Shown here piece by piece: positions 1-64,000 of a stretch of DNA of 64,000 nt. The stretch is from Clostridia bacterium. Lineage in GTDB: Bacteria; Bacillota; Clostridia; Christensenellales; CAG-138. The stretch is taken from contig JAGACA010000018.1 of the NCBI GenBank assembly GCA_017614315.1, positions 11,944 to 75,943 of the forward strand, given 5' to 3'. How positions within the stretch are numbered: position 1 is the first letter of the stretch; each line of letters opens with the position of its first letter. Under the pieces are notes generated by a model, which was given only the letters and a program-made list of their open reading frames with translations, was not told the DNA's origin and did no database searches. Both the position numbers and the translations under genes were made by a program.

Positions 1-1210
1 GCTCCTCCATCGGCTCCATGAGACGGCCGTACTGGTCGTGCTTCATTATTACCTCGGGACGGGAAACCGCGAATTCGTAATTCTGGCGGCGCATGGTCTC
101 GATCAGTATCGAAAGATGCAGCTCGCCGCGGCCGGAGACCTTGAACGCCTCGGTGGAGTCGGTGTCCTCGACGCGCAGGGCGACGTTGGTCTCGACCTCT
201 TTATACAGCCTGTCGCGCAGATTGCGGCTGGTGACGTATTTGCCCTCCTTGCCGGCAAAGGGCGAGGAGTTGACCATGAAGTACATGGAAAGCGTCGGCT
301 CGTCGATGTGCACGAAGGGCAGCGGATCGAAGAACGCCGAGGCGCATATTGTCTCGCCTATCGAGAGCTCGCTGACGCCCGCGACGGCGACGATGTCGCC
401 CGCCGAGACCTCCTCTGCCTCGATTCGCTTCAAACCGTCGAAGCGGTAAAGCTTTGTCAGCTTCGCCTGCCTCGAGCCCGAGCCGGGAACGCCCACGCAT
501 ACCGGAACGCCCTTTTGGGCGACGCCGCGCTCAACGCGCCCGATACCTATCCTGCCGACATAATCGTCGTAATCGATGGCGGAGATGAGCACCTGCAGCG
601 GCAGTGTCTCGTCGCAGGCGGGAGCGGGAACGGCGGATATGATCGTCTCGAAAAGAGGCTGCATATCGGGAGAGAGCTCCTTGGGATCCATGCCCGAAAC
701 GCCGTCGCGCGCGGAGGCGTATACGATGGGGAAATCGAGCTGACTGTCGTCCGCGCCGAGCTCGATGAAGAGCGACAGCGTCTCGTCCGCGACCTCATAA
801 GGGCGGGCGCCGGGACGGTCGATCTTGTTGATGACAACGACGGGGACCTTTTTGAGCTCCAGCGCCTTCCTCAATACGAAACGCGTCTGGGGCATGCAGC
901 CCTCGAATGCGTCGACCATGAGGAGCACGCCGTCGACCATTTTGAGTATGCGCTCGACCTCGCCGCCGAAATCGGCATGGCCCGGAGTATCGACGATGTT
1001 GATGCGGTAATCCTTGTAATTGACCGCGGTGTTTTTGGAAAGTATTGTTATGCCGCGCTCGCGCTCGATGTCGTTGGAGTCCATTACGCGATCCTTGATC
1101 GCTTCGTTGGAGCGGAATACTCCGCTCTGCCTAAGGAGCTGATCGACGAGGGTCGTCTTGCCGTGATCGACATGCGCGATTATCGCGATATTCCTTATCT
1201 TATCGTTCAT
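1..1210 (-). CDS. typA: Translational GTPase TypA/BipA (5' portion of the gene; its 3' end runs off the window start)
   Basis: Reverse translation from the ATG at 1208-1210 gives [30 protein letters not shown]...[16 protein letters not shown], with G1 and G3 GTPase motifs. The frame stays open to position 1. The listed + ORF 38..1285 is its antisense shadow. Confidence 0.9.
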
Positions 1211-1296
1211 AAAAAAACCTCTTTGCGTTTTTGCTCACAAAGAGGTATTTTACAGCTGTTTTCGCGTAATTACAAGGGTTTTTGAAGATTATATTA

Positions 1297-2307
1297 TCAG
1301 CCGCCGATGAACTGTAAGGCGACGAATCCGGCATAGATCAGAAGGAGGGTCAAACCCTGCCATCTTTTGAGCTTACCGGAGATGAGCGCGGGCAGCGTCA
1401 GGAGCCCCATCACGAGGAACATGACCGGAAGATCGACGACGAGGCTCGCATTCATGCCGCCGATCAGCTTGCCGTCGGGAAGCGCGAAGGGCTTGATCGT
1501 GATCGCGGTGCCGCATACGAGGACGATATTGAATATGTTCGCGCCGATGACGTTGCCGAGCGAGAGCGCGCCGTGTCCCTTGATGAGCGAGGTTATGGCG
1601 GTGACGAGCTCGGGCAGACTCGTGCCGAGCGCGACGAAAGTGAGCGCGATGACCGTGTCGGGCACGTTAAGCGCCTTTGCGATGACCGTGCCGTTATCGA
1701 CGAGGAAGTTCGCGCCGACGGCGATCAGCGCCGCGCCGATGATGAGGAGTATAATGCTCTTCGGCGTGGAGAGCTCCTTGCCGCCCGCTTCTTCCTCCTC
1801 CGCCTCCTCGGGATGCTTTTTCGCGTGGATGACGGTGACGACCATATAGACGACGAACATCGCGAGCAGTATAATGCCGACGATCCTCGAAAAATAGCCC
1901 GCGAAATACGCAATGCACGCGTAGAACACCGCCGCGATGAAGAAGCATGCGACGGGCAGCGAGAGCGCCTTTTTGTTGACGAGGGCGGGGCGCACGGCGA
2001 CCGTGACCGCGGCGATGAGCGCAGTGTTGCAGATGACGGAGCCGATGGCGTTGCCGTAGGCGATGTCGCCCATGCCCTTTGCGGCGCCCGTAGCCGAGAC
2101 CATGACCTCGGGCAGAGTCGTGCCGATCGAAACTATCGTCGCGCCGATAAGAAGCTCGGGCACGCGGAACTTTTTGGCTATGCCGACGGAGCCGTCGACG
2201 AACCAGTCGCCGCCCTTGATGAGCGCGGCAAGACCGATAACAAAGAGCACCACGGCGCCGACGATGCCGAACTTACCGTATGCCCAGTCGGAAACGAATT
2301 GAAGCAT
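1297..2307 (-). CDS. Calcium/sodium antiporter (CaCA / YrbG family membrane protein)
   Basis: 336 aa polytopic membrane protein with two alpha-repeat motifs (GNAIGSVICN... and GNVIGANIFNI) and GTSLPE signatures. Confidence 0.85.
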   Translation of the reverse strand: MLQFVSDWAYGKFGIVGAVVLFVIGLAALIKGGDWFVDGSVGIAKKFRVPELLIGATIVSIGTTLPEVMVSATGAAKGMGDIAYGNAIGSVICNTALIAAVTVAVRPALVNKKALSLPVACFFIAAVFYACIAYFAGYFSRIVGIILLAMFVVYMVVTVIHAKKHPEEAEEEEAGGKELSTPKSIILLIIGAALIAVGANFLVDNGTVIAKALNVPDTVIALTFVALGTSLPELVTAITSLIKGHGALSLGNVIGANIFNIVLVCGTAITIKPFALPDGKLIGGMNASLVVDLPVMFLVMGLLTLPALISGKLKRWQGLTLLLIYAGFVALQFIGG

Positions 2308-2439
2308 GTTTCATCCTCCGGTGTTGTTTCGCGGGTATGATAACACTTCGAAGGGGATTTGTCAATCGCGGTTTTCGCGGGACACGCGCCCCTTTGAACC
2401 GTGATTTTTCTTACAAATAAAGACAAAACCACATGTTTG

Positions 2440-2468
2440 TTGATTTGTCCGTATAAATGTGCTATAAT
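2440..2468 (+). promoter_or_regulatory. Sigma-A type promoter (TTGATT, 17 nt spacer, extended -10 TGcTATAAT) for tcdA
   Basis: TTGATT at 2440-2445 and TG-c-TATAAT at 2460-2468. Confidence 0.5.
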
Positions 2469-2503
2469 TATAATAGGTGATTATCCGCAAGGGAGGTTTC
2501 GGT

Positions 2504-3235
2504 TTGAAGGAGAGCTTTTACCGCACGGCGATGCTCCTCGGCGAGGACGCCTTAAAGACCCTTTCGAATGCGCATGCCGCGGTGTTCGGCGTCGGCGGAG
2601 TGGGCGGTCACGCCTGCGACGCGCTGTGCCGCTGTGGGGTCGGACGGCTGACGATCGTCGACTGCGCAGTCGTTAAGGAAAGCAATCTGAACCGACAGAT
2701 CTGCGCGGAGAAATCGACGATCGGGCTTAAAAAGGTCGAGGCCATGGCGCGGCACATAAGAGCCGTTTCGGACGCCTTCGTCTGCCCCGTCGACGCCTTC
2801 GTCACCGCCGACAACGCCGCCGCGCTCGTCCCCGACGACGCATCGGTCGTTATCGACGCCGTGGACAATGTTACCGCGAAGCTCGCCCTTATCACATACT
2901 GCGTCGGAAAAGGAATACCCGTCATCTCATCGATGGGAGCGGGGAACCGTTTGGATCCGACGCGCGTGAAGATCGGCGATATTTATAAGACCTCCGTCGA
3001 CCCGCTTTCCCGCGTTATGAGAAGGGAGCTGAAAGCCCGCGGAATAAAGCGTCTGACCGTTGCCTGGTCGGACGAGGAGCCGACGGAACCCGTCTTTTCG
3101 GCTCCCGACCCGGACTCCGTCAAGCCGTCCCCCGGCTCGACGCCTTTCGTGCCCGCGGCGTTCGGACTTGCGCTCGCATCCGAAGCCGTGAAGATTATTT
3201 TGAAAAAGGATGATACGAATAATGAAAAGATTTAG
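2504..3235 (+). CDS. tcdA: tRNA threonylcarbamoyladenosine dehydratase (ThiF/MoeB-like E1 fold, TcdA/CsdL)
   Basis: GVGGVGGH Rossmann motif and ThiF-like layout. A TTG start at 2504 lies 7 nt after AAGGGAGG. The GTG at 2477 sits too close to the predicted -10 box. Confidence 0.8.
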   Translation: MKESFYRTAMLLGEDALKTLSNAHAAVFGVGGVGGHACDALCRCGVGRLTIVDCAVVKESNLNRQICAEKSTIGLKKVEAMARHIRAVSDAFVCPVDAFVTADNAAALVPDDASVVIDAVDNVTAKLALITYCVGKGIPVISSMGAGNRLDPTRVKIGDIYKTSVDPLSRVMRRELKARGIKRLTVAWSDEEPTEPVFSAPDPDSVKPSPGSTPFVPAAFGLALASEAVKIILKKDDTNNEKI

Positions 3236-5300
3236 ATCAAAAGGAAAGGTATTGGCGTTCGTGCTCGCGTTCGCGCTGGCGCTCGCGTGCTTTACGCCCC
3301 TTGCGGTGTTCGCAAAGGGTATAAGCATTAAGGCGCTTGGCGGGAACGACGAGTTCAGAAGACCTACGCCGCCTCCGACGGATTACGATTTTTCGACAAT
3401 CCGCGTGCTCATCACGATAGGCTCCACGTCATCCATTGACGTCGATCTCGGCACGGATTACGTGCTTGAGGGCACGAACACGACTATCTCCGGCACGATG
3501 AGCTCGCCCGTTCCCGTCACGATCTCGAAGACCTCCTCCGGCAAGGTCAAGATGACCAACCGCTCGACGGGCGCGGTCATCCGTGAGGCGTCGGACATAA
3601 GGCTCACCCGCGTCGACCAGAACTATGAGCTGGGCATGCTGAAGCTCGTTTCCTGCGCTTCGGACTCCACCCAGGGACGCATGTACCTCGGCAATTTCCG
3701 CTTCTTCGTCAAGGATTCGACGCTGATGATGGTCAACACCGTACCGATGGCGTATTACATTTACGGCGTCGTCGGATATGAGCTGAATCCCTACTGCGAG
3801 GACGAGGCTCTCCGCGCGCAGGCGATCGCAGCCAAGGCGCACGGCATTTATTACATCGACTCCGCTCCCGATTCGACGTACGACATCAAGGACGGCTATT
3901 CGAGCGCGCAGTATCAGGCTTACCGCGGCTTCCGCGAGAACCGTTTGCCCACGATGCGCCACTGCCTTGACGTGGTCGGCATCACCATTGCATATCAGGA
4001 CAGCTTCGTGCCCATTTGCTATGCGCACTCCAACGGCGGCGAAACGAGCCTGCCCTCGTTCGTGTTCGGTTCGAGCTGCCAGTGGTATGACGCGGCCTAC
4101 GGCGTGGCGATCGACGATATCGAATTCGACGAGTACACCGATGATACCGACACGATCAACGTGACCTTCGGCGGCACCGGCGACAACAGCCGCTTCCGCG
4201 ATTTCATACTTAAAAAGATCAGCTCGCTTTACGGCGTAAATGCGACTAAACTAAGATCCATCATCGAGCTTTACGCCTTCGATCCCATCGAGGGCACTGA
4301 GAGGCACATGCAGCAGCTCCACGTCAAGGCCAAGGTCAAGACCGGCGACGGCGACAAGACCTATACCTTCGAGTGTCCCACTTCGCATTTGAGATCCTTC
4401 GCGCTGACCGACGTCGACGGCTCGGGCGACGATTATTCGAGCTATAAATACGTGTTCAAGAAGTCCCGCCTCATCTATTGGGGCAAGGAGACCTCGGGCG
4501 GATACACCCTTATCTATTCCGGCCACGGTCACGGAGTGGGGCTCTCGCAGATGGGCGCGAACATCAGGGCGAACCCCGCGACTTACGCCTGGACTTACCA
4601 GGAGATACTCAATTTCTACTATCCGAACTTCGACATAATCACGATCACCGAGCGTAATCCCGACGGCACGCTCCCGTCCCCGCCCGACGATCCCTTCGTC
4701 GTCGGCCCTGACGCCGTCGCGTACGGTATCTGCACCGCGGACGGCACGAATTTCCGGTCCGGTCCGGGTACGGAATACTCCATAATCGCCACCGTCAATA
4801 AGGATGAGCATTTCGACATATTCGACGTGAGCTCAAACGGCTGGTTCAAAGCGTGGTACAAGGGACTTAACGGATACATATCGTTGGATCTTTCCTATGT
4901 GACCGGCTTCCCCTCCCCCGCCGACGGCGTGTTCACGCTGATGGACGGCACGACGAACGGCTCCGTGAACCTGCGTTCAGAACCGTATATAAGGGACGGG
5001 AACGTGATAACGAGGCTTCCCAACAAGACCAAGGTGACGGCGTGGGCTCATATCAACAAATGGTATTACGTCACCACCGACAACGGGTACGAGGGGTTCC
5101 TGAGCAATCTGACAACGACCTACGGCGATCCGTATGAATACACCGGCGTCGCGTCGATATCGCCGAGATCGCCCGAGAGCTATAACCCGTTCATCTATAT
5201 GCATATGGTCCTGACGCCTTTTCCCCAGCCGGAACCGACCGATCCGCGCATACGCTTCCCCGGGAAACGCGGAACAGGCGAATGTGACAGCGACAGCTGA
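3222..5300 (+). CDS. SpoIID/LytB-domain protein with signal peptide and C-terminal SH3b-like repeats
   Basis: Signal peptide (LAFVLAFALALACFTPLAVFA), SpoIID hallmark GHGHGVGLSQMGA, and two SH3b-like segments (GTNFRSGPGTEYS...GWFKAWYKGLNGYI; VNLRSEPYIRDG...KWYYVTTDNGYEGF). The start could also be 3210. Confidence 0.8.
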   Translation: MKRFRSKGKVLAFVLAFALALACFTPLAVFAKGISIKALGGNDEFRRPTPPPTDYDFSTIRVLITIGSTSSIDVDLGTDYVLEGTNTTISGTMSSPVPVTISKTSSGKVKMTNRSTGAVIREASDIRLTRVDQNYELGMLKLVSCASDSTQGRMYLGNFRFFVKDSTLMMVNTVPMAYYIYGVVGYELNPYCEDEALRAQAIAAKAHGIYYIDSAPDSTYDIKDGYSSAQYQAYRGFRENRLPTMRHCLDVVGITIAYQDSFVPICYAHSNGGETSLPSFVFGSSCQWYDAAYGVAIDDIEFDEYTDDTDTINVTFGGTGDNSRFRDFILKKISSLYGVNATKLRSIIELYAFDPIEGTERHMQQLHVKAKVKTGDGDKTYTFECPTSHLRSFALTDVDGSGDDYSSYKYVFKKSRLIYWGKETSGGYTLIYSGHGHGVGLSQMGANIRANPATYAWTYQEILNFYYPNFDIITITERNPDGTLPSPPDDPFVVGPDAVAYGICTADGTNFRSGPGTEYSIIATVNKDEHFDIFDVSSNGWFKAWYKGLNGYISLDLSYVTGFPSPADGVFTLMDGTTNGSVNLRSEPYIRDGNVITRLPNKTKVTAWAHINKWYYVTTDNGYEGFLSNLTTTYGDPYEYTGVASISPRSPESYNPFIYMHMVLTPFPQPEPTDPRIRFPGKRGTGECDSDS

Positions 5301-5331
5301 ACCCGATACGACTTAAAACGAGGTAACCGAT

Positions 5332-6267
5332 ATGAAAAAGCTGAATCGAAAATACGTTGTGGGCGTTTTGATCCCGGCCATTTTTATCGGGATACTCATT
5401 GTCCTGTTCATCGTGACGGGCATCGTTTATACCCAGGTGTTCAAGCGCTTCGATAAGGAACCGGAAACCGGCTATTCCTCGCGCGAGGAGTTCACGTTCA
5501 TGAGCGGTGAGAACAAGCTCACCGGGTTCCTCTACGGCCGCGGCGCGAGCGATCTGATAGTTTTCGTATCCGGCTTCCGCGCGATCCAGGACGACTATCT
5601 GCCCCTTGTAAAGGCGCTGATCGCAGAGGATTTCGCCGTGTTCACGTTCGATCCGACGGGCGTAGGCAGGAGCGAGGGCGAGGATCAGGTAAGCTACGCC
5701 CAGATCGTTCACGACCTTGACGCCTGCCTTGATTTCATCGACGAGAACGGTCATTTCGGATGCACCCGCATTTCGATCGTCGGACATTCGCGCGGCGGCT
5801 TTGCCGCGTGCATGGAAGCGTCGAGGGTGGATTCCGTCGTCGCCGCGGGAGGGCTTGCAAGCAACATGGACGGAGTCCTTCACGGTGCGTACACCAAGGT
5901 CGGCGGCCTCGCCTATCTAAACTATCCGATGCTTTGGCTTTGGCAGACGGCGAAGTTCGGTCAGACAGACACAAATATGGACGCCATAACCGCGCTTATG
6001 AGCTGCGATACCGACGTCCTTATAATACAGGGCACGCTTGACGAGTCCGTTCCGAAGAACCGTTTCTCGCTGTTCTCGAAGATCGCGGGCGTTATGAGCA
6101 ACGCCTCCGTCGTGCAGAAGCTGGTGCCGTACGGTCACGTCGACATGCTCTATACGGAAAGCGGCGCGAATCCCGAGACCGTACAGCTGATAACCAAGTT
6201 CATAAGGTTCAACGACATGAAGTATATGGAGCTTCCGATGGAGGCTCCCCTGCGGTCGGCTGCATAG
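5332..6267 (+). CDS. Membrane-anchored alpha/beta hydrolase
   Basis: N-terminal TM helix and nucleophile elbow GHSRGG, with an alpha/beta-fold length of 311 aa. Confidence 0.75.
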   Translation: MKKLNRKYVVGVLIPAIFIGILIVLFIVTGIVYTQVFKRFDKEPETGYSSREEFTFMSGENKLTGFLYGRGASDLIVFVSGFRAIQDDYLPLVKALIAEDFAVFTFDPTGVGRSEGEDQVSYAQIVHDLDACLDFIDENGHFGCTRISIVGHSRGGFAACMEASRVDSVVAAGGLASNMDGVLHGAYTKVGGLAYLNYPMLWLWQTAKFGQTDTNMDAITALMSCDTDVLIIQGTLDESVPKNRFSLFSKIAGVMSNASVVQKLVPYGHVDMLYTESGANPETVQLITKFIRFNDMKYMELPMEAPLRSAA

Positions 6268-6274
6268 GATCTGC

Positions 6275-6952
6275 TCACGGAACGTTCGTGGGGATGAGGT
6301 TCAGCATGTCGTCCTCGTTCGCGACGTTCGTATAGACCTGTGGCACCCTGCCCGCTATCACCGTTTCGGCTATCGGAACGGTGTTTTTTATTTCGATCAG
6401 TTCGTCCCGCCCCGCAAGTATAACGCGGATGCGCACCGTAAGTATGACGCTGACCGTGAAAAGGCTTTGATTGATCCCTGCCGATCTCAGGCTCGCCGCG
6501 CTCTGGGCGTGGACGGCGCCGATCGGCTTGAACCTGACCGTGATCGGGCGACCCTCGCCCGTGAGCGGGACGAGGCCGGTAACAGTTCCCGTTTCTATGC
6601 TCGCGCCGATCCTGCCGAGCGACGCGAGCGCCTCATCCGCGCGCGCGACCGTTTCGGTTATGAACCGTCCGAGACTGACCGTGTCGGCGTTGATAATGAA
6701 CGCCTCATCGTCGAGCTTCGTCACCGAAAGGAAGCCCTCCTCCAGCCCGGCGAGCGTCTCCGCGGCGGCGAGGTTCAGCGCCCTTTCCGCGACCTCGCGC
6801 ACGCGTTCCGATGCGGCAAGGGCAAGATACGAGTCAGTCCTCTTTACCGCCGCAGCGGCGAGGATCAGAATTGCCAAGAGTCCCGCCGCAAGCGGTATCA
6901 GAACGCCGCGCGCGCCGCGCTTTCTGCGCCTTTTTATCACCGTATCAGCCAT
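6275..6952 (-). CDS. yunB: Sporulation protein YunB
   Basis: N-terminal basic region plus a TM helix. The C-terminal block ...RSAGINQSLFTVSVILTVRIRVI... is typical of YunB. The start is taken at MADTVIKRRRK. Confidence 0.7.
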   Translation of the reverse strand: MADTVIKRRRKRGARGVLIPLAAGLLAILILAAAAVKRTDSYLALAASERVREVAERALNLAAAETLAGLEEGFLSVTKLDDEAFIINADTVSLGRFITETVARADEALASLGRIGASIETGTVTGLVPLTGEGRPITVRFKPIGAVHAQSAASLRSAGINQSLFTVSVILTVRIRVILAGRDELIEIKNTVPIAETVIAGRVPQVYTNVANEDDMLNLIPTNVP

Positions 6953-8787
6953 ATTAACGCCATCCTCGAAAGATTGATAAGCACGGTCAGTATCACACCG
7001 AGCGCCGAGGGTATCAGGAACGCGGCCAGCGTCCACTTGAATGAGCCGGTTTCCCGGCGGATGGTCAGGAGCGTCGTCATACAGGGCGAATGGAAGAGCA
7101 TGAGTATTATCGCCTCGAGCGCCGTGAACGCCGTCCAGCCGTTAGCGGTCAGCACTGATGCTATGCCGCCCGAGCCGTTATAGAGCGCGAGCGTGAGAGG
7201 CATCACGAGCTCGTTCGCGGGAAGCCCCATTATGAACGCCGCGAGCACCTTACCGTCAAGCCCCATCAGTCTGCCCACGGGATCGAGAAAGCCCGTTACG
7301 CTTTCGATTGGCGCCGTTCCGTTCACTGGGTACATGAGAAGCCAGATGACGATCCCCGCGGGGAACGCCGCCATCGCTGCCCTGCCGAGCACGAAAAGCG
7401 TTCTGTCGAGGAGCGATCTTATTATCACCCGCCCGACATTCGGCTTTCTGAACGGCGGAAGCTCCAAGACGAACGAGTTCTGCTGCCCTTTTAAGAGCGT
7501 CCGCGAGAGTATGAACGTCACGAAGAACACGGCGAGTACCGAAAGCAGTACGAACAGGGTAAGTATCAGCGCGCCCTCTATCCCCGCCGCCGCTCCGCCC
7601 GCCGTCATGAATACGGCGATAAGCGCGGTGAGCGTCGGGAACCTGCCGTTGCACGGCACGAGCGAGTTCGTGAGTATCGCGAGCTTCCTCTCGCGGCCGT
7701 TTTCGATTATGCGGCAGCCCACTACGCCCGCCGCGTTGCAGCCGAAGCCCATGCAGGTCGTCAGCGCCATCTTGCCGCAGCCGCCGCAGCGTGCGAAAGG
7801 CCTGTCGAGGTTGAACGCTATCCTCGGAAGGAGCCCGAGATCCTCAAGGAGAGTGAACAGCGGGAAGAATATCGCCATGGGAGGGAGCATTACCGATACG
7901 ACCGTGAAAAGCGTGCCGAGCCCGCCGTCGACGATGATGCCGGTGAACGTTTCCGACGCGCCGAGCTTGACGAACGCCGCGCGGATCGCAGTTTTCAGCG
8001 CGACGAGCGCCTTCGACAGGAGCTCCGAAGGCCAGTTGGCGCCGACCATTGTTATGAAAAACACGACCGCGAGCATGAGGAGCATCGAGACGACGCCCGT
8101 GACCCTGCCCGTCAGAAAGCGGTCGAGCTTCATCCGCCTTGCCGAGACCGCGTCCCTGTCCCTTTTGACAGCCTTTCCCGCTATCTCCTCGGCCTCCCGC
8201 CACATGGGACGCGCGGGATCGTCGGGCTTTTCCCGTTCCGTCTTCGCGTGCTTTTCCGCGGCGCGGATTATCGCCGCCTTGAGCTCCTCCGTGCCCGTGC
8301 CTGCGGAAGCGCTCGTTGCGACCGCCTCTACGCCGAGAAGTCTCCCGAGCTCGTCGGTATCGACGAACACGCCCCTCTTTTTCGCCTCGTCCATAAGGTT
8401 CACCGCGACGACGGCGTTTTCGGAATATGGGAGCGCCTGAAGGACGAGGTTCAGGCTTCGTTCCATGTTCGAAGCGTCGCAGACGAACACGACGACGTCC
8501 GCCTTGCCGGACATGAGAAAGTCCCGCGCCGTGACCTCCTCGGGCGAAGTCGCGCCGAGGGAATAGATGCCGGGCAGGTCGTAGAGCGCGACGCGTTTTT
8601 TCGCGCGGCGCATGAAGCCCGCCGCCGTGTCGACCGTCTTGCCCGTCCAATTGCCCGTATGTCTGTCGAGCCCCGTCAGGGCGTTGAAGAGCGTGCTCTT
8701 GCCAACGTTGGGATTGCCCAAAAAGGCGCAGTTTATCTCCGCGCCGAACCTGCGCCTTCTGCCCTCGCGCTCACGCGTCAAGCCCAT
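6937..8787 (-). CDS. feoB: Ferrous iron transporter FeoB
   Basis: N-terminal G-domain (GNPNVGKSTLFNALTG, DLPGIYSL) followed by a polytopic permease. 616 aa. Confidence 0.92.
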   Translation of the reverse strand: MGLTREREGRRRRFGAEINCAFLGNPNVGKSTLFNALTGLDRHTGNWTGKTVDTAAGFMRRAKKRVALYDLPGIYSLGATSPEEVTARDFLMSGKADVVVFVCDASNMERSLNLVLQALPYSENAVVAVNLMDEAKKRGVFVDTDELGRLLGVEAVATSASAGTGTEELKAAIIRAAEKHAKTEREKPDDPARPMWREAEEIAGKAVKRDRDAVSARRMKLDRFLTGRVTGVVSMLLMLAVVFFITMVGANWPSELLSKALVALKTAIRAAFVKLGASETFTGIIVDGGLGTLFTVVSVMLPPMAIFFPLFTLLEDLGLLPRIAFNLDRPFARCGGCGKMALTTCMGFGCNAAGVVGCRIIENGRERKLAILTNSLVPCNGRFPTLTALIAVFMTAGGAAAGIEGALILTLFVLLSVLAVFFVTFILSRTLLKGQQNSFVLELPPFRKPNVGRVIIRSLLDRTLFVLGRAAMAAFPAGIVIWLLMYPVNGTAPIESVTGFLDPVGRLMGLDGKVLAAFIMGLPANELVMPLTLALYNGSGGIASVLTANGWTAFTALEAIILMLFHSPCMTTLLTIRRETGSFKWTLAAFLIPSALGVILTVLINLSRMALIWLIR

Positions 8788-9017
8788 GTGCCGCCTCCGA
8801 CGATGATATGCTTTGCGTCCTCGGCCCTTATAGCGATCACCGAGCCGCGCACCGCGTACGCCGTGGGATCACCGCATGGCGCGGAGAAAAGGCGGCTGAT
8901 CGTGACGCCCTCGGTCACGCCGAGAGATTCGAGCCTTTCCCTTGTCGCCGAATCGATAAGTCTTATCACGCGCGCGAACCCGTAAGGCTTGATCCTGTCG
9001 AGTCCCGTTTCGCACAT
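8778..9017 (-). CDS. feoA: FeoA family iron transport protein
   Basis: Small SH3-like protein (LESLGVTEGVTI...G) overlapping the feoB start. AAGGAGG lies 8 nt upstream of the ATG at 9017. Confidence 0.85.
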   Translation of the reverse strand: MCETGLDRIKPYGFARVIRLIDSATRERLESLGVTEGVTISRLFSAPCGDPTAYAVRGSVIAIRAEDAKHIIVGGGTWA

Positions 9018-9096
9018 AGCTGCCGCCTCCTTTTTCCGCATTGCTGTTATATGACTATGTAAGAATGGCTTTTAATGTTAAAAGCGGATGGTGCAA

Positions 9097-9165
9097 GTCA
9101 GGAGTGAGGAATGAGGAATGACGTCAACTCCTGACTCCTAACTCCTAATTCCTAACTCTTAACAG
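9097..9165. repeat. Palindromic intergenic repeat built of GGAGT/AACTCCT-type units (copy A of a dispersed family)
   Basis: gtcaggagtgaggaatgaggaatgacgtcaactcctgactcctaactcctaattcctaactcttaacag. The purine-rich left arm is complementary to the pyrimidine-rich right arm. Confidence 0.7.
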
Positions 9166-9194
9166 TTGACAGCAATTCATAAATAAGGTAAGAT
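9166..9194 (+). promoter_or_regulatory. Sigma-A type promoter (TTGACA, 17 nt spacer, TAAGAT)
   Basis: TTGACA at 9166-9171 and TAAGAT at 9189-9194. Confidence 0.45.
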
Positions 9195-9227
9195 ATAATG
9201 TGGGTATATATCCGAAAGGGACTTTAC

Positions 9228-10271
9228 GTGAAAACTGGTTTTAAGATACTCATACTCATCGGCGTAACGCTGATCGCGTTCGGACTGTCGTTCATATCGC
9301 AGGCGCTTCTTCTGCCGTTCCTCGTTCTCACGGCCTTCATGGCCGCCGAGTGGGGCTTGTGGTATGCGCTGCCCGTCGCCGGCGCGGTTGCCGCGGGATC
9401 GTTCATATCCTTCGGGACGGATCCCGGCGGGCTCGCCTCGCTCGCGATGCTTCTGGCCGCGCTCGTCGTTATGATCGTTTACGGCAAAAAACGTTTCCCG
9501 CACAGGTACTGCATACTCGCTTTGACCGCGGTGCTGACCGTCGGGATGTATCTTGCGATGACCCTGACCTCCATTCTGAACGGGCAAAAGCCCCATGCCG
9601 AGGTCGTCGCGTTCTTCACCGAAACGATCGCCGAGCCTCTGACATCCCTGCTCGCGGCGGACGCGGCGGCGGAGGCGTCGCTCGCCGAGTACTTCTCCGA
9701 GCTCGAGAGCCTGATACCAGACATCCTCATGCCGATGTCCCTTCTCACTGCGGAGCTTTACGCCCTGTTGATGATACTGCTTTACAGGCTGTTTTCGAAG
9801 ATGTTCCGTGTCGAGCCCGCGCCCATGGCGAAGCTTTCCGAGTGGAGGCTGCCGCGGACGGCGCATTGGGGGAGCCTTATACTCATCGCCATCATCGCGG
9901 CGTGCTGTATAATCGGCTTCGAGCGCGCGGCGGCGATCGCCCTGTCGCTCGGGATACCCATCGTTTCGATGTTTGCGCTGCAGGGATTCTGCTTTCTGCT
10001 GTTCATGCTCTCGGTGCCCAACGCGCCGAAGTTCATGCGCATACTGCTGTTCGTTTTCACGCTGATACTTTTCCCGTACAGCCTCGTGTTCCTGATGTTC
10101 TTCGGGATATCGGAGCAGGTGAGGCCGAGGCGGGCGCAGATCGTGAAGATGCTTGACGACATGGCGCGCGAGGAAGAGGAGCGCCGCGAGGAGGACGAGC
10201 TCGATAAGTACGGCTATATCCGAGGCGACAGAAAAAACGACGACGAAAATAACGACAAGGAGAACGAATAA
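9228..10271 (+). CDS. DUF2232 (YybS-like) integral membrane protein with acidic C-terminal tail
   Basis: Polytopic membrane protein located directly upstream of rplI-dnaB, the position YybS occupies in Firmicutes. A GTG at 9228 follows AAAGGGA. The ATG at 9198 lies at the predicted transcription start. Confidence 0.7.
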   Translation: MKTGFKILILIGVTLIAFGLSFISQALLLPFLVLTAFMAAEWGLWYALPVAGAVAAGSFISFGTDPGGLASLAMLLAALVVMIVYGKKRFPHRYCILALTAVLTVGMYLAMTLTSILNGQKPHAEVVAFFTETIAEPLTSLLAADAAAEASLAEYFSELESLIPDILMPMSLLTAELYALLMILLYRLFSKMFRVEPAPMAKLSEWRLPRTAHWGSLILIAIIAACCIIGFERAAAIALSLGIPIVSMFALQGFCFLLFMLSVPNAPKFMRILLFVFTLILFPYSLVFLMFFGISEQVRPRRAQIVKMLDDMAREEEERREEDELDKYGYIRGDRKNDDENNDKENE

Positions 10272-10724
10272 ATGAAGGTTTTGATGCTGAAGGACGTTAA
10301 GGGCACCGGCAGCGAGGGCGAGATAGTCAATGTTTCGGACGGGTTTGGGAGAAATTATCTGATCCCCCGCAAGCTCGCCGTTCCCGCCGACGCGAAAAAT
10401 ATCAACGCCGCGAAGATCAAAAAGGCCGCGGAAGAGCACCGCATCGATGTGCAGAGAAAGGTCGCCCGCGAGCTTGCCTCCGGCATGAGCGATCTGACCG
10501 TTCGCATATACGCCAAATCGGGCGAAAACGGCAGGCTTTTCGGCTCCATCACGGGTAAGGAGATCGCCGACGCGCTCAAGGAGCAGTACGATCTTTCCGT
10601 GGACAAGAAAAAGATCCGCATCGCCGATCCCATAAAGGCGCTGGGCATATATGAGGTCGGCGCGCACATGTTTGAACAGACCGACGCGACCTTCAAGGTC
10701 GAAGTGCTTCCGGTCAAGGAGTGA
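10272..10724 (+). CDS. rplI: 50S ribosomal protein L9
   Basis: MKVLMLKDVKGTGSEGEIVNVSDGFGRNYLIP... is a canonical L9 N-terminus. Confidence 0.95.
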   Translation: MKVLMLKDVKGTGSEGEIVNVSDGFGRNYLIPRKLAVPADAKNINAAKIKKAAEEHRIDVQRKVARELASGMSDLTVRIYAKSGENGRLFGSITGKEIADALKEQYDLSVDKKKIRIADPIKALGIYEVGAHMFEQTDATFKVEVLPVKE

Positions 10725-12085
10725 TTATGCCTCAGGATGAAGAAAAATTCAATCTCCCTTTTAACGACGAAGCGGAGAGAGCCGTCCTCGGCTCCATACT
10801 CCTCTCCCCCGAGACAAGCAATCAGGCGCTCGACAAGCTGACGCCCGACGATTTCTTCAGCCTTAAAAACCGCGAGGTCTTCAGGGCGATGAAGCATCTT
10901 TGGGATCGCGGCGGCTCCATCGACGTCGTAACGGTGCTCGATGCGCTCGAGAAGCTGGGCAAGACCGAGGCCTCCGGCGGCATCGAATACCTGACGGAGC
11001 TTTCCGTCACCACGCCGACCGCCATGAACGTCGATCATTACACCGACATCGTCATCGAGGAGTCGACGAGGCGCAGGTTGATCTCCGTCTGCACCGAGGT
11101 GTCGCAGGACGCGCGCACAGGCTCAAGGGAGACCTCCGTTCTGCTTGACGACGCGGAGCGCAGGATAATGCAGATAGCCATCCGTACCTCTTCGGACGAG
11201 ACCTGGGAGCCCATAGCCCCCGTTTACGGGCGCGTGTATCACCGCGTCGGCGAGCTGATGAAGCTTTCCGGCCAGGCGACGGGTCTCCGCACGGGCTTTT
11301 ACGACCTGGACGAGATCACGAGCGGTCTGCAGCGAAGCGACCTTATCATAATCGCCGGACGTCCCGCGAGCGGTAAATCCACGCTCGCCCTGAATATCGC
11401 GGCTCACGCCGCTCTTCGCGAGGGCGCGACGGTCGCGTTCTTCAACCTCGAGATGAGCAGGGAGCAGCTTGCGATGCGCGTTATGGCGACGGAGACGGGC
11501 ATACCCCTCCAGAGCATCAAGACCGGCAGGACGAATCCGGATCAGCTGCTTACGATTGCTAAGAGCTTCGGCGATATCGGCGACGCGCAGCTTCTGCTCG
11601 ACGACACTCCCGGCATAACGGTATCGGATCTTCGCTCCCGCTGCCGCCGCATTAAGGCGCAGCGCGGGCTCGATCTCGTCATCGTCGACTATCTGCAGCT
11701 GATGGGCTCGACCTCGCAGAACAGATCCGATTCCCGCGTGCAGGTCGTGTCGGAGATGACGAGAAGCTTAAAGATCCTCGCGAGGGAGCTTGATGTTCCT
11801 CTCGTGGTGCTGTCCCAGCTCTCGCGTGAGCCGGACAAGCGCCCGGATCATACGCCGCACATGAGCGACCTCCGCGAATCCGGCTCGATCGAGCAGGACG
11901 CGGATATAATCATGATGCTGTACCGTCCCGCCGCGTATGCGGATACCGAGGAATACGCCAATAACAACAATATCGCGTATCTCGATATCGTGAAGCACAG
12001 GAACGGCGAGACGAGACGCATAGAGCTGACCTGGATACCCGAGCTGACCAAGTTCTCGAGCTATTCGAACTACGGCGAAAACTGA
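10721..12085 (+). CDS. dnaB: Replicative DNA helicase DnaB
   Basis: AERAVLGSILL N-terminal motif, Walker A GRPASGKST and Walker B VIVDYLQLM. 454 aa with no intein. Confidence 0.95.
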   Translation: MIMPQDEEKFNLPFNDEAERAVLGSILLSPETSNQALDKLTPDDFFSLKNREVFRAMKHLWDRGGSIDVVTVLDALEKLGKTEASGGIEYLTELSVTTPTAMNVDHYTDIVIEESTRRRLISVCTEVSQDARTGSRETSVLLDDAERRIMQIAIRTSSDETWEPIAPVYGRVYHRVGELMKLSGQATGLRTGFYDLDEITSGLQRSDLIIIAGRPASGKSTLALNIAAHAALREGATVAFFNLEMSREQLAMRVMATETGIPLQSIKTGRTNPDQLLTIAKSFGDIGDAQLLLDDTPGITVSDLRSRCRRIKAQRGLDLVIVDYLQLMGSTSQNRSDSRVQVVSEMTRSLKILARELDVPLVVLSQLSREPDKRPDHTPHMSDLRESGSIEQDADIIMMLYRPAAYADTEEYANNNNIAYLDIVKHRNGETRRIELTWIPELTKFSSYSNYGEN

Positions 12086-12097
12086 AAAATGTATTGG

Positions 12098-12129
12098 AAA
12101 AGGATCTTCCGAAGGGAAGATCCTTTTAG
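12098..12129. terminator. Bidirectional stem-loop terminator between dnaB and ribU
   Basis: Perfect hairpin aaaggatcttcc-gaag-ggaagatccttt. Confidence 0.7.
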
Positions 12130-12131
12130 TA

Positions 12132-12914
12132 CTATTCGGTTTTTGTTTCGGCTTCCGGCTCGGGAGCGGGCGCCGCTTTTCGCTTCGTCCTCCGCGCGTC
12201 GAGCTTATGCATTATCGGCGAAATGCGCTTATAGATGAGGAACGTGACCGCGGAAACGACGACGCCCTTTAGAAGATTGAACGGCACGACGGCGTAGAAC
12301 ACGAGCGTCCACACGCTTGTGATATGCTTGTTCACGGCGGTGCCCATGGCGACGATCGCGGGGATCTCCATATGGAAGAGCTCGGCGAATTTCGGTATGA
12401 GGTACAGCGCGTTGAATGCGCTGCCGAATACCGTCATAAAGACCGTGCCGACGATGAGCGAGACGAGCGCGGAACGCTTGCCGGGCTTCGCGTGATAGAC
12501 CATCGACGCGGGAAGCACGAACGAGCAGCCGACCGCGAAGTTCGCAAAATCGCCGACGAACGCGGTCGAGGTGCCCTTAAGAACGAGCTTGAGAGCGACC
12601 TTGATAAGCTCGGTGATGACGCCCGCCACCGGCCCGAGATAGAACGTGGAGATCATAACGGGAAGCTCGGACAGGTCGAGCTTATAGAAGCTCGGCGCGA
12701 AAAAGAGCGGTATCTCGAGGAGCATCAGGACGCCCGCCATGCAGGAGAACAGCGCGACATAGGCAATGTAGTGCGTATCGGATAACCTGCGGCGGCGCTC
12801 CTTCATTACGAAGCGCTCGAACAGGAACGCGATGAGGAAAAGCCCCGCGAAAATGCCGAGGCAGACGGCAATGAAGCTTAAGTTGTCCTTTGCCGTCTCA
12901 AGCAGTTTATTCAT
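12132..12914 (-). CDS. ribU: ECF transporter S component, riboflavin-specific (RibU-like) with charged C-terminal tail
   Basis: Multi-TM ECF-S-like protein immediately downstream of an FMN riboswitch. Confidence 0.75.
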   Translation of the reverse strand: MNKLLETAKDNLSFIAVCLGIFAGLFLIAFLFERFVMKERRRRLSDTHYIAYVALFSCMAGVLMLLEIPLFFAPSFYKLDLSELPVMISTFYLGPVAGVITELIKVALKLVLKGTSTAFVGDFANFAVGCSFVLPASMVYHAKPGKRSALVSLIVGTVFMTVFGSAFNALYLIPKFAELFHMEIPAIVAMGTAVNKHITSVWTLVFYAVVPFNLLKGVVVSAVTFLIYKRISPIMHKLDARRTKRKAAPAPEPEAETKTE

Positions 12915-12919
12915 GAAAA

Positions 12920-13112
12920 GACCCCCTTTTCAGCTCCGTTAAAGCGGAGCGCAAAAGGAGGACGAGCCCGTTTTGTGTGCCGCTTCTCTCATCCGGACTG
13001 TGACCGTCGGTATCGGATTCGCACCGATTCGGCAGCTTTGAAAGCTGCTCGCAGACTTACCCAATGGGCTTACTGCCGGTAGGGACTTGCACCCTGCCCC
13101 GAAGCATAGATA
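12920..13112 (-). promoter_or_regulatory. FMN riboswitch (RFN element) with RBS-sequestering expression platform
   Basis: The minus strand reads cttcggggcagggtgcaagtccctaccggc...ccgacggtcacagtccggatgagagaagc, the conserved RFN core. A downstream cctcctttt segment is complementary to the aaaaggggg RBS region. Confidence 0.85.
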
Positions 13113-13149
13113 TTTTATCACCGATCCGCCTCTTAATCAAGAGGCATTT

Positions 13150-13977
13150 TTATTCGGCGGCTTTTCTGACCTTTTGGATCGTGCGGTTCAGCTTAATAAA
13201 ATCGACCCTGCCGTCCGGGAACACGGAGCTCGACTCGACCGTGAGCCAGCCGGAATAGTCAATTGCCTTTATCTTTTCGAAGAACGGCTTGAAATCGACG
13301 TGGCCGTCGCCCATGTGGAGCACGCGAAGGTCGGTAAAGTCCTTCACACCCCCGCCGTAATCGTTGACGTGGAGATGCGGCGTCCTGCCATCCCAAAGCC
13401 TGTCCTCGGCAAGCGTCGCGGGAAGCTCGCGGTGGAACTCCGCCATCTTGGTGTCGATCGTGAACAGGGCGTTCGGGTAAGTATCCATAATGCGCCTTAA
13501 GTGCGCGAGCGGCGTTTCGACGGCGCAGACGACGTTCTCTACGGTCAGGATGATTCCCGCGCGTTCGGCCTCAATAAGATAATCCCCGAGCACGGAGACG
13601 TTCCTTTCGATATCGTGATCGCTCGCGGGGCCGCCCCACAGGTGCAGTACAGCAAGCTCAGCCCCGAGCCTTCGCGCGATCAAAAGATTGTTTTTGAACC
13701 TCTCCCCCGCTTCCCTTATCTCGTCGTCAGAGCCAAGGCTCAAAAGCTCGCCGATCCTTTTGTCCATGTGGAGGACGGGTATCCTCATGCCGACGTCGAG
13801 CGATATCCGCCTGACCGCCTCGATGTTTTCGTCAAGCACGGCGTCCCACGACGGATAGACCATGAACTCGACGCCGTCCGCTTCGAGCCTCGGGAAAAAC
13901 TCCCGAAGCAGCCGCGGATCGCGTCCGTTAAATTTGGTTATCATCGCTCCGGTGGAGCAGAGCACGCCCTTTATCAT
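13150..13977 (-). CDS. Sugar phosphate isomerase/epimerase (xylose isomerase-like TIM barrel)
   Basis: TIM-barrel pattern (...AVLHLWGG..., ...HLHVNDYGG...). The start is taken at MIKGVL, preceded by GAGGT. Confidence 0.7.
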   Translation of the reverse strand: MIKGVLCSTGAMITKFNGRDPRLLREFFPRLEADGVEFMVYPSWDAVLDENIEAVRRISLDVGMRIPVLHMDKRIGELLSLGSDDEIREAGERFKNNLLIARRLGAELAVLHLWGGPASDHDIERNVSVLGDYLIEAERAGIILTVENVVCAVETPLAHLRRIMDTYPNALFTIDTKMAEFHRELPATLAEDRLWDGRTPHLHVNDYGGGVKDFTDLRVLHMGDGHVDFKPFFEKIKAIDYSGWLTVESSSVFPDGRVDFIKLNRTIQKVRKAAE

Positions 13978-14046
13978 CGTAACCTCGGATCGGTTTTTTA
14001 TTATTCTATCACCGCGCGCGCGATTATTCAATCACAAAACGCGAGA

Positions 14047-14075
14047 TTGACAATTCGGATCATAAAGGGTAAAAT
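14047..14075 (+). promoter_or_regulatory. Sigma-A type promoter (TTGACA, 17 nt spacer, TAAAAT)
   Basis: TTGACA at 14047-14052 and TAAAAT at 14070-14075, upstream of the phosphatase gene. Confidence 0.45.
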
Positions 14076-14108
14076 CATTGTATCGAAAACAAGCGAAGGT
14101 TTTTTCCG

Positions 14109-14858
14109 ATGATCGACATCCACTGTCATATCGTTCCCGGGGTGGACGACGGCTCTGACGATATCGCCGAGAGCGCGCGCATGGGCGAGGTCGCCGAGGC
14201 GTGCGGGGTCACGGACATTATCGTCACGCCGCACTGCAACATCCCCGGCTCATACAGGAATTATTTCGGCCCGTGGTACGACCGCGAGTTCGAGGGGTTG
14301 AAATCGCTTTTTTCGGAGCACGGCATAAACGTGAAGCTGCACCGCGGCATGGAGGTTTTCGGCACGGACGACGTGGCGAAGCTCTATGACGAGGGGTTGG
14401 TGCTCACGCTCGCCGGCTCGGAGTTCATGCTGGTCGAGTTCGATTTCGGCGACGACATGTGGCGCGTGCGTGACGTGCTGTATTCGCTTTTCGAGAGAAA
14501 AATCACCCCGATCATCGCTCATCCGGAGAGATATTTCCCCGTTCAGGACGATCCGTATTTTGCGCTCGACTGGGTGAAGATGGGTTGCCTTTTGCAGATC
14601 AACCGCACGAGCCTGCTTTCGCATCGCTCGGATCCCTGCTATCGCACTGCGCGGACGCTCCTCGACGAGGCGGCGGTGCACTTCATCGCGACCGATTCGC
14701 ACGGCGTGTTCTCCCGCACGACGAGGCTCTCCGACGCGTACGATTTTATTATGGAGCGCTATCCCGCGGAATGGGCGGAGATACTGATGGACGAAAACCC
14801 CCGCCGCGTGATCGAACATCGCCGTGTGAGGAACCTCCCACGCCCCGAAGGATACTGA
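14109..14858 (+). CDS. PHP-family tyrosine-protein phosphatase (CpsB/YwqE type)
   Basis: The MIDIHCHIVPGVDDGS N-terminus and the ...IATDSHG... motif are typical of CpsB/CapC phosphatases. Confidence 0.85.
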   Translation: MIDIHCHIVPGVDDGSDDIAESARMGEVAEACGVTDIIVTPHCNIPGSYRNYFGPWYDREFEGLKSLFSEHGINVKLHRGMEVFGTDDVAKLYDEGLVLTLAGSEFMLVEFDFGDDMWRVRDVLYSLFERKITPIIAHPERYFPVQDDPYFALDWVKMGCLLQINRTSLLSHRSDPCYRTARTLLDEAAVHFIATDSHGVFSRTTRLSDAYDFIMERYPAEWAEILMDENPRRVIEHRRVRNLPRPEGY

Positions 14859-14861
14859 CGC

Positions 14862-15524
14862 ATGACGGTCAATGACATCCCCGTTATTTCAAATAAGGAA
14901 CAGCTCCGCGGCGTGATCTCGGAGCTCGGCTTTTTGCCCTTCTTCTCATCCGGGATAGAGGGGTTTTCTCTTCGCGACCACATCGACCCCGCCGTGTGGT
15001 TCGTCGAGGGCGTGGACGGCCCGTGGGAGTGGAAGACGGACGTTTCGGTCTACGGCAAGCTTTTCCGCGGCAAGGCGGTGTTCATGACGCCCGAATGGTA
15101 TGCCGTGCTCGCCTGCTATCGCCGCGACGGATATGATTTCGAGGGCATGTACGAGGACGGCTTCCTGCCGCACTCCGCCCTTTACATAATGAACGAGCTC
15201 GAGAAGGGTTCCCTGATCAGCAGCGAGCTCCGAACAAGGACGGGCATGGACGGCAAGGGCTCCGGCTTTGACGCGCTGATCACGACTCTGCAGATGAAAT
15301 GCTTCGCCCTGCCCACCTCGTTCGAGTACGCGATCGACCGTCACGGGCGGCCTTACGGCTGGGGGCTCGCGCGGTATTCGTCCGCCGACAGGTTTTACGG
15401 AAAGGAGATCGCCGCCGCGGAGGAGAAGTACTCTCCCAATGAGGCGAAGGAGCTTCTTATCACGCGCGTGACGGAGCTCTGCCCCGGCGTCACAGTGAAG
15501 CAGGCGGAAAGGCTTGTAAAATGA
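14862..15524 (+). CDS. Hypothetical protein, possibly an AlkZ-related winged-helix protein
   Basis: 220 aa ORF tightly packed between neighbouring genes. The family assignment comes from memory of the ...GFLPFF...GPWEWK... pattern only. Confidence 0.5.
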   Translation: MTVNDIPVISNKEQLRGVISELGFLPFFSSGIEGFSLRDHIDPAVWFVEGVDGPWEWKTDVSVYGKLFRGKAVFMTPEWYAVLACYRRDGYDFEGMYEDGFLPHSALYIMNELEKGSLISSELRTRTGMDGKGSGFDALITTLQMKCFALPTSFEYAIDRHGRPYGWGLARYSSADRFYGKEIAAAEEKYSPNEAKELLITRVTELCPGVTVKQAERLVK

Positions 15525-16003
15525 TCGTATTCAGAAAAGCGGAGCCTGCCGACGCTCCGATGCTCTCCCGCCTTCGCAGGCAGGTCTGGGGCGAGACCTA
15601 CCGCGGGATCTATCCCGACGAGGTGATCGACGGGTACGATTTTTCCCTGCATGAGGAGATCTCCCTCAAAAAGATACTAGACCCTGACATCGAGATGTTC
15701 GTGATCGCTGACGGCGATGCTCCCGTCGGTTACTTTTCTTTCATACACGGCGATCGCGTACACGTGATGCAGCTCTACCTTCTGAGATCCCACAGGGGAT
15801 TGGGCGCGGGCAAAACCGCGATCGGGATCGTGCGCGCATACTGCAAAGAGCACGGCGTCGCCCGTTTCACGATCAACTGCAACGAGCACAACCTTCCCGC
15901 ACGCGGCTTTTATGAGCATATGGGCGGCAAGCTTACCGTCGTCGACGGAGGGCATATAAACCGGCAGGAGGATCAGGTGACGTATCTGTACAGGGTCTGC
16001 TGA
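15521..16003 (+). CDS. GNAT family N-acetyltransferase
   Basis: 160 aa with the acetyl-CoA motif LRSHRGLGAGKTAI. Confidence 0.85.
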   Translation: MIVFRKAEPADAPMLSRLRRQVWGETYRGIYPDEVIDGYDFSLHEEISLKKILDPDIEMFVIADGDAPVGYFSFIHGDRVHVMQLYLLRSHRGLGAGKTAIGIVRAYCKEHGVARFTINCNEHNLPARGFYEHMGGKLTVVDGGHINRQEDQVTYLYRVC

Positions 16004-16016
16004 TCGGACAGAATAA

Positions 16017-16046
16017 AACAGCCTGTTGTCGGCAGGCTGTTTTTTG
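16017..16046 (+). terminator. Rho-independent terminator
   Basis: aacagcctg-ttgtcgg-caggctgtt followed by a T-run. Confidence 0.75.
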
Positions 16047-16051
16047 TTGCT

Positions 16052-16327
16052 TTACCAGGTCTCGTTCGAAAGGTTCTGCATGTTCTGCTTCGCCTCCGAG
16101 ACCTCCTGTCCGGGGGCGGTCTTCGGGTTGTAGAGATTGCGCTTGCGCATCTCGTCGAATACCGTGTACTGGTCGTTCGCGCACTCGGTCATGTTCTGAA
16201 GGAGTATCCTCCTCAGTTCCGTGCTCTCGCACTCCGTGCAGCTCCCTGCGTAGATCGTGGTCATGTTCTTCTCGGTATGGAGAAGATCAGTCAAAAGCTC
16301 CCTTTCGGTCATGTTCTGATTATTCAT
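16052..16327 (-). CDS. Spore coat protein (CotF-like)
   Basis: LTERELLTDLLHTEK...TECES.ELRRILLQNMTECANDQY matches the Coat-F helical repeat pattern. Confidence 0.7.
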   Translation of the reverse strand: MNNQNMTERELLTDLLHTEKNMTTIYAGSCTECESTELRRILLQNMTECANDQYTVFDEMRKRNLYNPKTAPGQEVSEAKQNMQNLSNETW

Positions 16328-16339
16328 ATTTCTCCTCCG

Positions 16340-16573
16340 TTACTGTCTTGTCCCGAGATAGCTGTTCAGCGCGTCGAAGTGCTGACGGTGATGCTCGGCG
16401 TGGTCGCACGCCATCCTCTTCAAGCCGGGATCGGTGAAGCGGCTTTCGTAGACCTTGCATTTCTTATACGCAAGCGCCTCCTGATACATTTCGTCCTGAA
16501 CGACGGTAAGATCGCCGTTCGAGATCGAGCCCTGCGGCTGACTGTTCATGAACCAATTTGTGTTTCCGGTCAT
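16340..16573 (-). CDS. Small spore-coat-associated protein (paired with the CotF-like gene)
   Basis: 77 aa in an operon with the CotF-like ORF. It contains a helical His-rich segment, DHAEHHRQHFDAL. Confidence 0.5.
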   Translation of the reverse strand: MTGNTNWFMNSQPQGSISNGDLTVVQDEMYQEALAYKKCKVYESRFTDPGLKRMACDHAEHHRQHFDALNSYLGTRQ

Positions 16574-16636
16574 ATTTACCTCCCGAATTAGTTTTGGTAC
16601 GGTCAGTATGCCGCGGTTCAGCTTTTTTTATGCAAT

Positions 16637-16665
16637 AAAAAAGCCCTTCGTGTTTAACGAAGAGC
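16637..16665 (-). terminator. Rho-independent terminator of the alpha operon
   Basis: The minus strand reads gctcttcg-ttaaaca-cgaagggc followed by tttttt. Confidence 0.75.
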
Positions 16666-16681
16666 ATTTTTCTTATTCCTG

Positions 16682-17170
16682 TCAGATGAGCTCTATGAGA
16701 GCCATCTCGGCGGCGTCACCGCGGCGGGGACCGAGCTTAAGGATACGGGTGTAACCGCCGGTCTTGCCGTCGTACTTCGGAGCGAGCTCGCGGAAGAGCT
16801 TCTCGACGACGGGATAGTTCGCAACGGCGCGCTTCTCGAAGTCTTCCCTCTTCTCCTTGTGCTCCTTGACCTCTGTGATGTTGTAGAGGTAGCCGACGAT
16901 CTGCCTTCTGGCATGCAGCTTGGAGGGCTTGTCGATAGTCTTTTCGACCTCGATGACCTGCTGCTTGTCGTTCATGGACTTCTTGGTGACGGTCTCGGTA
17001 TTCTTATACTCAGCCACAGCCAGAGTGATGAGCTTCTCGACGATGGGACGGAGCTCCTTGGCGCGGGTCTCGGTAGTCACGAGCTTGCCGTTCCAAAGAA
17101 GAGCGGTCGCCATATTGCGGAACATAGCATCACGCTGATCGGTGGGCTTGTTGAGCTTACGGTTGGGCAT
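16682..17170 (-). CDS. rplQ: 50S ribosomal protein L17 (long form with internal insertion)
   Basis: L17 N-terminus ([17 protein letters not shown]...) and C-terminus ([24 protein letters not shown]). 162 aa. Confidence 0.93.
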
Positions 17171-17221
17171 TTCTTTTTCCTCCTATAATAGTTGCCGCTG
17201 GGGCATGGACAATTAAGTTGA

Positions 17222-18163
17222 TCAGTCGTCGCTTTCTCTGAGGGAAAGTCCCAGGGTCTGCAGCTTCTGCTGTACCTCTTCGAGGGACTTACGGCCGAGG
17301 TTCCTGACCTTCATCATCTCTTCCTCGTTGCGCTCAACGAGCTCCGCGACGGAGTTGATGCCGGCGCGCTTCAGGCAGTTATAGCTCCTGACGGAGAGAT
17401 CCAGCTCCTCGATGGGGGTCTCCAAGAGCTTCGACTTGTCGTCGCTGCCCTTGTCCTCAAAGATGGTATCGCGCTGGCTGTCCTCGGTGAGGTTGATGAA
17501 CAGGCTGAGGTGCTCGGTCATAATGTTGGCTGCCTTCGAAACGGCATCCTCGGGACGGATAGCGCCGGAGGTCCATACCTCGAGCGTGAGCTGATCGTAG
17601 TCGGTTGTGTTGCCGACGCGGGTATCGTCCACGCGGAAGTTGACCTTGGTGATCGGCGTGAAGATGGAATCAACGGCGATCTCGCCGATGGGCATTCCGG
17701 GCTTCTTGTTCTTATCGGCCGAAACGTAACCGCGTCCCTGATCGAGAACGATCTCCATGTTGAGACGGGCATTTTCGCCCAGAGTGGCGATGTGCAGATC
17801 GGGATTGATTATCTCGACGTCAGCGTCCGTGATGATATCCGATGCCTTGACCTCGCATTCGCCCGTGGCGTCAATGACGACACGCCTGGCGCCCTCGCCG
17901 TGGATCTTGGTGCGGAGCTCCTTGATATTGAGGATTATCTCGGTGACATCCTCTTTCACACCTTCAATGGTGGAAAACTCATGAAGCACGCCTTCGATCT
18001 TGACGGAGGTTGCAGCGACGCCGGGAAGCGAGCTCAAAAGCACGCGGCGCAGACAGTTGCCGAGAGTAGTGCCGAAGCCGCGCTCAAGAGGCTTGACTTC
18101 AAACCTGCCATACCTGTCGGTAAGCTCTACGCACTCTATTTTGGGTCTTTCTATTTCCAACAT
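17222..18163 (-). CDS. rpoA: DNA-directed RNA polymerase subunit alpha
   Basis: [10 protein letters not shown]...[20 protein letters not shown]... plus the C-terminal domain motif [14 protein letters not shown]. Confidence 0.95.
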
Positions 18164-18229
18164 CAAACTCTCCCCTTTCATTAAGCGTACAGGGTCTCGT
18201 TTCCAAAGGAAACGCCGGGTCTCAATTCA

Positions 18230-18859
18230 TTACCTTGAATAGTACTCAACAATGAGATGCTCCTCAATGATGACGTCGATATCGTCACGCTGCGGCATGG
18301 CGACGACCGTTCCCTGAAGGTTGTCCGCGTCAAGAGTCAGCCACTTGGGCATCTTGCCGTCGGCGCCCTGCTCGCGCAGAGCCTTGAAGCACGCCATGTC
18401 GCGGCTGGAATTCCTTACGGAAATGACCTGGCCGGGCTTCACGATGTAAGAGGGAATGTCGACCTTTTTGCCGTCAACGGTGATATGGCCGTGAACGACG
18501 AGCTGACGGGCCTGCGCGCGGCTTACGCCGAAAGCGAGACGGTAACAAACGTTGTCCAGGCGGCGCTCGCAGAGGCCGAGGAGGTTGTCACCGGTGACGC
18601 CGTGCATGTTGGACGCCATCTCATAATATTTCCTGAACTGGGACTCGAGAACGCCGTACATCCTGCGGACCTTCTGCTTCTCACGAAGCTGGATGCCGTA
18701 GTTGGACTGCTTGCGCTGACGAGCCTGACCATGCTGTCCGGGAGGGGTAGCGCGCTTGGTGAAAGCACACTTCGCGCTGTAACATCTTTCGCCCTTGAGG
18801 AAAAGCTTGCAGCCTTCCCTGCGGCACTGCCTGCAAACGGAATCTGTATATCTTGCCAT
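18230..18859 (-). CDS. rpsD: 30S ribosomal protein S4
   Basis: [16 protein letters not shown]... and an S4 domain. Confidence 0.95.
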
Positions 18860-18874
18860 AATCGTTTGCCTCCT

Positions 18875-19279
18875 TTACACACGCCTGCGCTTGGGGGGAC
18901 GGCAACCGTTGTGGGGGATCGGGGTGACGTCTTTGATCATGTTGATCTCAAGACCAGCCGCCTGCAGCGAACGGATTGCGGACTCACGACCTGCGCCGGG
19001 ACCTTTAACATAAACTTCTACAACACGCATGCCATGCTCCATGGAAGCCTTGGCAGCCTGCTCCGCAGCCATCTGAGCCGCGAACGGAGTGCTCTTCCTG
19101 GAACCGCGGAAGCCGCAGCCGCCGGCGGAAGCCCAAGAGATCGCGTTGCCGTTCAGATCGGTGATGGTAACGAGAGTGTTGTTGAAAGAGGAGCGAATGT
19201 GCGCCTGACCACGCTCGATGTTCTTCTTCTCGCGGCGCTTGCGGGTGGCAATCTTCTTGCCCTTGACCTGTTTAGCCAT
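18875..19279 (-). CDS. rpsK: 30S ribosomal protein S11
   Basis: ...[19 protein letters not shown]....WASAG... is the canonical S11 motif. Confidence 0.95.
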
Positions 19280-19293
19280 TTATCGCTTCCTCC

Positions 19294-19659
19294 TTACTTC
19301 TTTCTGGACATCTGACGCTTCGGGCCCTTGCGGGTACGAGCGTTGGTGTTGGTTCTCTGTCCGCGAACGGGCAGACCCTTGCGGTGACGAACGCCGCGGT
19401 AGCAGCCGATCTCGATGAGGCGCTTGATATTGAGCGCGGTCTCACGGCGAAGGTCGCCTTCTACCTTCAGATTCTTGTCAATGTATTCCCTGAGAAGGTT
19501 GACATCGCTTTCGGAAAGATCCCTGACGCGAATGTCGGGATCGACACCGGTTTCCGCCAGGATCTTCTTCGAAGTGGAAAGGCCGATACCGTAGATGTAG
19601 GTAAGGCCGATCTCAACGCGCTTGTCCCTGGGCAGATCAACGCCACTAATACGTGCCAT
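19294..19659 (-). CDS. rpsM: 30S ribosomal protein S13
   Basis: [26 protein letters not shown]. Confidence 0.95.
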
Positions 19660-19735
19660 TGGATTTAATTACCTCCGTAAATAAGAAAATATTCGTTATT
19701 CGGGGAATTACCCTTCCCCACGGGGGGTATAATCA

Positions 19736-19815
19736 CCTGCCGGTTCCCGATTTAGACACTGGCCAAGCAACCACTCATTGGCCAAAGTCCAAACCGGGCA
19801 GCCGCACCGGACAGG
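19736..19815 (-). promoter_or_regulatory. Long nested imperfect hairpin in the 246-nt rpmJ-rpsM spacer (candidate r-protein autoregulatory leader)
   Basis: Minus strand: cctgtccgg...cccggttt-ggac-tttggccaa-tgagtggttgc-ttggccag-tgtc-taaatcggg-aaccggcagg. Three nested helices can be drawn by hand. Confidence 0.35.
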
Positions 19816-19906
19816 AAATGATCAAACACAGTTCAGAAGGTTTTCACTCCTCGCGCAAAGTGAAGTGTTCTTCGCGAGCGCAAATACCCGTTGAAGCCTG
19901 TCGGGC

Positions 19907-20020
19907 TCAGCCCTGCTTCTGCTTATGGCGGGGATTATCACAAATGATCATGACGCGGCCCTTGCGCTTGATGATCTTGCACTTTTCGCACATGGGCTTA
20001 ACACTCGGCCTGACTTTCAT
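19907..20020 (-). CDS. rpmJ: 50S ribosomal protein L36
   Basis: Not in the ORF track because it is under 60 aa. The minus strand translates to [37 protein letters not shown]. Confidence 0.95.
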
Positions 20021-20072
20021 GGTTTTTCCTCCTTAACGTAATTACATATCTTAACGGCAATGCCGCTGTTTG

Positions 20073-20294
20073 TTAGTTCTTCGCACGCCACGTGATGCGG
20101 CCGCGGGTGAGGTCATAGGGCGAAAGCTCGACAGTGACCTTGTCGCCGGTCAAGATGCGAATGAAGTTCTGACGAAGCTTGCCGGAGATCGTGGCAATTA
20201 TCTTATGCCCGTTCTCAAGCGTTACCTCAAACATGGTGTTGGGAAAGGTGTTGGTAACGACGCCTTCGACTTCGATAACATCCTGTTTGGACAT
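20073..20294 (-). CDS. infA: Translation initiation factor IF-1
   Basis: [70 protein letters not shown]. Confidence 0.95.
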
Positions 20295-20307
20295 TCTAAT
20301 CTCCTTT

Positions 20308-20670
20308 TTATTTGATATCGGCCGGCGGATCAACTTGTCCGCCGAGTTCCTTTTTAAGCTGTTTGAGCGCATGAACGATAACCGAGTCGTCCACCCGGTC
20401 ACCGTTTGAAAGCGCTTTTCTTATTCCCTCGTCCGCCGCCTTGAGCACTATCACGTGCTTTCTCTTTTTGGACTTGGGTGAATCGATCCGGCGCGAACCT
20501 CCGTCCGCAAGGAGCACTTGCTCGCTGCCGTCGTCGTTTTTTCGCACGCCGACGACAAAATATATTTTGCCGGAATCATGCCCGCGAAGGCTTACAGCCG
20601 CGTGCCCGACGGGGTTTTTTGCCCCGTCCTCAACCGAGAAAAGGCCATTTTTGCAGAAAAATCCGCGCAT
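20308..20670 (-). CDS. KOW-domain RNA-binding protein (conserved small gene between map and infA in Clostridia)
   Basis: The start MRGFF is preceded by GGAGGT. The ...[13 protein letters not shown]... segment is KOW-like. Confidence 0.65.
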
Positions 20671-20723
20671 TTTGGCACCTCCGTTCGGTTTGAATGACGC
20701 AACTGATTTATGATAGCACAAAA

Positions 20724-21497
20724 CTATACCAATGTCAAGACCTCGTGGGAATCTTTTCCGACAATAATCGTATTCTCGTAATGGGCGCTGGGCTTGCCGT
20801 CGGCGGTGAACGCCGTCCAGCCGTCCTTGGCTATCACGAGCTTCCATGTACCGAGGCTGATCATCGGCTCTATGGCAAGGGTCATGCCCGCCTCGAGCTT
20901 TAAGCCCTTGCCCATGCGGGGATCGACGTAGTTGGGCACCTCGGGCGGCTCATGCATGCGGGAGCCTATGCCATGACCGACCATTTCCCTTATGACGCCG
21001 TAGCCGTATTCCTTCGCGTGATCCTCGATCGCCCTCGCTATATCGATGAGGTGATTGCCTTCCACCGCCTGCTCCGCGCCGAGAAAGAAGCACTCCCTCG
21101 TCACCTCGACGAGCTTTCTTACCTCGTCGGGAACGTCGCCGACGAGGAATGTCCTCGCGGCGTCGCCGTGCCAGCCGTCGACTATCGCGCCGCAGTCCAC
21201 GGATATGATGTCGCCGTCCTTAAGCCTGCGCTTTTTGGACGGTATGCCGTGAACGACGACCTCGTTGATCGAGGTGCAGATCGACGCGGGGAATCCGTTA
21301 TAGCCCAGAAAGGACGGAACTCCGCCGTTTTTTCTTATGAACGCTTCGGCTTCATGGTCGAGATCCCAGGTGGATACGCCCACCCCGACGAGCTTTTCAA
21401 GATGGTTCAGCGTCTCGCCGACGAGTCTGCCGGCGACGCGCATCTTCTCTAGCTGGGAAGCGGATTTTATCGTAACTCTTTCGGTCATTTTGTTCAC
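20724..21497 (-). CDS. map: Type I methionine aminopeptidase
   Basis: ...VVHGIPS...GDIISVDCG....GWHGDAARTF...HGIG..MHE.P. Confidence 0.93.
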   Translation of the reverse strand: MNKMTERVTIKSASQLEKMRVAGRLVGETLNHLEKLVGVGVSTWDLDHEAEAFIRKNGGVPSFLGYNGFPASICTSINEVVVHGIPSKKRRLKDGDIISVDCGAIVDGWHGDAARTFLVGDVPDEVRKLVEVTRECFFLGAEQAVEGNHLIDIARAIEDHAKEYGYGVIREMVGHGIGSRMHEPPEVPNYVDPRMGKGLKLEAGMTLAIEPMISLGTWKLVIAKDGWTAFTADGKPSAHYENTIIVGKDSHEVLTLV

Positions 21498-22126
21498 TCG
21501 AACAGCTCGAAGATGCTGTCTGCGACCTCGTCCATGCTCTTGTCGCCGTCGACGCGCGAAAGGAGCTCCCTGGCCTCGAAGAAATCGATGAGCGGGAAAG
21601 TCTGCTCCGCGTATACGTTGAGGCGGTGCTGCACAGTCTCGGGCCTGTCGTCGTCGCGCGCGATGAGCTTCGTGCCGCAGTCGAGACAGGTGTATCCGCC
21701 GTCCTCATCCGGCTCGAGAACATCGACGGTGTAGGTGCGCTTGCAGTTGGGGCACACGCGGCGCTTTGACATACGGCCGACGATGGATTCGTCGGGTACC
21801 TCGATGCAGACCGCGCGGTCGATGCCCGTGAAGCCCATTAGGCTCTCCGCCTGCGCTATGGTGCGGGGGAAGCCGTCGAGCAGGAATCCGTTCTCGCAGT
21901 CGGGCATGCCGATGCGGTTCTTGACCATGCCGATGATGATCTCATCGGGAACGAGCTCGCCCCTGTCGATCAGGGATTTCGCCTCGACTCCAAGGGGTGT
22001 TTCGGCCTTGATCTCGGCTCTGAGCATATCGCCGGTCGAGATGTGCGCGATGGAATAGCGCTCGGCTATCCTTTCGGCCTGCGTGCCTTTGCCTGCGCCC
22101 GGCGGGCCCAAGAGGATCAGTTTCAT
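21494..22126 (-). CDS. adk: Adenylate kinase (Zn-lid type)
   Basis: MKLILLGPPGAGKGTQA P-loop and a CPNC...CLDCG zinc lid. Confidence 0.95.
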   Translation of the reverse strand: MKLILLGPPGAGKGTQAERIAERYSIAHISTGDMLRAEIKAETPLGVEAKSLIDRGELVPDEIIIGMVKNRIGMPDCENGFLLDGFPRTIAQAESLMGFTGIDRAVCIEVPDESIVGRMSKRRVCPNCKRTYTVDVLEPDEDGGYTCLDCGTKLIARDDDRPETVQHRLNVYAEQTFPLIDFFEARELLSRVDGDKSMDEVADSIFELFE

Positions 22127-22163
22127 ATGTTGGAGGTCTCCTTCCCGTAGTTGGATTTGATAA

Positions 22164-22234
22164 CAGTTAAGAGTTGGGATCCGGGAGTTGGTATGCAGCG
22201 CTCAGCTTCTCGCTCCTTATTTCTCACTTCTGAC
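22164..22234. repeat. Copy B of the AACTC-unit palindromic repeat family, inside the secY-adk spacer
   Basis: cagttaagagttgggatccgggagttgg...ctccttatttctcacttctgac. It shares the terminal AACTCTTAAC-GTT motif with copy A, in reverse complement. Confidence 0.55.
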
Positions 22235-22250
22235 TTTAATCAAGCACCAA

Positions 22251-22281
22251 GCGGTTTTGCGGCAAAAAGCCGCAAAACCGC
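22251..22281. repeat. Perfect 13-bp stem hairpin in the secY-adk spacer
   Basis: gcggttttgcggc-aaaaa-gccgcaaaaccgc. Confidence 0.8.
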
Positions 22282-22360
22282 AGGTTTTGGATCAACATTT
22301 CCGTTAGGACGCGAGAAAGACCCATTGGGGGTCTCCCGCCCTCGGCCGGTCCTGTCGGGA

Positions 22361-23731
22361 TCAACCGAGGAAGCCCTTGTAATGACGCATCAGCAGGAGC
22401 GAATCGAGCTGCTCGGCTGTCTCGAGGGCGACGCTGACCATAATGAGGATACTGGTCGCACCGAAGTGGCTGAGAAGGTCGATACCGAGGACGTTGAGCA
22501 GTATGGACGGGATTATCGCGATCAGGCAGAGGTAGAGCGCGCCGAACATTGTCAGGCGGCTGGACTTCTTCTGCAGGTAATCGCTGGTGGGCTTACCGGG
22601 GCGAATGCCGGGGATGAAGCCGCCGTTCTGCTGCAGGTTCTTGGAGATGTCCACGGGGTTGAAGCTGATGGACGAATAGAAGTACGCGAAGGCGATGATC
22701 AGGAGCCCGTAGAGAACGTTGTAGATGATAACGCCCGCGACGTTCGTAGAAGACGAGCTCAGATACGTGCTGACGAACTTGGGGAAGCCCGCGCTGGAAT
22801 CCGCCCAGAACTGAGCGATCATAGCGGGGACCTGCAGGAGCGTCATGGCAAAGATCAGCGGCATAACGCCGTTGGCATTCGCCTTCATCGGGATGTGGGT
22901 GGACTGACCGCCGTAAAGCTTACGTCCAACTACACGCTTTGCGTACTGTACCGGCACGCGGCGGACCGCCTTATCGACAAGGCAGATGCCTACGACCAGT
23001 ATGATGGTGACTGCGAGAGCCACAAGGGGTACCCACCAGCGGATCAGACCGCCGTGCTGCGTATCGATAGTCGCCCAGGGGAGGATCTCCCAATAGCGGA
23101 ATATCCTTACGAACACGTCGGGGATCGAGGCCACGATCGAGGCGAAGATCAGCATTGAAATACCGTTGCCGACGCCCTTCTCGGTGATGCGCTCGCCCGT
23201 CCACATAAGGAACGCGGTACCTGCCGTACAGCAGATAGCGATGGTGATGTAGGTGAATACCTCGTTGACCTTCGAATCCTTAAAGAGCGAGATGACATTG
23301 AGGATGCTCTCGCCGCCGGAGCTCTGGGAGAGGTTCTGAAGGGTGACGATGATGGTGATCGACTGCACGGCGGCAAGGCCGATACCGACGTAGCGGGTGA
23401 TCTTTTCGATCTTTTCCCTGCCGTCGTCCTCCTTTGAAAGACGCTCGAGAGCGGGGATCGCGATGGTCAGGAGCTGCACGATAATGGAACCCGTGATGTA
23501 CGGGGAGATACCCATTGCGAACAGCGAGAACTGGCTTAAGCTGCCGCCGCTGAAGAGGTTCAGGAACCCCAGAAGGTCATAGTTCTCGATGTTGGCGGCA
23601 AGCGCGGTGGCGTTGACGCCCGGGATCGGGATGAACGATCCGAAACGGTAGATGACGATGAGCAGGAGGGTGAAGAGCATCTTTGTGCGGATGTCCTTGA
23701 CCTTCCATGCGTTGAAGAATGTCTTAAACAT
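22361..23731 (-). CDS. secY: Preprotein translocase subunit SecY
   Basis: 456 aa, 10-TM pattern with the ...LFAMGISPYITGSIIVQLL... motif. Confidence 0.95.
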   Translation of the reverse strand: MFKTFFNAWKVKDIRTKMLFTLLLIVIYRFGSFIPIPGVNATALAANIENYDLLGFLNLFSGGSLSQFSLFAMGISPYITGSIIVQLLTIAIPALERLSKEDDGREKIEKITRYVGIGLAAVQSITIIVTLQNLSQSSGGESILNVISLFKDSKVNEVFTYITIAICCTAGTAFLMWTGERITEKGVGNGISMLIFASIVASIPDVFVRIFRYWEILPWATIDTQHGGLIRWWVPLVALAVTIILVVGICLVDKAVRRVPVQYAKRVVGRKLYGGQSTHIPMKANANGVMPLIFAMTLLQVPAMIAQFWADSSAGFPKFVSTYLSSSSTNVAGVIIYNVLYGLLIIAFAYFYSSISFNPVDISKNLQQNGGFIPGIRPGKPTSDYLQKKSSRLTMFGALYLCLIAIIPSILLNVLGIDLLSHFGATSILIMVSVALETAEQLDSLLLMRHYKGFLG

Positions 23732-24171
23732 TACTCCACCTCAACAGTTCCGCCGGCAGCAACGATAGCGTTACGGGCTGATTCCGAAACTTTAGCTGCC
23801 TTGACAGTAAGTTTCTTGGTAAGCTTGCCACGACCCAGAACTTTGAGTCCGTCCTTTTCGATCTTGCGGATCACGCCTGCCTCATGGAGGAGCTCGGCGG
23901 TAATCACGGCGTCGTTATCAAACTGCTCGAGTACCTCGATGTTGATAACAGTGTACTCTTTGGCGAAGTTGTTGTAGAAACCGCGCTTCGGGAGCCTGCG
24001 GGTAAGGGGCATCTGGCCGCCCTCGAAACCGTTCTTCTTGCTTCCGGAACGTGCCTTCTGACCCTTGTGACCATAGCCGGACGTCTTACCGAGGCCGGAG
24101 CCCGTGCCGCGACCGACACGACGCTTGGCGGTGGTGGAACCGTAAGTAGGCTGTAACTCGTGAAGTTTCAT
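23731..24171 (-). CDS. rplO: 50S ribosomal protein L15
   Basis: MKLHELQP....[28 protein letters not shown]. Confidence 0.95.
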
Positions 24172-24184
24172 GCTGCACCTCCAA

Positions 24185-24364
24185 TCAGACTTCTTCCACC
24201 TTGACAAGGTGCTTTACTTTGAAGATCATGCCGCGGATGCAGGCGTTGTCGGGCTTGATGACCGTGGAGTGCATCTTGTGAAGGCCGAGGGCCTTTACCG
24301 TTGCCTGCTGATCCTTTAATGCGCCAATGGTCGATTTGACCAGTTCGATCTTAAGGTTTGCCAT
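24185..24364 (-). CDS. rpmD: 50S ribosomal protein L30
   Basis: [28 protein letters not shown]. Confidence 0.93.
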
Positions 24365-24377
24365 AGTTCTTCCCCCC

Positions 24378-24887
24378 TTACTCGGTGATCTCGGCAACGG
24401 TCTTGCCGCGAAGCTTCGCGATCTGCTCGGCAGTCCTGAGCTGCATGAGACCGTCAATGGTTGCCTTTACGCAGTTGGCGGGGTTGTTGGAACCATAGCT
24501 CTTGGTGCGGATGTCCTTGACGCCGGCCATCTCGAGGACGGCGCGGACGGGACCGCCCGCGATAACGCCGGTACCTTCTTCAGCGGGGAGCATGCGGACA
24601 TGACCCTTGCCGAACTTTCCCTCAACGGCGTGGGGGATGGTGGTCCCCACGATGGGAACGTTGATGAGATGACGCTTTGCATCCTCGACGCCCTTGCGGA
24701 CTGCTTCGGGGATCTCGGCTGCTTTGCCGGTGCCTACGCCTACCCTGCCCTTTTCATCGCCGATGACGATGAGCGCGGCGAAACGGAAGGTGCGGCCGCC
24801 CTTGACGACCTTGGCAACGCGGTTGACCGCTACAAGGCGCTCCTGAAATTCCGGTACTTCCGGAGTGAAGTTACGCTTCTGCTGCAT
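24378..24887 (-). CDS. rpsE: 30S ribosomal protein S5
   Basis: ...[41 protein letters not shown]. Confidence 0.95.
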
Positions 24888-24900
24888 ATAAAGTACCTCC

Positions 24901-25269
24901 TTAGAAATCCAGGCCACCCTTGCGGGCGCCGTTTGCCAGAGCCTCGACACGACCGGTATAGAGATAACCGCCGCGGTCGAAAACGACCTTTTCGACGCCC
25001 TTGTCCTTGGCGCGCTTGGCAACGGTCTCACCGACGAGCTCGGCAGCCTGCTTCTTGTCCTTACCGTCGAGCTGAGCGATGATCTCGGGCTCTACGGTGG
25101 ACGCGGCGGCGATGGTGACGCCGTTAACGTCGTCGATGACCTGAGCGTAGATGTGCTTCAAGCTGCGGTATACGTTGAGACGGGGACGCTCGGAGGTCCC
25201 GCTGAAATAGCTGCGGAGACGTTCATGACGCTTTACCCTGACAGCATTCTTATCGATCTTACTTATCAT
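24901..25269 (-). CDS. rplR: 50S ribosomal protein L18
   Basis: ...[20 protein letters not shown]... and ...[25 protein letters not shown]. Confidence 0.95.
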
Positions 25270-25281
25270 ACTGTACCTCCA

Positions 25282-25818
25282 TTACTTACCCGTCTTACCG
25301 ACCTTGCGGCGTACGAACTCGCCGGCATAGCGGATACCCTTGCCCTTGTAAGGCTCGGGCGGGCGGACCTCGCGGACGTCGGCAGCGATCTGGCCGACCT
25401 TCTGCTTGGAGATGCCCTTAACGGTGATCCTGTTGGGAGCGGGAACGTCAAAGGTGATGCCATCCTTCTCCTCGAACTCGACGTTGTGGGAATAGCCGAC
25501 CGTAAGAACGAGCTTGTTGCCGCTCTTGGCAGCCTTGTAACCGGTACCCTCGATCTCAAGCTTCTTTTCGAAGCCCTCGGTCACGCCGATGACCATGTTA
25601 TTGATAAGCGTACGGGTGAGTCCGTGCAGGGCGCGATCCTGCTTTTCATCGGTGGGGCGGGTCACCTTGAGGGTGCCGTTCTCCTCTTCGATGTTCATGC
25701 GGGGGGATATCTTCTCCGAAAGCTGTCCCTTGGGGCCCTTGACGGTCACGACGCTGTTCTCGACCGTGATTGTCACTCCGTTGGGTACGGTTATCGGATG
25801 TTTTCCGATTCGAGACAT
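25282..25818 (-). CDS. rplF: 50S ribosomal protein L6
   Basis: [17 protein letters not shown]...VTVKGPKG. Confidence 0.95.
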
Positions 25819-25842
25819 GTTTTACCTCCAGTTATATTTGTC

Positions 25843-26241
25843 TTACCAGATGTAGGCGAGAACTTCGCCGCCTACGCCCTGTTTCCTTGCTTCGCGGTCG
25901 GTCATGATGCCCTTCGAGGTGGAGATGATGGCGATTCCGAGGCCGTTGAGGACCTTGGGGAGCCTATCCTTCCTCGCATAGACGCGGAGACCGGGCTTGG
26001 AGATGCGCTTTAAGCCGGTGATGACGCGCTGACGGTTGGGACCGTACTTAAGAACGATGTTCATCATCTTCTCAACGCCCTCTTCATTCACGGAGTAGGA
26101 CTTGATGTAGCCTTCGTTAAGGAGAATCTCGGCGATGGCGAGCTTCATGTTGGAAGCGGGCACATCGACGGTTTCGTGCTTTGCAACCAGCGCATTCCTG
26201 ATGCGGGTGAGCATATCTGCAATAGGATCAGTAGTAAGCAT
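25843..26241 (-). CDS. rpsH: 30S ribosomal protein S8
   Basis: [17 protein letters not shown]. Confidence 0.95.
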
Positions 26242-26259
26242 AATTATCCTCCTTAAAGA

Positions 26260-26445
26260 TTACCAGCTGGCCTTGCGGACGCCGGGGATCTCGCCCTTGT
26301 ATGCGAGCTCGCGGAAGCAGATACGGCATACGCCGTACTTCCTGAGGACGCTGTGGGGACGGCCGCAGATGCGGCAGCGGGTATACGCCCTTGTGGAAAA
26401 TTTGGGTTCACGCTGCTGCTTGAGCTTCATTGATGTCTTAGCCAT
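26260..26445 (-). CDS. rpsN: 30S ribosomal protein S14, type Z (zinc-binding)
   Basis: 61 aa with [23 protein letters not shown]. Confidence 0.95.
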
Positions 26446-26460
26446 TTATGTACCCTCCTC

Positions 26461-27084
26461 TTAGGCGTTGATGTTGCCGAAAGGCATACCGAAGAGCTTA
26501 AGGAGCTCCTTGGCCTCTTCGTCGGTATTGGCGGTCGTTACGAAAACGATGTCCATACCGCGTACCTTGTCGACGTCGTCATAGTTGATCTCGGGGAAGA
26601 TGAGCTGCTCTTTGACGCCCATTGCATAGTTGCCGCGGCCGTCAAAGCTTACGTCGCTCACGCCGCGGAAGTCGCGGACGCGGGGCAGAACGATGTTCAT
26701 CAGCTTATCCATGAAGTAGTACATGCGGTCGCCGCGGAGGGTGACCTTTGCGCCGATGTTCATGCCCTGACGGACCTTGAAGTTCGCAACGGACTTCTTG
26801 GCCTTGGTGACGACGGGCTTCTGACCGGCGATCTGGCCGAGCTGCTCAAGAGCGGCGTCGATGGCCTTGGGGTTATCCTTATCGGAACCGAGACCCATGT
26901 TGAGGACGATCTTCTCGAGCTTGGGGATCATCATGGGATTAGCGTAGTTGAACTTCTCCTGGAGAGCGGGAACTACCTCTTCCTTATATTTGACCCTGAG
27001 GCGGGCGGGCTCGGTGAAAGCAGCGGCTTCCTGAGCGGACTTTTTCTTCTTGGCAGGAGCCTGTTCCTGATTATTCTTTGCCAT
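26461..27084 (-). CDS. rplE: 50S ribosomal protein L5 (with Lys/Ala-rich N-terminal extension)
   Basis: ...[35 protein letters not shown]. Confidence 0.93.
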
Positions 27085-27098
27085 TATCCCTTTCCTCC

Positions 27099-27428
27099 TC
27101 AGTCGATGTTCTTGCCGCAGTTCTTGCAGACGCGGACTTTCTTCGTGCCGTCCTTGCCCTCAACGAAGGTATGACCGACACGGGTGGGCTTTTTGCAGGA
27201 GGGGCAGACCAGCATGACGTTGGACACATGGATGCTGCCTTCCTTCTCGATTCTGCCGCCCTCCTGACCCTGCTGACGGGGCTTTGTGTGGCGGATGACC
27301 ATTGCACGACCCTGTACGAAAACGCGCTCTTTTTCGGGATCGACCTTCAGAACCTTACCGGTGCGGCCGACGTCCTTGAGGTTGTTTCCGGCAATTACCA
27401 TTACGGTGTCGCCTTTTTTGATGTTCAT
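27099..27428 (-). CDS. rplX: 50S ribosomal protein L24 (with C-terminal CxxC...CxxC zinc ribbon)
   Basis: [27 protein letters not shown]... plus C-terminal CPSC...CKNC. Confidence 0.93.
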
Positions 27429-27440
27429 AGTTTCTCCTCC

Positions 27441-27809
27441 TTACAGAACCTCGGGTGCGAGGGAGACTATCTTCATATAGTCTTTTTCACGGAGCTCCCT
27501 GGCGACCGGCCCGAAGATACGGGTGCCGCGGGGCTGCTTCTGATCGTTGATGATGACTGCCGCGTTATCGTCGAAGCGGATGTGCGAACCGTCATGGCGC
27601 TGGACGCCGGTCACAGTGCGGACGACGACGGCCTTGACGACATCCTTCTTTTTGACGGCGCCGCCGGGGGTAGCCGTCTTGACGGAAGCGACGATCACGT
27701 CACCGATGCTGGCGAACTTCCTCTTGGAGCCGCCCAGCACACGGATACACATGATCTCCTTAGCGCCGGAATTATCGGCGACCTTTAACCTTGTCTGTGG
27801 CTGAATCAT
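27441..27809 (-). CDS. rplN: 50S ribosomal protein L14
   Basis: [28 protein letters not shown]. Confidence 0.95.
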
Positions 27810-27824
27810 AATTTACCTCCAAGA

Positions 27825-28097
27825 TTACTTAGCCTTTTCGATGATCTCGACGACGCGCCAGCGCTTATCCTTGGACAGCGGACGGGTCTCCATGATGCGG
27901 ACGATATCGCCTTCGCCGCATTCATTCTTCTCATCGTGAGCCTTGAACTTCGTGGTCTTGTTGACCATCTTGCCGTAGAGGGGGTGACGGACCTTGGTAC
28001 GGACGGCGACGACAACGGTCTTATCCATCTTGTCGCTGATGACGATACCGGTGCGGGTCTTGCGGTAACCCCTTACGAGGGTTTCATTGTTTTCCAT
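27825..28097 (-). CDS. rpsQ: 30S ribosomal protein S17
   Basis: ...[21 protein letters not shown]......HPLYGK. Confidence 0.95.
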
Positions 28098-28115
28098 TAT
28101 CGTTTACCTCCCTCA

Positions 28116-28325
28116 TTATTTTGCGGCGGCGATCGCGCGCTCGGTGATCACGGTCTTGACCTGAGCGATGTCGCGCTTTACCTGCTTAAGCCTCATCGGG
28201 TTCGCAAGCTGGCCGACCGCCTGCTGGAAGCGGAGATTGAAAAGCTCTTCCTTGAGCTCTTTTTCTTTAGCCTGGAGCTCCTCGACGGACATCTCCCTGA
28301 GCTTCTGGAATTCCTTAGTCTTCAT
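28116..28325 (-). CDS. rpmC: 50S ribosomal protein L29
   Basis: ...[22 protein letters not shown]. Confidence 0.93.
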
Positions 28326-28746
28326 TGGCCTTCTCCTCCACTACTCTTTTCACGATCTTGCACTTGAGGGGCAGCTTGTGCATGGCAAGGCGGAGCGCTT
28401 CGCGGCTCGTTGCCTCGTCGGTGCCGGCGATCTCGAACATAACGCGGCCGGGCTTGACGACTGCTACCCAGTACTCGGGCGAGCCCTTACCGGAACCCAT
28501 TCGGGTCTCGGCGGGTTTTTCGGTAACGGGCTTATCGGGGAAGATCTTGACCCAGACCTGACCGTTACGCTTGATGAAACGCGTCATGGCGACACGCGCT
28601 GCCTCGATCTGATTGCTGGTGACCCACGCGGGCTCCAGAGCAACAAGGCCGAATTCACCGTAGGTGATGGTATTGCCGCGGAGCGCGCGGCCCTTCATGC
28701 GGCCGCGATGGACTCTCCTGCGCTTAACTCTCTTAGGCATCAACAT
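28315..28746 (-). CDS. rplP: 50S ribosomal protein L16
   Basis: [23 protein letters not shown]. Confidence 0.95.
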
Positions 28747-28760
28747 GGTTATTCGCCTCC

Positions 28761-29411
28761 TTACGCTTTCTTGAGGTTCCTCTTGCCGAGGACCTCGCCC
28801 TTATAGATCCAAACCTTTACGCCGATGCGGCCGTAGGTGGTGGCAGCTTCGGCAAAGCCGTACTCGATGTCCGCGCGGATGGTCTGACGGGGAATGGAAC
28901 CGTCGTGGATATCCTCGCTCCTCGCGATCTCGGCGCCGCCGAGACGACCGGCACAGGTGATCTTGATGCCCTTCGCGCCCGCCTTCATAGCACGGCCCAT
29001 GGCCTGCTTCATGGCGCGGCGGAAGCTGGTGCGTTTCTCGAGAGCGCCCGCGATGTTCTCGGCGACGAGCTGCGCGCACGCGTCGGGATTGCGGATCTCC
29101 ATGATGTTGACGTTGACGGGACGGCCGACGAGATTCGCGAGATCTGCCTTGATGGCCTCGACACCTACGCCGCCCTTGCCGATCAGCATGCCGGGACGAG
29201 CGGTGAAGATGCTGACGGTCGCCTTATCGGCTGCGCGCTCGATCTCGATCTTCGAAACGCTTGCTTCATAATACTTCTTCTTAAGGAACTCGCGGATCTT
29301 GTGATCCTCGATGAGGAGATCCGAGAAATTCTTCTTGTTGGCATACCAACGGGTGTTCCAACCCCTGATAACGCCTACGCGGAAGCCATTAGGATTAACT
29401 TTCTGACCCAT
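28761..29411 (-). CDS. rpsC: 30S ribosomal protein S3
   Basis: [23 protein letters not shown]. Confidence 0.95.
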
Positions 29412-29414
29412 AAC

Positions 29415-29801
29415 TTACTCCTTCTCGTCCAAGATGACGGTGATGTGGCTGGTGCGCTTCCTGATGTGGAAGGCGGAACCCCTTGCCCTGGGGCGATAAC
29501 GCTTGAGCGTCGGGCCCTGATTGGCGTAGATCTCGGCAACGTAGAGATTGTCTTTGGAAAGCTCCATGTTGTTCTCGGCGTTCGCGATCGCGCTGCGCAG
29601 CAGCTTAAGAACGGGTTCGGCAGCAGCCTTGGGGGTGTAAAGGAGGATCGCCTCGGCATCCTCGACGGACTTGCCGCGGATGAGGTCGATGACGACCTTT
29701 ACCTTACGGGAGGAGATCCTGATGTACCTTGCGGTGGCATGGGGACGCTTTTCGGCGTTCTCACGGCGCTGTGCCGCTTTTTCTTTAGACCTTGTAGCCA
29801 T
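29415..29801 (-). CDS. rplV: 50S ribosomal protein L22
   Basis: ...[28 protein letters not shown]. Confidence 0.93.
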
Positions 29802-29820
29802 AAATCATTATCCTCCTGTC

Positions 29821-30102
29821 TTATTTGCCCTTCGTCGTCTTCTCGGAGCCACGGTGGCCGCGGAAGGTGCGGGTGGGGGCGAACTCACCCAGCTTGTGAC
29901 CGACCATATCTTCGGTGATATAGACGGGAACGTGTTTCTTTCCGTCGTGAACGGCAATGGTGTGACCGACCATATCGGGGAAGATGGTCGAAGCCCTGGA
30001 CCAGGTCTTCAGGACGGTCTTTTTACCGGACTGGTTCATTTCCTGAATCTTGGCGAGGAGCCTTTCGGACACAAACGGTCCTTTTTTGACTGACCTACTC
30101 AT
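29821..30102 (-). CDS. rpsS: 30S ribosomal protein S19
   Basis: [11 protein letters not shown]...[46 protein letters not shown]. Confidence 0.95.
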
Positions 30103-30124
30103 TATTCATTATCCTCCCTCTTGA

Positions 30125-30958
30125 TTATTTGCCGTTCCTGCGGCGAATGATGAACTTGTCGTTGACGTTCTTGGTCTTGCGGGTCTTATGACCGAGAGCG
30201 GGTTTACCCCAGGGAGTAACGGGACCGGGACGACCGATCGGGCTCTTGCCCTCGCCGCCGCCGTGGGGGTGGTCGTTCGGGTTCATGACGGAACCGCGGA
30301 CCGTGGGACGGATGCCCATGTGGCGCTTGCGGCCGGCTTTGCCGAGCATGATGTTCGCAAAGTCGATGTTGCCGACCTGACCGATCGTGGCCTTACAGCC
30401 GAGGGGGATCAGACGAACTTCGCCGGAGGGGAGACGCACCTGAGCGTACTTGCCTTCCTTAGCCATGAGCTGAGCGGCGTTGCCCGCGCTCCTGACGAGC
30501 TGAGCGCCCTTGCCGGGGAGCAGCTCGATACAGTGGATCATGGTGCCGACGGGGATGTTCTTAAGGGGGATGGAGTTGCCGATCTTGATATCGGCGCCTT
30601 CGCCGGAAACGACGGTATCGCCGACGTTAAGGCCGAAGGGAGCGATGATGTAGCGCTTTTCGCCGTCCGCGTAATGGAGGAGAGCGATATTCGCAGAGCG
30701 GTTGGGATCGTACTCGATCGTGGCGACCTTCGCGGGGACGTTGTCCTTGTTGCGCTTGAAGTCGACGATGCGGTAGTAGACCCTGTTGCCGCCGCCGATG
30801 TGGCGGGTGGTGATGCGTCCGCGGTTATTGCGGCCGCCGGTGCGCTTCTTGGCCTCGAGCAGAGAACGCTCGGGCTTCGAACAGGTGATCTCCTCGTACA
30901 TGGAGACCGTCATGAAACGCTGGCCGGGGGTAGTGGGCTTTATTTTCCTGATAGCCAT
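30125..30958 (-). CDS. rplB: 50S ribosomal protein L2
   Basis: [15 protein letters not shown]... and ...[16 protein letters not shown]. Confidence 0.95.
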
Positions 30959-30970
30959 CTTAACTCCTCC

Positions 30971-31264
30971 TTACTGCATGCTGTCGAAGAACTCGATACC
31001 CTTGGAGTCCTTCGCGAGCGTGACATAAGCCTTCTTGGTGGAGGCGGTGCGGCCCAGATAGCGGCCCTGCCTCTTGAGCTTGCCGTCCTTATTGACGATG
31101 TTGACCTTCTCGACCTTGACGCCCGGGAAGACAGCTTCGACGGCCTGCTTGACCTCGGTCCTGTTGGCCTTCTTGTCGACTACGAAGGTGTAGATCTTAT
31201 CGCCGATCATTTCGTAGGTCTTTTCGGTAAGGACCGGACGGATGATTATATCGTGGTAATTCAT
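30971..31264 (-). CDS. rplW: 50S ribosomal protein L23
   Basis: ...[13 protein letters not shown]....[22 protein letters not shown]. Confidence 0.93.
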
Positions 31265-31881
31265 GCGTATACCTCCTCGATCTTCTCGACGGCGCCCTTC
31301 GAAATGACGAGGGTGTCATGCTTTAAGATCTCGTAAGTGTTGAGAGCGCCTACGAAGCTGATCTCGACGCCCTCGATGTTCCTGGCGGACTTGACGACGT
31401 TCTCGTTGTTGTCCTCAAGAACGATGAGGGGCTTTACGGCGTTGAGAGCGGCAAGGCTCTTCGCCATATCGCGGGTCTTGATCTCGTCCATCTCGATGGA
31501 GTCGACGACGACGATCTTCTCGTCGGCGGCCTTGGAGGAGAGAGCGGATACAAGCGCGACCCTCTTGAGCTTCTTGTTGAGGGACATACGGTAGCTGCGG
31601 GGCTTCGGAGCGAAGACCACGCCGCCGTGGGTCCACTGCGGGCTCCTGGTCGAACCCTGACGGGCGCGGCCGGTGCCCTTCTGACGCCAGGGCTTCTTGC
31701 CGCCGCCGGAGACCTCGGCCCTCGTCTTGGCGCTCTGGGTGCCCTGACGCTGGTTGGCAAGGTACGCGACTACATAGGAGTGCATTGCGGAGGCATTGAT
31801 CTCGGCGCCGAATACGGTCTCGGCAAGATCGACGGTACCGATGTTCTCGCCCTTCATGTTGTATAACTTTACGTTAGGCAT
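31261..31881 (-). CDS. rplD: 50S ribosomal protein L4
   Basis: ...[39 protein letters not shown]. Confidence 0.95.
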
Positions 31882-31896
31882 GTTCTTTTACCTCCA

Positions 31897-32523
31897 TTAC
31901 TTAATGGTGCTCTTTACGAGTACCAGACCGCCGTTGGCGCCGGGGATGGCGCCCTTGATGAGGAGGAGGTTCCTCTCCGCATCGGAGCGGACGATCTCAA
32001 GGTTCTGAACGGTGATGGTCTCGCGGCCCATGTGGCCGGGGAGACGCTTGGTCTTGAAGACCTCGCCGGGATAGGTGCAGGCGCCCATGGAGCCGGCAAC
32101 GCGGTAGGAGTGGGAACCGTGGGTCTTACGGCCGCGGCTCTGATTCCAGCGCTTGATGTTGCCCTCGTAGCCCTTGCCCTTCGAAGTGCCGGTCACGTCA
32201 ACGTGCTCGCCCTTTTCGAAGACGTCGGCTTTTACGACGCTGCCGACCTGATACTGGCTGCAGTCGTCAAGGCGGAATTCCTTGACATAGCGGTGAGCTT
32301 CAACGCCGGCCTTCCTGAGATGACCCATTTCGGGCTTGGTGATGAGCTTTTCGCGAACGGGCATGAACGCCATCTGCACCGCGTCGTAACCGTCGTGGTC
32401 GACGGTCTTGATCTGAGTGACGGGGCAGGGACCTGCGAGAACGACGGTCACGGGGACCATGGTGCCGTCCTCACGGAAGACCTGAGTCATGCCGATTTTC
32501 TTACCCAATATAGCTTGTTTCAT
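31897..32523 (-). CDS. rplC: 50S ribosomal protein L3
   Basis: ...[15 protein letters not shown]...PVTV....PC.V.Q.KT...DGY. Confidence 0.95.
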
Positions 32524-32537
32524 CGTGACACCTCATT

Positions 32538-32846
32538 TCAGAGCTTGATCTCGATGTCAACGCCGGCGGGAAGATCGAGCTTCATCAGCGCATCGACCGT
32601 TTTGGCGGAGGGCTGGATGATGTCGATCAGACGCTTATGCGTGCGCATCTCGAACTGTTCTCTGGAGTCTTTGTACTTGTGCGTTGCACGGAGGATGGTG
32701 ACGACCTCCTTCTCGGTGGGAAGAGGGATCGGGCCCGAGACCCTGGCGCCGGTGCGCCTTGCCGTGTCAACGATCTTCTCTGCGCTGCGGTCGATGAGCT
32801 CGCACTCGTAGGCCTTCAGCTTAATGCGGATCCTGTTGTTTGCCAT
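32538..32846 (-). CDS. rpsJ: 30S ribosomal protein S10
   Basis: ...IRIKLKAYE...[25 protein letters not shown]. Confidence 0.95.
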
Positions 32847-33400
32847 TTTTTACTCCTTCCAAATTATCACGGTATCGCCGTGCCGTATTATGCGGAGCGT
32901 ATCGTCCGTCTGTATCCATCCTTTACATTTTAATTGAAGCTTTCCGTTTTCGGGGGCTTTCGCTTTCCGGATCGTCCTGAGTGACGGCGGGAATGGATCT
33001 CTCTCATTATCCCGTTCTCTTTTCCTCCGATAAAAGCAATATCGGGGATATGTCTCGCAGGAGCGTCCTTACTTGCCTGGCTTATCGCGGTCTTGCGGCT
33101 CTCGCGCCGCGTCCGCGACGGCCCGCGCGGCTCCCATAGGTCGCTATTCAATTAAATAGGTAGGCACAGTTCGACTTTCGCCGCTCCCGGCAGTACACGC
33201 ACCCGAGCGTTTTCACAGTGAAAACTTATCGGGCGGTTTCCCGCCACGCCCCCAATTGGGGCCATCCCTCAAAAGTTACCCGGTTGGCGACCGGCAATCT
33301 CCCTTGGGACTACCGCTGCTGCATCCGATAGACTTTCTTCCCTTCCCCGCTACACAGGCTGCGGGATCGGGTTGGCATCAAAAGCCGCACATAGCGCAGC
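32847..33400 (-). ncRNA. Unassigned ~550-nt stem-loop-rich transcribed noncoding region (very long rpsJ leader or independent ncRNA)
   Basis: There is no credible ORF. It sits downstream of a near-consensus promoter and after the queT terminator. Many short GC helices can be drawn, including a gaaa (GNRA-type) tetraloop: ggcgg-gaaa-ccgcc, gcccc-aatt-ggggc, gttttca-ctg-tgaaaac, gccgcg...cgcggc, cacgg-cgata-ccgtg. Confidence 0.35.
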
Positions 33401-33406
33401 TTTACC

Positions 33407-33434
33407 ATTATACATGTTTTCTTTTCGATTGCAA
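33407..33434 (-). promoter_or_regulatory. Sigma-A type promoter (TTGCAA, 16 nt spacer, TATAAT) reading toward rpsJ
   Basis: The minus strand reads ttgcaa-tcgaaaagaaaacatg-tataat. Confidence 0.55.
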
Positions 33435-33503
33435 TAGCTTTTTTGGAAAAAGCTCAAATATATTTCTTCGTGTACACGCTTCCGTGCGTTTCGAAGGCCG
33501 AAA

Positions 33504-33530
33504 ACAAAAAAAGCGCCGTTTTCACGGCGC
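33504..33530 (-). terminator. Rho-independent terminator of queT
   Basis: The minus strand reads gcgccg-tgaaaa-cggcgc followed by ttttttt. Confidence 0.8.
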
Positions 33531-33559
33531 AAAAGTGTTCAACGATCGTACCGCGGGGA

Positions 33560-34093
33560 TCATTCCCCGTCCCCGAATACGGATCCCTTTCTCCTGTTCA
33601 GCGCGAACGCGAGGGGTATGCCGAGCGCGCAGGAGGCGATCTCGCCGAGGAACACGTACACTGCGAGGAGCGGTATAGGGATGGGCGATTCGTACACCCA
33701 CGATATCACGAAGGGCAGTATCGCCGTATTCGCGATTATGTTGGGTATGGGCGAGAGGATCATCGCGAGGGTCTCTCTTCCCCGCTTTTTCAGCGTCTTT
33801 GAGATGAAAAAGCACCCGATCGCGCCTATCAGCGTCGCAAGCGAGCCGAAAACGACGTCCCACGGGGCGCAGCCGGTCAGGATGTTCGCGAGCACGCAGC
33901 CGAGCGCGAGCCCAGGAACGGCGGATGACGTGAAGAACGGCAGTACGCACAGCGCTTCCGAGAAGCGGAGCTGAACGTCGAAGCTCAAGAGCCCAACCGC
34001 CTGGGACAGGAGCGTGAGCACAACGTACAGCGCGGCGATCACCGCGGCCACGGCGATCATGAGCGCTCCCCTGTTCTTTTTGTTTGCCTTCAT
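33560..34093 (-). CDS. queT: Queuosine-precursor transporter QueT (ECF-type S component)
   Basis: 177 aa multi-TM protein with the ...LRFSEAL.VLP... motif and a preQ1-type leader upstream. Confidence 0.75.
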   Translation of the reverse strand: MKANKKNRGALMIAVAAVIAALYVVLTLLSQAVGLLSFDVQLRFSEALCVLPFFTSSAVPGLALGCVLANILTGCAPWDVVFGSLATLIGAIGCFFISKTLKKRGRETLAMILSPIPNIIANTAILPFVISWVYESPIPIPLLAVYVFLGEIASCALGIPLAFALNRRKGSVFGDGE

Positions 34094-34102
34094 ATTCTGT
34101 TT

Positions 34103-34165
34103 TTCTCCTTAGTTTTTTTGTTCGGGGAGCGTGTCCCCCGGGTGAGGATGGTTTCGAACTCACCC
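34103..34165 (-). promoter_or_regulatory. preQ1-I-like riboswitch leader
   Basis: The minus strand reads gggtgag-ttcgaaaccatc-ctcaccc-gggggacacgctcccc-gaacaaaaaaactaaggag. The A-rich tail AAAAAACUAAGG overlapping the RBS matches the preQ1-I consensus, and the loop begins UUC. An extra small hairpin separates P1 from the tail. Confidence 0.55.
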
Positions 34166-34173
34166 GCTGATAC

Positions 34174-35133
34174 TTATTCGAACAGCGGCCGCGGCTTCTT
34201 TCTCGGAAGCATTATCCTTATCGCGGAGGGCACGTTCCTTATCCTGACGTCGTGGCCGGACTCGACGAGCTCGCCGTCGAGCATCCAGTTGACCGGATCG
34301 TCGAGTATGAAGCGCACCTCGCTGCACGAATAGATGTGCATGAGCTCGCAGTTGTAGTCGCCGGACGAAAGCGCGCGGGCTACCTTGCCGAGCTCGACGG
34401 CGTTCCTGGGGTAGTTGATCAGCATGACCTCGAAGATACCGTCCGCGAGATCCACGCGCGACCTTTGGTAATTGATGACGCCGACGACGCTGGGGGTGTT
34501 TGAAACGGAGGCAAAGGCGTAATCGTCGGTCATCATCTTATCGCCGATAACGACGGTGGTCCTTATGGGTCGGATATTCGCTATGGAGTTCATGCCGCTT
34601 CCGAGATACGCGAGGAAGCCGAGGGCGTTTTTCGCGTTCTGCGGAGTCGAGTAGCTTATGTCGGTAAAAGCGCCGAAGGATGCAAGGTATGCGTAATGTC
34701 TGCCGTTGAACGAGCCGACGTCTATCGGCGTGGGCACGCCGTCGATCGCGGTCTCGATGAGGCCGTCGGGAGTTTTCGGCAGGCCGAGCGCAGCGGAAAA
34801 ATCGTTGGTGGAGCCCATGGGGATATAGCCGATAACGGGACGAAGCTCCGCTTCGACGGTCATGATGCCCCTTATGACCTCGTTGACAGTGCCGTCGCCG
34901 CCAATGACCACGAGCAGCGCGCATTCCGCGCCGTATTCGTTTGCGAGCCTTGTGGCGTCGCCGCGGCCTGTGGTCGTGAACGCCCATGTCTCGTAGCCCT
35001 TGTTCGAGAGCGCCTCTATGACGGGCGCGATCAGATCGAGCGCCCTTGTGTTTCCGGATCTCGGATTGACGATGAGGAGCGCTTTTTCCCTCGTCGCCCT
35101 GCCGTATTCGGTAGTGATCTCAACGGTCGGCAT
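34174..35133 (-). CDS. Diacylglycerol/lipid kinase family protein (YegS/DagK type)
   Basis: ...ALLIVNPRSGN..., ...VVIGGDGTVNEV... and ...IPMGSTNDFA... motifs. Confidence 0.85.
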   Translation of the reverse strand: MPTVEITTEYGRATREKALLIVNPRSGNTRALDLIAPVIEALSNKGYETWAFTTTGRGDATRLANEYGAECALLVVIGGDGTVNEVIRGIMTVEAELRPVIGYIPMGSTNDFSAALGLPKTPDGLIETAIDGVPTPIDVGSFNGRHYAYLASFGAFTDISYSTPQNAKNALGFLAYLGSGMNSIANIRPIRTTVVIGDKMMTDDYAFASVSNTPSVVGVINYQRSRVDLADGIFEVMLINYPRNAVELGKVARALSSGDYNCELMHIYSCSEVRFILDDPVNWMLDGELVESGHDVRIRNVPSAIRIMLPRKKPRPLFE

Positions 35134-35174
35134 ACTGATCCTTCGCATCCGCGGAATACAGCGGACGCCTGCTT

Positions 35175-35735
35175 TTATTTTTCCTTATATACTTCCTCTT
35201 TGAGGACGCCGATATACGGCAGGTTGCGGTACGCGCCGGCATAATCGAGGCCGTAGCCCACGACGAACTCGTCGGGAACGGCAAAGCCGCAGTAGTCTGG
35301 AGTGATCTCGCACTCGCGGCGGCTGGGCTTGTCGAGCAGGCAGACGATCTTGATCGAGGCGGGATTCCTCGTGCCGAGGAGCCTCGTGAGATTGTTGAGC
35401 GTGTTGCCCGAGTCCATTATGTCCTCGACGACCACGACGTGTCTTCCCTCCACGGGCGCGTCGAGATCCTTCTTGATCTTGACCATGCCGTGGGAGACCA
35501 TCTTGTCGTCATAGCTGGAGATGGCCATGAAGTCCATTTCCATGTAGTCGGTGAAGCACCTTGTGAGATCCGAGAAGAAGTGCACTGCGCCCCTGAGTAT
35601 GCAGACGAAGAGCGGATTCTTTCCCGCGTACTCGCGCGAAAGCTGCTCGCCCATCTCCTTTACGCGGGCGGCGATCTGCTTTTCGCTCAGGAGCACGTAC
35701 TTGATGTCGTTCTCAAGCCCCATCCTGTTTAACAT
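35175..35735 (-). CDS. hpt: Hypoxanthine phosphoribosyltransferase
   Basis: PRPP motif [14 protein letters not shown] and position downstream of tilS. Confidence 0.9.
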
Positions 35736-35777
35736 ATTCCTTACCTCCGTTCGATAAGCTAAATTAAAGCGCGTGGC

Positions 35778-37172
35778 TTAATCTTTCCTTAAAAATTCCG
35801 TGCGGATCATCCTTTCGGTCGATCCGTCGACGCTGACGAGCGCGCTCGAGGCGAAGCCCGGTATGAACAGCACGTCGCTGCCCGAGGTGATGAGCGGAAG
35901 GGAATCCCTCGTTTCCCTGTCGACCTTGCGGTCGATGAAATAGTCCTTGAGCTTTTTCGTTCCGGGAGCGCCGACGGGCATGAACTTAAGGCCCTCGCTC
36001 CGCGGGCGGATCACGGCGGGAGCGCCGAGCGCGCCGAGCTTATCCGCGTCCATGAAGAGCACGTTCGGATCCTTTCTGAAGCCCTCCGTGCCCTCTGAAA
36101 GCTCCGTTCTGAACGAGCCGAGCGGCGTTTCGATGAGGCCGACCGCGAGAGGGATCTCAAAGTCCGCCTTTTTCCTTGACGGCTTTCCGAACTTGACGAG
36201 CCCGTAGCTCGTCCTGACCTCGATGCCGGGGATCGTCAGCCTTGAGCCCGTCCTGCCGGAAAGCATCTCGAGTATCGCGTCGAGGTGCTTGCGCTCGACG
36301 TCGATAATGGCGTTCCTTTCGGCGAGCTCGAGCCGCAGCACGCGCGTCTTTATGGGGTATGGCAGAGCGTTAAGCTCCTTCCTCAAAAGCCCGCCGTCCT
36401 TCATGAGCGCTTCCCTTGCCCTGCGCGCCTCGTCCATGAGGTATTCCTCGTCCCTCGACAAAAGCTCCGACATGGAGCAAAGCGTCGTGACTATGCCGGG
36501 ATTGATGTTCTTTTCGACGTACGGGAGGAGCTTCAGCCTCACCCTGTTCCTCGAGCCCTCGGGGATGAAGTTCGTTTCGTCCGTGCGGTAGGGCACGCCC
36601 TCGAGCTCGAGGTATCGCTCGATCTCGTCCCTCTTTACGGCAAGGAGCGGCCTTATAATGTCGCCGCGCTTCGGCTTTATTCCGAGGAGCCCCGCGAGCC
36701 CCGAGCCCCTTAAAAGGTGCAGGAGTATGGACTCCGCGTTGTCGTTCATGTGGTGGGCGGTGGCGATGTATTTCGTGTCCGTCTTCGCCCTTATCCTCTC
36801 GAGGAAGTCGTATCTTAAAAGCCTGCCCGCCGTTTCGAGCGAGAGCCCGTTCTCCTTTGCATAGGCGGGAACGTCCGCCGAGTCGGAGTAGAACGGCACG
36901 CCCCACGCTTCTGCAAGACCGCGGCAGAAGGATTCGTCGCCGTCCGCCTCCGCCCCGCGGATCATGTGATTGAAATGCGCCGCGCGGACAGTCCAGCCGT
37001 GCCTTCTCGAAAGCCGCGTGAGTACGTAAAGGAGCGCCGACGAATCCGCGCCGCCGGACAGCCCGACGAGGATCGAGTCGCCGTCCGAAAGAAGCCCGTT
37101 TTCGAGGATGTAGCTTTCGACCCGCTCCTTAAGATCCCGCGCGGCGTCCCGTTCCGAAACAGCGCCGTCCAT
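35778..37172 (-). CDS. tilS: tRNA(Ile)-lysidine synthetase
   Basis: PP-loop VGLSGGADSSAL. 464 aa, in the classic tilS-hpt pairing. Confidence 0.9.
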   Translation of the reverse strand: MDGAVSERDAARDLKERVESYILENGLLSDGDSILVGLSGGADSSALLYVLTRLSRRHGWTVRAAHFNHMIRGAEADGDESFCRGLAEAWGVPFYSDSADVPAYAKENGLSLETAGRLLRYDFLERIRAKTDTKYIATAHHMNDNAESILLHLLRGSGLAGLLGIKPKRGDIIRPLLAVKRDEIERYLELEGVPYRTDETNFIPEGSRNRVRLKLLPYVEKNINPGIVTTLCSMSELLSRDEEYLMDEARRAREALMKDGGLLRKELNALPYPIKTRVLRLELAERNAIIDVERKHLDAILEMLSGRTGSRLTIPGIEVRTSYGLVKFGKPSRKKADFEIPLAVGLIETPLGSFRTELSEGTEGFRKDPNVLFMDADKLGALGAPAVIRPRSEGLKFMPVGAPGTKKLKDYFIDRKVDRETRDSLPLITSGSDVLFIPGFASSALVSVDGSTERMIRTEFLRKD

Positions 37173-37340
37173 GAGCCGTCCTCCTTATGCGTTGATACAG
37201 ATCCGACATGTTACCATTTTATTGATTATACAACACATCCCCGATAATTGCAAGGCGCGCGGGGAAGATAGCGTTTGCTTTTGTCTCCCGGATTTGGTAT
37301 AATAACATTGGAGTAATATGTATCGGAAAGGAGCCTTTGG

Positions 37341-37796
37341 GTGAAAGTCGTCGAGGCGGAGGACAGGTTGGGCGACTGCGTCGCGATAAGGGAAGCGGTA
37401 TTCGTCAAAGAGCAGGGCGTGCCCATGGAGCTCGAGGTCGACGAAATGGACTCCCCCGGCTCTTCGTGCACACATTTTCTCATGCTCGACGGTGAAAAAT
37501 GCGTGGGCACCTTCCGCGGGTATTTCGAGACCGAGGATACCGTCCACCTGCAGAGGTTCTGCATCCTGAAGGAATACCGCGGGCGCGGATACGGCAAAGA
37601 AGCGTTTGAGTTTGCGGAAAAATACTTTTCGGCGCGCGGCGCCGGGAAAATCACCTTCGGAGCGCAGTGCTCCGCGATCGGCTTTTATGAAAGCTGCGGC
37701 TGCAGGGCGGTGTCCGACGTGTTCCTCGACGCGGGGCTCCCGCACAGGACGATGGAAAAAAAGCTTGCCTGCATGGCGCCGGATCTTAAGAAATGA
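37341..37796 (+). CDS. GNAT family N-acetyltransferase
   Basis: 151 aa with motif A ILKEYRGRGYGKEAF. GTG start. Confidence 0.8.
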   Translation: MKVVEAEDRLGDCVAIREAVFVKEQGVPMELEVDEMDSPGSSCTHFLMLDGEKCVGTFRGYFETEDTVHLQRFCILKEYRGRGYGKEAFEFAEKYFSARGAGKITFGAQCSAIGFYESCGCRAVSDVFLDAGLPHRTMEKKLACMAPDLKK

Positions 37797-38764
37797 AGAC
37801 CAATCCATATAAAATCGGAAAAACGAGCCGCTTCGCGATAAGCCCGAGGCTCAAACAGCGTTTCAACAAGCTGCCCACCCTGAAGGGGCCTGAGGGCAAG
37901 TGGTGGAGGCGCGGCCTCATCGCGGTCGGTATAGTGCTGCTCGCGCTGATACTCTATCATTTCTTAAAGCCCGAGACCTCGCTGATGTCCTCGGTCGAGG
38001 TAAGGCGCGTCGAGAGCCGCGGCATGCTCACCGTCGGCGTGAGGTACGACATGCCCGGCTTCTGTGAGAACGGCGAGGGGCTCGAGGCGGAGCTCGCGAT
38101 GCTTTTGGCGAAGAAGCTTCTCCCTGACTCGGACGATCCCTTGAAGCTCGTCGAATGTACGTCCAAGACCGTTTCGACGAAGCTCAAGGACGGCTCGATC
38201 GACGTCGCGATCGCGCTCCAGACCGCGTCGAGCTCATACGCCTGCTCGTATTCCTATTTCACCGACAAGGTGTATCTCGTGACGCTCGATCGCGCCAACA
38301 AGGCCAAGACCCCGCCCGAGATGCGCATAGGCTATATCCCCGAGACCGCGGCGGGCAGCGTGTTCAGTGCGTACGTCCTCCGCGTGACCTCGACGGCGGA
38401 ACGCACGATCGTCGACAAGATTCTCGGCCGTCCCGCGCCGACGCCCGATCCCGCTACGGCGGTGACCGTCGACGCGGTCAAGTACGGCTCGTTCGACGAG
38501 CTGATCGTCGCCCTTAAAAGCGGCCAGATCGACGCCGCGGTCATGGCCGGGGCGTACGTAAGGAAATACTTCGACGCCGAGCCCGAGCTTTCGGGCGTGA
38601 GCGAATACTATATCTGCGACACGGTCATCGGCTCGCTCGATTACTGTATAGTCGCGTCAAAGGACAATCCCGCCTTCGCGAGCATCGCGGATATGCTCAT
38701 TTACAAGCTCAACGAAGACGAAACATTAAAGGAGCTCAGGGTCAAATACGGGCCTTTCCGTTGA
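37793..38764 (+). CDS. Membrane-anchored substrate-binding (SBP family 3-like) domain protein
   Basis: An N-terminal TM helix followed by the ...LTVGVRYDMPGF...G.EAELA..LAKKL....KLVE.TSKT....L.DGSIDVAIA pattern. Confidence 0.6.
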   Translation: MKTNPYKIGKTSRFAISPRLKQRFNKLPTLKGPEGKWWRRGLIAVGIVLLALILYHFLKPETSLMSSVEVRRVESRGMLTVGVRYDMPGFCENGEGLEAELAMLLAKKLLPDSDDPLKLVECTSKTVSTKLKDGSIDVAIALQTASSSYACSYSYFTDKVYLVTLDRANKAKTPPEMRIGYIPETAAGSVFSAYVLRVTSTAERTIVDKILGRPAPTPDPATAVTVDAVKYGSFDELIVALKSGQIDAAVMAGAYVRKYFDAEPELSGVSEYYICDTVIGSLDYCIVASKDNPAFASIADMLIYKLNEDETLKELRVKYGPFR

Positions 38765-39393
38765 TGCCCAAGCGATATAAAAAACGCATGAACAAAACCG
38801 CCGAAAAAAGCATATGCGTATTCGGAGCCTCGTCGAGCAGGATCGGCAGGGTGTACCTTGACGCGGCGTTCGAGACCGGAAGGCTGATCGCTTCGGCCTC
38901 GTTCGGGCTCGTTTTCGGCGCGGGCGATTCGGGCGTGATGGGCGCTGCGGCGCGCGGCGCCGAAAGCGCGGGCGGCAGGATCGTCGGCGTGATCCCTGAA
39001 AAGCTGAACAGGAAGGGCATCTATTTCGAGGGCTGTACCGAGAGGATCGAGACCGCGACGATGCACGAGCGCAAATCGCTCATGGAGGAGCTTTCGTCCG
39101 GCTTCATCGCCCTCGCCGGCGGCTACGGCACTATGGAGGAGTTCATGGAGGTGCTGACGCTGAAGCAGCTGAAATATTTCGACAAGCCCGTGGTGCTCCT
39201 CAACACGAACGGCTATTTCGACCACCTGATCCGCCAGCTCGAGCGCTGCGTCGAGGAGGGCTTTACGAGCGAGGCGCACAGCGCGCTGTATCACGTCGCC
39301 GCTGATCCCATCGACGCGGTGAATTACTGCAAAGACTATAAGGGTATGGATATCAAGGATAAGCTTCCCGGAATGGAAGGAGGTCAAAGATGA
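38761..39393 (+). CDS. LOG family (TIGR00730) nucleotide phosphoribohydrolase
   Basis: ...ICVFGASS..., ...GAGDSGVMGA... and ...AGGYGTMEEF... motifs. Confidence 0.8.
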   Translation: MMPKRYKKRMNKTAEKSICVFGASSSRIGRVYLDAAFETGRLIASASFGLVFGAGDSGVMGAAARGAESAGGRIVGVIPEKLNRKGIYFEGCTERIETATMHERKSLMEELSSGFIALAGGYGTMEEFMEVLTLKQLKYFDKPVVLLNTNGYFDHLIRQLERCVEEGFTSEAHSALYHVAADPIDAVNYCKDYKGMDIKDKLPGMEGGQR

Positions 39394-39776
39394 GCGAACA
39401 GAAAGGCATAATGGTCTGCGTCACCGGTCAGCGCTCCTGCGAAAGGCTGATAATGCACGGGCTGAAGCGTTCGACCGAGGACGGCGAAAAGCGTCCCCTG
39501 TTCATCGTACACTCCGTGCTTAACGGGCAGAGATTCATGAACTCCAGGGACGAGGCGGACGCGATCGATTACCTCTTCACCTGCGCGCAGTACGCCGGAG
39601 CGGAGCTTACGATACTCCGCTGCGACAACGTGGAGCAGTCGCTTGCGGACTTCGCTCACGAGCACGACGTCGGTCTGATCGTACTCGGCGCGCCGGGCGA
39701 GAAGGGCGAACATAACGGCAGATTCGGCAGGAGCCTCAAGGAGCTCCTCCCCGAGATAGAATTCGACGTAAGATGA
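39390..39776 (+). CDS. Universal stress protein-like (KdpD-Usp-like) domain protein
   Basis: 128 aa with the pattern ...IMVCVTGQRSCERLI...LFIVHSV... Confidence 0.5.
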   Translation: MSEQKGIMVCVTGQRSCERLIMHGLKRSTEDGEKRPLFIVHSVLNGQRFMNSRDEADAIDYLFTCAQYAGAELTILRCDNVEQSLADFAHEHDVGLIVLGAPGEKGEHNGRFGRSLKELLPEIEFDVR

Positions 39777-39804
39777 CGGTCGATCCGTCAGGAAAGGAAA
39801 CGAT

Positions 39805-40116
39805 ATGGAAGATATTTTCGACAAGAACGAGGCGCTTCTTAAGATCCGCACGAATTTCGAGAACGAGGGCGATTTCGGCTTCATGAAGACCGAGGAGCTC
39901 GACGCGGCGCTCAAAAAGCTGATAGAGATCGACCACGCGTACATGCTGGATCTCGGCGACGACCCCTACGACGAGGACGTGATCTACGACCGCCTCTACG
40001 CCGCAGCGAACGAAGTCCTGCCACAGTACAAGACATACCTGATGAGGCTCGTCGAGGACTATATGGACTTCATGGAGCAGTACCTCGTCGACGCGGGAAT
40101 AATCGAATGGGAATAA
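39805..40116 (+). CDS. Acidic hypothetical protein whose last residues (IEWE) and 3' flank duplicate the end of guaA
   Basis: 103 aa ORF. See the direct repeat at 40105-40188 versus 41185-41275. Confidence 0.5.
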   Translation: MEDIFDKNEALLKIRTNFENEGDFGFMKTEELDAALKKLIEIDHAYMLDLGDDPYDEDVIYDRLYAAANEVLPQYKTYLMRLVEDYMDFMEQYLVDAGIIEWE

Positions 40117-40188
40117 GCCGCGCCGAGCGCGGCAGCTATGACCGCCTGCAGCGAGGGAAGCGTCTACAGTTTAGAGTTTACAGTTTTA
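40105..40188 (+). repeat. Direct repeat, copy 1 (matches the region after guaA)
   Basis: gaatggga-taa...tatgaccgcctgcagcgagggaag...agtttagagtttacagtttt. The 24-nt core differs at 2 positions from copy 2. Confidence 0.75.
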
Positions 40189-40211
40189 GTAATATTCAAG
40201 GAGGAAACAGC

Positions 40212-41195
40212 ATGCCCGTACTGGTTAGACCGGAAAACATGGAACGTATCACGACCCCCGCGCTCGCGGAGAGGTTCATCGAGGAACAGATAGCCGACAT
40301 TCGCGCGTACGTCGGCGATAAGAAGGTGCTGCTGGCGCTGTCCGGCGGCGTCGATTCGAGCGTCGTCGCGGCTCTTCTTATAAGGGCGATCGGCAGACAG
40401 CTCGTCTGCGTGCACGTCAATCACGGCCTTTTGAGGAAGGGCGAGCCCGAGCAGGTCATCCGCGTGTTCAGGGGCGAGATGGACGCGAACCTCATTTACG
40501 TCGACGCGGTCGACAGGTTCCTGGACAAGCTCAAGGGTGTGTCCGATCCCGAGAAGAAGCGCAGGATAATCGGCGGCGAGTTCATCGAGGTCTTCGCCGA
40601 GGAGGCGAGAAAATTAGAGGGCATCGGGTTCCTCGCACAGGGCACGATCTGGCCCGACATACTGGAATCCGACGCGGGCATAAAGGCGCATCACAACGCC
40701 GGCGGCCTGCCCGAGGATCTTAAATTCAGCCTCGTCGAGCCCGTCCGCATACTCTTCAAGGACGAGGTGCGCGTCGTCGGCAAGGCGCTGGGTCTGCCCG
40801 ACGGCATGGTCTACCGTCAGCCCTTCCCCGGCCCCGGTCTCGGCGTTCGCTGCCTCGGCGCGATCACCCGCGACAGGCTCGAGGCCGTGCGCGAATCCGA
40901 CGCGATACTGCGCGAGGAGTTCGACAAAAACGGGCTCGCCGGCAAGGTGTGGCAGTATTTTACCATAATCCCCGACGTGCGTTCCGTAGGCGTCAAGGAC
41001 GGCAAACGCTCCGACGAGTGGCCCGTCATAATCCGCGCCGTCAACACGCGCGACGCCATGACCGCGACCGTCGAGGACGTGCCTTTCGCCCTCCTTTCGC
41101 ATATCACCGACCGCATCACCCACGAGGTAAAGGGCGTCAACCGCGTGCTCTACGACCTGACGCCTAAGCCCACCGGGACGATAGAATGGGAGTGA
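40212..41195 (+). CDS. guaA: GMP synthase, ATP-pyrophosphatase/dimerisation part only (no glutamine amidotransferase domain)
   Basis: PP-loop LALSGGVDSSV lies near the N-terminus, with the ...IGGEFIEVF... motif and the canonical C-terminus ...KPTGTIEWE. Only 327 aa. AAGGAGG precedes the start. Confidence 0.88.
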   Translation: MPVLVRPENMERITTPALAERFIEEQIADIRAYVGDKKVLLALSGGVDSSVVAALLIRAIGRQLVCVHVNHGLLRKGEPEQVIRVFRGEMDANLIYVDAVDRFLDKLKGVSDPEKKRRIIGGEFIEVFAEEARKLEGIGFLAQGTIWPDILESDAGIKAHHNAGGLPEDLKFSLVEPVRILFKDEVRVVGKALGLPDGMVYRQPFPGPGLGVRCLGAITRDRLEAVRESDAILREEFDKNGLAGKVWQYFTIIPDVRSVGVKDGKRSDEWPVIIRAVNTRDAMTATVEDVPFALLSHITDRITHEVKGVNRVLYDLTPKPTGTIEWE

Positions 41196-41275
41196 GCGAA
41201 CGCGCTGTCGTTCCCAGTTATGATCGCCTGCGGCGAGGGAAGAGATTAGAGTTTACAGTTTAGAGTTTACGGTTT
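41185..41275 (+). repeat. Direct repeat, copy 2
   Basis: gaatggga-tga...tatgatcgcctgcggcgagggaag...agtttagagtttacggtttt. Confidence 0.75.
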
Positions 41276-41288
41276 TGAAGCAGACGCT

Positions 41289-41316
41289 CCAACTCCTCAC
41301 TCCTAACTCCTGACTG
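41289..41316. repeat. Copy D arm of the AACTCCT-unit repeat family
   Basis: ccaactcctcactcctaactcctgactg. Confidence 0.6.
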
Positions 41317-41352
41317 AAAAAAGCCTCCGCGGATCTCCCGCGGGGGCTTTTT
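41317..41352. terminator. Bidirectional rho-independent terminator (guaA / MBL hydrolase)
   Basis: aaaaaagcctccgcgg-atct-cccgcgggggcttttt. Confidence 0.8.
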
Positions 41353-41355
41353 GAT

Positions 41356-42399
41356 TCACGGTCTGCATATCCCGCAGGGCTTATAGCCCTGCTCTATCGC
41401 TTCTTCGCGCGTGCCGTAGAATTCGATCCTGTTCCTTTCGCTCATCTTTCCGACGCTCTCGCAGTCCGGACGGTGGAATACCTTCGACCAGGCGTTCAAG
41501 ATGTAATCCGGGTCTCCGCCCGTCATCGTCCCTCCCCTGCCGGTCGTTACCGTCAGCCTTTCTCCGTCGGACGAAATCACGATATGCCCGGAGACGTCCG
41601 TCCTTAATATCTTCGCGCCGGCGGCTTTGAGCCTTTCAAGGCATCTTTCCGATGGGTGTCCGTGGTCGTTGTAAAGTCCGACCGAGATCACGGCGTATTC
41701 GGGGGAGGCTTTTTCAAGGAACTCCGCCGATGTCGAGCCGCCGCTGCCGTGGTGCGCGACCTTGAGCACGTCGCAGTCGAGGTCGGCTCCCGAATCGAGG
41801 AGCGCGGCTTCCTCCTCCGCCTCCATGTCGCCCGCGAGCAGGAACCGCGTCCCGCCGTAGGTGATCAAAAGCACGTACGAATCGTTGTTGAGGTCGCCCG
41901 TGACTGCAAGCGGCGCGAGCACATCTATCTTCGCCTCGCCCAGATAAAGCGTATCGCCCGCGGCGAGCGTTTCGACCGCGGCTCCGCGCTTTTCGGCCGT
42001 CTTTACGAACGAGGCGTAAGCCCTGATCCCCTCGTTCGGCTCGGGGCAGAACACTCTGCCGACCGTGGCGAGATTCAACGCGCCCGAAAGCCCGCCGACG
42101 TGATCCTCGTGCGGGTGGGTGCAGATAACGTAATCGAGATGCGTCACGGAATGATCGCGGAGATATGAGTAAATGAGGCTCGAATCATCCGCGTTGCCGC
42201 CGTCGACGAGCATGGCGTGACCGTCGGTCATGACGAGGCAGGCGTCCGCCTCGCCCACGTCGATGAAATGAAACTCGATCGTGCCGGCGGACTTCGGCTT
42301 GTCAGCCGGCCCGCAGGAGAGCGCGAGAACGGCAAATACGGCGGCAAAAACGGCCGCCGCCAGCGCTTTGTATGCGGTTTTGAGCTTATCTTTATTCAT
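41356..42399 (-). CDS. MBL-fold metallo-hydrolase lipoprotein (ComEC-type beta-lactamase domain) with C-terminal Ada-like Cys4 zinc module
   Basis: Lipobox LALSCG, metal site THPHEDHVGG, and C-terminal FHRPDCESV....NRIEFYGTREEAIEQGYKPCGICRP. Confidence 0.75.
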   Translation of the reverse strand: MNKDKLKTAYKALAAAVFAAVFAVLALSCGPADKPKSAGTIEFHFIDVGEADACLVMTDGHAMLVDGGNADDSSLIYSYLRDHSVTHLDYVICTHPHEDHVGGLSGALNLATVGRVFCPEPNEGIRAYASFVKTAEKRGAAVETLAAGDTLYLGEAKIDVLAPLAVTGDLNNDSYVLLITYGGTRFLLAGDMEAEEEAALLDSGADLDCDVLKVAHHGSGGSTSAEFLEKASPEYAVISVGLYNDHGHPSERCLERLKAAGAKILRTDVSGHIVISSDGERLTVTTGRGGTMTGGDPDYILNAWSKVFHRPDCESVGKMSERNRIEFYGTREEAIEQGYKPCGICRP

Positions 42400-43534
42400 T
42401 CGGTATGCCGAAGCAGCTTTCGGCGACGAGCCTTAAGCCGATCTCAAGCCCCGCTTCGAGCGAGCCGAGCTCCAGCCATTCCTCGCGGGTATGCGCGCCG
42501 CCGCCCGAGAAGAGCCCGAGCGTCACGGCGGGGATCCCGCAGGAGAGCGGGACGTTCGCGTCGGTCGACGCGGAGCAGCGCCCGAAGCATTTGCCGAGCA
42601 CGGCCTTTACCGCGCGTTCGCAGCGCGAGGCGAGCTCCTCCTGCCTGTCCGGATCGACGTCTCCGCCGCAGGGACGCTCGCCGATGAGCTCCTTTTCGAG
42701 CTCGGCGCCGTCCTCCGCCTCCTCCGCTGCGAGCTTAATAAAGCTTTCGCGCATGAACGCGAGCGCTTCCCGCGAATCCGAGCGGTATTCGTAAAGCATC
42801 CAAGCGTTCTGGGCGATGGTGTTGACCGAGGTGCCGCCCTCTATAACGCCCACGTTATACGTCGTGCGGGCGTTCCCGATCCGCGGCAGCTCCTGTTCGT
42901 AGAGCCTGCCGATCAGTTTTGAAAGGATGTGTATCGCGTTGGGCTTTCCGAACGCGCCGTAGGAGTGTCCGCCCTCCGTCTTTACCGCGACGCGCCATCT
43001 TTCGGAGCCGACCGCGCCGGTGATGACGCCGTCGCCGACGCCGCAGTCGAATGAGATGAGCTCCTTTATCCTGTGCCCGTGATCCTTTATAAGCTGCCTC
43101 GTGCCCTTTAAGTTGCCGAGTCCCTCCTCGCAGCTGTTCAAGACGAACATGACGAGGCTTTTCGGGGAGCGCAGGAGCCCGGTCTCGTTGAGGATATCTA
43201 TGATCGTGAGTATCGCCGCGACGTTCGCAGTGTCGTCGCCTACGCCGGGCGCAAAGAGCTTCCCGTCCTTTTCGTATACGGGAAGCGGCGTCGTGTCGGG
43301 AAAAACGACGTCGGTATGCGCCGAAAAGACTGTGACGTCTCCCCCGTTATCGGTGCCGATGGGAACGATGACGTTCTTCGCCCCGTCGGCATACGCGCCT
43401 ATACCGCGCTCGTTAAGATGACCGAGAATGAACGATACGCGCGCGTCCTCATTTCCGGACGGCGCGGGTATCGCGGCGAGCCTTTTAATAAGATCGAGCA
43501 TCCGGGGAAGATGCTCGTTGACTTTGCTTATCAT
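42392..43534 (-). CDS. M20 family metallopeptidase
   Basis: ...PAPSGNE..., ...FSAHTDVVF... and ...NSCEEGLGNL... motifs. 380 aa. Confidence 0.75.
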   Translation of the reverse strand: MISKVNEHLPRMLDLIKRLAAIPAPSGNEDARVSFILGHLNERGIGAYADGAKNVIVPIGTDNGGDVTVFSAHTDVVFPDTTPLPVYEKDGKLFAPGVGDDTANVAAILTIIDILNETGLLRSPKSLVMFVLNSCEEGLGNLKGTRQLIKDHGHRIKELISFDCGVGDGVITGAVGSERWRVAVKTEGGHSYGAFGKPNAIHILSKLIGRLYEQELPRIGNARTTYNVGVIEGGTSVNTIAQNAWMLYEYRSDSREALAFMRESFIKLAAEEAEDGAELEKELIGERPCGGDVDPDRQEELASRCERAVKAVLGKCFGRCSASTDANVPLSCGIPAVTLGLFSGGGAHTREEWLELGSLEAGLEIGLRLVAESCFGIPNE

Positions 43535-43538
43535 ATTA

Positions 43539-44570
43539 TCAGTTGGGAAGATCCTCGTGGGAGGCGTTGAAGCTTTCTATCTCGCGGCTCGTCCTTTCGG
43601 TGAGATCCGCGGTCTGCATGCGGTACGCCTGCTCGATGCATTTTTCGACCGCGACGTCGTTCGAGGAGCCGTGCCCCTTGACGACGATCTTTTTAAGGCC
43701 GAGGAGCACGCTCCCGCCGTAGTTGCGGTAGTCCATGAAGCGCTTTTCCTCGTCGAACATCTTTTTCATGAGGAACGCGCCGACCTTGTTGATCGTGCGG
43801 GAATAGATGTCGCGCTTGAGCTTTTTGAGCATCTCGAGGCACGCGCCCTCGGTGGACTTTACTAGCACATTGCCCGAGAAGCCGTCGCAGACGACGAGGT
43901 CGTAATCGCCGGAAAGAAGCTCGCGTGCCTCCATATTGCCGGCGAAGTTGACGCCGTCAAGCCCGCGGAAAACGGGATACGCGCTCTTTCTGAGCTCGTC
44001 GCCCTTGGTCTCCTCCACGCCGATGTTGAGGAGCGCCGCGCGAGGAGCTTCCATGCCGTAAGCGCAGTTGAGGTACAGGCTTCCCATTATCGCGAACTGG
44101 CAGAGCATCCTGACCGAGACGTCGACGTTCGCGCCGCTGTCGCAGACGCCGACTATGCCGCCCTTCATGGTGGGGAGTATCGGGCAGAACGCCGGCCTCT
44201 TGACGCCGGGTATGCGGCCGACCCTCAAGGTCGCCGCGGCGACGAGCGCGCCCGTCGAGCCGATGGTGACTATGCCGTGGACGGACTCGTCCTCGCGCAC
44301 GAGCTCGATCGCCTTCATCAGCGAGCTTTCCTTTTTCTGCTTGATGGCGACGGTCGGTACCTCGTCGCAGGAGATGACCTCCGGCGCGTGGATGATGGAA
44401 AGGCGCCCCCTGTCATAGTCCCTGCCCTCGAGCTCCTTTTTGATGAGCTCCTCGTCGCCCGTGAGCACGAGCTCGAGATCCGGTATCTCACGAAGCGCCA
44501 GGAGCGCTCCCGCTACGTTTGCCCCGGGGCTGTTGTCGCCGCCGAAGCAGTCGATGCATAGTTTGATCAT
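43539..44570 (-). CDS. plsX: Phosphate acyltransferase PlsX
   Basis: MIKLCIDCFGGDNSPG...., ...GSTGALVAA... and ...VVKGHGSSN... motifs. Confidence 0.9.
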   Translation of the reverse strand: MIKLCIDCFGGDNSPGANVAGALLALREIPDLELVLTGDEELIKKELEGRDYDRGRLSIIHAPEVISCDEVPTVAIKQKKESSLMKAIELVREDESVHGIVTIGSTGALVAAATLRVGRIPGVKRPAFCPILPTMKGGIVGVCDSGANVDVSVRMLCQFAIMGSLYLNCAYGMEAPRAALLNIGVEETKGDELRKSAYPVFRGLDGVNFAGNMEARELLSGDYDLVVCDGFSGNVLVKSTEGACLEMLKKLKRDIYSRTINKVGAFLMKKMFDEEKRFMDYRNYGGSVLLGLKKIVVKGHGSSNDVAVEKCIEQAYRMQTADLTERTSREIESFNASHEDLPN

Positions 44571-44593
44571 TGTAATGCCTTCCTGCCGATCCC

Positions 44594-45712
44594 TTACAGC
44601 GGCTTGACGAACGCCCTTCTGCGCTTGTGCTGTACGGCGACGAAGCGCTTCCACTGGTTCCGGATCAGATGATTGTCTTCAAGGTTGAGATTCGTCTCGG
44701 CGTGATCGACGCCCGGCGCCCTGAGCATGCGCTCGAGAGCGGCGGAGACGGCGACGGAAACGCCGTGGTTCGCCCATACGGGATCGATGCCGACGAGCCC
44801 CAGGTCTATGACCTTCGGGTGCTTGAGCGCGCGGAGTATCCTTACGAGCGCGGCGGGCGTGAGCCTGCCCTTTGATTTTTGCACCGCCTCGGCGATGGAC
44901 GGGAAGCACACGCCTATGCAGACGATGTTGTCGTCCTTATCGAGCACCACGCCGACGTGCTCGAGGTCGATTATCAGGCGGAAGTTGTCGATCATGAGCT
45001 TCTTCATGCCAGGCGTGAACGGTACGGTGCCGTAAAGATGCTCGTACGCTTTATCGAGGAGCTCGAACATGCCGTCCGAGTATCGGTTCAGAAAATCGTT
45101 TACGTTCTTCGCTTCGCCGACGCGCATGCCGTAACGCTTGAGGAGCTTTTCGGAGATCCTTTGAAGCGCGCCGTCGTTCTTTTCGGGCGGATAGATCTTG
45201 GATTCCGTCCAGTCGACTTCCTTCACGTAGCCGCAGTTTTCGATGAGACGCTGATAGTATTCGTAATTGTACTGTTCCTCAAACGTGGAAAGCTGGTCGA
45301 AGCCCTCGATAAGGAGCCCCTCCCTTTCGAGATCGGAGAAGCCGAGCGGCCCGCAGACGGCGTCCATGCCGTTTTCCCTCGCCCAGTCCTCGACCGCCTT
45401 GAACAGCGCGTCCGCGGCAGGCTGAGAATCGACGGAATCGAACCTCGTGAACCTGACGCGCTTTTCGCCGTTCTTCTCGTTGGCGGCCTTCTGGATGATG
45501 CCCTGTATGCGGCCGACCATCTTCCCGCCGTCGTAGGCGTTGAAGCAGACGACGTCGCAGGTGTCGTTATACACGAAGCCCTTTTTGAACATTTTCTTCT
45601 CGTCGGAATAGAGCGGCGGCACGAAATAAGGATTGCCCTCATAGAGCTTCAGTGGGTAGTCGATGAACTCCTTTTGTTCCTTCCTCGTCGTGACTTTTCT
45701 GACAGTGATCAT
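44594..45712 (-). CDS. Uncharacterised ~372-aa protein, probable acyl-CoA N-acyltransferase (GNAT-like) fold
   Basis: The start MITVRKV follows an RBS. There is no diagnostic motif beyond a GNAT-like layout. The gene sits between degV and plsX. Confidence 0.5.
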   Translation of the reverse strand: MITVRKVTTRKEQKEFIDYPLKLYEGNPYFVPPLYSDEKKMFKKGFVYNDTCDVVCFNAYDGGKMVGRIQGIIQKAANEKNGEKRVRFTRFDSVDSQPAADALFKAVEDWARENGMDAVCGPLGFSDLEREGLLIEGFDQLSTFEEQYNYEYYQRLIENCGYVKEVDWTESKIYPPEKNDGALQRISEKLLKRYGMRVGEAKNVNDFLNRYSDGMFELLDKAYEHLYGTVPFTPGMKKLMIDNFRLIIDLEHVGVVLDKDDNIVCIGVCFPSIAEAVQKSKGRLTPAALVRILRALKHPKVIDLGLVGIDPVWANHGVSVAVSAALERMLRAPGVDHAETNLNLEDNHLIRNQWKRFVAVQHKRRRAFVKPL

Positions 45713-45790
45713 ATTCTCCTCCCGAATTCGGACCCGTCGATCCCGGGATCTGTTTCCCGGAGAGGAAAGGGGCATAAATAATATTTCTTA

Positions 45791-46660
45791 TTACCTGTGC
45801 TTAGCGTGGAAGCAGACGCCCACGGTGTTCGGGCCGCAGTGACTGCCCGCGGTGGGGTTGACGGAGAGCTTTTCGATATTGAGGTCGTCGCCGTACCTTT
45901 CGCGGAGCCTCGCGACGATCTCGTCCGCGATCTCCTCGGCGTCGGTGTTGCCGACGACCACGCGGTGGGACTTGATATCCTCGTTGAGCTCGTCGACGTA
46001 GGTGAGCAGACGCTCGATCGCGTTCGCTCTGCCGCGCTCCTTGCCGACGGAGACCATCTTGCCCTCGTCGTTCATGCAGATTATGGGACGCACGCCGAGC
46101 AGGGTTCCCATCGTGGCGGCAAGACCGGAAACGCGGCCGGAATGCTTGAAGAACTTAAGGTCGTCCGCGAAGAAATAGGTGGCGAACTTGTCGACCTCGG
46201 TCTCCGCCCATTTCAAGATCTCCTCGACGCTCTTGCCGGCCTTGACCATGTCGCCTACCTCGCGCACGATAATATAGCTGACGATGGTGATACCCTTCGT
46301 GTCGATCTCGTAGAACTTCGCCGCGGGGTATTTTTCCTGAAGATCGGCGACCGCCTGATCCATGGCGTCGAAAGTCGCGGTCATCGCGCGGGAGAAATGG
46401 ACGTAGAGTATCTCGTCGCCCGCCTTGAAGTACGGTTCGAAGATGTCGTAATACTTCTCGCGGCTGATGGCGCTGGTATTGGGGAGCACGCCCTCCCTGA
46501 GCTGATCGTAAAACGCCTTGGGATCGAACACGAGGAAGTCCTCATACGGGAGGACCGTTTTGCCGTCGATGGAATAGGGCATGCTGATGAGCGAATAGCC
46601 GTATTCGGCCGCTACCTTGGGGGTAACGTCGCAGTCGGTATCAGTGAAAAGCTTTAACAT
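45791..46660 (-). CDS. DegV family fatty-acid-binding protein (FakB-type)
   Basis: MLKLFTDTDCDV...., ...TSAIS... and ...HCGPNTVGVCF... match the DegV pattern. Confidence 0.88.
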   Translation of the reverse strand: MLKLFTDTDCDVTPKVAAEYGYSLISMPYSIDGKTVLPYEDFLVFDPKAFYDQLREGVLPNTSAISREKYYDIFEPYFKAGDEILYVHFSRAMTATFDAMDQAVADLQEKYPAAKFYEIDTKGITIVSYIIVREVGDMVKAGKSVEEILKWAETEVDKFATYFFADDLKFFKHSGRVSGLAATMGTLLGVRPIICMNDEGKMVSVGKERGRANAIERLLTYVDELNEDIKSHRVVVGNTDAEEIADEIVARLRERYGDDLNIEKLSVNPTAGSHCGPNTVGVCFHAKHR

Positions 46661-46703
46661 GGTTTATACCTCTTCAAAAATGATTTCTATATAATACGGA
46701 TCA

Positions 46704-48368
46704 TTATTCCAGTATCATTATGTATTCGTAAATGGGCTGTCCTCCGTCGAGGAGTATGACCTCGGTGAGCTTATGCGCCTTCTGGAGGGCGTCCTTTATC
46801 TCCTGCGCCTCGTCGGGTCTCGATTCCTTGCCGCAGACCAGCATCAGTATGCCGAAATCGTCCGCGGAGAGTGAATCCGCGAGCTTGAGCGCCGCTTCCT
46901 TCGCGGAGGCCGCGTCGGAGAATATCGTGCCGTCGGAGAAGCCGATGTAGTCGCCCTCCTTGACCGAAACGCCGTCGCGCTCGGTATTGCGGCATGCCTT
47001 CGAGACCGTGCCCGTTACCACAGAGTGCATTATCTCGATGGATGAGTTCTCGATCTCGTCGATGTCGCCGGAGGAGGTGTCGAGGAGCGAAAGCGCGGCG
47101 TAGCACTCGCCGATCGATTTCGACGGTATGACGCGCACGCAGGCGTTCTCGTAAAGCTTCGCCGCCTGGTTCGCAGTGAGTATTATGTTGGAATTGTTGG
47201 GATAAACGAGTATATTCTCCGCGTTGATCTCGCCGAAAGCCTCAAGGAAGCTTTCCGCGGAGGGGTTCATGCTCTGCCCGCCGTCGACGACCGCGTCCGC
47301 GCCGAGATCGAGGAAGGTCTGCCTTATGCCGTCGCCCGCGGCGACCGCAACGATGCCGAACTTCTTGCGCGGCTTTTGGGGCTTTGCGGCGGATACGTAA
47401 TTGTTTCTGATCGTGGTCTCGTTATGCTGGAGCATCATGTTCTCGATCTTAAGGGACAGAAACTCGCCGTATCCGTGGCAGTGCGCGAGTATCTTTTCCG
47501 GCGCCATGGTGTGTACATGGACCTTTAATATGCTCCCGTCGCGGAAGGCCACGACCGATTCGCCGTTCGCGATTATCCAGTCGATGAGCGGCTTTTCGTC
47601 AAAGGCGGAAAGCTCGCCGACCTTCGCGGTCTGCAGTCTTAAAAGGAACTCGGTGCAGTAGCCGAACTCCAGTACGGAATCCTCGGTGAACGAATTGAGA
47701 TTGGACTTGTCGCCCTTCTTTTCGGCGTCGGCGCCGCCGTGCACGATGCTTATGCCGTTCAGAGCGTCCTGCATGCCCTCGGCGATGTAGACGAGTCCCG
47801 CTCCGCCGGAATCGACGACGCCCGCTTCCTTCAAAACGGCAAGCAGCGTCGGAGTGCGGTCGAGAGAAGCGCGGAGCTCGTCGAGGAGATCTTCAAAATA
47901 CGCCTGAAAATCCGTGCCCTCATGTATGCGGGAATTGGCATAGCGTACCGCGTCGGAATAGACTGTGAGTATGGTGCCCTCGACGGGGGTCTGTACTGCG
48001 GAATAGGATTCGGCTACGCCCCTTTCCATCGCCTTGGCGAAGGTGCGTACGTCGGCTGACTCTACTCCCTCGAAGCCCTGCGAGATGCCGGCGAATATCC
48101 TCGACAGGATAACGCCCGAATTGCCCCTCGCGCCGAGCAGCATACCGCGCGCGATCTGCTTGCTCGTAAGGCCGAGAGCGTCGTAGGCTCCGTCCGCTAC
48201 CGCCGAATATCCCGAATCTATCGTCATGTACATGTTGTCGCCCGTATCCCCGTCGGGAATGGGAAATACGTTGAGCTCGTTGACGATGACGCGGTTATTG
48301 TTCAGCCTTGCGGCTCCCCCTTCGACCATGTGGGCGAAGAGCGGCCCGTTCAACGTTTTTGTTTCCAT
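46704..48368 (-). CDS. yloV: DAK2-domain fusion protein YloV (fatty acid kinase FakA-type)
   Basis: N-terminal DhaL motif ...PDGDTGDNM... and ...GARGNSGVILS... 554 aa. Confidence 0.88.
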   Translation of the reverse strand: METKTLNGPLFAHMVEGGAARLNNNRVIVNELNVFPIPDGDTGDNMYMTIDSGYSAVADGAYDALGLTSKQIARGMLLGARGNSGVILSRIFAGISQGFEGVESADVRTFAKAMERGVAESYSAVQTPVEGTILTVYSDAVRYANSRIHEGTDFQAYFEDLLDELRASLDRTPTLLAVLKEAGVVDSGGAGLVYIAEGMQDALNGISIVHGGADAEKKGDKSNLNSFTEDSVLEFGYCTEFLLRLQTAKVGELSAFDEKPLIDWIIANGESVVAFRDGSILKVHVHTMAPEKILAHCHGYGEFLSLKIENMMLQHNETTIRNNYVSAAKPQKPRKKFGIVAVAAGDGIRQTFLDLGADAVVDGGQSMNPSAESFLEAFGEINAENILVYPNNSNIILTANQAAKLYENACVRVIPSKSIGECYAALSLLDTSSGDIDEIENSSIEIMHSVVTGTVSKACRNTERDGVSVKEGDYIGFSDGTIFSDAASAKEAALKLADSLSADDFGILMLVCGKESRPDEAQEIKDALQKAHKLTEVILLDGGQPIYEYIMILE

Positions 48369-48476
48369 ATCGTTCCTTCCGTCAACGCCGGATCGAATCC
48401 GACGTTAATCAATATTGCATACATAGTTATTATATAAGAAGCAACGATATATTTCAACAGTTTACGACCTGTTTCG

Positions 48477-49187
48477 TCATAAAATTTGTTCGACCAAAAA
48501 TCTCCTGCCGTCCTTCGACACGATGACTCTGCCCCTTGACAGCGCGCCGGCTCTTTTCATGTCGACAGGCACCGCGATATAGCTTTTCTTCACGCCGCCT
48601 ACGTTTTTTTCGCCGAAAAGCCTGTGATCGCCGTCCTTTTTTCTCCATTCCGTTCCCGGGAACGAGCGCGGGAACGGGTTCGGGACGGGCGTTCCCCCGA
48701 CCTCTTCCGGCATGGGAACTGGCGCGTTATTCCCGAGCGCGGAGAAAAGCAGCTCCGCCCGGCGGAGTATCCCCTCGGTAACTGCGGCTGTCGGCGTTCC
48801 CGCGCGCGGAGCCTTCTTCGCGGGCGATACCGCTGAAGGTTTTTTCGGCGGTTCGGGCTTTTTTTCGGGCTCCTCCGCAGCCGTTATCCTGATCGCGTCG
48901 AGTATCCTTCCCCTGTTCGCCGCGCACTCGCCCGAAAAGCCCGCGGCGACGATCCGCCCGTCTTTTACCAGCGCGAGCGCGCATACGTCCGTTTCGGGGA
49001 TGAGTATGGTCTCCCCTGTGATATCCGTCCTTCCCACGCCTCCGTCCCAAGCGTAAAAGAGGCTCGTTTCCGCGGGCAGCCCGCGGACGGACAGCGTGAC
49101 GGCGGCGCCCTCGTCCGAGCACGATACGACCGCGCTGCCCCTTACGCTCCCGTTGAGCGTCATTCGTCTTTTTACGTATCTTTCCAT
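48477..49187 (-). CDS. Hypothetical protein with central Pro/Lys/Ala-rich linker
   Basis: The start is uncertain: TTG at 49244, ATG at 49187 or ATG at 49163. No recognisable domain. Confidence 0.45.
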   Translation of the reverse strand: MERYVKRRMTLNGSVRGSAVVSCSDEGAAVTLSVRGLPAETSLFYAWDGGVGRTDITGETILIPETDVCALALVKDGRIVAAGFSGECAANRGRILDAIRITAAEEPEKKPEPPKKPSAVSPAKKAPRAGTPTAAVTEGILRRAELLFSALGNNAPVPMPEEVGGTPVPNPFPRSFPGTEWRKKDGDHRLFGEKNVGGVKKSYIAVPVDMKRAGALSRGRVIVSKDGRRFLVEQIL

Positions 49188-49266
49188 ATTAGATAATATG
49201 TCGGGGCTCTTTATTTTTTCCGCAGAATCTGTTATACTTTGCAAAACGGAAAAAGGAGCTTTTCAC

Positions 49267-49803
49267 ATGAAGGACGCTTCCGAAGAAAGGATAATAAAGG
49301 CGGCGGTCCGGCTTATCGCCGAGCGAGGCGTTTACGGCATGAGCCTCGGCGAGGTCGCGGCGCTCGCGTCGGTCTCGAAGGGGAACGTGCAGTACGGGTT
49401 CAAGACCAAGCAGGCGCTTGTCGAAAAGGCCGCGGAGCACTGCATGAAGTCGATAAGCGACGGGCTTTTCGCGTGGGTCGATTCCGTAAGGTCGGCCACT
49501 CCCGGGAGGGAGGCTTTGGGCGCGCTCTCCGACGCCATGCTGGGCGATGGGATATGCCTTCGCGTATTCATCGCGGCGAACGGCTCGGTGGAGCCGGAAA
49601 GCAGGCTCGAGGCGGCGCTCGACAGCGCCATGAACGAGTGGAACGACCTTATCGAGCTCGGCTCGATGAAGCTCGCGCCGAACCTCGCCGCAAGGATGAA
49701 AAGGCTCCTCCCCGCGGTGATACCGTTCCTTGCGGGACTTGCCGCGATGAACGCCGATCCCGATTACGCGAAGGAGGCCTTTGCCGCGTTCATACTCGGC
49801 TGA
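49267..49803 (+). CDS. TetR/AcrR family transcriptional regulator
   Basis: N-terminal HTH ...IIKAAVRLIAERGVYGMSLGEVAALASVSKGNVQYGFKTK. Confidence 0.85.
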   Translation: MKDASEERIIKAAVRLIAERGVYGMSLGEVAALASVSKGNVQYGFKTKQALVEKAAEHCMKSISDGLFAWVDSVRSATPGREALGALSDAMLGDGICLRVFIAANGSVEPESRLEAALDSAMNEWNDLIELGSMKLAPNLAARMKRLLPAVIPFLAGLAAMNADPDYAKEAFAAFILG

Positions 49804-49864
49804 CGGCGCGGATCGATATTTATTGTTTATTGTCGGGACTTGACAAGCGTGGTATAATTTATCT

Positions 49865-50671
49865 ATGACCTCGATAATGAAGAAAACCTTGTTCATATTG
49901 CTGTGCGCCTCGCTCGTGTTCTCCGCGGCCTTCTCGGGCTGCGCGGGAGGCGGGCTTTTCGCGTTCGGCGATCCGACGGAGGCTCCGATAATAATCCCCT
50001 CCGATCCATCCTCGGTGACCGCCGTCCCCACGGACGAGCCCGTCGTGATAGGTTCTCCCGAGCCGACGCCCGAGCCCTCGTACACCCCGGCTCCCACGGA
50101 TACTCCCGAGCCGACAGACACACCCGCGCCGACGGTCGATCCCGCGTTCCCCTATTTCCTGTATCTTGAAAAGGGATCGTTCACGCTGACCATATACGGC
50201 ATCGGCGAGGACGGGCAGTATTCCGTCATAGTCGGCCAGTACCGCGTATCTCACGGCGGCAACCGCACCCCCGTGGGCGAATTCGTGCTGGGCAATCTCC
50301 GCCAGCAGTGGCATCCGTTTGCGAACGGCGACCACGGCTACGCGCAGTACGCCGTGCTCTATAACACCGCGTCCAACCCGAACGGCTATTCCGGCCTGTT
50401 CATCCACGGCCCGATGTACGGCTCCGAGAACCCCAGAAACATGTGGCCGAAATACTACGACGGCGAGAAGTATATAGGCGGTGAGAATACGCAGGGCTGC
50501 ATCCGCATGGTCGTCGAGGCGGCGAAGTTCATATACGACAACTGCCCCAAGGGCACGCGGTTCCTGATCGTCAACGGAAGCCCGCTCGGCACCACATCCC
50601 CCGACGTCCCGTCGAGGAACGGTCTGCGTCAGGATCCGACCGATCCCGCTGTGAACGGCGGCGGCAATTAA
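49865..50671 (+). CDS. L,D-transpeptidase (YkuD domain) lipoprotein with Pro/Thr-rich linker
   Basis: Lipobox AFSGC and catalytic motif ...HG......GENTQGCIRM. Confidence 0.85.
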   Translation: MTSIMKKTLFILLCASLVFSAAFSGCAGGGLFAFGDPTEAPIIIPSDPSSVTAVPTDEPVVIGSPEPTPEPSYTPAPTDTPEPTDTPAPTVDPAFPYFLYLEKGSFTLTIYGIGEDGQYSVIVGQYRVSHGGNRTPVGEFVLGNLRQQWHPFANGDHGYAQYAVLYNTASNPNGYSGLFIHGPMYGSENPRNMWPKYYDGEKYIGGENTQGCIRMVVEAAKFIYDNCPKGTRFLIVNGSPLGTTSPDVPSRNGLRQDPTDPAVNGGGN

Positions 50672-50686
50672 CTTAAAAATTACATA

Positions 50687-50715
50687 TCCGCAGCGCATAC
50701 CCGCTGCGGATTTTC
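50687..50715 (+). terminator. Rho-independent terminator
   Basis: tccgcagcg-catacc-cgctgcgga followed by ttttc. Confidence 0.7.
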
Positions 50716-50802
50716 AGTAAAAGCGTTTATACGTAGCGAACGGACGGCCTTTTCTCCCCGGACCGTGGTGCAGAAAGCTTTTCAAATATACAAATTTTCT
50801 TC

Positions 50803-50831
50803 TTGACATTTGAATATGACTGCTCTATAAT
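50803..50831 (+). promoter_or_regulatory. Consensus sigma-A promoter (TTGACA, 17 nt spacer, TATAAT) for tRNA-Arg
   Basis: TTGACA at 50803-50808 and TATAAT at 50826-50831. Confidence 0.75.
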
Positions 50832-50847
50832 TATCAAGCATCGAAAA

Positions 50848-50924
50848 GCGCCCTTGGCTCAGCTGGATAGAGCGTTTGGCTACGGACCAGAAGGTCGGGG
50901 GTTCGAATCCCTCAGGGCGCGCCA
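50848..50924 (+). tRNA. tRNA-Arg (anticodon ACG), CCA encoded
   Basis: The cloverleaf was folded by hand. The acceptor stem is GCGCCCT/AGGGCGC, the D arm is GCTC-AGCTGGATA-GAGC, the anticodon stem is TTGGC/GACCA with loop CTACGGA, and the T arm is GGGGG-TTCGAAT-CCCTC. Confidence 0.9.
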
Positions 50925-50935
50925 CTTACATACGG

Positions 50936-50970
50936 CCTTTCCTTCTTTTTGAAGGAAGGGCTCTTTTTTT
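50936..50970 (+). terminator. Rho-independent terminator after the tRNA
   Basis: cctttccttc-tttttg-aaggaaggg followed by ctcttttttt. Confidence 0.7.
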
Positions 50971-51115
50971 ATCTTTTCTTGCTCAAAAATTCCGCATATC
51001 CATTGACTTTTTTAACCACCTATTCTACAGGCTCCCATACCACATTTCTTTATCAAATCACCCTCGCATCCTCTGCAAAATGCCTGCTGAAAGCCCGCTT
51101 CAGGCTGCCAAAATT

Positions 51116-51155
51116 ATCACATTTTAGGCCGTTGTACCACATTTTACCACATTTT
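51116..51155 (+). repeat. Three iteron-like A(T/C)CACATTTT decamers (two in tandem)
   Basis: atcacatttt at 51116-51125, then accacatttt at 51136-51145 and again at 51146-51155. Confidence 0.7.
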
Positions 51156-51408
51156 CTTTACAACATAATGAGGATGTCGCCCATTTAACCGCACATAATG
51201 AACGACTGTTTTAATTCGTTCAGCTTCATTTTCGTGCCGCACAAATGCTCTCAATTGGCCCGGAACAGGCGATTTTGTCACTCATTTCGACTGTGTGTTT
51301 TGAGGAGTTTTTCCCCTCAAGCCAGGGCATAAAAATACAACTCAATAAGATTTCAACACGTGGTCTCCAAACATTCATTCGAAAAATATATTTGCCAAAA
51401 ATTTTTTT

Positions 51409-51436
51409 CAGGGGTTACACCCCCCTGTTTTTTTTG
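51409..51436 (+). terminator. Stem-loop with a T-run
   Basis: cagggg-ttacacc-cccctg followed by ttttttttt. Confidence 0.55.
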
Positions 51437-51649
51437 CCATAGAACTATAGAGGGACTTTTTCGGAGGAACCTCGTGCAGCTTGACAACCGAATAGCCAAC
51501 TCGGGCAACAGCATAATGATACTTCCGTCTTGAACGCTTCACAGCATTGGACGGCTCGGCACAGGCATGCGGGGATCTGAAATACGATATGCGTGAGGAC
51601 GACGGCCCGACGAGGCAGGAACAACTTCTACTTAATATGGAGGCACACC

Positions 51650-52474
51650 ATGACCAAAGTAATCGCAATAGCGAACCAAAAAGGTGGTGTCGGAAAGACC
51701 TCCACCACCGTGAACCTCGGTTCCGGACTTGTGAGGCAGGGATATGCGGTACTGGCGATCGACTTCGATCCTCAGGCCAACCTCACAATGGCGCTCGGGT
51801 TCAAGTCCCCGGACGATATGGAATACACGGTCTCAAACGTCCTTGCTAAGGCAATGGATGAAGAGCCGTTCGACCCGTCCGAGGGAATACTCACCACAGC
51901 CGAGGGCGTCGATCTGATGCCTTCGAGCATACAGCTCTCGCGTTTTGAGCTGGCTCTCGTCAATGAGATGAACCGTGAAAGCATGCTGCGTCAATTTGTT
52001 GATGCGGTAAAGCCGGATTACGACTATATTCTCATTGACTGTGCGCCTTCGCTGAACGTGCTCGCGCTCAACGCGCTCACGGCAGCGGACAGCGTACTCA
52101 TACCCACACAGCCGGAGTTCTTCTCAAATGCCGGCTTGCAGATGCTCCTTTCCACCGTTTCAAAGGTCAGGAAGAAGATAAACCCTTCTCTTAATATTGA
52201 AGGCGTACTTGTCACCATGATGGACAAGCGCCCGAACTTCACGAAGGAGCTCGTTTCGCAGCTCCGCGAAGCTTACGGCGGGGCTATCAAGGTATTCGAT
52301 ACTGAGATACCCAAGTCCATCAAGATGACCGAAAGCAACGTGAACGGAAAGAGCGTATTCGGATACAACCCGAAAAACCCGGTGGGGATCGCATACGAAG
52401 CCTTAACTCAGGAGGTGATCGAACATGACAAAGCCCTCGAGCGCAACGGGCGTGACGTTCAGGAAGCTCGATGA
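51650..52474 (+). CDS. parA: ParA/Soj family partition ATPase
   Basis: MTKVIAIANQKGGVGKTSTTVNLG deviant Walker A, plus ...YDYILIDCAPSLN... Confidence 0.9.
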   Translation: MTKVIAIANQKGGVGKTSTTVNLGSGLVRQGYAVLAIDFDPQANLTMALGFKSPDDMEYTVSNVLAKAMDEEPFDPSEGILTTAEGVDLMPSSIQLSRFELALVNEMNRESMLRQFVDAVKPDYDYILIDCAPSLNVLALNALTAADSVLIPTQPEFFSNAGLQMLLSTVSKVRKKINPSLNIEGVLVTMMDKRPNFTKELVSQLREAYGGAIKVFDTEIPKSIKMTESNVNGKSVFGYNPKNPVGIAYEALTQEVIEHDKALERNGRDVQEAR

Positions 52475-53375
52475 TCTCTTCGAGCCAACCGACGGAAGGG
52501 CTGATCTGCCCCAGCTTGCCGAGCTTGAAGTAGACAGTCTCGTTCCCTTCAAGGATCATCCTTTTCGGGAGTACCCCGAGGAAAAGATGCAGGAAATGAT
52601 CGAAAGCGTATCGGAACACGGTGTATTGAGCCCAATACTGGTCCGCCCGCATAAGTCGGGAGAAGGATATGAAATCATCGCAGGGCATAACCGTGTGGAA
52701 GCATGCAGGAGGGCGGGAATAAAAACGATACCTGCCACGATACGCGAATTGGATGACGATACCGCCACGATCGTAATGGTGGACAGCAATCTTCGCCAAA
52801 GGGACAAGCTCCTGCCAAGCGAAAAAGCTAAGGCGTACAAGATGAAACTTGATGCGCTATCTCGAAAACTTGGAAGGCCCTCAAAAAATGTGGGACAAGT
52901 TGTCCCGGATTTTCAGGGCAAGCGTTCAACTGAAATCGTAGGCGAGCAAGCTGGGGACAGTTATAAGCAGGTTCAGCGCTTTATTCGTTTGAATGATCTT
53001 ACGCCCGCGCTGCTCGGTTACGTCGACGACGGTACATTGGCGTTCAACCCCGCAGTTGAAGTCTCATATCTCGATTCCGCGGATCAGGAAGTCGTGTTCG
53101 AGATAATGGAGCGCGATCAGATCTCGCCCTCGCTTTCACAGGCGCAGAAGCTTCATAAGCTGGCGCAGATAGGAAGGATCAGCGAGGAGGCGATCGAAGC
53201 CGTAATGACCGTCGAAAAGCCCATGTACACTACTATCACGCTGAGGCAATCTACCGTTGCAAAGTATTTCCCCGCGGGCACTTCGGGACGAGACATAGAG
53301 AGAACGATCATCCGTTTGCTGGAAGAGTACAAACAAAAACGCGAAAACAAAAAGACCTATCAGGAGGAACGATAA
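52425..53375 (+). CDS. parB: ParB N-terminal-domain (ParB/Spo0J-like) protein
   Basis: ...HPFREY....M.EMIESVSEHGVLSPILVRP...GYEIIAGHNRVEACRRAG. It overlaps the parA end. Confidence 0.85.
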   Translation: MTKPSSATGVTFRKLDDLFEPTDGRADLPQLAELEVDSLVPFKDHPFREYPEEKMQEMIESVSEHGVLSPILVRPHKSGEGYEIIAGHNRVEACRRAGIKTIPATIRELDDDTATIVMVDSNLRQRDKLLPSEKAKAYKMKLDALSRKLGRPSKNVGQVVPDFQGKRSTEIVGEQAGDSYKQVQRFIRLNDLTPALLGYVDDGTLAFNPAVEVSYLDSADQEVVFEIMERDQISPSLSQAQKLHKLAQIGRISEEAIEAVMTVEKPMYTTITLRQSTVAKYFPAGTSGRDIERTIIRLLEEYKQKRENKKTYQEER

Positions 53376-53376
53376 T

Positions 53377-53853
53377 TTGACTCACAACACCGAAATCACG
53401 GAGCCCTGCATCGAAATGTGCGGCGTCTCCGCTCACAGGGGCAGGACAAGCCCCCTCAATCGTATCACAGCCGATCAGTATCTCAAAAAGGCCGATCTTG
53501 TCGGTAAGGACGGCGGCCTCAAATACGACAAGCTCATGCCCATGATCGACGATGCCGCCAATTGCCTGTACGACGGCTGCGTCGTCATCCGCAACAAGTT
53601 TCTCGAGGCTGCAAAGCTCCATGAATACAGGGAGATGTACCGTTTGCTCGTAGCGTCGTATGCATCTATCGACAAGGATGTGCCCTTTTACATCAGGGCT
53701 GTCGCCGGGCTTCACTCCGAAGGCTTCTGGCAGCTTTTTGCCGAACTCACCGCAGACAAGCTCGATCTCATTATCGAGCTTGCGATCGAGGAAGAGCTTG
53801 AGGATGAGGGTGGACTGGAAGATGATGGAGCTGCTGTGGGGATGACGGAATGA
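53377..53853 (+). CDS. Hypothetical element protein with acidic C-terminus
   Basis: The TTG start lies 9 nt after AGGAGG. The gene is tightly packed after parB. Confidence 0.5.
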   Translation: MTHNTEITEPCIEMCGVSAHRGRTSPLNRITADQYLKKADLVGKDGGLKYDKLMPMIDDAANCLYDGCVVIRNKFLEAAKLHEYREMYRLLVASYASIDKDVPFYIRAVAGLHSEGFWQLFAELTADKLDLIIELAIEEELEDEGGLEDDGAAVGMTE

Positions 53854-54056
53854 GCCTTCTCCCAACTCCGCATCTTCAGTACATCGACAGACTCATGAGA
53901 GAAAAACCCAGGTTTTACCGGGATGTACCACGTAAACGTAACAGGTACTGCAAGCGTCGGGATAAGGATCGTCGGGATCCCGGAAGCACTGCCCGCAGCA
54001 TCAAATCATGGCAGGCAAAAGGCGAGCCCGTAACCGACCCTCGCATACACGATTAA
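53850..54056 (+). CDS. Small basic hypothetical protein
   Basis: 68 aa, overlapping the upstream stop codon. Arg/Lys-rich. Confidence 0.35.
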   Translation: MSLLPTPHLQYIDRLMREKPRFYRDVPRKRNRYCKRRDKDRRDPGSTARSIKSWQAKGEPVTDPRIHD

Positions 54057-54137
54057 CCCATAGGATTAACCTCCAGTAAGCTGAGGTTATTCTGAGAGAC
54101 CCAATAACAAAAAACCAATAAACCAAAGGAGAAATGT

Positions 54138-57100
54138 ATGAAGAAATACACCAGTTTCATCGCGCTGCTTCTTGCGGCGCTTTTCTGCGTAAGCCTCATC
54201 CCCATGAGCGCCTTCGCAAATACCGCTACCATTCGTCCCTACTCCGAGGGCACCGTTACGATACAGTCGGAGTATAACAACGCTTTCGACTACCTGGAGT
54301 ATTACTCGAGCGGCACATGGAAGGACCTCAACACTCCGAAGCACTGGATCGTCGAGACCGGCGAGATAGTCTACTGCGTCGAGCACTCCGAGGGCAACCC
54401 CCACGGCAACGGCTACACCGAGGCCTCGCCCTCCTCGCTCTTCGGGGCTATCACGCTCGAGGGCCTGCAGTCGATATTCATGTACGGCTATCCCTGCAAC
54501 CTTCCCGAAGGCTTTACCGAGGACGAAGCGCGTCAGGCGACCGCCAATGCGATCCGCTTCTGGCTCTCCGAGCAGGGTGAGCCCGGCTCCTTCAGCTTCA
54601 CGAACCGCCTTGCTCATCCCGATTGGATACGCGCCAAGTCCGGATATGAGCATGTGCTGACCTGGGCGGACGAGCTCCTCGAGCACGCCAGGAACAGGGA
54701 CACCATCACCCATAACATCACCTTTACTCCCTCCGAGCTTCAGCTTACCAAGAGCGGTTCGTCTTACACGGGCCAGACCCGCGTAACGCTCACCAACATA
54801 AACGGCGGTTATACGCTCAATACCTCCGAGCTTCCCGAAGGAGTAAGCGTTTCCGGTTACACCGGAACGGGTAACGATACGCTGACAATCACTGCGGCTC
54901 AGTCCCTCAACGGATCCTCCTTCGTACTTGCGGCCGAAGGCAGCGACTCCCGCTGTATCTCCAACATGGCGGCATACGTTCCGAACGGCGATGATCTCCA
55001 GAACGTGTTCATGTGCGCCACCACGACTCAGGTCGTTGCGACGGCTTCCGTCTCGGTCAACACCGAAGCGTTCGGCAGCCTCCGTATCGTCAAGAAGGGC
55101 GATGACGGCGCGCTTCTCGGCGGCGTCAAGTTCGGCATCTACTCCGACTTCGCATGTGAAAACCTCATCAAAGAAGTCACCACCCGTTCGAACGGAGTTG
55201 CCACTGCAAACGATCTTCCTGTTGGCGTCGTGTACGTAAGGGAGCTTTCCACCGTTGAGCCCTACTGGATCGACAATACTGTCTATACCGTCGAGATCCC
55301 GCTCAATGATTCTGTTGAGATAGAGATCGAAAACCAGAGCGCAAGGGGCCGCATTCGCATAGAGAAGACCGGCGAGGCGATGACCTCCGTCATAACTACC
55401 GAGACCGAATGGGGCACCGTCAATGCTCCCGCATACAGCGTGGGCGGTCTTGAGGGCGCGATGTTCCAGATACTCGATTCGGGCATGAACATCGTTGCGA
55501 CGCTCACGACCGACGAGTACGGCGTCGCCGAATCCGATTATCTCGATTTCGGAGACTATTACGTGGTCGAGGTCAAAGCGCCTGCAGGCTATATCATCGA
55601 TCCCGACGTCTATCCCGCTACCGTCAGCTATCAGGACGGCGATACTCCCGTCGTTGTCGAGACCGTTGAAGCCTACAACGAGCGTCAGCACGCTTCGATG
55701 AAGCTGCGCAAGATGACCGAGCGCTGGAACAGCAAGACCTTCGAGTTCGAGCCCATCAGCGGCGAGGGCTTCGTCTTCGGGCTCTACACCGCGGAGAACA
55801 TCGGCATCCTGCCCATGGATACTCTCGTCGAGGTGCTCATAACCAGCGACCGCGGCGTCGCTTCCACAACGAACGACCTGCCGGCCGGTCATTATTACCT
55901 CCGCGAGCTTTCGGCCCCCGATGACGCTATTTGGATGATCGAGGATTCCATGCCCGTCGATCTCACGGGAGACACCGAATACATCGAGAATTACTATTAT
56001 TTCTCGAATCCCATCGTGAACGAGATGTTCAAGGGCAATATCAAGGTATGGAAGCTCGATGAAGCCGAGCCCCATGCCGGTCTTCCCGGCGCTGTTTTCG
56101 AAGTTTACGACGATAACGGCGTGGTTTACTGCACCATGACGACGGATGCGACGGGCTGCGCGATGTCCTGTTATCTGCCTGTCGGTAATTACCATGTGCG
56201 TGAGATCCACGCTCCCGCAGGTTACGTGATCTCCGATGTGATATTCGACGTAACGATCACCACCGAAGACAAGGAGACCATCGTTCTGGAGTTCTACGAC
56301 CACAAGAACGATTTTACGTTCAATAAGACCGACGTTTCCACCGGTCTTCCCGTTGCAGGCGCAAGGTTCGAGATCTACCGTGCGGACGGCACACTTTACG
56401 CTTCCGTTACCACTGACGAAAACGGCGGCTTCGGTCTTGAAGCCATCCCCGCAGGTCATTACACGATGATCGAGGCAGAGGCTCCCGCGGGATACGCGCT
56501 TTCCCATCAGATCTACAGCTTTGACGTCGACGAACACGGCAATATCACCGGAGACACTTCCGTCACCGATGAGCCCACCGACCTCATCATCGACAAGCTC
56601 AATACCTACACCGGTCAGCCCTTTGCTGGTATCGAGTTCACGCTCCTGAACGCGAACGGTGAGATCGTCAGGACCCGTATGACGGCCAACGGCTGGCGCG
56701 TGCCCGACGATAACGGCGAAGAGAGCTTCTTTACCAACGAGAACGGTCACGTTGAGATCCGCTACCTTCCTGTCGGCGAATACACTCTTCTTGAGAACAC
56801 GCCCACCGGGTATGTCTCCGTTGGCACAGTTGCTGTAACTGTCGCAACCGATAACGGCATCAGCAACCCCGCACACATCACCGTCGAGAATACGCCCACC
56901 GGCCTCATAATCCACAAGATCGATCAGGAGACCGGCAATCCCCTTTCCGGCGCGGGCTTCCGCCTCAAGGTCAAAAACGGCCTCGGCTTTACGACTCTCA
57001 CCTTTGACCGCATGGACGACGGAAGTTACTTCTACAACGTGGACGGCGAGGGCGAGTATACCGACCTCATGGTCAACGGCATGGGCGACCTCGTGATCTA

Positions 57101-57380
57101 CGGTCTACCCGTAGGCTACGTATGGATCGAAGAGACCGTTACCCCCGAAGGTTACTTCCCCATTTCCGCCCAGAAGGTAGAGATCACCAATGAGACCACC
57201 TTTGCTTCTCCCATCGAGTTCGTCATTCGCAACAGCAAGTACGTCAAGCTCGGCCTTGACTCTGACTGGTGGGAGTTCCCTGCCCTTGTAGGCGGTATCA
57301 CCCTCGCTGTCGGCGGCGCAGCGGCATACATCATCATTGCAATGAAGCGTAAGAAGAGCAAGGAACCCGGGGAGGCGTAA
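54138..57380 (+). CDS. Large surface adhesin: signal peptide, putative thioester domain, about six Cna-B/SpaA-type (prealbumin-fold) repeats, C-terminal TM anchor
   Basis: Signal peptide (LLAALFCVSLIPMSAFA). The thioester-like Cys context is GEIVYCVEHSEG, with a downstream ARQATANAIRFW. Repeated G.[LIF].[IV].K.D...G.PL.GA.F.[LI] blocks end in ...LP.G.Y.[LV.]E...P.GY. The tail is ...ALVGGITLAVGGAAAYIIIAMKRKKSK. Confidence 0.8.
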   Translation: MKKYTSFIALLLAALFCVSLIPMSAFANTATIRPYSEGTVTIQSEYNNAFDYLEYYSSGTWKDLNTPKHWIVETGEIVYCVEHSEGNPHGNGYTEASPSSLFGAITLEGLQSIFMYGYPCNLPEGFTEDEARQATANAIRFWLSEQGEPGSFSFTNRLAHPDWIRAKSGYEHVLTWADELLEHARNRDTITHNITFTPSELQLTKSGSSYTGQTRVTLTNINGGYTLNTSELPEGVSVSGYTGTGNDTLTITAAQSLNGSSFVLAAEGSDSRCISNMAAYVPNGDDLQNVFMCATTTQVVATASVSVNTEAFGSLRIVKKGDDGALLGGVKFGIYSDFACENLIKEVTTRSNGVATANDLPVGVVYVRELSTVEPYWIDNTVYTVEIPLNDSVEIEIENQSARGRIRIEKTGEAMTSVITTETEWGTVNAPAYSVGGLEGAMFQILDSGMNIVATLTTDEYGVAESDYLDFGDYYVVEVKAPAGYIIDPDVYPATVSYQDGDTPVVVETVEAYNERQHASMKLRKMTERWNSKTFEFEPISGEGFVFGLYTAENIGILPMDTLVEVLITSDRGVASTTNDLPAGHYYLRELSAPDDAIWMIEDSMPVDLTGDTEYIENYYYFSNPIVNEMFKGNIKVWKLDEAEPHAGLPGAVFEVYDDNGVVYCTMTTDATGCAMSCYLPVGNYHVREIHAPAGYVISDVIFDVTITTEDKETIVLEFYDHKNDFTFNKTDVSTGLPVAGARFEIYRADGTLYASVTTDENGGFGLEAIPAGHYTMIEAEAPAGYALSHQIYSFDVDEHGNITGDTSVTDEPTDLIIDKLNTYTGQPFAGIEFTLLNANGEIVRTRMTANGWRVPDDNGEESFFTNENGHVEIRYLPVGEYTLLENTPTGYVSVGTVAVTVATDNGISNPAHITVENTPTGLIIHKIDQETGNPLSGAGFRLKVKNGLGFTTLTFDRMDDGSYFYNVDGEGEYTDLMVNGMGDLVIYGLPVGYVWIEETVTPEGYFPISAQKVEITNETTFASPIEFVIRNSKYVKLGLDSDWWEFPALVGGITLAVGGAAAYIIIAMKRKKSKEPGEA

Positions 57381-57381
57381 T

Positions 57382-57471
57382 ATGCCCGTAAAGACAATCA
57401 TTGCGATAGCGCTCGTCGTGTTCATGATCGGCGGATTTATCTTCCTTCAGATAAGGAAACGCAAGAAATAA
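57382..57471 (+). CDS. 29-aa single-TM micro-protein
   Basis: MPVKTIIAIALVVFMIGGFIFLQIRKRKK. The ATG lies 2 nt after the adhesin stop, and the GGGGAGG inside the adhesin 3' end can serve as its RBS. Confidence 0.4.
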   Translation: MPVKTIIAIALVVFMIGGFIFLQIRKRKK

Positions 57472-57527
57472 CAAAGAGAATCTTTTGCGGCAGGGGCAAT
57501 TAAGCCCCTGCCGCTGAAAGGAGCAAT

Positions 57528-58241
57528 ATGCAAATAGAAATACTCGAAGCCACCAAGCCCGAGCAACTCTATACCTTCACGCAATCACAGCAGATCGCTT
57601 CGCAGACCGGGTGTTTGGGGCACTTCCGTGCGGACTTCGGTCCCGACGGTGACGAGTTCCATCCCTCCTGGGAGAATCAGCGATCGGATCTCAAGTCCGA
57701 CGCCTTCAAGGAACAGTTCAACGAGATAATCGACGAGCTGCGAAACGGAACGGATAACGGCAAGCTCTTCTCAACGAGGGCCAACCTCGCAAGGTTCTGC
57801 TTCAGGCATCCGACAGCGGCCATTGCGCAAGCGAAGGATTCCACCGCGTACCGCTTTGACGTCGGCGACTACGCCCACCTCATGCGGCTCAATTCCAACC
57901 GCGGTGATTACAACGTCTACATCTACGTTTACGTCGCCGATTGGCTGGATAAGCACATGAAGGAAGCGGAGAAGGGCTTAAAGTTCATCGATTCTCATTA
58001 CAACGAGCTTTTCCGAATGCCCGACGGAGGTCAGGTGCGCTTGACCTACCGTGACGGCAAGAGCGTCGTTCGCACGTGCCGCTACATAGACGATTATCAC
58101 TCGGAGATCGGCAGCAGCCTTTATCATATCTGCGAATTCGCCGAAATGTGCGAACAGTCCGGTATAAAGGTCGAACCCGTAACGCCAATCATACAGTCAA
58201 GGTCGAGAGAAACCGGCGAGATCGGTGGTGAAGAAAGATGA
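57528..58241 (+). CDS. Conjugative-element protein of unknown function (resembles LPD28/YodL-type polyvalent-protein-associated domains)
   Basis: 237 aa. The ...QTGCLGHFRADFGPDGDEF...W... pattern was recalled from ICE-encoded proteins. This family assignment is uncertain. Confidence 0.5.
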   Translation: MQIEILEATKPEQLYTFTQSQQIASQTGCLGHFRADFGPDGDEFHPSWENQRSDLKSDAFKEQFNEIIDELRNGTDNGKLFSTRANLARFCFRHPTAAIAQAKDSTAYRFDVGDYAHLMRLNSNRGDYNVYIYVYVADWLDKHMKEAEKGLKFIDSHYNELFRMPDGGQVRLTYRDGKSVVRTCRYIDDYHSEIGSSLYHICEFAEMCEQSGIKVEPVTPIIQSRSRETGEIGGEER

Positions 58242-58345
58242 GAGTACTTGTAGTGGAACCGTATAAGAAACCATACGAGAAGGAGATCGATCCCGGGCTC
58301 GAAAGCTTGCAGCACGAGGTCGGAGGCGATATTGAAGTCGTTTAA
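58238..58345 (+). pseudogene. Truncated DUF3846-family gene (first ~35 codons only)
   Basis: MRVLVVEPYKKPYEKEIDPGLESLQHEVGGDIEVV then a stop. Full-length family members continue for roughly 70 or more further residues. Confidence 0.6.
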
Positions 58346-59532
58346 GAACGCCCAACGCATTGCGAACGCTGACGTCAGTCGGAGCTTCGATGCTTACGCC
58401 CTTCAGGGCCGAGACCATGAGCCACAGCACGGGCGTCTATTTCGGACGCAACAAGGTCACAAAAGGCCTCATTTTCATCGACAGAACGTTGCTGATGAAC
58501 GGCAACGGCTTCTATCTCGGAACTTCCGGTTCGGGCAAGTCGTTCTTTGCAAAGGATGAGATAGCTTCGCTGATACTCAGGAACATGGCGGACGTGCTTA
58601 TTCTGGATCCCGAGCGTGAATACGTATCTCTCATACGCAGACTTGGCGGTACTGTGGTCAGTCTCTCCGCAGGATCCGACAACCATATCAATGCGCTGCA
58701 TCTGTCGCCAGGAGATACCGAGAACGAAAAGCCTTTGGATATGAAATCGCAGTTCGTTCAGACGCTCGTTGAGCAGATAATGGGCAGCGCGATAACGACC
58801 GCTCAGGAGAAATCCGTGATAGACCGCTGCCTTAACAACGTGTTCAGGAACTTCTTTGCGAATGGATGGAAAGGCCCGATGCCGACTCTCATGGATTTCT
58901 ACAAGGAGCTCCTGTGGCAGAAGGAGCCGGAGGCAAAGAACATTGCTCTTGCGATAGAGCTATTCACAAAAGGCTCGCTCAACACCTTCGCACAGCAGAC
59001 CAACGTAGATTTGAACAACTCCGCGATATGCTTCGATATCCGGGATATGGGCGAGCACTTAAAGCCCGTAGCCATGCTCGTGATACTTGATACGATCTAC
59101 AACCGAATCCTTTACAACAAGGCAAGAGGCAGAGCGACCTACGTGTTCATAGACGAGATATACCTGTTCTTCTCGAACGAATTCAGCACGAATTTCCTGT
59201 TCGAGCAATGGAAGCGAGCGAGGAAGTACGGGGCCTACTATACGGGCATCTCGCAGAACGTAGAAGACCTGCTGCAGTCCCAGCGTGGAAGGGCCATGCT
59301 CGCCAATTCGGAATTCGTCACGCTGCTCAATCAGGCAGCGACTGATCGACTCGAGCTCTCGCAGGTGCTAGGGATCTCCGATACTCAGCTCTCATATGTG
59401 ACGAATGCGGAGATCGGAACGGGGCTTCTCGTCTGCGGAGGATCCATAGTTCCCTTCGAGAACAAATTTCCGGAGAGTACCTCGCTCTACAAGTTAATGA
59501 CGACAAAGCCCGCCGAGTCAATTGCAGGCTGA
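58336..59532 (+). pseudogene. VirB4-like conjugal transfer ATPase, C-terminal half only (5' truncated)
   Basis: Walker A GTSGSGKSF lies about 57 aa from the ORF start, and Walker B is YVFIDEIY. The N-terminal ~400 aa typical of the family are absent. The frame opens at 58336, directly after the DUF3846 fragment. Confidence 0.7.
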
Positions 59533-59546
59533 TCGGAGGAACAGCT

Positions 59547-61340
59547 ATGGAACGAAAGAAAAAGCCATCTCCCGGAAGGGCGCTTGCAAAGCTCGGCTAT
59601 ATCCGAAGGAAGGGTGAAGCCGCGGTAGAGAGGGTGCGGGACAATGTAAGCCTCGATACCGACAGATATAATACTCCCGAGGAATATGCTGAGAACGAGC
59701 TCTTCGAGATCGCAAACGACAGCATTGAAGCGGGAAAAGATACAGGCCGCAAAGCCAAGGAACGCATCAAGCGCCGCATTCGCAAAAAGCTTGAAAACCG
59801 TGAAAAGAAGGATGCGAAGCGAGAGAAGCGCCTCGAGAAAAGCAGGAGCAGTAAAACATCTGCACAGCCTGCCGAAAAGCCGACTTCAGAGTACAGATCC
59901 CCATTCCCGAGCAATGGATCGCAGGAAGTCAGCGTTCGGTCTTCTGCAAGCGAACCCAAAGCCGGCGCATCATCAAAGCAGTCCGCATATTCCTTGAGGG
60001 CGCGTCATCCGCATGCCGCGAAGGGTACGGCTCAGTCTGCTGAAAAAAGCACTCAAGCTTCTGCCAATGCCTGGGCAAAGACCGCTCAACAGACAGCAAA
60101 GCTTGCTGAAAAGAGCGCGGAAGCAGCCAAGGTCACAGCGGAAAAGTCTGCACAGGCGGCAAAGGTCGCGGCAGAGAGATCCGCACAGGTCGCCAAGGCA
60201 GCGGCACAAGCGGCGGCAAAGGCAGCGGAAGCACTGGCAAAGTATATTGCGGAAGCGGCAAAAGCGGCTGCAGAAGCCGTTAAAGAGCTTATTGCGGCGA
60301 TCGCCGCAGGTGGCTGGGTTTCGGTTGTCGTAATAGCGGTAATTGCCGTCGTCGCTCTCCTCGTCTGCTCTGCCTTTGGCGTATTCGCAACTGAAGACCT
60401 GACCGGCTGCAAGCCCATGAGCGAGATCGTGGCGGAGATCAGTTCTGAATACCATGAACGCATGAAAGCCGATGCCCTTGCCGTTGACATGGGCAGCTAC
60501 GACGCGCTTGCCATAAGCTACATGGGCGACGGGGATGGCGACGCGCCTGTGAATAACTGGAATGACGTTATCGCTGTATTCGCCGTTTATTGCAGCACGA
60601 ACCCCGACGATGCTATGAACGTTATCGAGCTCACCGATATTTCCATCGACTATATTCGCCGGATCTTCTATGAGATGAATTGGTACGATCTCTCAACTCA
60701 CGGAAGGTATGATGAGGGAGAAGAAATGTGGGTGCTGACCGTGTACGTCAATCAGCATTCCTTGAATTATAGGGAAGCGGCGGATCACTTTGAGTTCACC
60801 GATTATCAGCGTGAGATCCTGTATGAAATGATGAAGCCCGAATACTGCTCGTACTACGCAAGGCTCATGGGCATAAGCGTAAGCGGGGACGCCAATGTCA
60901 ATGATATTCTCGCCCTCCTTCCCGGGGGAAAAGGCGGTGACGTTGCAAGGGCGGCAATATCAAAGCTCGGTGCGCCGTATGTGCTCGGGGCAAAGGGCGA
61001 CGATAAGTTCGACTGCTCAGGTCTCGTCTGTTGGGCGATCAATCAGGTCGATCCTGACCTCGGCGCTCACTTCTGGGCTCGAGCTGCGGATCAGGCGTTT
61101 TACTGCCATATAAACGATATGGAGATCGAGCAAAGCGAGCTCCAGCCCGGCGATCTCGTATTCTGGCAGAATCGCCAATGCTCCGGATGCGGCAGGTGGA
61201 ACGAAGTCCACCATACCGGCATCTACATCGGTCTCGGCATGGTCATTGAGGCTTCCAGCTCCAAGGGCCGCGTCGTCATCCGTGATCTGTGGTCTACTTA
61301 CAATTACCCGATCTACATGTTCGCAAGACCATACTCTTAA
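59547..61340 (+). CDS. Conjugation-associated cell-wall hydrolase: Lys/Ala-rich coiled-coil, TM helix, C-terminal NlpC/P60 domain
   Basis: C-terminal ...GDDKFDCSGLVCWA... (Cys) and ...HHTGIYIG... (His). The middle carries AKxAAExSAQ repeats followed by a TM segment. Confidence 0.85.
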   Translation: MERKKKPSPGRALAKLGYIRRKGEAAVERVRDNVSLDTDRYNTPEEYAENELFEIANDSIEAGKDTGRKAKERIKRRIRKKLENREKKDAKREKRLEKSRSSKTSAQPAEKPTSEYRSPFPSNGSQEVSVRSSASEPKAGASSKQSAYSLRARHPHAAKGTAQSAEKSTQASANAWAKTAQQTAKLAEKSAEAAKVTAEKSAQAAKVAAERSAQVAKAAAQAAAKAAEALAKYIAEAAKAAAEAVKELIAAIAAGGWVSVVVIAVIAVVALLVCSAFGVFATEDLTGCKPMSEIVAEISSEYHERMKADALAVDMGSYDALAISYMGDGDGDAPVNNWNDVIAVFAVYCSTNPDDAMNVIELTDISIDYIRRIFYEMNWYDLSTHGRYDEGEEMWVLTVYVNQHSLNYREAADHFEFTDYQREILYEMMKPEYCSYYARLMGISVSGDANVNDILALLPGGKGGDVARAAISKLGAPYVLGAKGDDKFDCSGLVCWAINQVDPDLGAHFWARAADQAFYCHINDMEIEQSELQPGDLVFWQNRQCSGCGRWNEVHHTGIYIGLGMVIEASSSKGRVVIRDLWSTYNYPIYMFARPYS

Positions 61341-61396
61341 AACCATGCGCCCATCGGTAACCCGGTGGGCGCAAATACATTTTTGAAAGGATACAT

Positions 61397-62155
61397 ATGA
61401 AAAACAAGAAATTCATCGTGCTTTTGATAGCACTCATAGCGCTCATCGCGCTCATCTTCATCGTTGCTTTCCTCGCAGGAAGAGATAACAAACCCGTCGA
61501 TCACTCGGTTCCCGCTCCTATGGAGACCATCATAACAGAAGTACCGACTGAAACGACCACAACTACTGAGCCGACCGTTGCCGGAAACCCCGATATGACG
61601 CCCTGTATGACGTTCGACCCATGGGAAACAGGTTCACCTGATCCTACACCTTCAGTTCCCGGTCCGGTTGTTACAAATCCACCTGTGGTCAGAACTACGC
61701 CGAAGCCGACCACCGTTCCGCACACCTCTCCGGTTTACGGTCAGGCATTCACTCTCACGATACTTGGCACAAAGATTCCTGTTTCAATAGGCGTTGATAA
61801 TGCAACGCTTGATAAGACTCCGGGATGGCTCGAAACATCAGCCTATCCCGGGGAAGAAGGTGTGTGCGTCATCTACGGTCATAGGAACCGTAACCACCTT
61901 CAGGTGCTGAAGGATATCGACTTTGGTGATACGATCACAGTCACGCTTGCAGATGGCATAGTGCTCAACTATACTGTGGAATCGATACGTATACTTGAAC
62001 CCGATGAGGAGCTGCGAGTACCCTTTATCTCAGGTCAACACTTAATGCTGACTACGTGTTATCCGTTTTACTATACGGGGCATGCGCCAAAAAAATATGT
62101 TCTGATTGCCGGTATTTCTCATAATATTGTATCAAGTCAATACGATACACCATAA
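61397..62155 (+). CDS. Sortase family transpeptidase (TM anchor, Pro/Thr-rich linker)
   Basis: Catalytic His context VIYGHRN and catalytic Cys context LMLTTCYP. Confidence 0.8.
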   Translation: MKNKKFIVLLIALIALIALIFIVAFLAGRDNKPVDHSVPAPMETIITEVPTETTTTTEPTVAGNPDMTPCMTFDPWETGSPDPTPSVPGPVVTNPPVVRTTPKPTTVPHTSPVYGQAFTLTILGTKIPVSIGVDNATLDKTPGWLETSAYPGEEGVCVIYGHRNRNHLQVLKDIDFGDTITVTLADGIVLNYTVESIRILEPDEELRVPFISGQHLMLTTCYPFYYTGHAPKKYVLIAGISHNIVSSQYDTP

Positions 62156-62472
62156 TACTGCCAGGCGAAAAGCTCTTTAACTGGATACAATTGCCTAAAT
62201 AGCTTTCGAAATTAGGAAATGAGTTCCATATTGATTCACTCTAAGACATAGTCTATAGAGTCTAGAACTATGTGGAACTCGTGTCTATCAAAAAAACAGA
62301 TTGGTATTATCATAAACATAATAGGGCAGATGTTCGCCAATGCAACATTCTCACGCAGTGTCTAAGCAATGATGTTGGTTTCGAAGTTGAGTCAATTAGT
62401 TCTAATATTCATTTTCCTAGCTTCCATAATAATCATGAGCGCTTTTATGAAAAAGCAATTATTATGATACTA

Positions 62473-63066
62473 TTATTGATTGTTGGCTATTATTTTAATT
62501 ATCTCTACGCGTTCATTAATGGTTTTTTCAAAGGTTTCACAATTATATGATTGGATAATCATGGAAAAATCGTTTGTTGAATAAATCTCTAACAGTTTTT
62601 TTGATGCAGAAACAACCTCGTTTTTATATACAGCATTAATAGAATGAGTAACAGACTCTAACGTATTTACATTTTTTAATTCTCCGTTTTCCCAAAAATG
62701 ATCCGATATAAACCATATTGCGTTTTTCCAAACTCGGAATCGAAATAGCAATTCAAAATCATCGGGCTGTAAATTATTACAAGATAGGTTCCTGATCTCA
62801 GGAATAATGATATTATAAAAAACTGTAACAGCATTTATTTCTTTTATTTTGTCAGTATCAATCGATCGTCTTAAAATAATGGCTGTAATAATTCTATGTC
62901 TGAAAAAAAGAATATAAACAATTATGGTAATCCCTACAACAAAGTATGCGATTACTTTATAAGTCATATTGCTGTCAAAGACAATAGGAATATAAGCCAA
63001 GATTATTGTTTGTATTATTGCAACAAGAGAATCAGTAGCTTTTGAGACAGATGATTTGTTCTTCAC
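62473..63066 (-). CDS. Hypothetical 2-TM membrane protein (AT-rich cassette, gene 2)
   Basis: The GTG start lies 5 nt after GGAGGT. There are two N-terminal TM helices (LVAIIQTIILAYIPIVF and VIAYFVVGITIIVYILFF) and then a ~130-aa soluble domain with no motif I recognise. Confidence 0.6.
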   Translation of the reverse strand: MKNKSSVSKATDSLVAIIQTIILAYIPIVFDSNMTYKVIAYFVVGITIIVYILFFRHRIITAIILRRSIDTDKIKEINAVTVFYNIIIPEIRNLSCNNLQPDDFELLFRFRVWKNAIWFISDHFWENGELKNVNTLESVTHSINAVYKNEVVSASKKLLEIYSTNDFSMIIQSYNCETFEKTINERVEIIKIIANNQ

Positions 63067-63076
63067 TTTTTACCTC

Positions 63077-63613
63077 CTACCAAATATTATTATAGATTTT
63101 TAACTTGTTCTCGCCACAAGCATTATCTAATGCAATAATTTCATCATAAATTGTACGAAAATAGTTTAGATGAATACCATCAATAGTATTATTGTTGCCA
63201 TTTTCATTTTGATTATTATAGACTACTATATATATGATTTGCTCTCTGAGATAGTTTAGTATGTATTCTGAATAACTGATATCATTTATTCTGGGAGCAA
63301 TATCCGCCTTTTGCTCATAACCAATCATAAGCTCGTAAAGTGTTTGCAAATAGATACAAATGTTAATAGGAAACTTACCATGTCTGTATTTTCGCAGACA
63401 ATTATACTGCCTTCTTGATATACAGTTTGAGCTTTCATCATACCTATTAGCTGTTTCAACAAACTTTGGTTTTAAAAAACTATTAAACATTTTTTTGTAT
63501 TGAATATTCCCCTCGGATAGATATCCTTCTATGGAAGCAATATATCTTAATACAGAGATCATGTTTTTATTTTCAGCATTACAAATTTGTTTTATTCTTT
63601 CATATTTAGGCAT
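63077..63613 (-). CDS. Hypothetical soluble protein (AT-rich cassette, gene 1), possibly containing a degenerate XRE-like HTH
   Basis: AAGGAGGA lies 9 nt upstream of the ATG. The segment ISRRQYNCLRKYRHGKFPINICIYLQTLYELM loosely follows the XRE HTH spacing. The stop codon is 7 nt (63070-63076) before the gene 2 start codon. Confidence 0.6.
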   Translation of the reverse strand: MPKYERIKQICNAENKNMISVLRYIASIEGYLSEGNIQYKKMFNSFLKPKFVETANRYDESSNCISRRQYNCLRKYRHGKFPINICIYLQTLYELMIGYEQKADIAPRINDISYSEYILNYLREQIIYIVVYNNQNENGNNNTIDGIHLNYFRTIYDEIIALDNACGENKLKIYNNIW

Positions 63614-63673
63614 ATTAAGAGTATCCTCCTTATTCTTTACACATTCCTCTAAATTGTTTTTTATTCGCGGTAA

Positions 63674-63889
63674 TCAGTTTTGTCGATCATCGCCATAGTA
63701 AGCTTGTCTATAAAGCGATAATCCATCTGCGTTTTCGCTTCCCGTGATCATGTACATGAGCGCGGAGCCGTTGTAGAAGTATTCCGTTACTGTGCTCCCT
63801 ACGGTCTTGCTCAGTCTTAACCCGTCCTCGTTGTAGGCGGAGGCAATGCTTATAACGTTGCCGTTGGCATCGTAAACGTTGGTCGGATG
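63674..63889 (-). pseudogene. Orphan RHS/YD-repeat protein fragment (no start codon, bounded by stops)
   Basis: The minus frame reads HPTNVYDANGNVISIASAYNEDGLRLSKTVGSTVTEYFYNGSALMYMITGSENADGLSLY..., which is YD-repeat periodicity. There is an in-frame TAG immediately upstream. Confidence 0.65.
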
Positions 63890-63931
63890 CTAATTTGGGG
63901 TGCACAAAGCTAAATGATAAAAAACGTAAAA

Positions 63932-64000
63932 TCACTTTTGAGCTTCAGATTCAGGTCCAATTAACCACCATTCTTTATCCAACTGATTAATAGTATCGTT
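63932..64000 (-). CDS. 3' end of an unidentified AT-rich gene (continues beyond the window)
   Basis: The minus frame reads ...NDTINQLDKEWWLIGPESEAQK then a stop at 63932-63934. Confidence 0.35.
   Translation of the reverse strand, partial: NDTINQLDKEWWLIGPESEAQK

What the first reader, a model, noticed from the sequence alone, without database searches (positions are those of the whole stretch)
62473..63613. AT-rich, tightly coupled two-gene cassette of unknown function in the island cargo region (top candidate for an undescribed accessory, defence or immunity module)
Directly after the sortase gene the composition falls sharply. A hand count of a 50-nt sample gives about 28% G+C, whereas the surrounding genome appears much more GC-rich by eye. 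This points to independent, recent acquisition. Two minus-strand genes have strong RBSs, and only 7 nt (63070-63076) separate the stop of gene 1 from the start codon of gene 2. Gene 1 encodes a 178-aa soluble protein with an Asn-rich loop and a segment (ISRRQYNCLRKYRHGKFPINICIYLQTLYELM) loosely spaced like an XRE helix-turn-helix. Gene 2 encodes a 197-aa protein with two N-terminal TM helices and a ~130-aa cytoplasmic domain. I recognise neither protein. A small possible sensor or regulator paired with a 2-TM putative effector, in the cargo slot of a mobile element, is a layout seen in abortive-infection and toxin-immunity-type modules. The neighbouring RHS fragment raises the alternative that these are orphan immunity genes of a polymorphic-toxin locus.
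Basis: inference. Interest (0 to 1): 0.7.

Follow-up and report, generated by a model that had tools for sequence, protein, structure and literature searches.

The report
Orphan two-gene membrane module in ICE cargo
Two tightly coupled, very AT-rich genes of unknown family (a small soluble protein plus a two-helix membrane protein) always travel together in the cargo regions of mobile elements of gut Clostridia, next to anti-phage or toxin genes, so they are a credible but untested candidate for a new bacterial conflict (defence-type) module.

Summary
Two minus-strand genes (63077-63613, 178 aa; 62473-63066, 197 aa) lie in a 29% G+C block inside a 57% G+C genome. The stop codon of the first overlaps the ribosome-binding site of the second; the gap is 10 nt, not 7. 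Both genes are real: dN/dS is about 0.25. In all 12 family members looked up a same-strand gene follows, and where enough of it was on the contig it is homologous to gene 2. Spacing is usually 6-14 nt (28 and 175 nt in three loci). The family is rare: 22 representatives among 1.84 billion proteins. It was not found in the phage, plasmid, IMG/VR or GTDB representative collections as searched. Neither protein matches Pfam, NCBIfam, PHROGs, PADLOC, PDB sequences or Foldseek libraries. The XRE helix-turn-helix idea is not supported. Only the window's element carries Rhs. The upstream Rhs piece is cut inside its YD core and has no toxin tip, so the orphan-immunity reading is weak. Other copies sit beside a dCTP-deaminase defence gene, a CARF/methyltransferase cluster, ankyrin and surface proteins, or FemAB, often near integrases and conjugation genes. 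Best reading (about 0.4): an autonomous conflict module with a soluble sensor or regulator and a 2-TM membrane effector. Function is untested.

The parts
63077..63613 (-). Gene 1. A 178-aa soluble all-helical protein. Its C-terminal tail, K-I-Y-N-N-I-W, is conserved but predicted to be disordered. Proposed role: sensor, regulator or partner subunit.
   Evidence: ORF. No family hit. AF2 pLDDT 76.6, pTM 0.76, six helices, tail pLDDT about 35. 22 family representatives, all 167-186 aa apart from three short fragments, none with an added domain. Alignment A5. dN/dS 0.25.
63067..63079 (-). Coupling junction. TAG stop (63079-63077) overlaps the GGAGG Shine-Dalgarno (63077-63073), followed by a 6-nt spacer before the GTG of gene 2.
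   Evidence: Sequence. The tggTAGGAGGt or tggTAAGGAGGt junction is conserved in L016, L010, L021, L029 and L020.
62473..63066 (-). Gene 2. A 197-aa membrane protein with 2 N-terminal TM helices (about 12-31 and 37-56) and a helical cytoplasmic domain of about 130 aa. Q19, P89, W113, N132, L158 and C176 are conserved. Proposed role: membrane effector.
   Evidence: ORF. Hydropathy. AF2 pLDDT 79. No Foldseek hit at E<0.8. Family alignments A7 and A9. dN/dS 0.25.
63614..63673 (-). 60-nt leader between the Rhs remnant stop and gene 1. It contains AGGAGG (63630-63625). No sigma-70-like promoter was found here.
   Evidence: Sequence. The promoter scan finds no minus-strand site upstream of 63613. In L021 and L030 the pair has its own upstream hairpin and promoter-like hexamers.
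62156..62472 (.). AT-rich non-coding tail of the foreign block, between the gene 2 stop and the convergent sortase gene stop. It holds the start of a probably spurious 92-aa antisense ORF (62272-62550).
   Evidence: G+C 0.24-0.38. It is not conserved in the L016/L019 copies of the cassette: blastn similarity ends inside gene 2. No Rfam hit or terminator.
63674..63892 (-). Context. Remnant of an Rhs YD-repeat core fragment. It has no start codon, no C-terminal shell plug and no toxin tip. This is the junction at which the AT-rich cassette abuts the Rhs locus.
   Evidence: Translation. Homologous to the 224-aa RHS_repeat fragment of L001.
63933..64000 (-). Context. 3' end of a 177-aa lipoprotein-like gene that follows an Rhs protein with an Ntox44 toxin tip. 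It is the presumed cognate immunity gene. The rest lies beyond the window end.
   Evidence: Translation is identical to the C-terminus of L004 679-1212. Ntox44 E=7.7e-12 on L004 92-688.

Best explanation
The two genes form an autonomous, horizontally mobile operon of a previously undescribed family. It belongs to the accessory conflict gene pool of low-G+C Clostridia.

Proposed working (inferred, not shown):
- Gene 1 is a cytoplasmic helical protein that acts as the sensor or regulatory partner.
- Its strictly conserved but intrinsically unstructured C-terminal tail (KIYNNIW) docks on the cytoplasmic helical domain of gene 2.
- Gene 2 is a 2-TM membrane protein with no catalytic-looking conserved residues.
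- On a trigger, such as phage or foreign-DNA invasion or loss of the labile partner, gene 2 is released or activated and compromises the membrane. This stops growth of the infected or cured cell.
- In short, it would work like an abortive-infection or toxin-antitoxin-like module with a membrane effector.

In this window the cassette came from a low-G+C donor. It sits in the cargo region of a tRNA-Arg-linked conjugative island, at a recombination scar that truncated an orphan Rhs fragment. It appears to have lost its own promoter.

Shown: the genes are real, they are coupled, they always occur together, their locations are mobile and patchy, and they have no known homologues.

Inferred: the interaction between the two proteins, the membrane action, and the defence or addiction role.
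For: Pair conservation. In all 12 family members looked up a same-strand gene follows gene 1, usually 6-14 nt downstream (28 nt in L030 and L033, 175 nt in L028). It aligns end to end with gene 2 wherever it is complete on the contig, is partial in L020 and L026, and only its first 24 codons lie on L029. Identity falls to 42%/25% and about 26%/26%.

Translational coupling. The stop/SD overlap is conserved.

Purifying selection. dN/dS is 0.25 for both genes.

Foreign composition. The pair is 0.27-0.38 G+C in every locus, whatever the host's G+C. In the window it is 0.29 against 0.57.

Only the two CDS are conserved between contexts. Flanks are unrelated and there are no terminal repeats.

Autonomous transcription unit elsewhere. 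L021 and L030 have an upstream hairpin and promoter-like hexamers.

Neighbourhoods:
- L033-L038: directly downstream of a PADLOC dCTPase (dCTP-deaminase defence) gene at E=3.3e-99 and an MBL protein matching PDC-M48B. Integrases, RepA_N, Phd-ParE and a T4 coupling protein lie nearby.
- L010: after a Type II MTase, a metallophosphatase, an ORC/Cdc6-like ATPase and a CARF6-like protein (E=7.5e-75), and before a CapP/M78-like gene.
- L030: between an ankyrin protein and an integrase, T4CP and MobL.
- Window and L001: a conjugation module (VirB4, NlpC/P60, sortase) and the Rhs toxin locus.

Rarity and patchiness. There are 22 representatives among 1.84 billion proteins. None was found by the pattern scans and tblastn searches of GTDB representative genomes, plasmids, phages or IMG/VR.

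No enzymatic signature. The conserved residues are mostly hydrophobic or structural.
Against: There is no sequence or fold similarity to any known defence, Abi or TA protein.

The defence-neighbourhood evidence is anecdotal. Two clear cases were seen among about eight distinct contexts, and no enrichment statistic was computed.

Some contexts are not obviously defence islands: FemAB with a two-component system in L016/L019, and Agr with an ECF sigma factor in L026.

The interaction between gene 1 and gene 2 was not modelled, because no complex prediction was available.

In the window no promoter was detected upstream, so the copy here may be poorly expressed or depend on read-through.

A cytoplasmic protein with a membrane partner also fits a plain regulatory pair.
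Confidence: 0.4

Rival explanations
1. Orphan immunity genes of a polymorphic-toxin (Rhs) locus. One or both proteins neutralise a toxin domain that has since been deleted or that competitors deliver. They would be kept as part of a heterogeneous polyimmunity array on a mobile element.
For: - In the window's element the pair lies at the distal end of an Rhs array. The array is Rhs-Ntox44 + lipoprotein, or Rhs-CT + ankyrin + Rhs fragment.
- Low G+C downstream of Rhs cores is classical for tips and immunity genes (established knowledge).
- Ankyrin immunity proteins and polyimmunity loci are described in PMC3482391.
- L030 also has an ankyrin protein just upstream.
- A 2-TM protein could protect against a membrane- or wall-directed toxin.
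Against: - The Rhs piece directly upstream stops inside the YD shell. It lacks the C-terminal plug and any toxin domain.
- Rhs is absent from every other context examined.
- There is no hit to any Pfam Imm family.
- Immunity genes normally shuffle singly, whereas these two are strictly linked, translationally coupled and co-diverging.
- The L001 and L030 ankyrin proteins are only repeat-level similar, at 23% identity, so there is no shared ancestral toxin locus.
Confidence: 0.17
2. A non-conflict regulatory or signalling pair. Gene 1 is a cytoplasmic regulator, possibly DNA-binding. Gene 2 is its membrane-anchored anti-regulator or signal receiver, by analogy with sigma/anti-sigma or membrane-sequestered transcription factors. 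The pair would control neighbouring accessory genes.
For: - A soluble protein is coupled to a membrane partner with a cytoplasmic domain.
- Neighbours in some loci are regulatory: a two-component system in L016/L019, and Agr, HTH_3 and an ECF sigma factor with DUF4367 in L026.
- The conserved residues have no enzymatic signature.
Against: - No HTH or other DNA-binding family or fold was detected in 22 members.
- The neighbouring genes differ completely between contexts, so there is no conserved regulon.
- Extreme rarity, foreign composition and location in MGE cargo fit a selfish or conflict module better.
Confidence: 0.18
3. A conjugation-related function of the island itself. The pair would be an entry- or surface-exclusion or mating-pair accessory system, encoded beside the T4SS, cell-wall hydrolase and sortase genes.
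For: The pair lies directly after VirB4, NlpC/P60 and sortase in the window. Conjugation genes (T4CP, MobL, RepA_N) are close in L030 and L034/L035. Exclusion proteins of Gram-positive ICEs are small membrane proteins encoded next to the hydrolase (established knowledge, ICEBs1 YddJ).
Against: - The pair is convergent to the T4SS operon.
- Its G+C (0.29) is far below that of the conjugation genes (0.51-0.55).
- The conjugation modules differ between contexts and are absent from several.
- Only the two CDS are shared between contexts.
Confidence: 0.07

Closest known systems
RexA/RexB of phage lambda and other two-gene abortive-infection systems with a membrane effector (for example lactococcal two-gene Abi systems such as AbiT)
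   Same: A small two-gene operon made of a soluble cytoplasmic protein and a small polytopic membrane protein. It is carried on mobile elements, has very low G+C relative to its host, and has a patchy distribution.
   Different: There is no sequence or fold similarity: PADLOC, Pfam, PHROGs and Foldseek are all negative. Gene 2 has 2 TM helices and a cytoplasmic domain of about 130 aa, unlike 4-TM RexB. Function is untested.
Type II toxin-antitoxin modules
   Same: The upstream gene is translationally coupled to the downstream gene. The upstream protein has a conserved, disordered C-terminal tail, as in many antitoxins. The location is on MGEs, next to Phd-ParE in L034/L035.
   Different: Both proteins are larger than typical TA partners. 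The putative toxin is an integral membrane protein. No DNA-binding domain was detected in gene 1. There is no homology to TA families.
Orphan immunity genes / heterogeneous polyimmunity loci of polymorphic toxin (Rhs) systems (Zhang et al. 2012, PMC3482391)
   Same: Position at the distal end of an Rhs array, after a truncated Rhs fragment. AT-rich. Unknown small proteins. Carried on a mobile element.
   Different: No toxin tip precedes them. There is no Imm-family match. The strict two-gene linkage holds in contexts without any Rhs or recognisable toxin.

Membership tests
Polymorphic-toxin (Rhs) immunity protein | Encoded immediately downstream of the toxin C-terminal domain it neutralises | tested here: not met
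   The upstream Rhs remnant (63674-63892) and its 224-aa counterpart in L001 end inside the YD core. They have no DPxG-type plug and no toxin domain. The Ntox44 tip already has its own downstream lipoprotein gene.
Polymorphic-toxin (Rhs) immunity protein | Recurrent genomic association with a toxin family across genomes | tested here: not met
   Rhs occurs only in the window-type element. The other contexts (L010, L016/L019, L022, L026, L033-L038) have no Rhs or recognisable toxin. L030 has only an ankyrin protein and surface proteins.
Polymorphic-toxin (Rhs) immunity protein | Sequence membership in a described Imm family | tested here: not met
   No Pfam hit at E<=1 other than noise, for either protein and for 22 gene-1 relatives.
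Polymorphic-toxin (Rhs) immunity protein | Binds and neutralises a toxin | not testable with these tools
   Needs co-expression or binding assays.
XRE-family helix-turn-helix regulator (gene 1) | Match to HTH_3/HTH_31-type profiles, or an HTH fold | tested here: not met
   No HTH family among 22 members at E<=1. hhalign against an HTH_3 protein gives probability 0.4%. The best Foldseek PDB hits are at E>=1, and TetR-type hits at E 3.4-6.9 are noise.
Known anti-phage defence systems (PADLOC-DB v2.0.0) | HMM match of a component protein | tested here: not met
   Zero hits at E<=1 for both window proteins. Two gene-2 relatives (L033, L030) gave none at E<=0.01.
Known anti-phage defence systems (PADLOC-DB v2.0.0) | Location in defence islands, next to known defence genes | tested here: inconclusive
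   Adjacent to dCTPase (3.3e-99) and PDC-M48B in L033. Adjacent to CARF6 (7.5e-75), a Type II MTase and a CapP-like gene in L010. Other contexts are not clearly defence islands, and no enrichment statistic is available.
Type II toxin-antitoxin module | Two small co-transcribed, translationally coupled genes on mobile DNA | tested here: met
   Stop/SD overlap with a 10-nt gap in the window, conserved in six other copies read at the junction. MGE contexts.
Type II toxin-antitoxin module | Homology to a known toxin or antitoxin superfamily, or a DNA-binding antitoxin domain | tested here: not met
   No hits in Pfam, NCBIfam or PDB.
Type II toxin-antitoxin module | Toxicity of one partner, relieved by the other | not testable with these tools
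   Needs expression assays.
HEPN-domain effector (gene 2 C-domain) | Conserved Rx4-6H motif and the HEPN four-helix fold | tested here: not met
   HEPN chains appear only at Foldseek E about 1, TM 0.19-0.28. No R...H pair is conserved: H123 and R108 vary across the family.

The most novel reading that the evidence does not exclude
The pair is a previously undescribed two-gene anti-phage or anti-plasmid abortive-infection system of gut Clostridia. Both proteins have folds with no significant Foldseek match. A soluble sensor uses a conserved C-terminal peptide (KIYNNIW) to hold a 2-TM pore-forming or membrane-perturbing effector in check until infection.
Probability: 0.3. Interest if true: 0.6.

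Novelty: new variant of a known kind. Interest (0 to 1): 0.5.

Why it matters
If the pair is a working defence or addiction module, it adds a new protein family pair to the repertoire of membrane-acting abortive-infection systems. Neither protein has a recognisable fold relative. It would come from anaerobic gut Clostridia, a group that is under-sampled in experimental defence-system screens. One subfamily (P0048) is listed in 284 blocks of the contig collection, including human-gut metagenome assemblies, so it may affect phage and plasmid dynamics in the microbiome. The locus also shows how foreign cassettes lodge in the recombination-prone ends of Rhs arrays on conjugative islands. If the pair is instead a regulatory or immunity pair, the interest is modest.

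Tried and rejected
- Family assignment. Pfam, NCBIfam, PHROGs and PADLOC on both proteins gave only sub-threshold noise (Wzy_C 0.0046, AmyA 0.18). Pfam on all 22 gene-1 relatives showed no recurrent family.
- PDB sequence profiles (A1, A3, A5, A7) gave nothing.
- Foldseek of both AF2 models against PDB, and of gene 1 against BFVD, gave best E of 0.8 or higher. The weak HEPN and TetR hits were rejected as noise.
- XRE HTH for gene 1 was rejected.
- Gene 1 and gene 2 as paralogues was rejected (hhalign probability 0.2%).
- The cassette as a transposon-like unit was rejected. There are no terminal inverted or direct repeats. Similarity to the L016/L019 copies is confined to the CDS.
- RNA element in the AT-rich tail: none in Rfam.
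- Positive selection on gene 2. The two alleles differ by 6 nt (5 amino-acid replacements) and 0 synonymous changes, against 1 synonymous change in gene 1. This is too few to be significant. More diverged pairs give dN/dS 0.19-0.25.
- Searches for genome, plasmid or phage copies found nothing: GTDB representatives, PLSDB, INPHARED, IMG/VR and JGI metagenomes with the A1 patterns.
- Shared ancestry of the ankyrin neighbours in L001 and L030 was rejected. They are similar only at repeat level.
Full report
**1. What is in the sequence**

Two ORFs lie on the minus strand: 63077..63613 (178 aa, ATG) and 62473..63066 (197 aa, GTG).

- Gene 1 is preceded by AGGAGG at 63630-63625.
- Its TAG stop (63079-63077) overlaps the GGAGG of gene 2 (63077-63073), and the GTG follows 6 nt later.
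- The gap between the genes is therefore 10 nt (63067-63076), not the 7 nt reported.
- G+C is 0.287 for the pair and 0.299 for the block 62156-63673, against 0.571 for window 1-61396. The edges are sharp: one lies at the 3' end of the convergent sortase gene and the other at about 63700.
- Gene 2 has two hydrophobic segments at about 12-31 and 37-56. These coincide with two long helices in its AF2 model (pLDDT 79).
- By the positive-inside rule the C-domain of about 130 aa is cytoplasmic (inference).
- Gene 1 has no hydrophobic segment. It is modelled as six helices (pLDDT 76.6, pTM 0.76), with a low-confidence Asn-rich loop at 133-145 and a low-confidence C-terminal tail.

**2. Surroundings**

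The window ends 387 nt upstream of gene 1. Contigs that encode exactly the same protein extend the picture.

The window is of the L004 type. In transcription order it reads:

- an Rhs protein whose tip is an Ntox44 toxin domain (E=7.7e-12);
- a 177-aa lipoprotein-like gene, whose last 22 codons are window 63936-64000 and whose TGA stop is 63933-63935;
- a 219-nt remnant of an Rhs YD-repeat fragment with no start codon (63674-63892);
- a 60-nt leader;
- gene 1, then gene 2;
- the convergent sortase, NlpC/P60 and VirB4-like genes.

A sister element (L001 type) has a different Rhs tip, an ankyrin-repeat protein and a 224-aa Rhs fragment, joined to the cassette at the identical junction. That fragment is homologous to the main Rhs up to '...YYNGSVLMYMITGS'. 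It then diverges and stops. It lacks the last 120 or so residues of the shell and has no toxin domain.

The cassette therefore abuts a break inside an Rhs core, not a toxin tip.

The island as a whole starts after tRNA-Arg (50848-50924). It carries ParA/ParB, a 1080-aa SpaA/thioester adhesin and a VirB4-like ATPase that is only 390 aa here, against 777 aa in L001.

**3. Are the genes real, and are they a unit?**

*Family size*
- The word-indexed search of 5.8 billion proteins found only 7 clusters for each protein.
- An exhaustive HMMER search of 1.84 billion representatives found 22 relatives of gene 1. Apart from three short fragments all are 167-186 aa, and none carries an added domain (alignment A5).

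*Linkage*
- I looked up the genomic place of 12 family members: P0001, P0003, P0004, P0007, P0015, P0018, P0021, P0022, P0023, P0025, P0029 and P0048.
- In every case a same-strand ORF follows gene 1. Where the contig is long enough it is about 185-217 aa.
- In most loci it starts 6-14 nt after the stop. The gap is 28 nt in L030 and L033, and 175 nt in L028.
- These downstream proteins align with gene 2 end to end wherever they are complete. They share the 2-TM N-terminus and conserved Q19, P89, W113, N132, L158 and C176. The copies in L020 and L026 are cut by the contig end, and only 24 codons of the L029 gene are visible, so that one was not aligned.
- The stop/SD overlap (tggTAGGAGGt or tggTAAGGAGGt) is itself conserved.

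*Selection*
- Between two moderately diverged copies (L016, L019), dN/dS is 0.25 for both genes.
- Between the two alleles of the window-type element, gene 1 differs by one synonymous change. Gene 2 differs by six nucleotide changes, all non-synonymous. This is suggestive but too few to test.

*What is shared between contexts*
- DNA similarity between the window cassette and the L016/L019 copies (72%) begins one base before the gene 1 start codon and ends inside gene 2.
- The flanks are unrelated.
- There are no terminal repeats.

*Transcription*
- In L021 and L030 the pair is preceded by a hairpin and promoter-like hexamers, so it is its own transcription unit there.
- In the window no promoter-like site was found upstream. 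This copy may depend on read-through.

**4. What the proteins are not**

- No hit in Pfam, NCBIfam, PHROGs or PADLOC.
- No recurrent Pfam family among 22 gene-1 relatives.
- No PDB sequence hit for any of four profiles.
- No Foldseek hit better than E=0.8 in PDB for either model, or in BFVD for gene 1.
- The XRE-like helix-turn-helix proposed for gene 1 is not supported.
- Weak HEPN hits for gene 2 (E about 1) come without a conserved Rx4-6H motif.
- The two families are unrelated to each other.
- Conserved residues are mainly aromatic or aliphatic, with no obvious catalytic set.
- The most striking conserved feature is the gene 1 C-terminus, K-[IL]-Y-N-[ND]-I-W. It is near-invariant in most of the family but modelled as disordered. 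That is the signature of a docking peptide (inference).

**5. Where the pair lives**

In every locus examined the pair has low G+C (0.27-0.38), whatever the G+C of its host.

| Locus | Neighbours |
|---|---|
| Window / L001 | Rhs array at the edge of a conjugation module |
| L033-L038 (P0048 type; listed in 284 blocks of the collection, human-gut contigs among them) | Directly after a cluster with an MBL protein (PDC-M48B, 2.3e-19), a 780-aa PADLOC 'dCTPase' dCTP-deaminase defence protein (3.3e-99), a DCD-like protein and a dUTPase. Integrases, RepA_N, Phd-ParE and a T4 coupling protein lie within 10 kb |
| L010 | After a Type II methyltransferase, a metallophosphatase, an ORC/Cdc6-like ATPase and a CARF6-like protein (7.5e-75); before a CapP/M78-like gene and what looks like another mobile element |
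| L030 | Between a 627-aa ankyrin protein (after giant CBM_2/DUF4474 surface proteins) and LRR_5, integrase, T4CP and MobL |
| L016 / L019 | Divergent from FemAB (plus a C39_2 peptidase in L019) and a two-component system |
| L022 | Unknown genes and a GNAT acetyltransferase |
| L026 | Agr genes, an HTH_3 protein and an ECF sigma factor |

No copy was found by the pattern scans of GTDB species representatives, or by tblastn of PLSDB plasmids and INPHARED phages, or by the pattern scans of IMG/VR.

**6. Interpretation**

*Established*
- This is a real, strictly linked, translationally coupled two-gene operon.
- It belongs to an undescribed and rare family.
- It moves between unrelated accessory regions, many of them on integrative or conjugative elements and next to conflict genes (anti-phage genes, polymorphic toxins, TA modules).

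*Most economical functional reading (confidence about 0.4)*
- It is a self-contained conflict module. The soluble protein senses or regulates, and the 2-TM protein acts on the membrane.
- That is an abortive-infection or TA-like logic, comparable in layout to RexAB or the two-gene lactococcal Abi systems.
- The interaction, the membrane action and the trigger are all inferred.

*Orphan Rhs-immunity reading (about 0.17)*
- It is weakened because no toxin tip precedes the pair, Rhs is absent elsewhere, no Imm family matches, and the two genes never separate.

*Other readings*
- A plain regulator plus membrane anti-regulator pair (about 0.18) cannot be excluded.
- A conjugation or exclusion role (about 0.07) cannot be excluded either.
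- The rest of the probability is 'something else'.

**7. History of the window's copy (inference)**

The window type and the L001 type share the identical Rhs-fragment/cassette junction but have different toxins upstream. So the AT-rich cassette was captured once, at a break in an orphan Rhs fragment. Later recombination at the Rhs locus exchanged the tips and immunity genes and shortened the fragment to the 219-nt remnant seen here.

**8. Novelty and score**

- There is no membership in any known family.
- The architecture resembles known kinds of two-gene conflict modules, so I classify it as a new variant of a known kind.
- It is a good candidate for experimental testing. However, it is one of very many uncharacterised cargo gene pairs, and the functional evidence is by association only.
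- Interest: 0.5.

Noticed in passing
window 50848-50924 and 51000-53400: tRNA-Arg (ACG) is followed at once by a G+C dip (0.48) and ParA/ParB genes (51593-52474, 52425-53375). This is probably the integration site and left end of the island that carries the cassette.
   Followed up: partly
window 57528-59532: The VirB4/TraG-P-loop ATPase is only 390 aa here (58360-59532, TTG start), against 777 aa in the sister element L001. It is preceded by an unassigned 237-aa ORF (57528-58241) and a 1080-aa SpaA/thioester-domain adhesin (54138-57380). PrgI and TrbL genes, seen in L001, were not noted in the window. The conjugation module looks rearranged or degenerate.
   Followed up: partly
window 63674-63892 (-): A remnant of an Rhs YD-repeat fragment with no start codon. 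In L001 the same fragment is a 224-aa ORF. Both end at the same junction with the AT-rich cassette, inside the YD shell.
   Followed up: yes
window 63933-64000 (-) and L004 92-1212: Just beyond the window end lies an Rhs protein with an Ntox44 toxin tip, followed by a 177-aa lipoprotein-like gene with no family hit. That gene is presumably its immunity protein. Zhang et al. 2012 list no immunity family for Ntox44.
   Followed up: partly
window 62272-62550 (+): A 92-aa antisense ORF overlaps the 3' end of gene 2 by 78 nt. Gene callers called it on several contigs. Its only hit is sub-threshold (DUF2645, E=0.008), and the region is not conserved in the L016/L019 copies. It is probably spurious.
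   Followed up: partly
window 62473-63066 versus L001 4209-4802: The two alleles of gene 2 differ by 6 nt, all non-synonymous (L14I, Y25F, L99K, L136S, S138Y). Gene 1 differs by one synonymous change. This may reflect diversifying or relaxed selection on the membrane protein, but the changes are too few to test.
   Followed up: partly
L010 4783-9645: A four-gene low-G+C cluster: Type II Dam-like methyltransferase, 420-aa metallophosphatase (weak match to PDC-S60), 604-aa ORC/Cdc6-like ATPase, and a 325-aa CARF6-like protein (E=7.5e-75). No CRISPR-Cas genes are in view. It may be a defence system in its own right.
   Followed up: no
L033 2326-9837: A seven-gene cluster in human-gut contigs: MBL-fold protein (PDC-M48B), three unknown proteins, a 780-aa dCTP-deaminase defence protein (PADLOC dCTPase, 3.3e-99), a 430-aa DCD-like protein and a 148-aa dUTPase/DCD. 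This is an unusually elaborate nucleotide-depletion locus. In L035 three tandem integrase genes have inserted into it.
   Followed up: no
L019 3391-5188: A FemAB-family protein lies next to a Peptidase_C39_2 protein, upstream of the pair. The layout recalls bacteriolysin and FemABX-type immunity pairs. This resemblance is from memory and was not tested.
   Followed up: no
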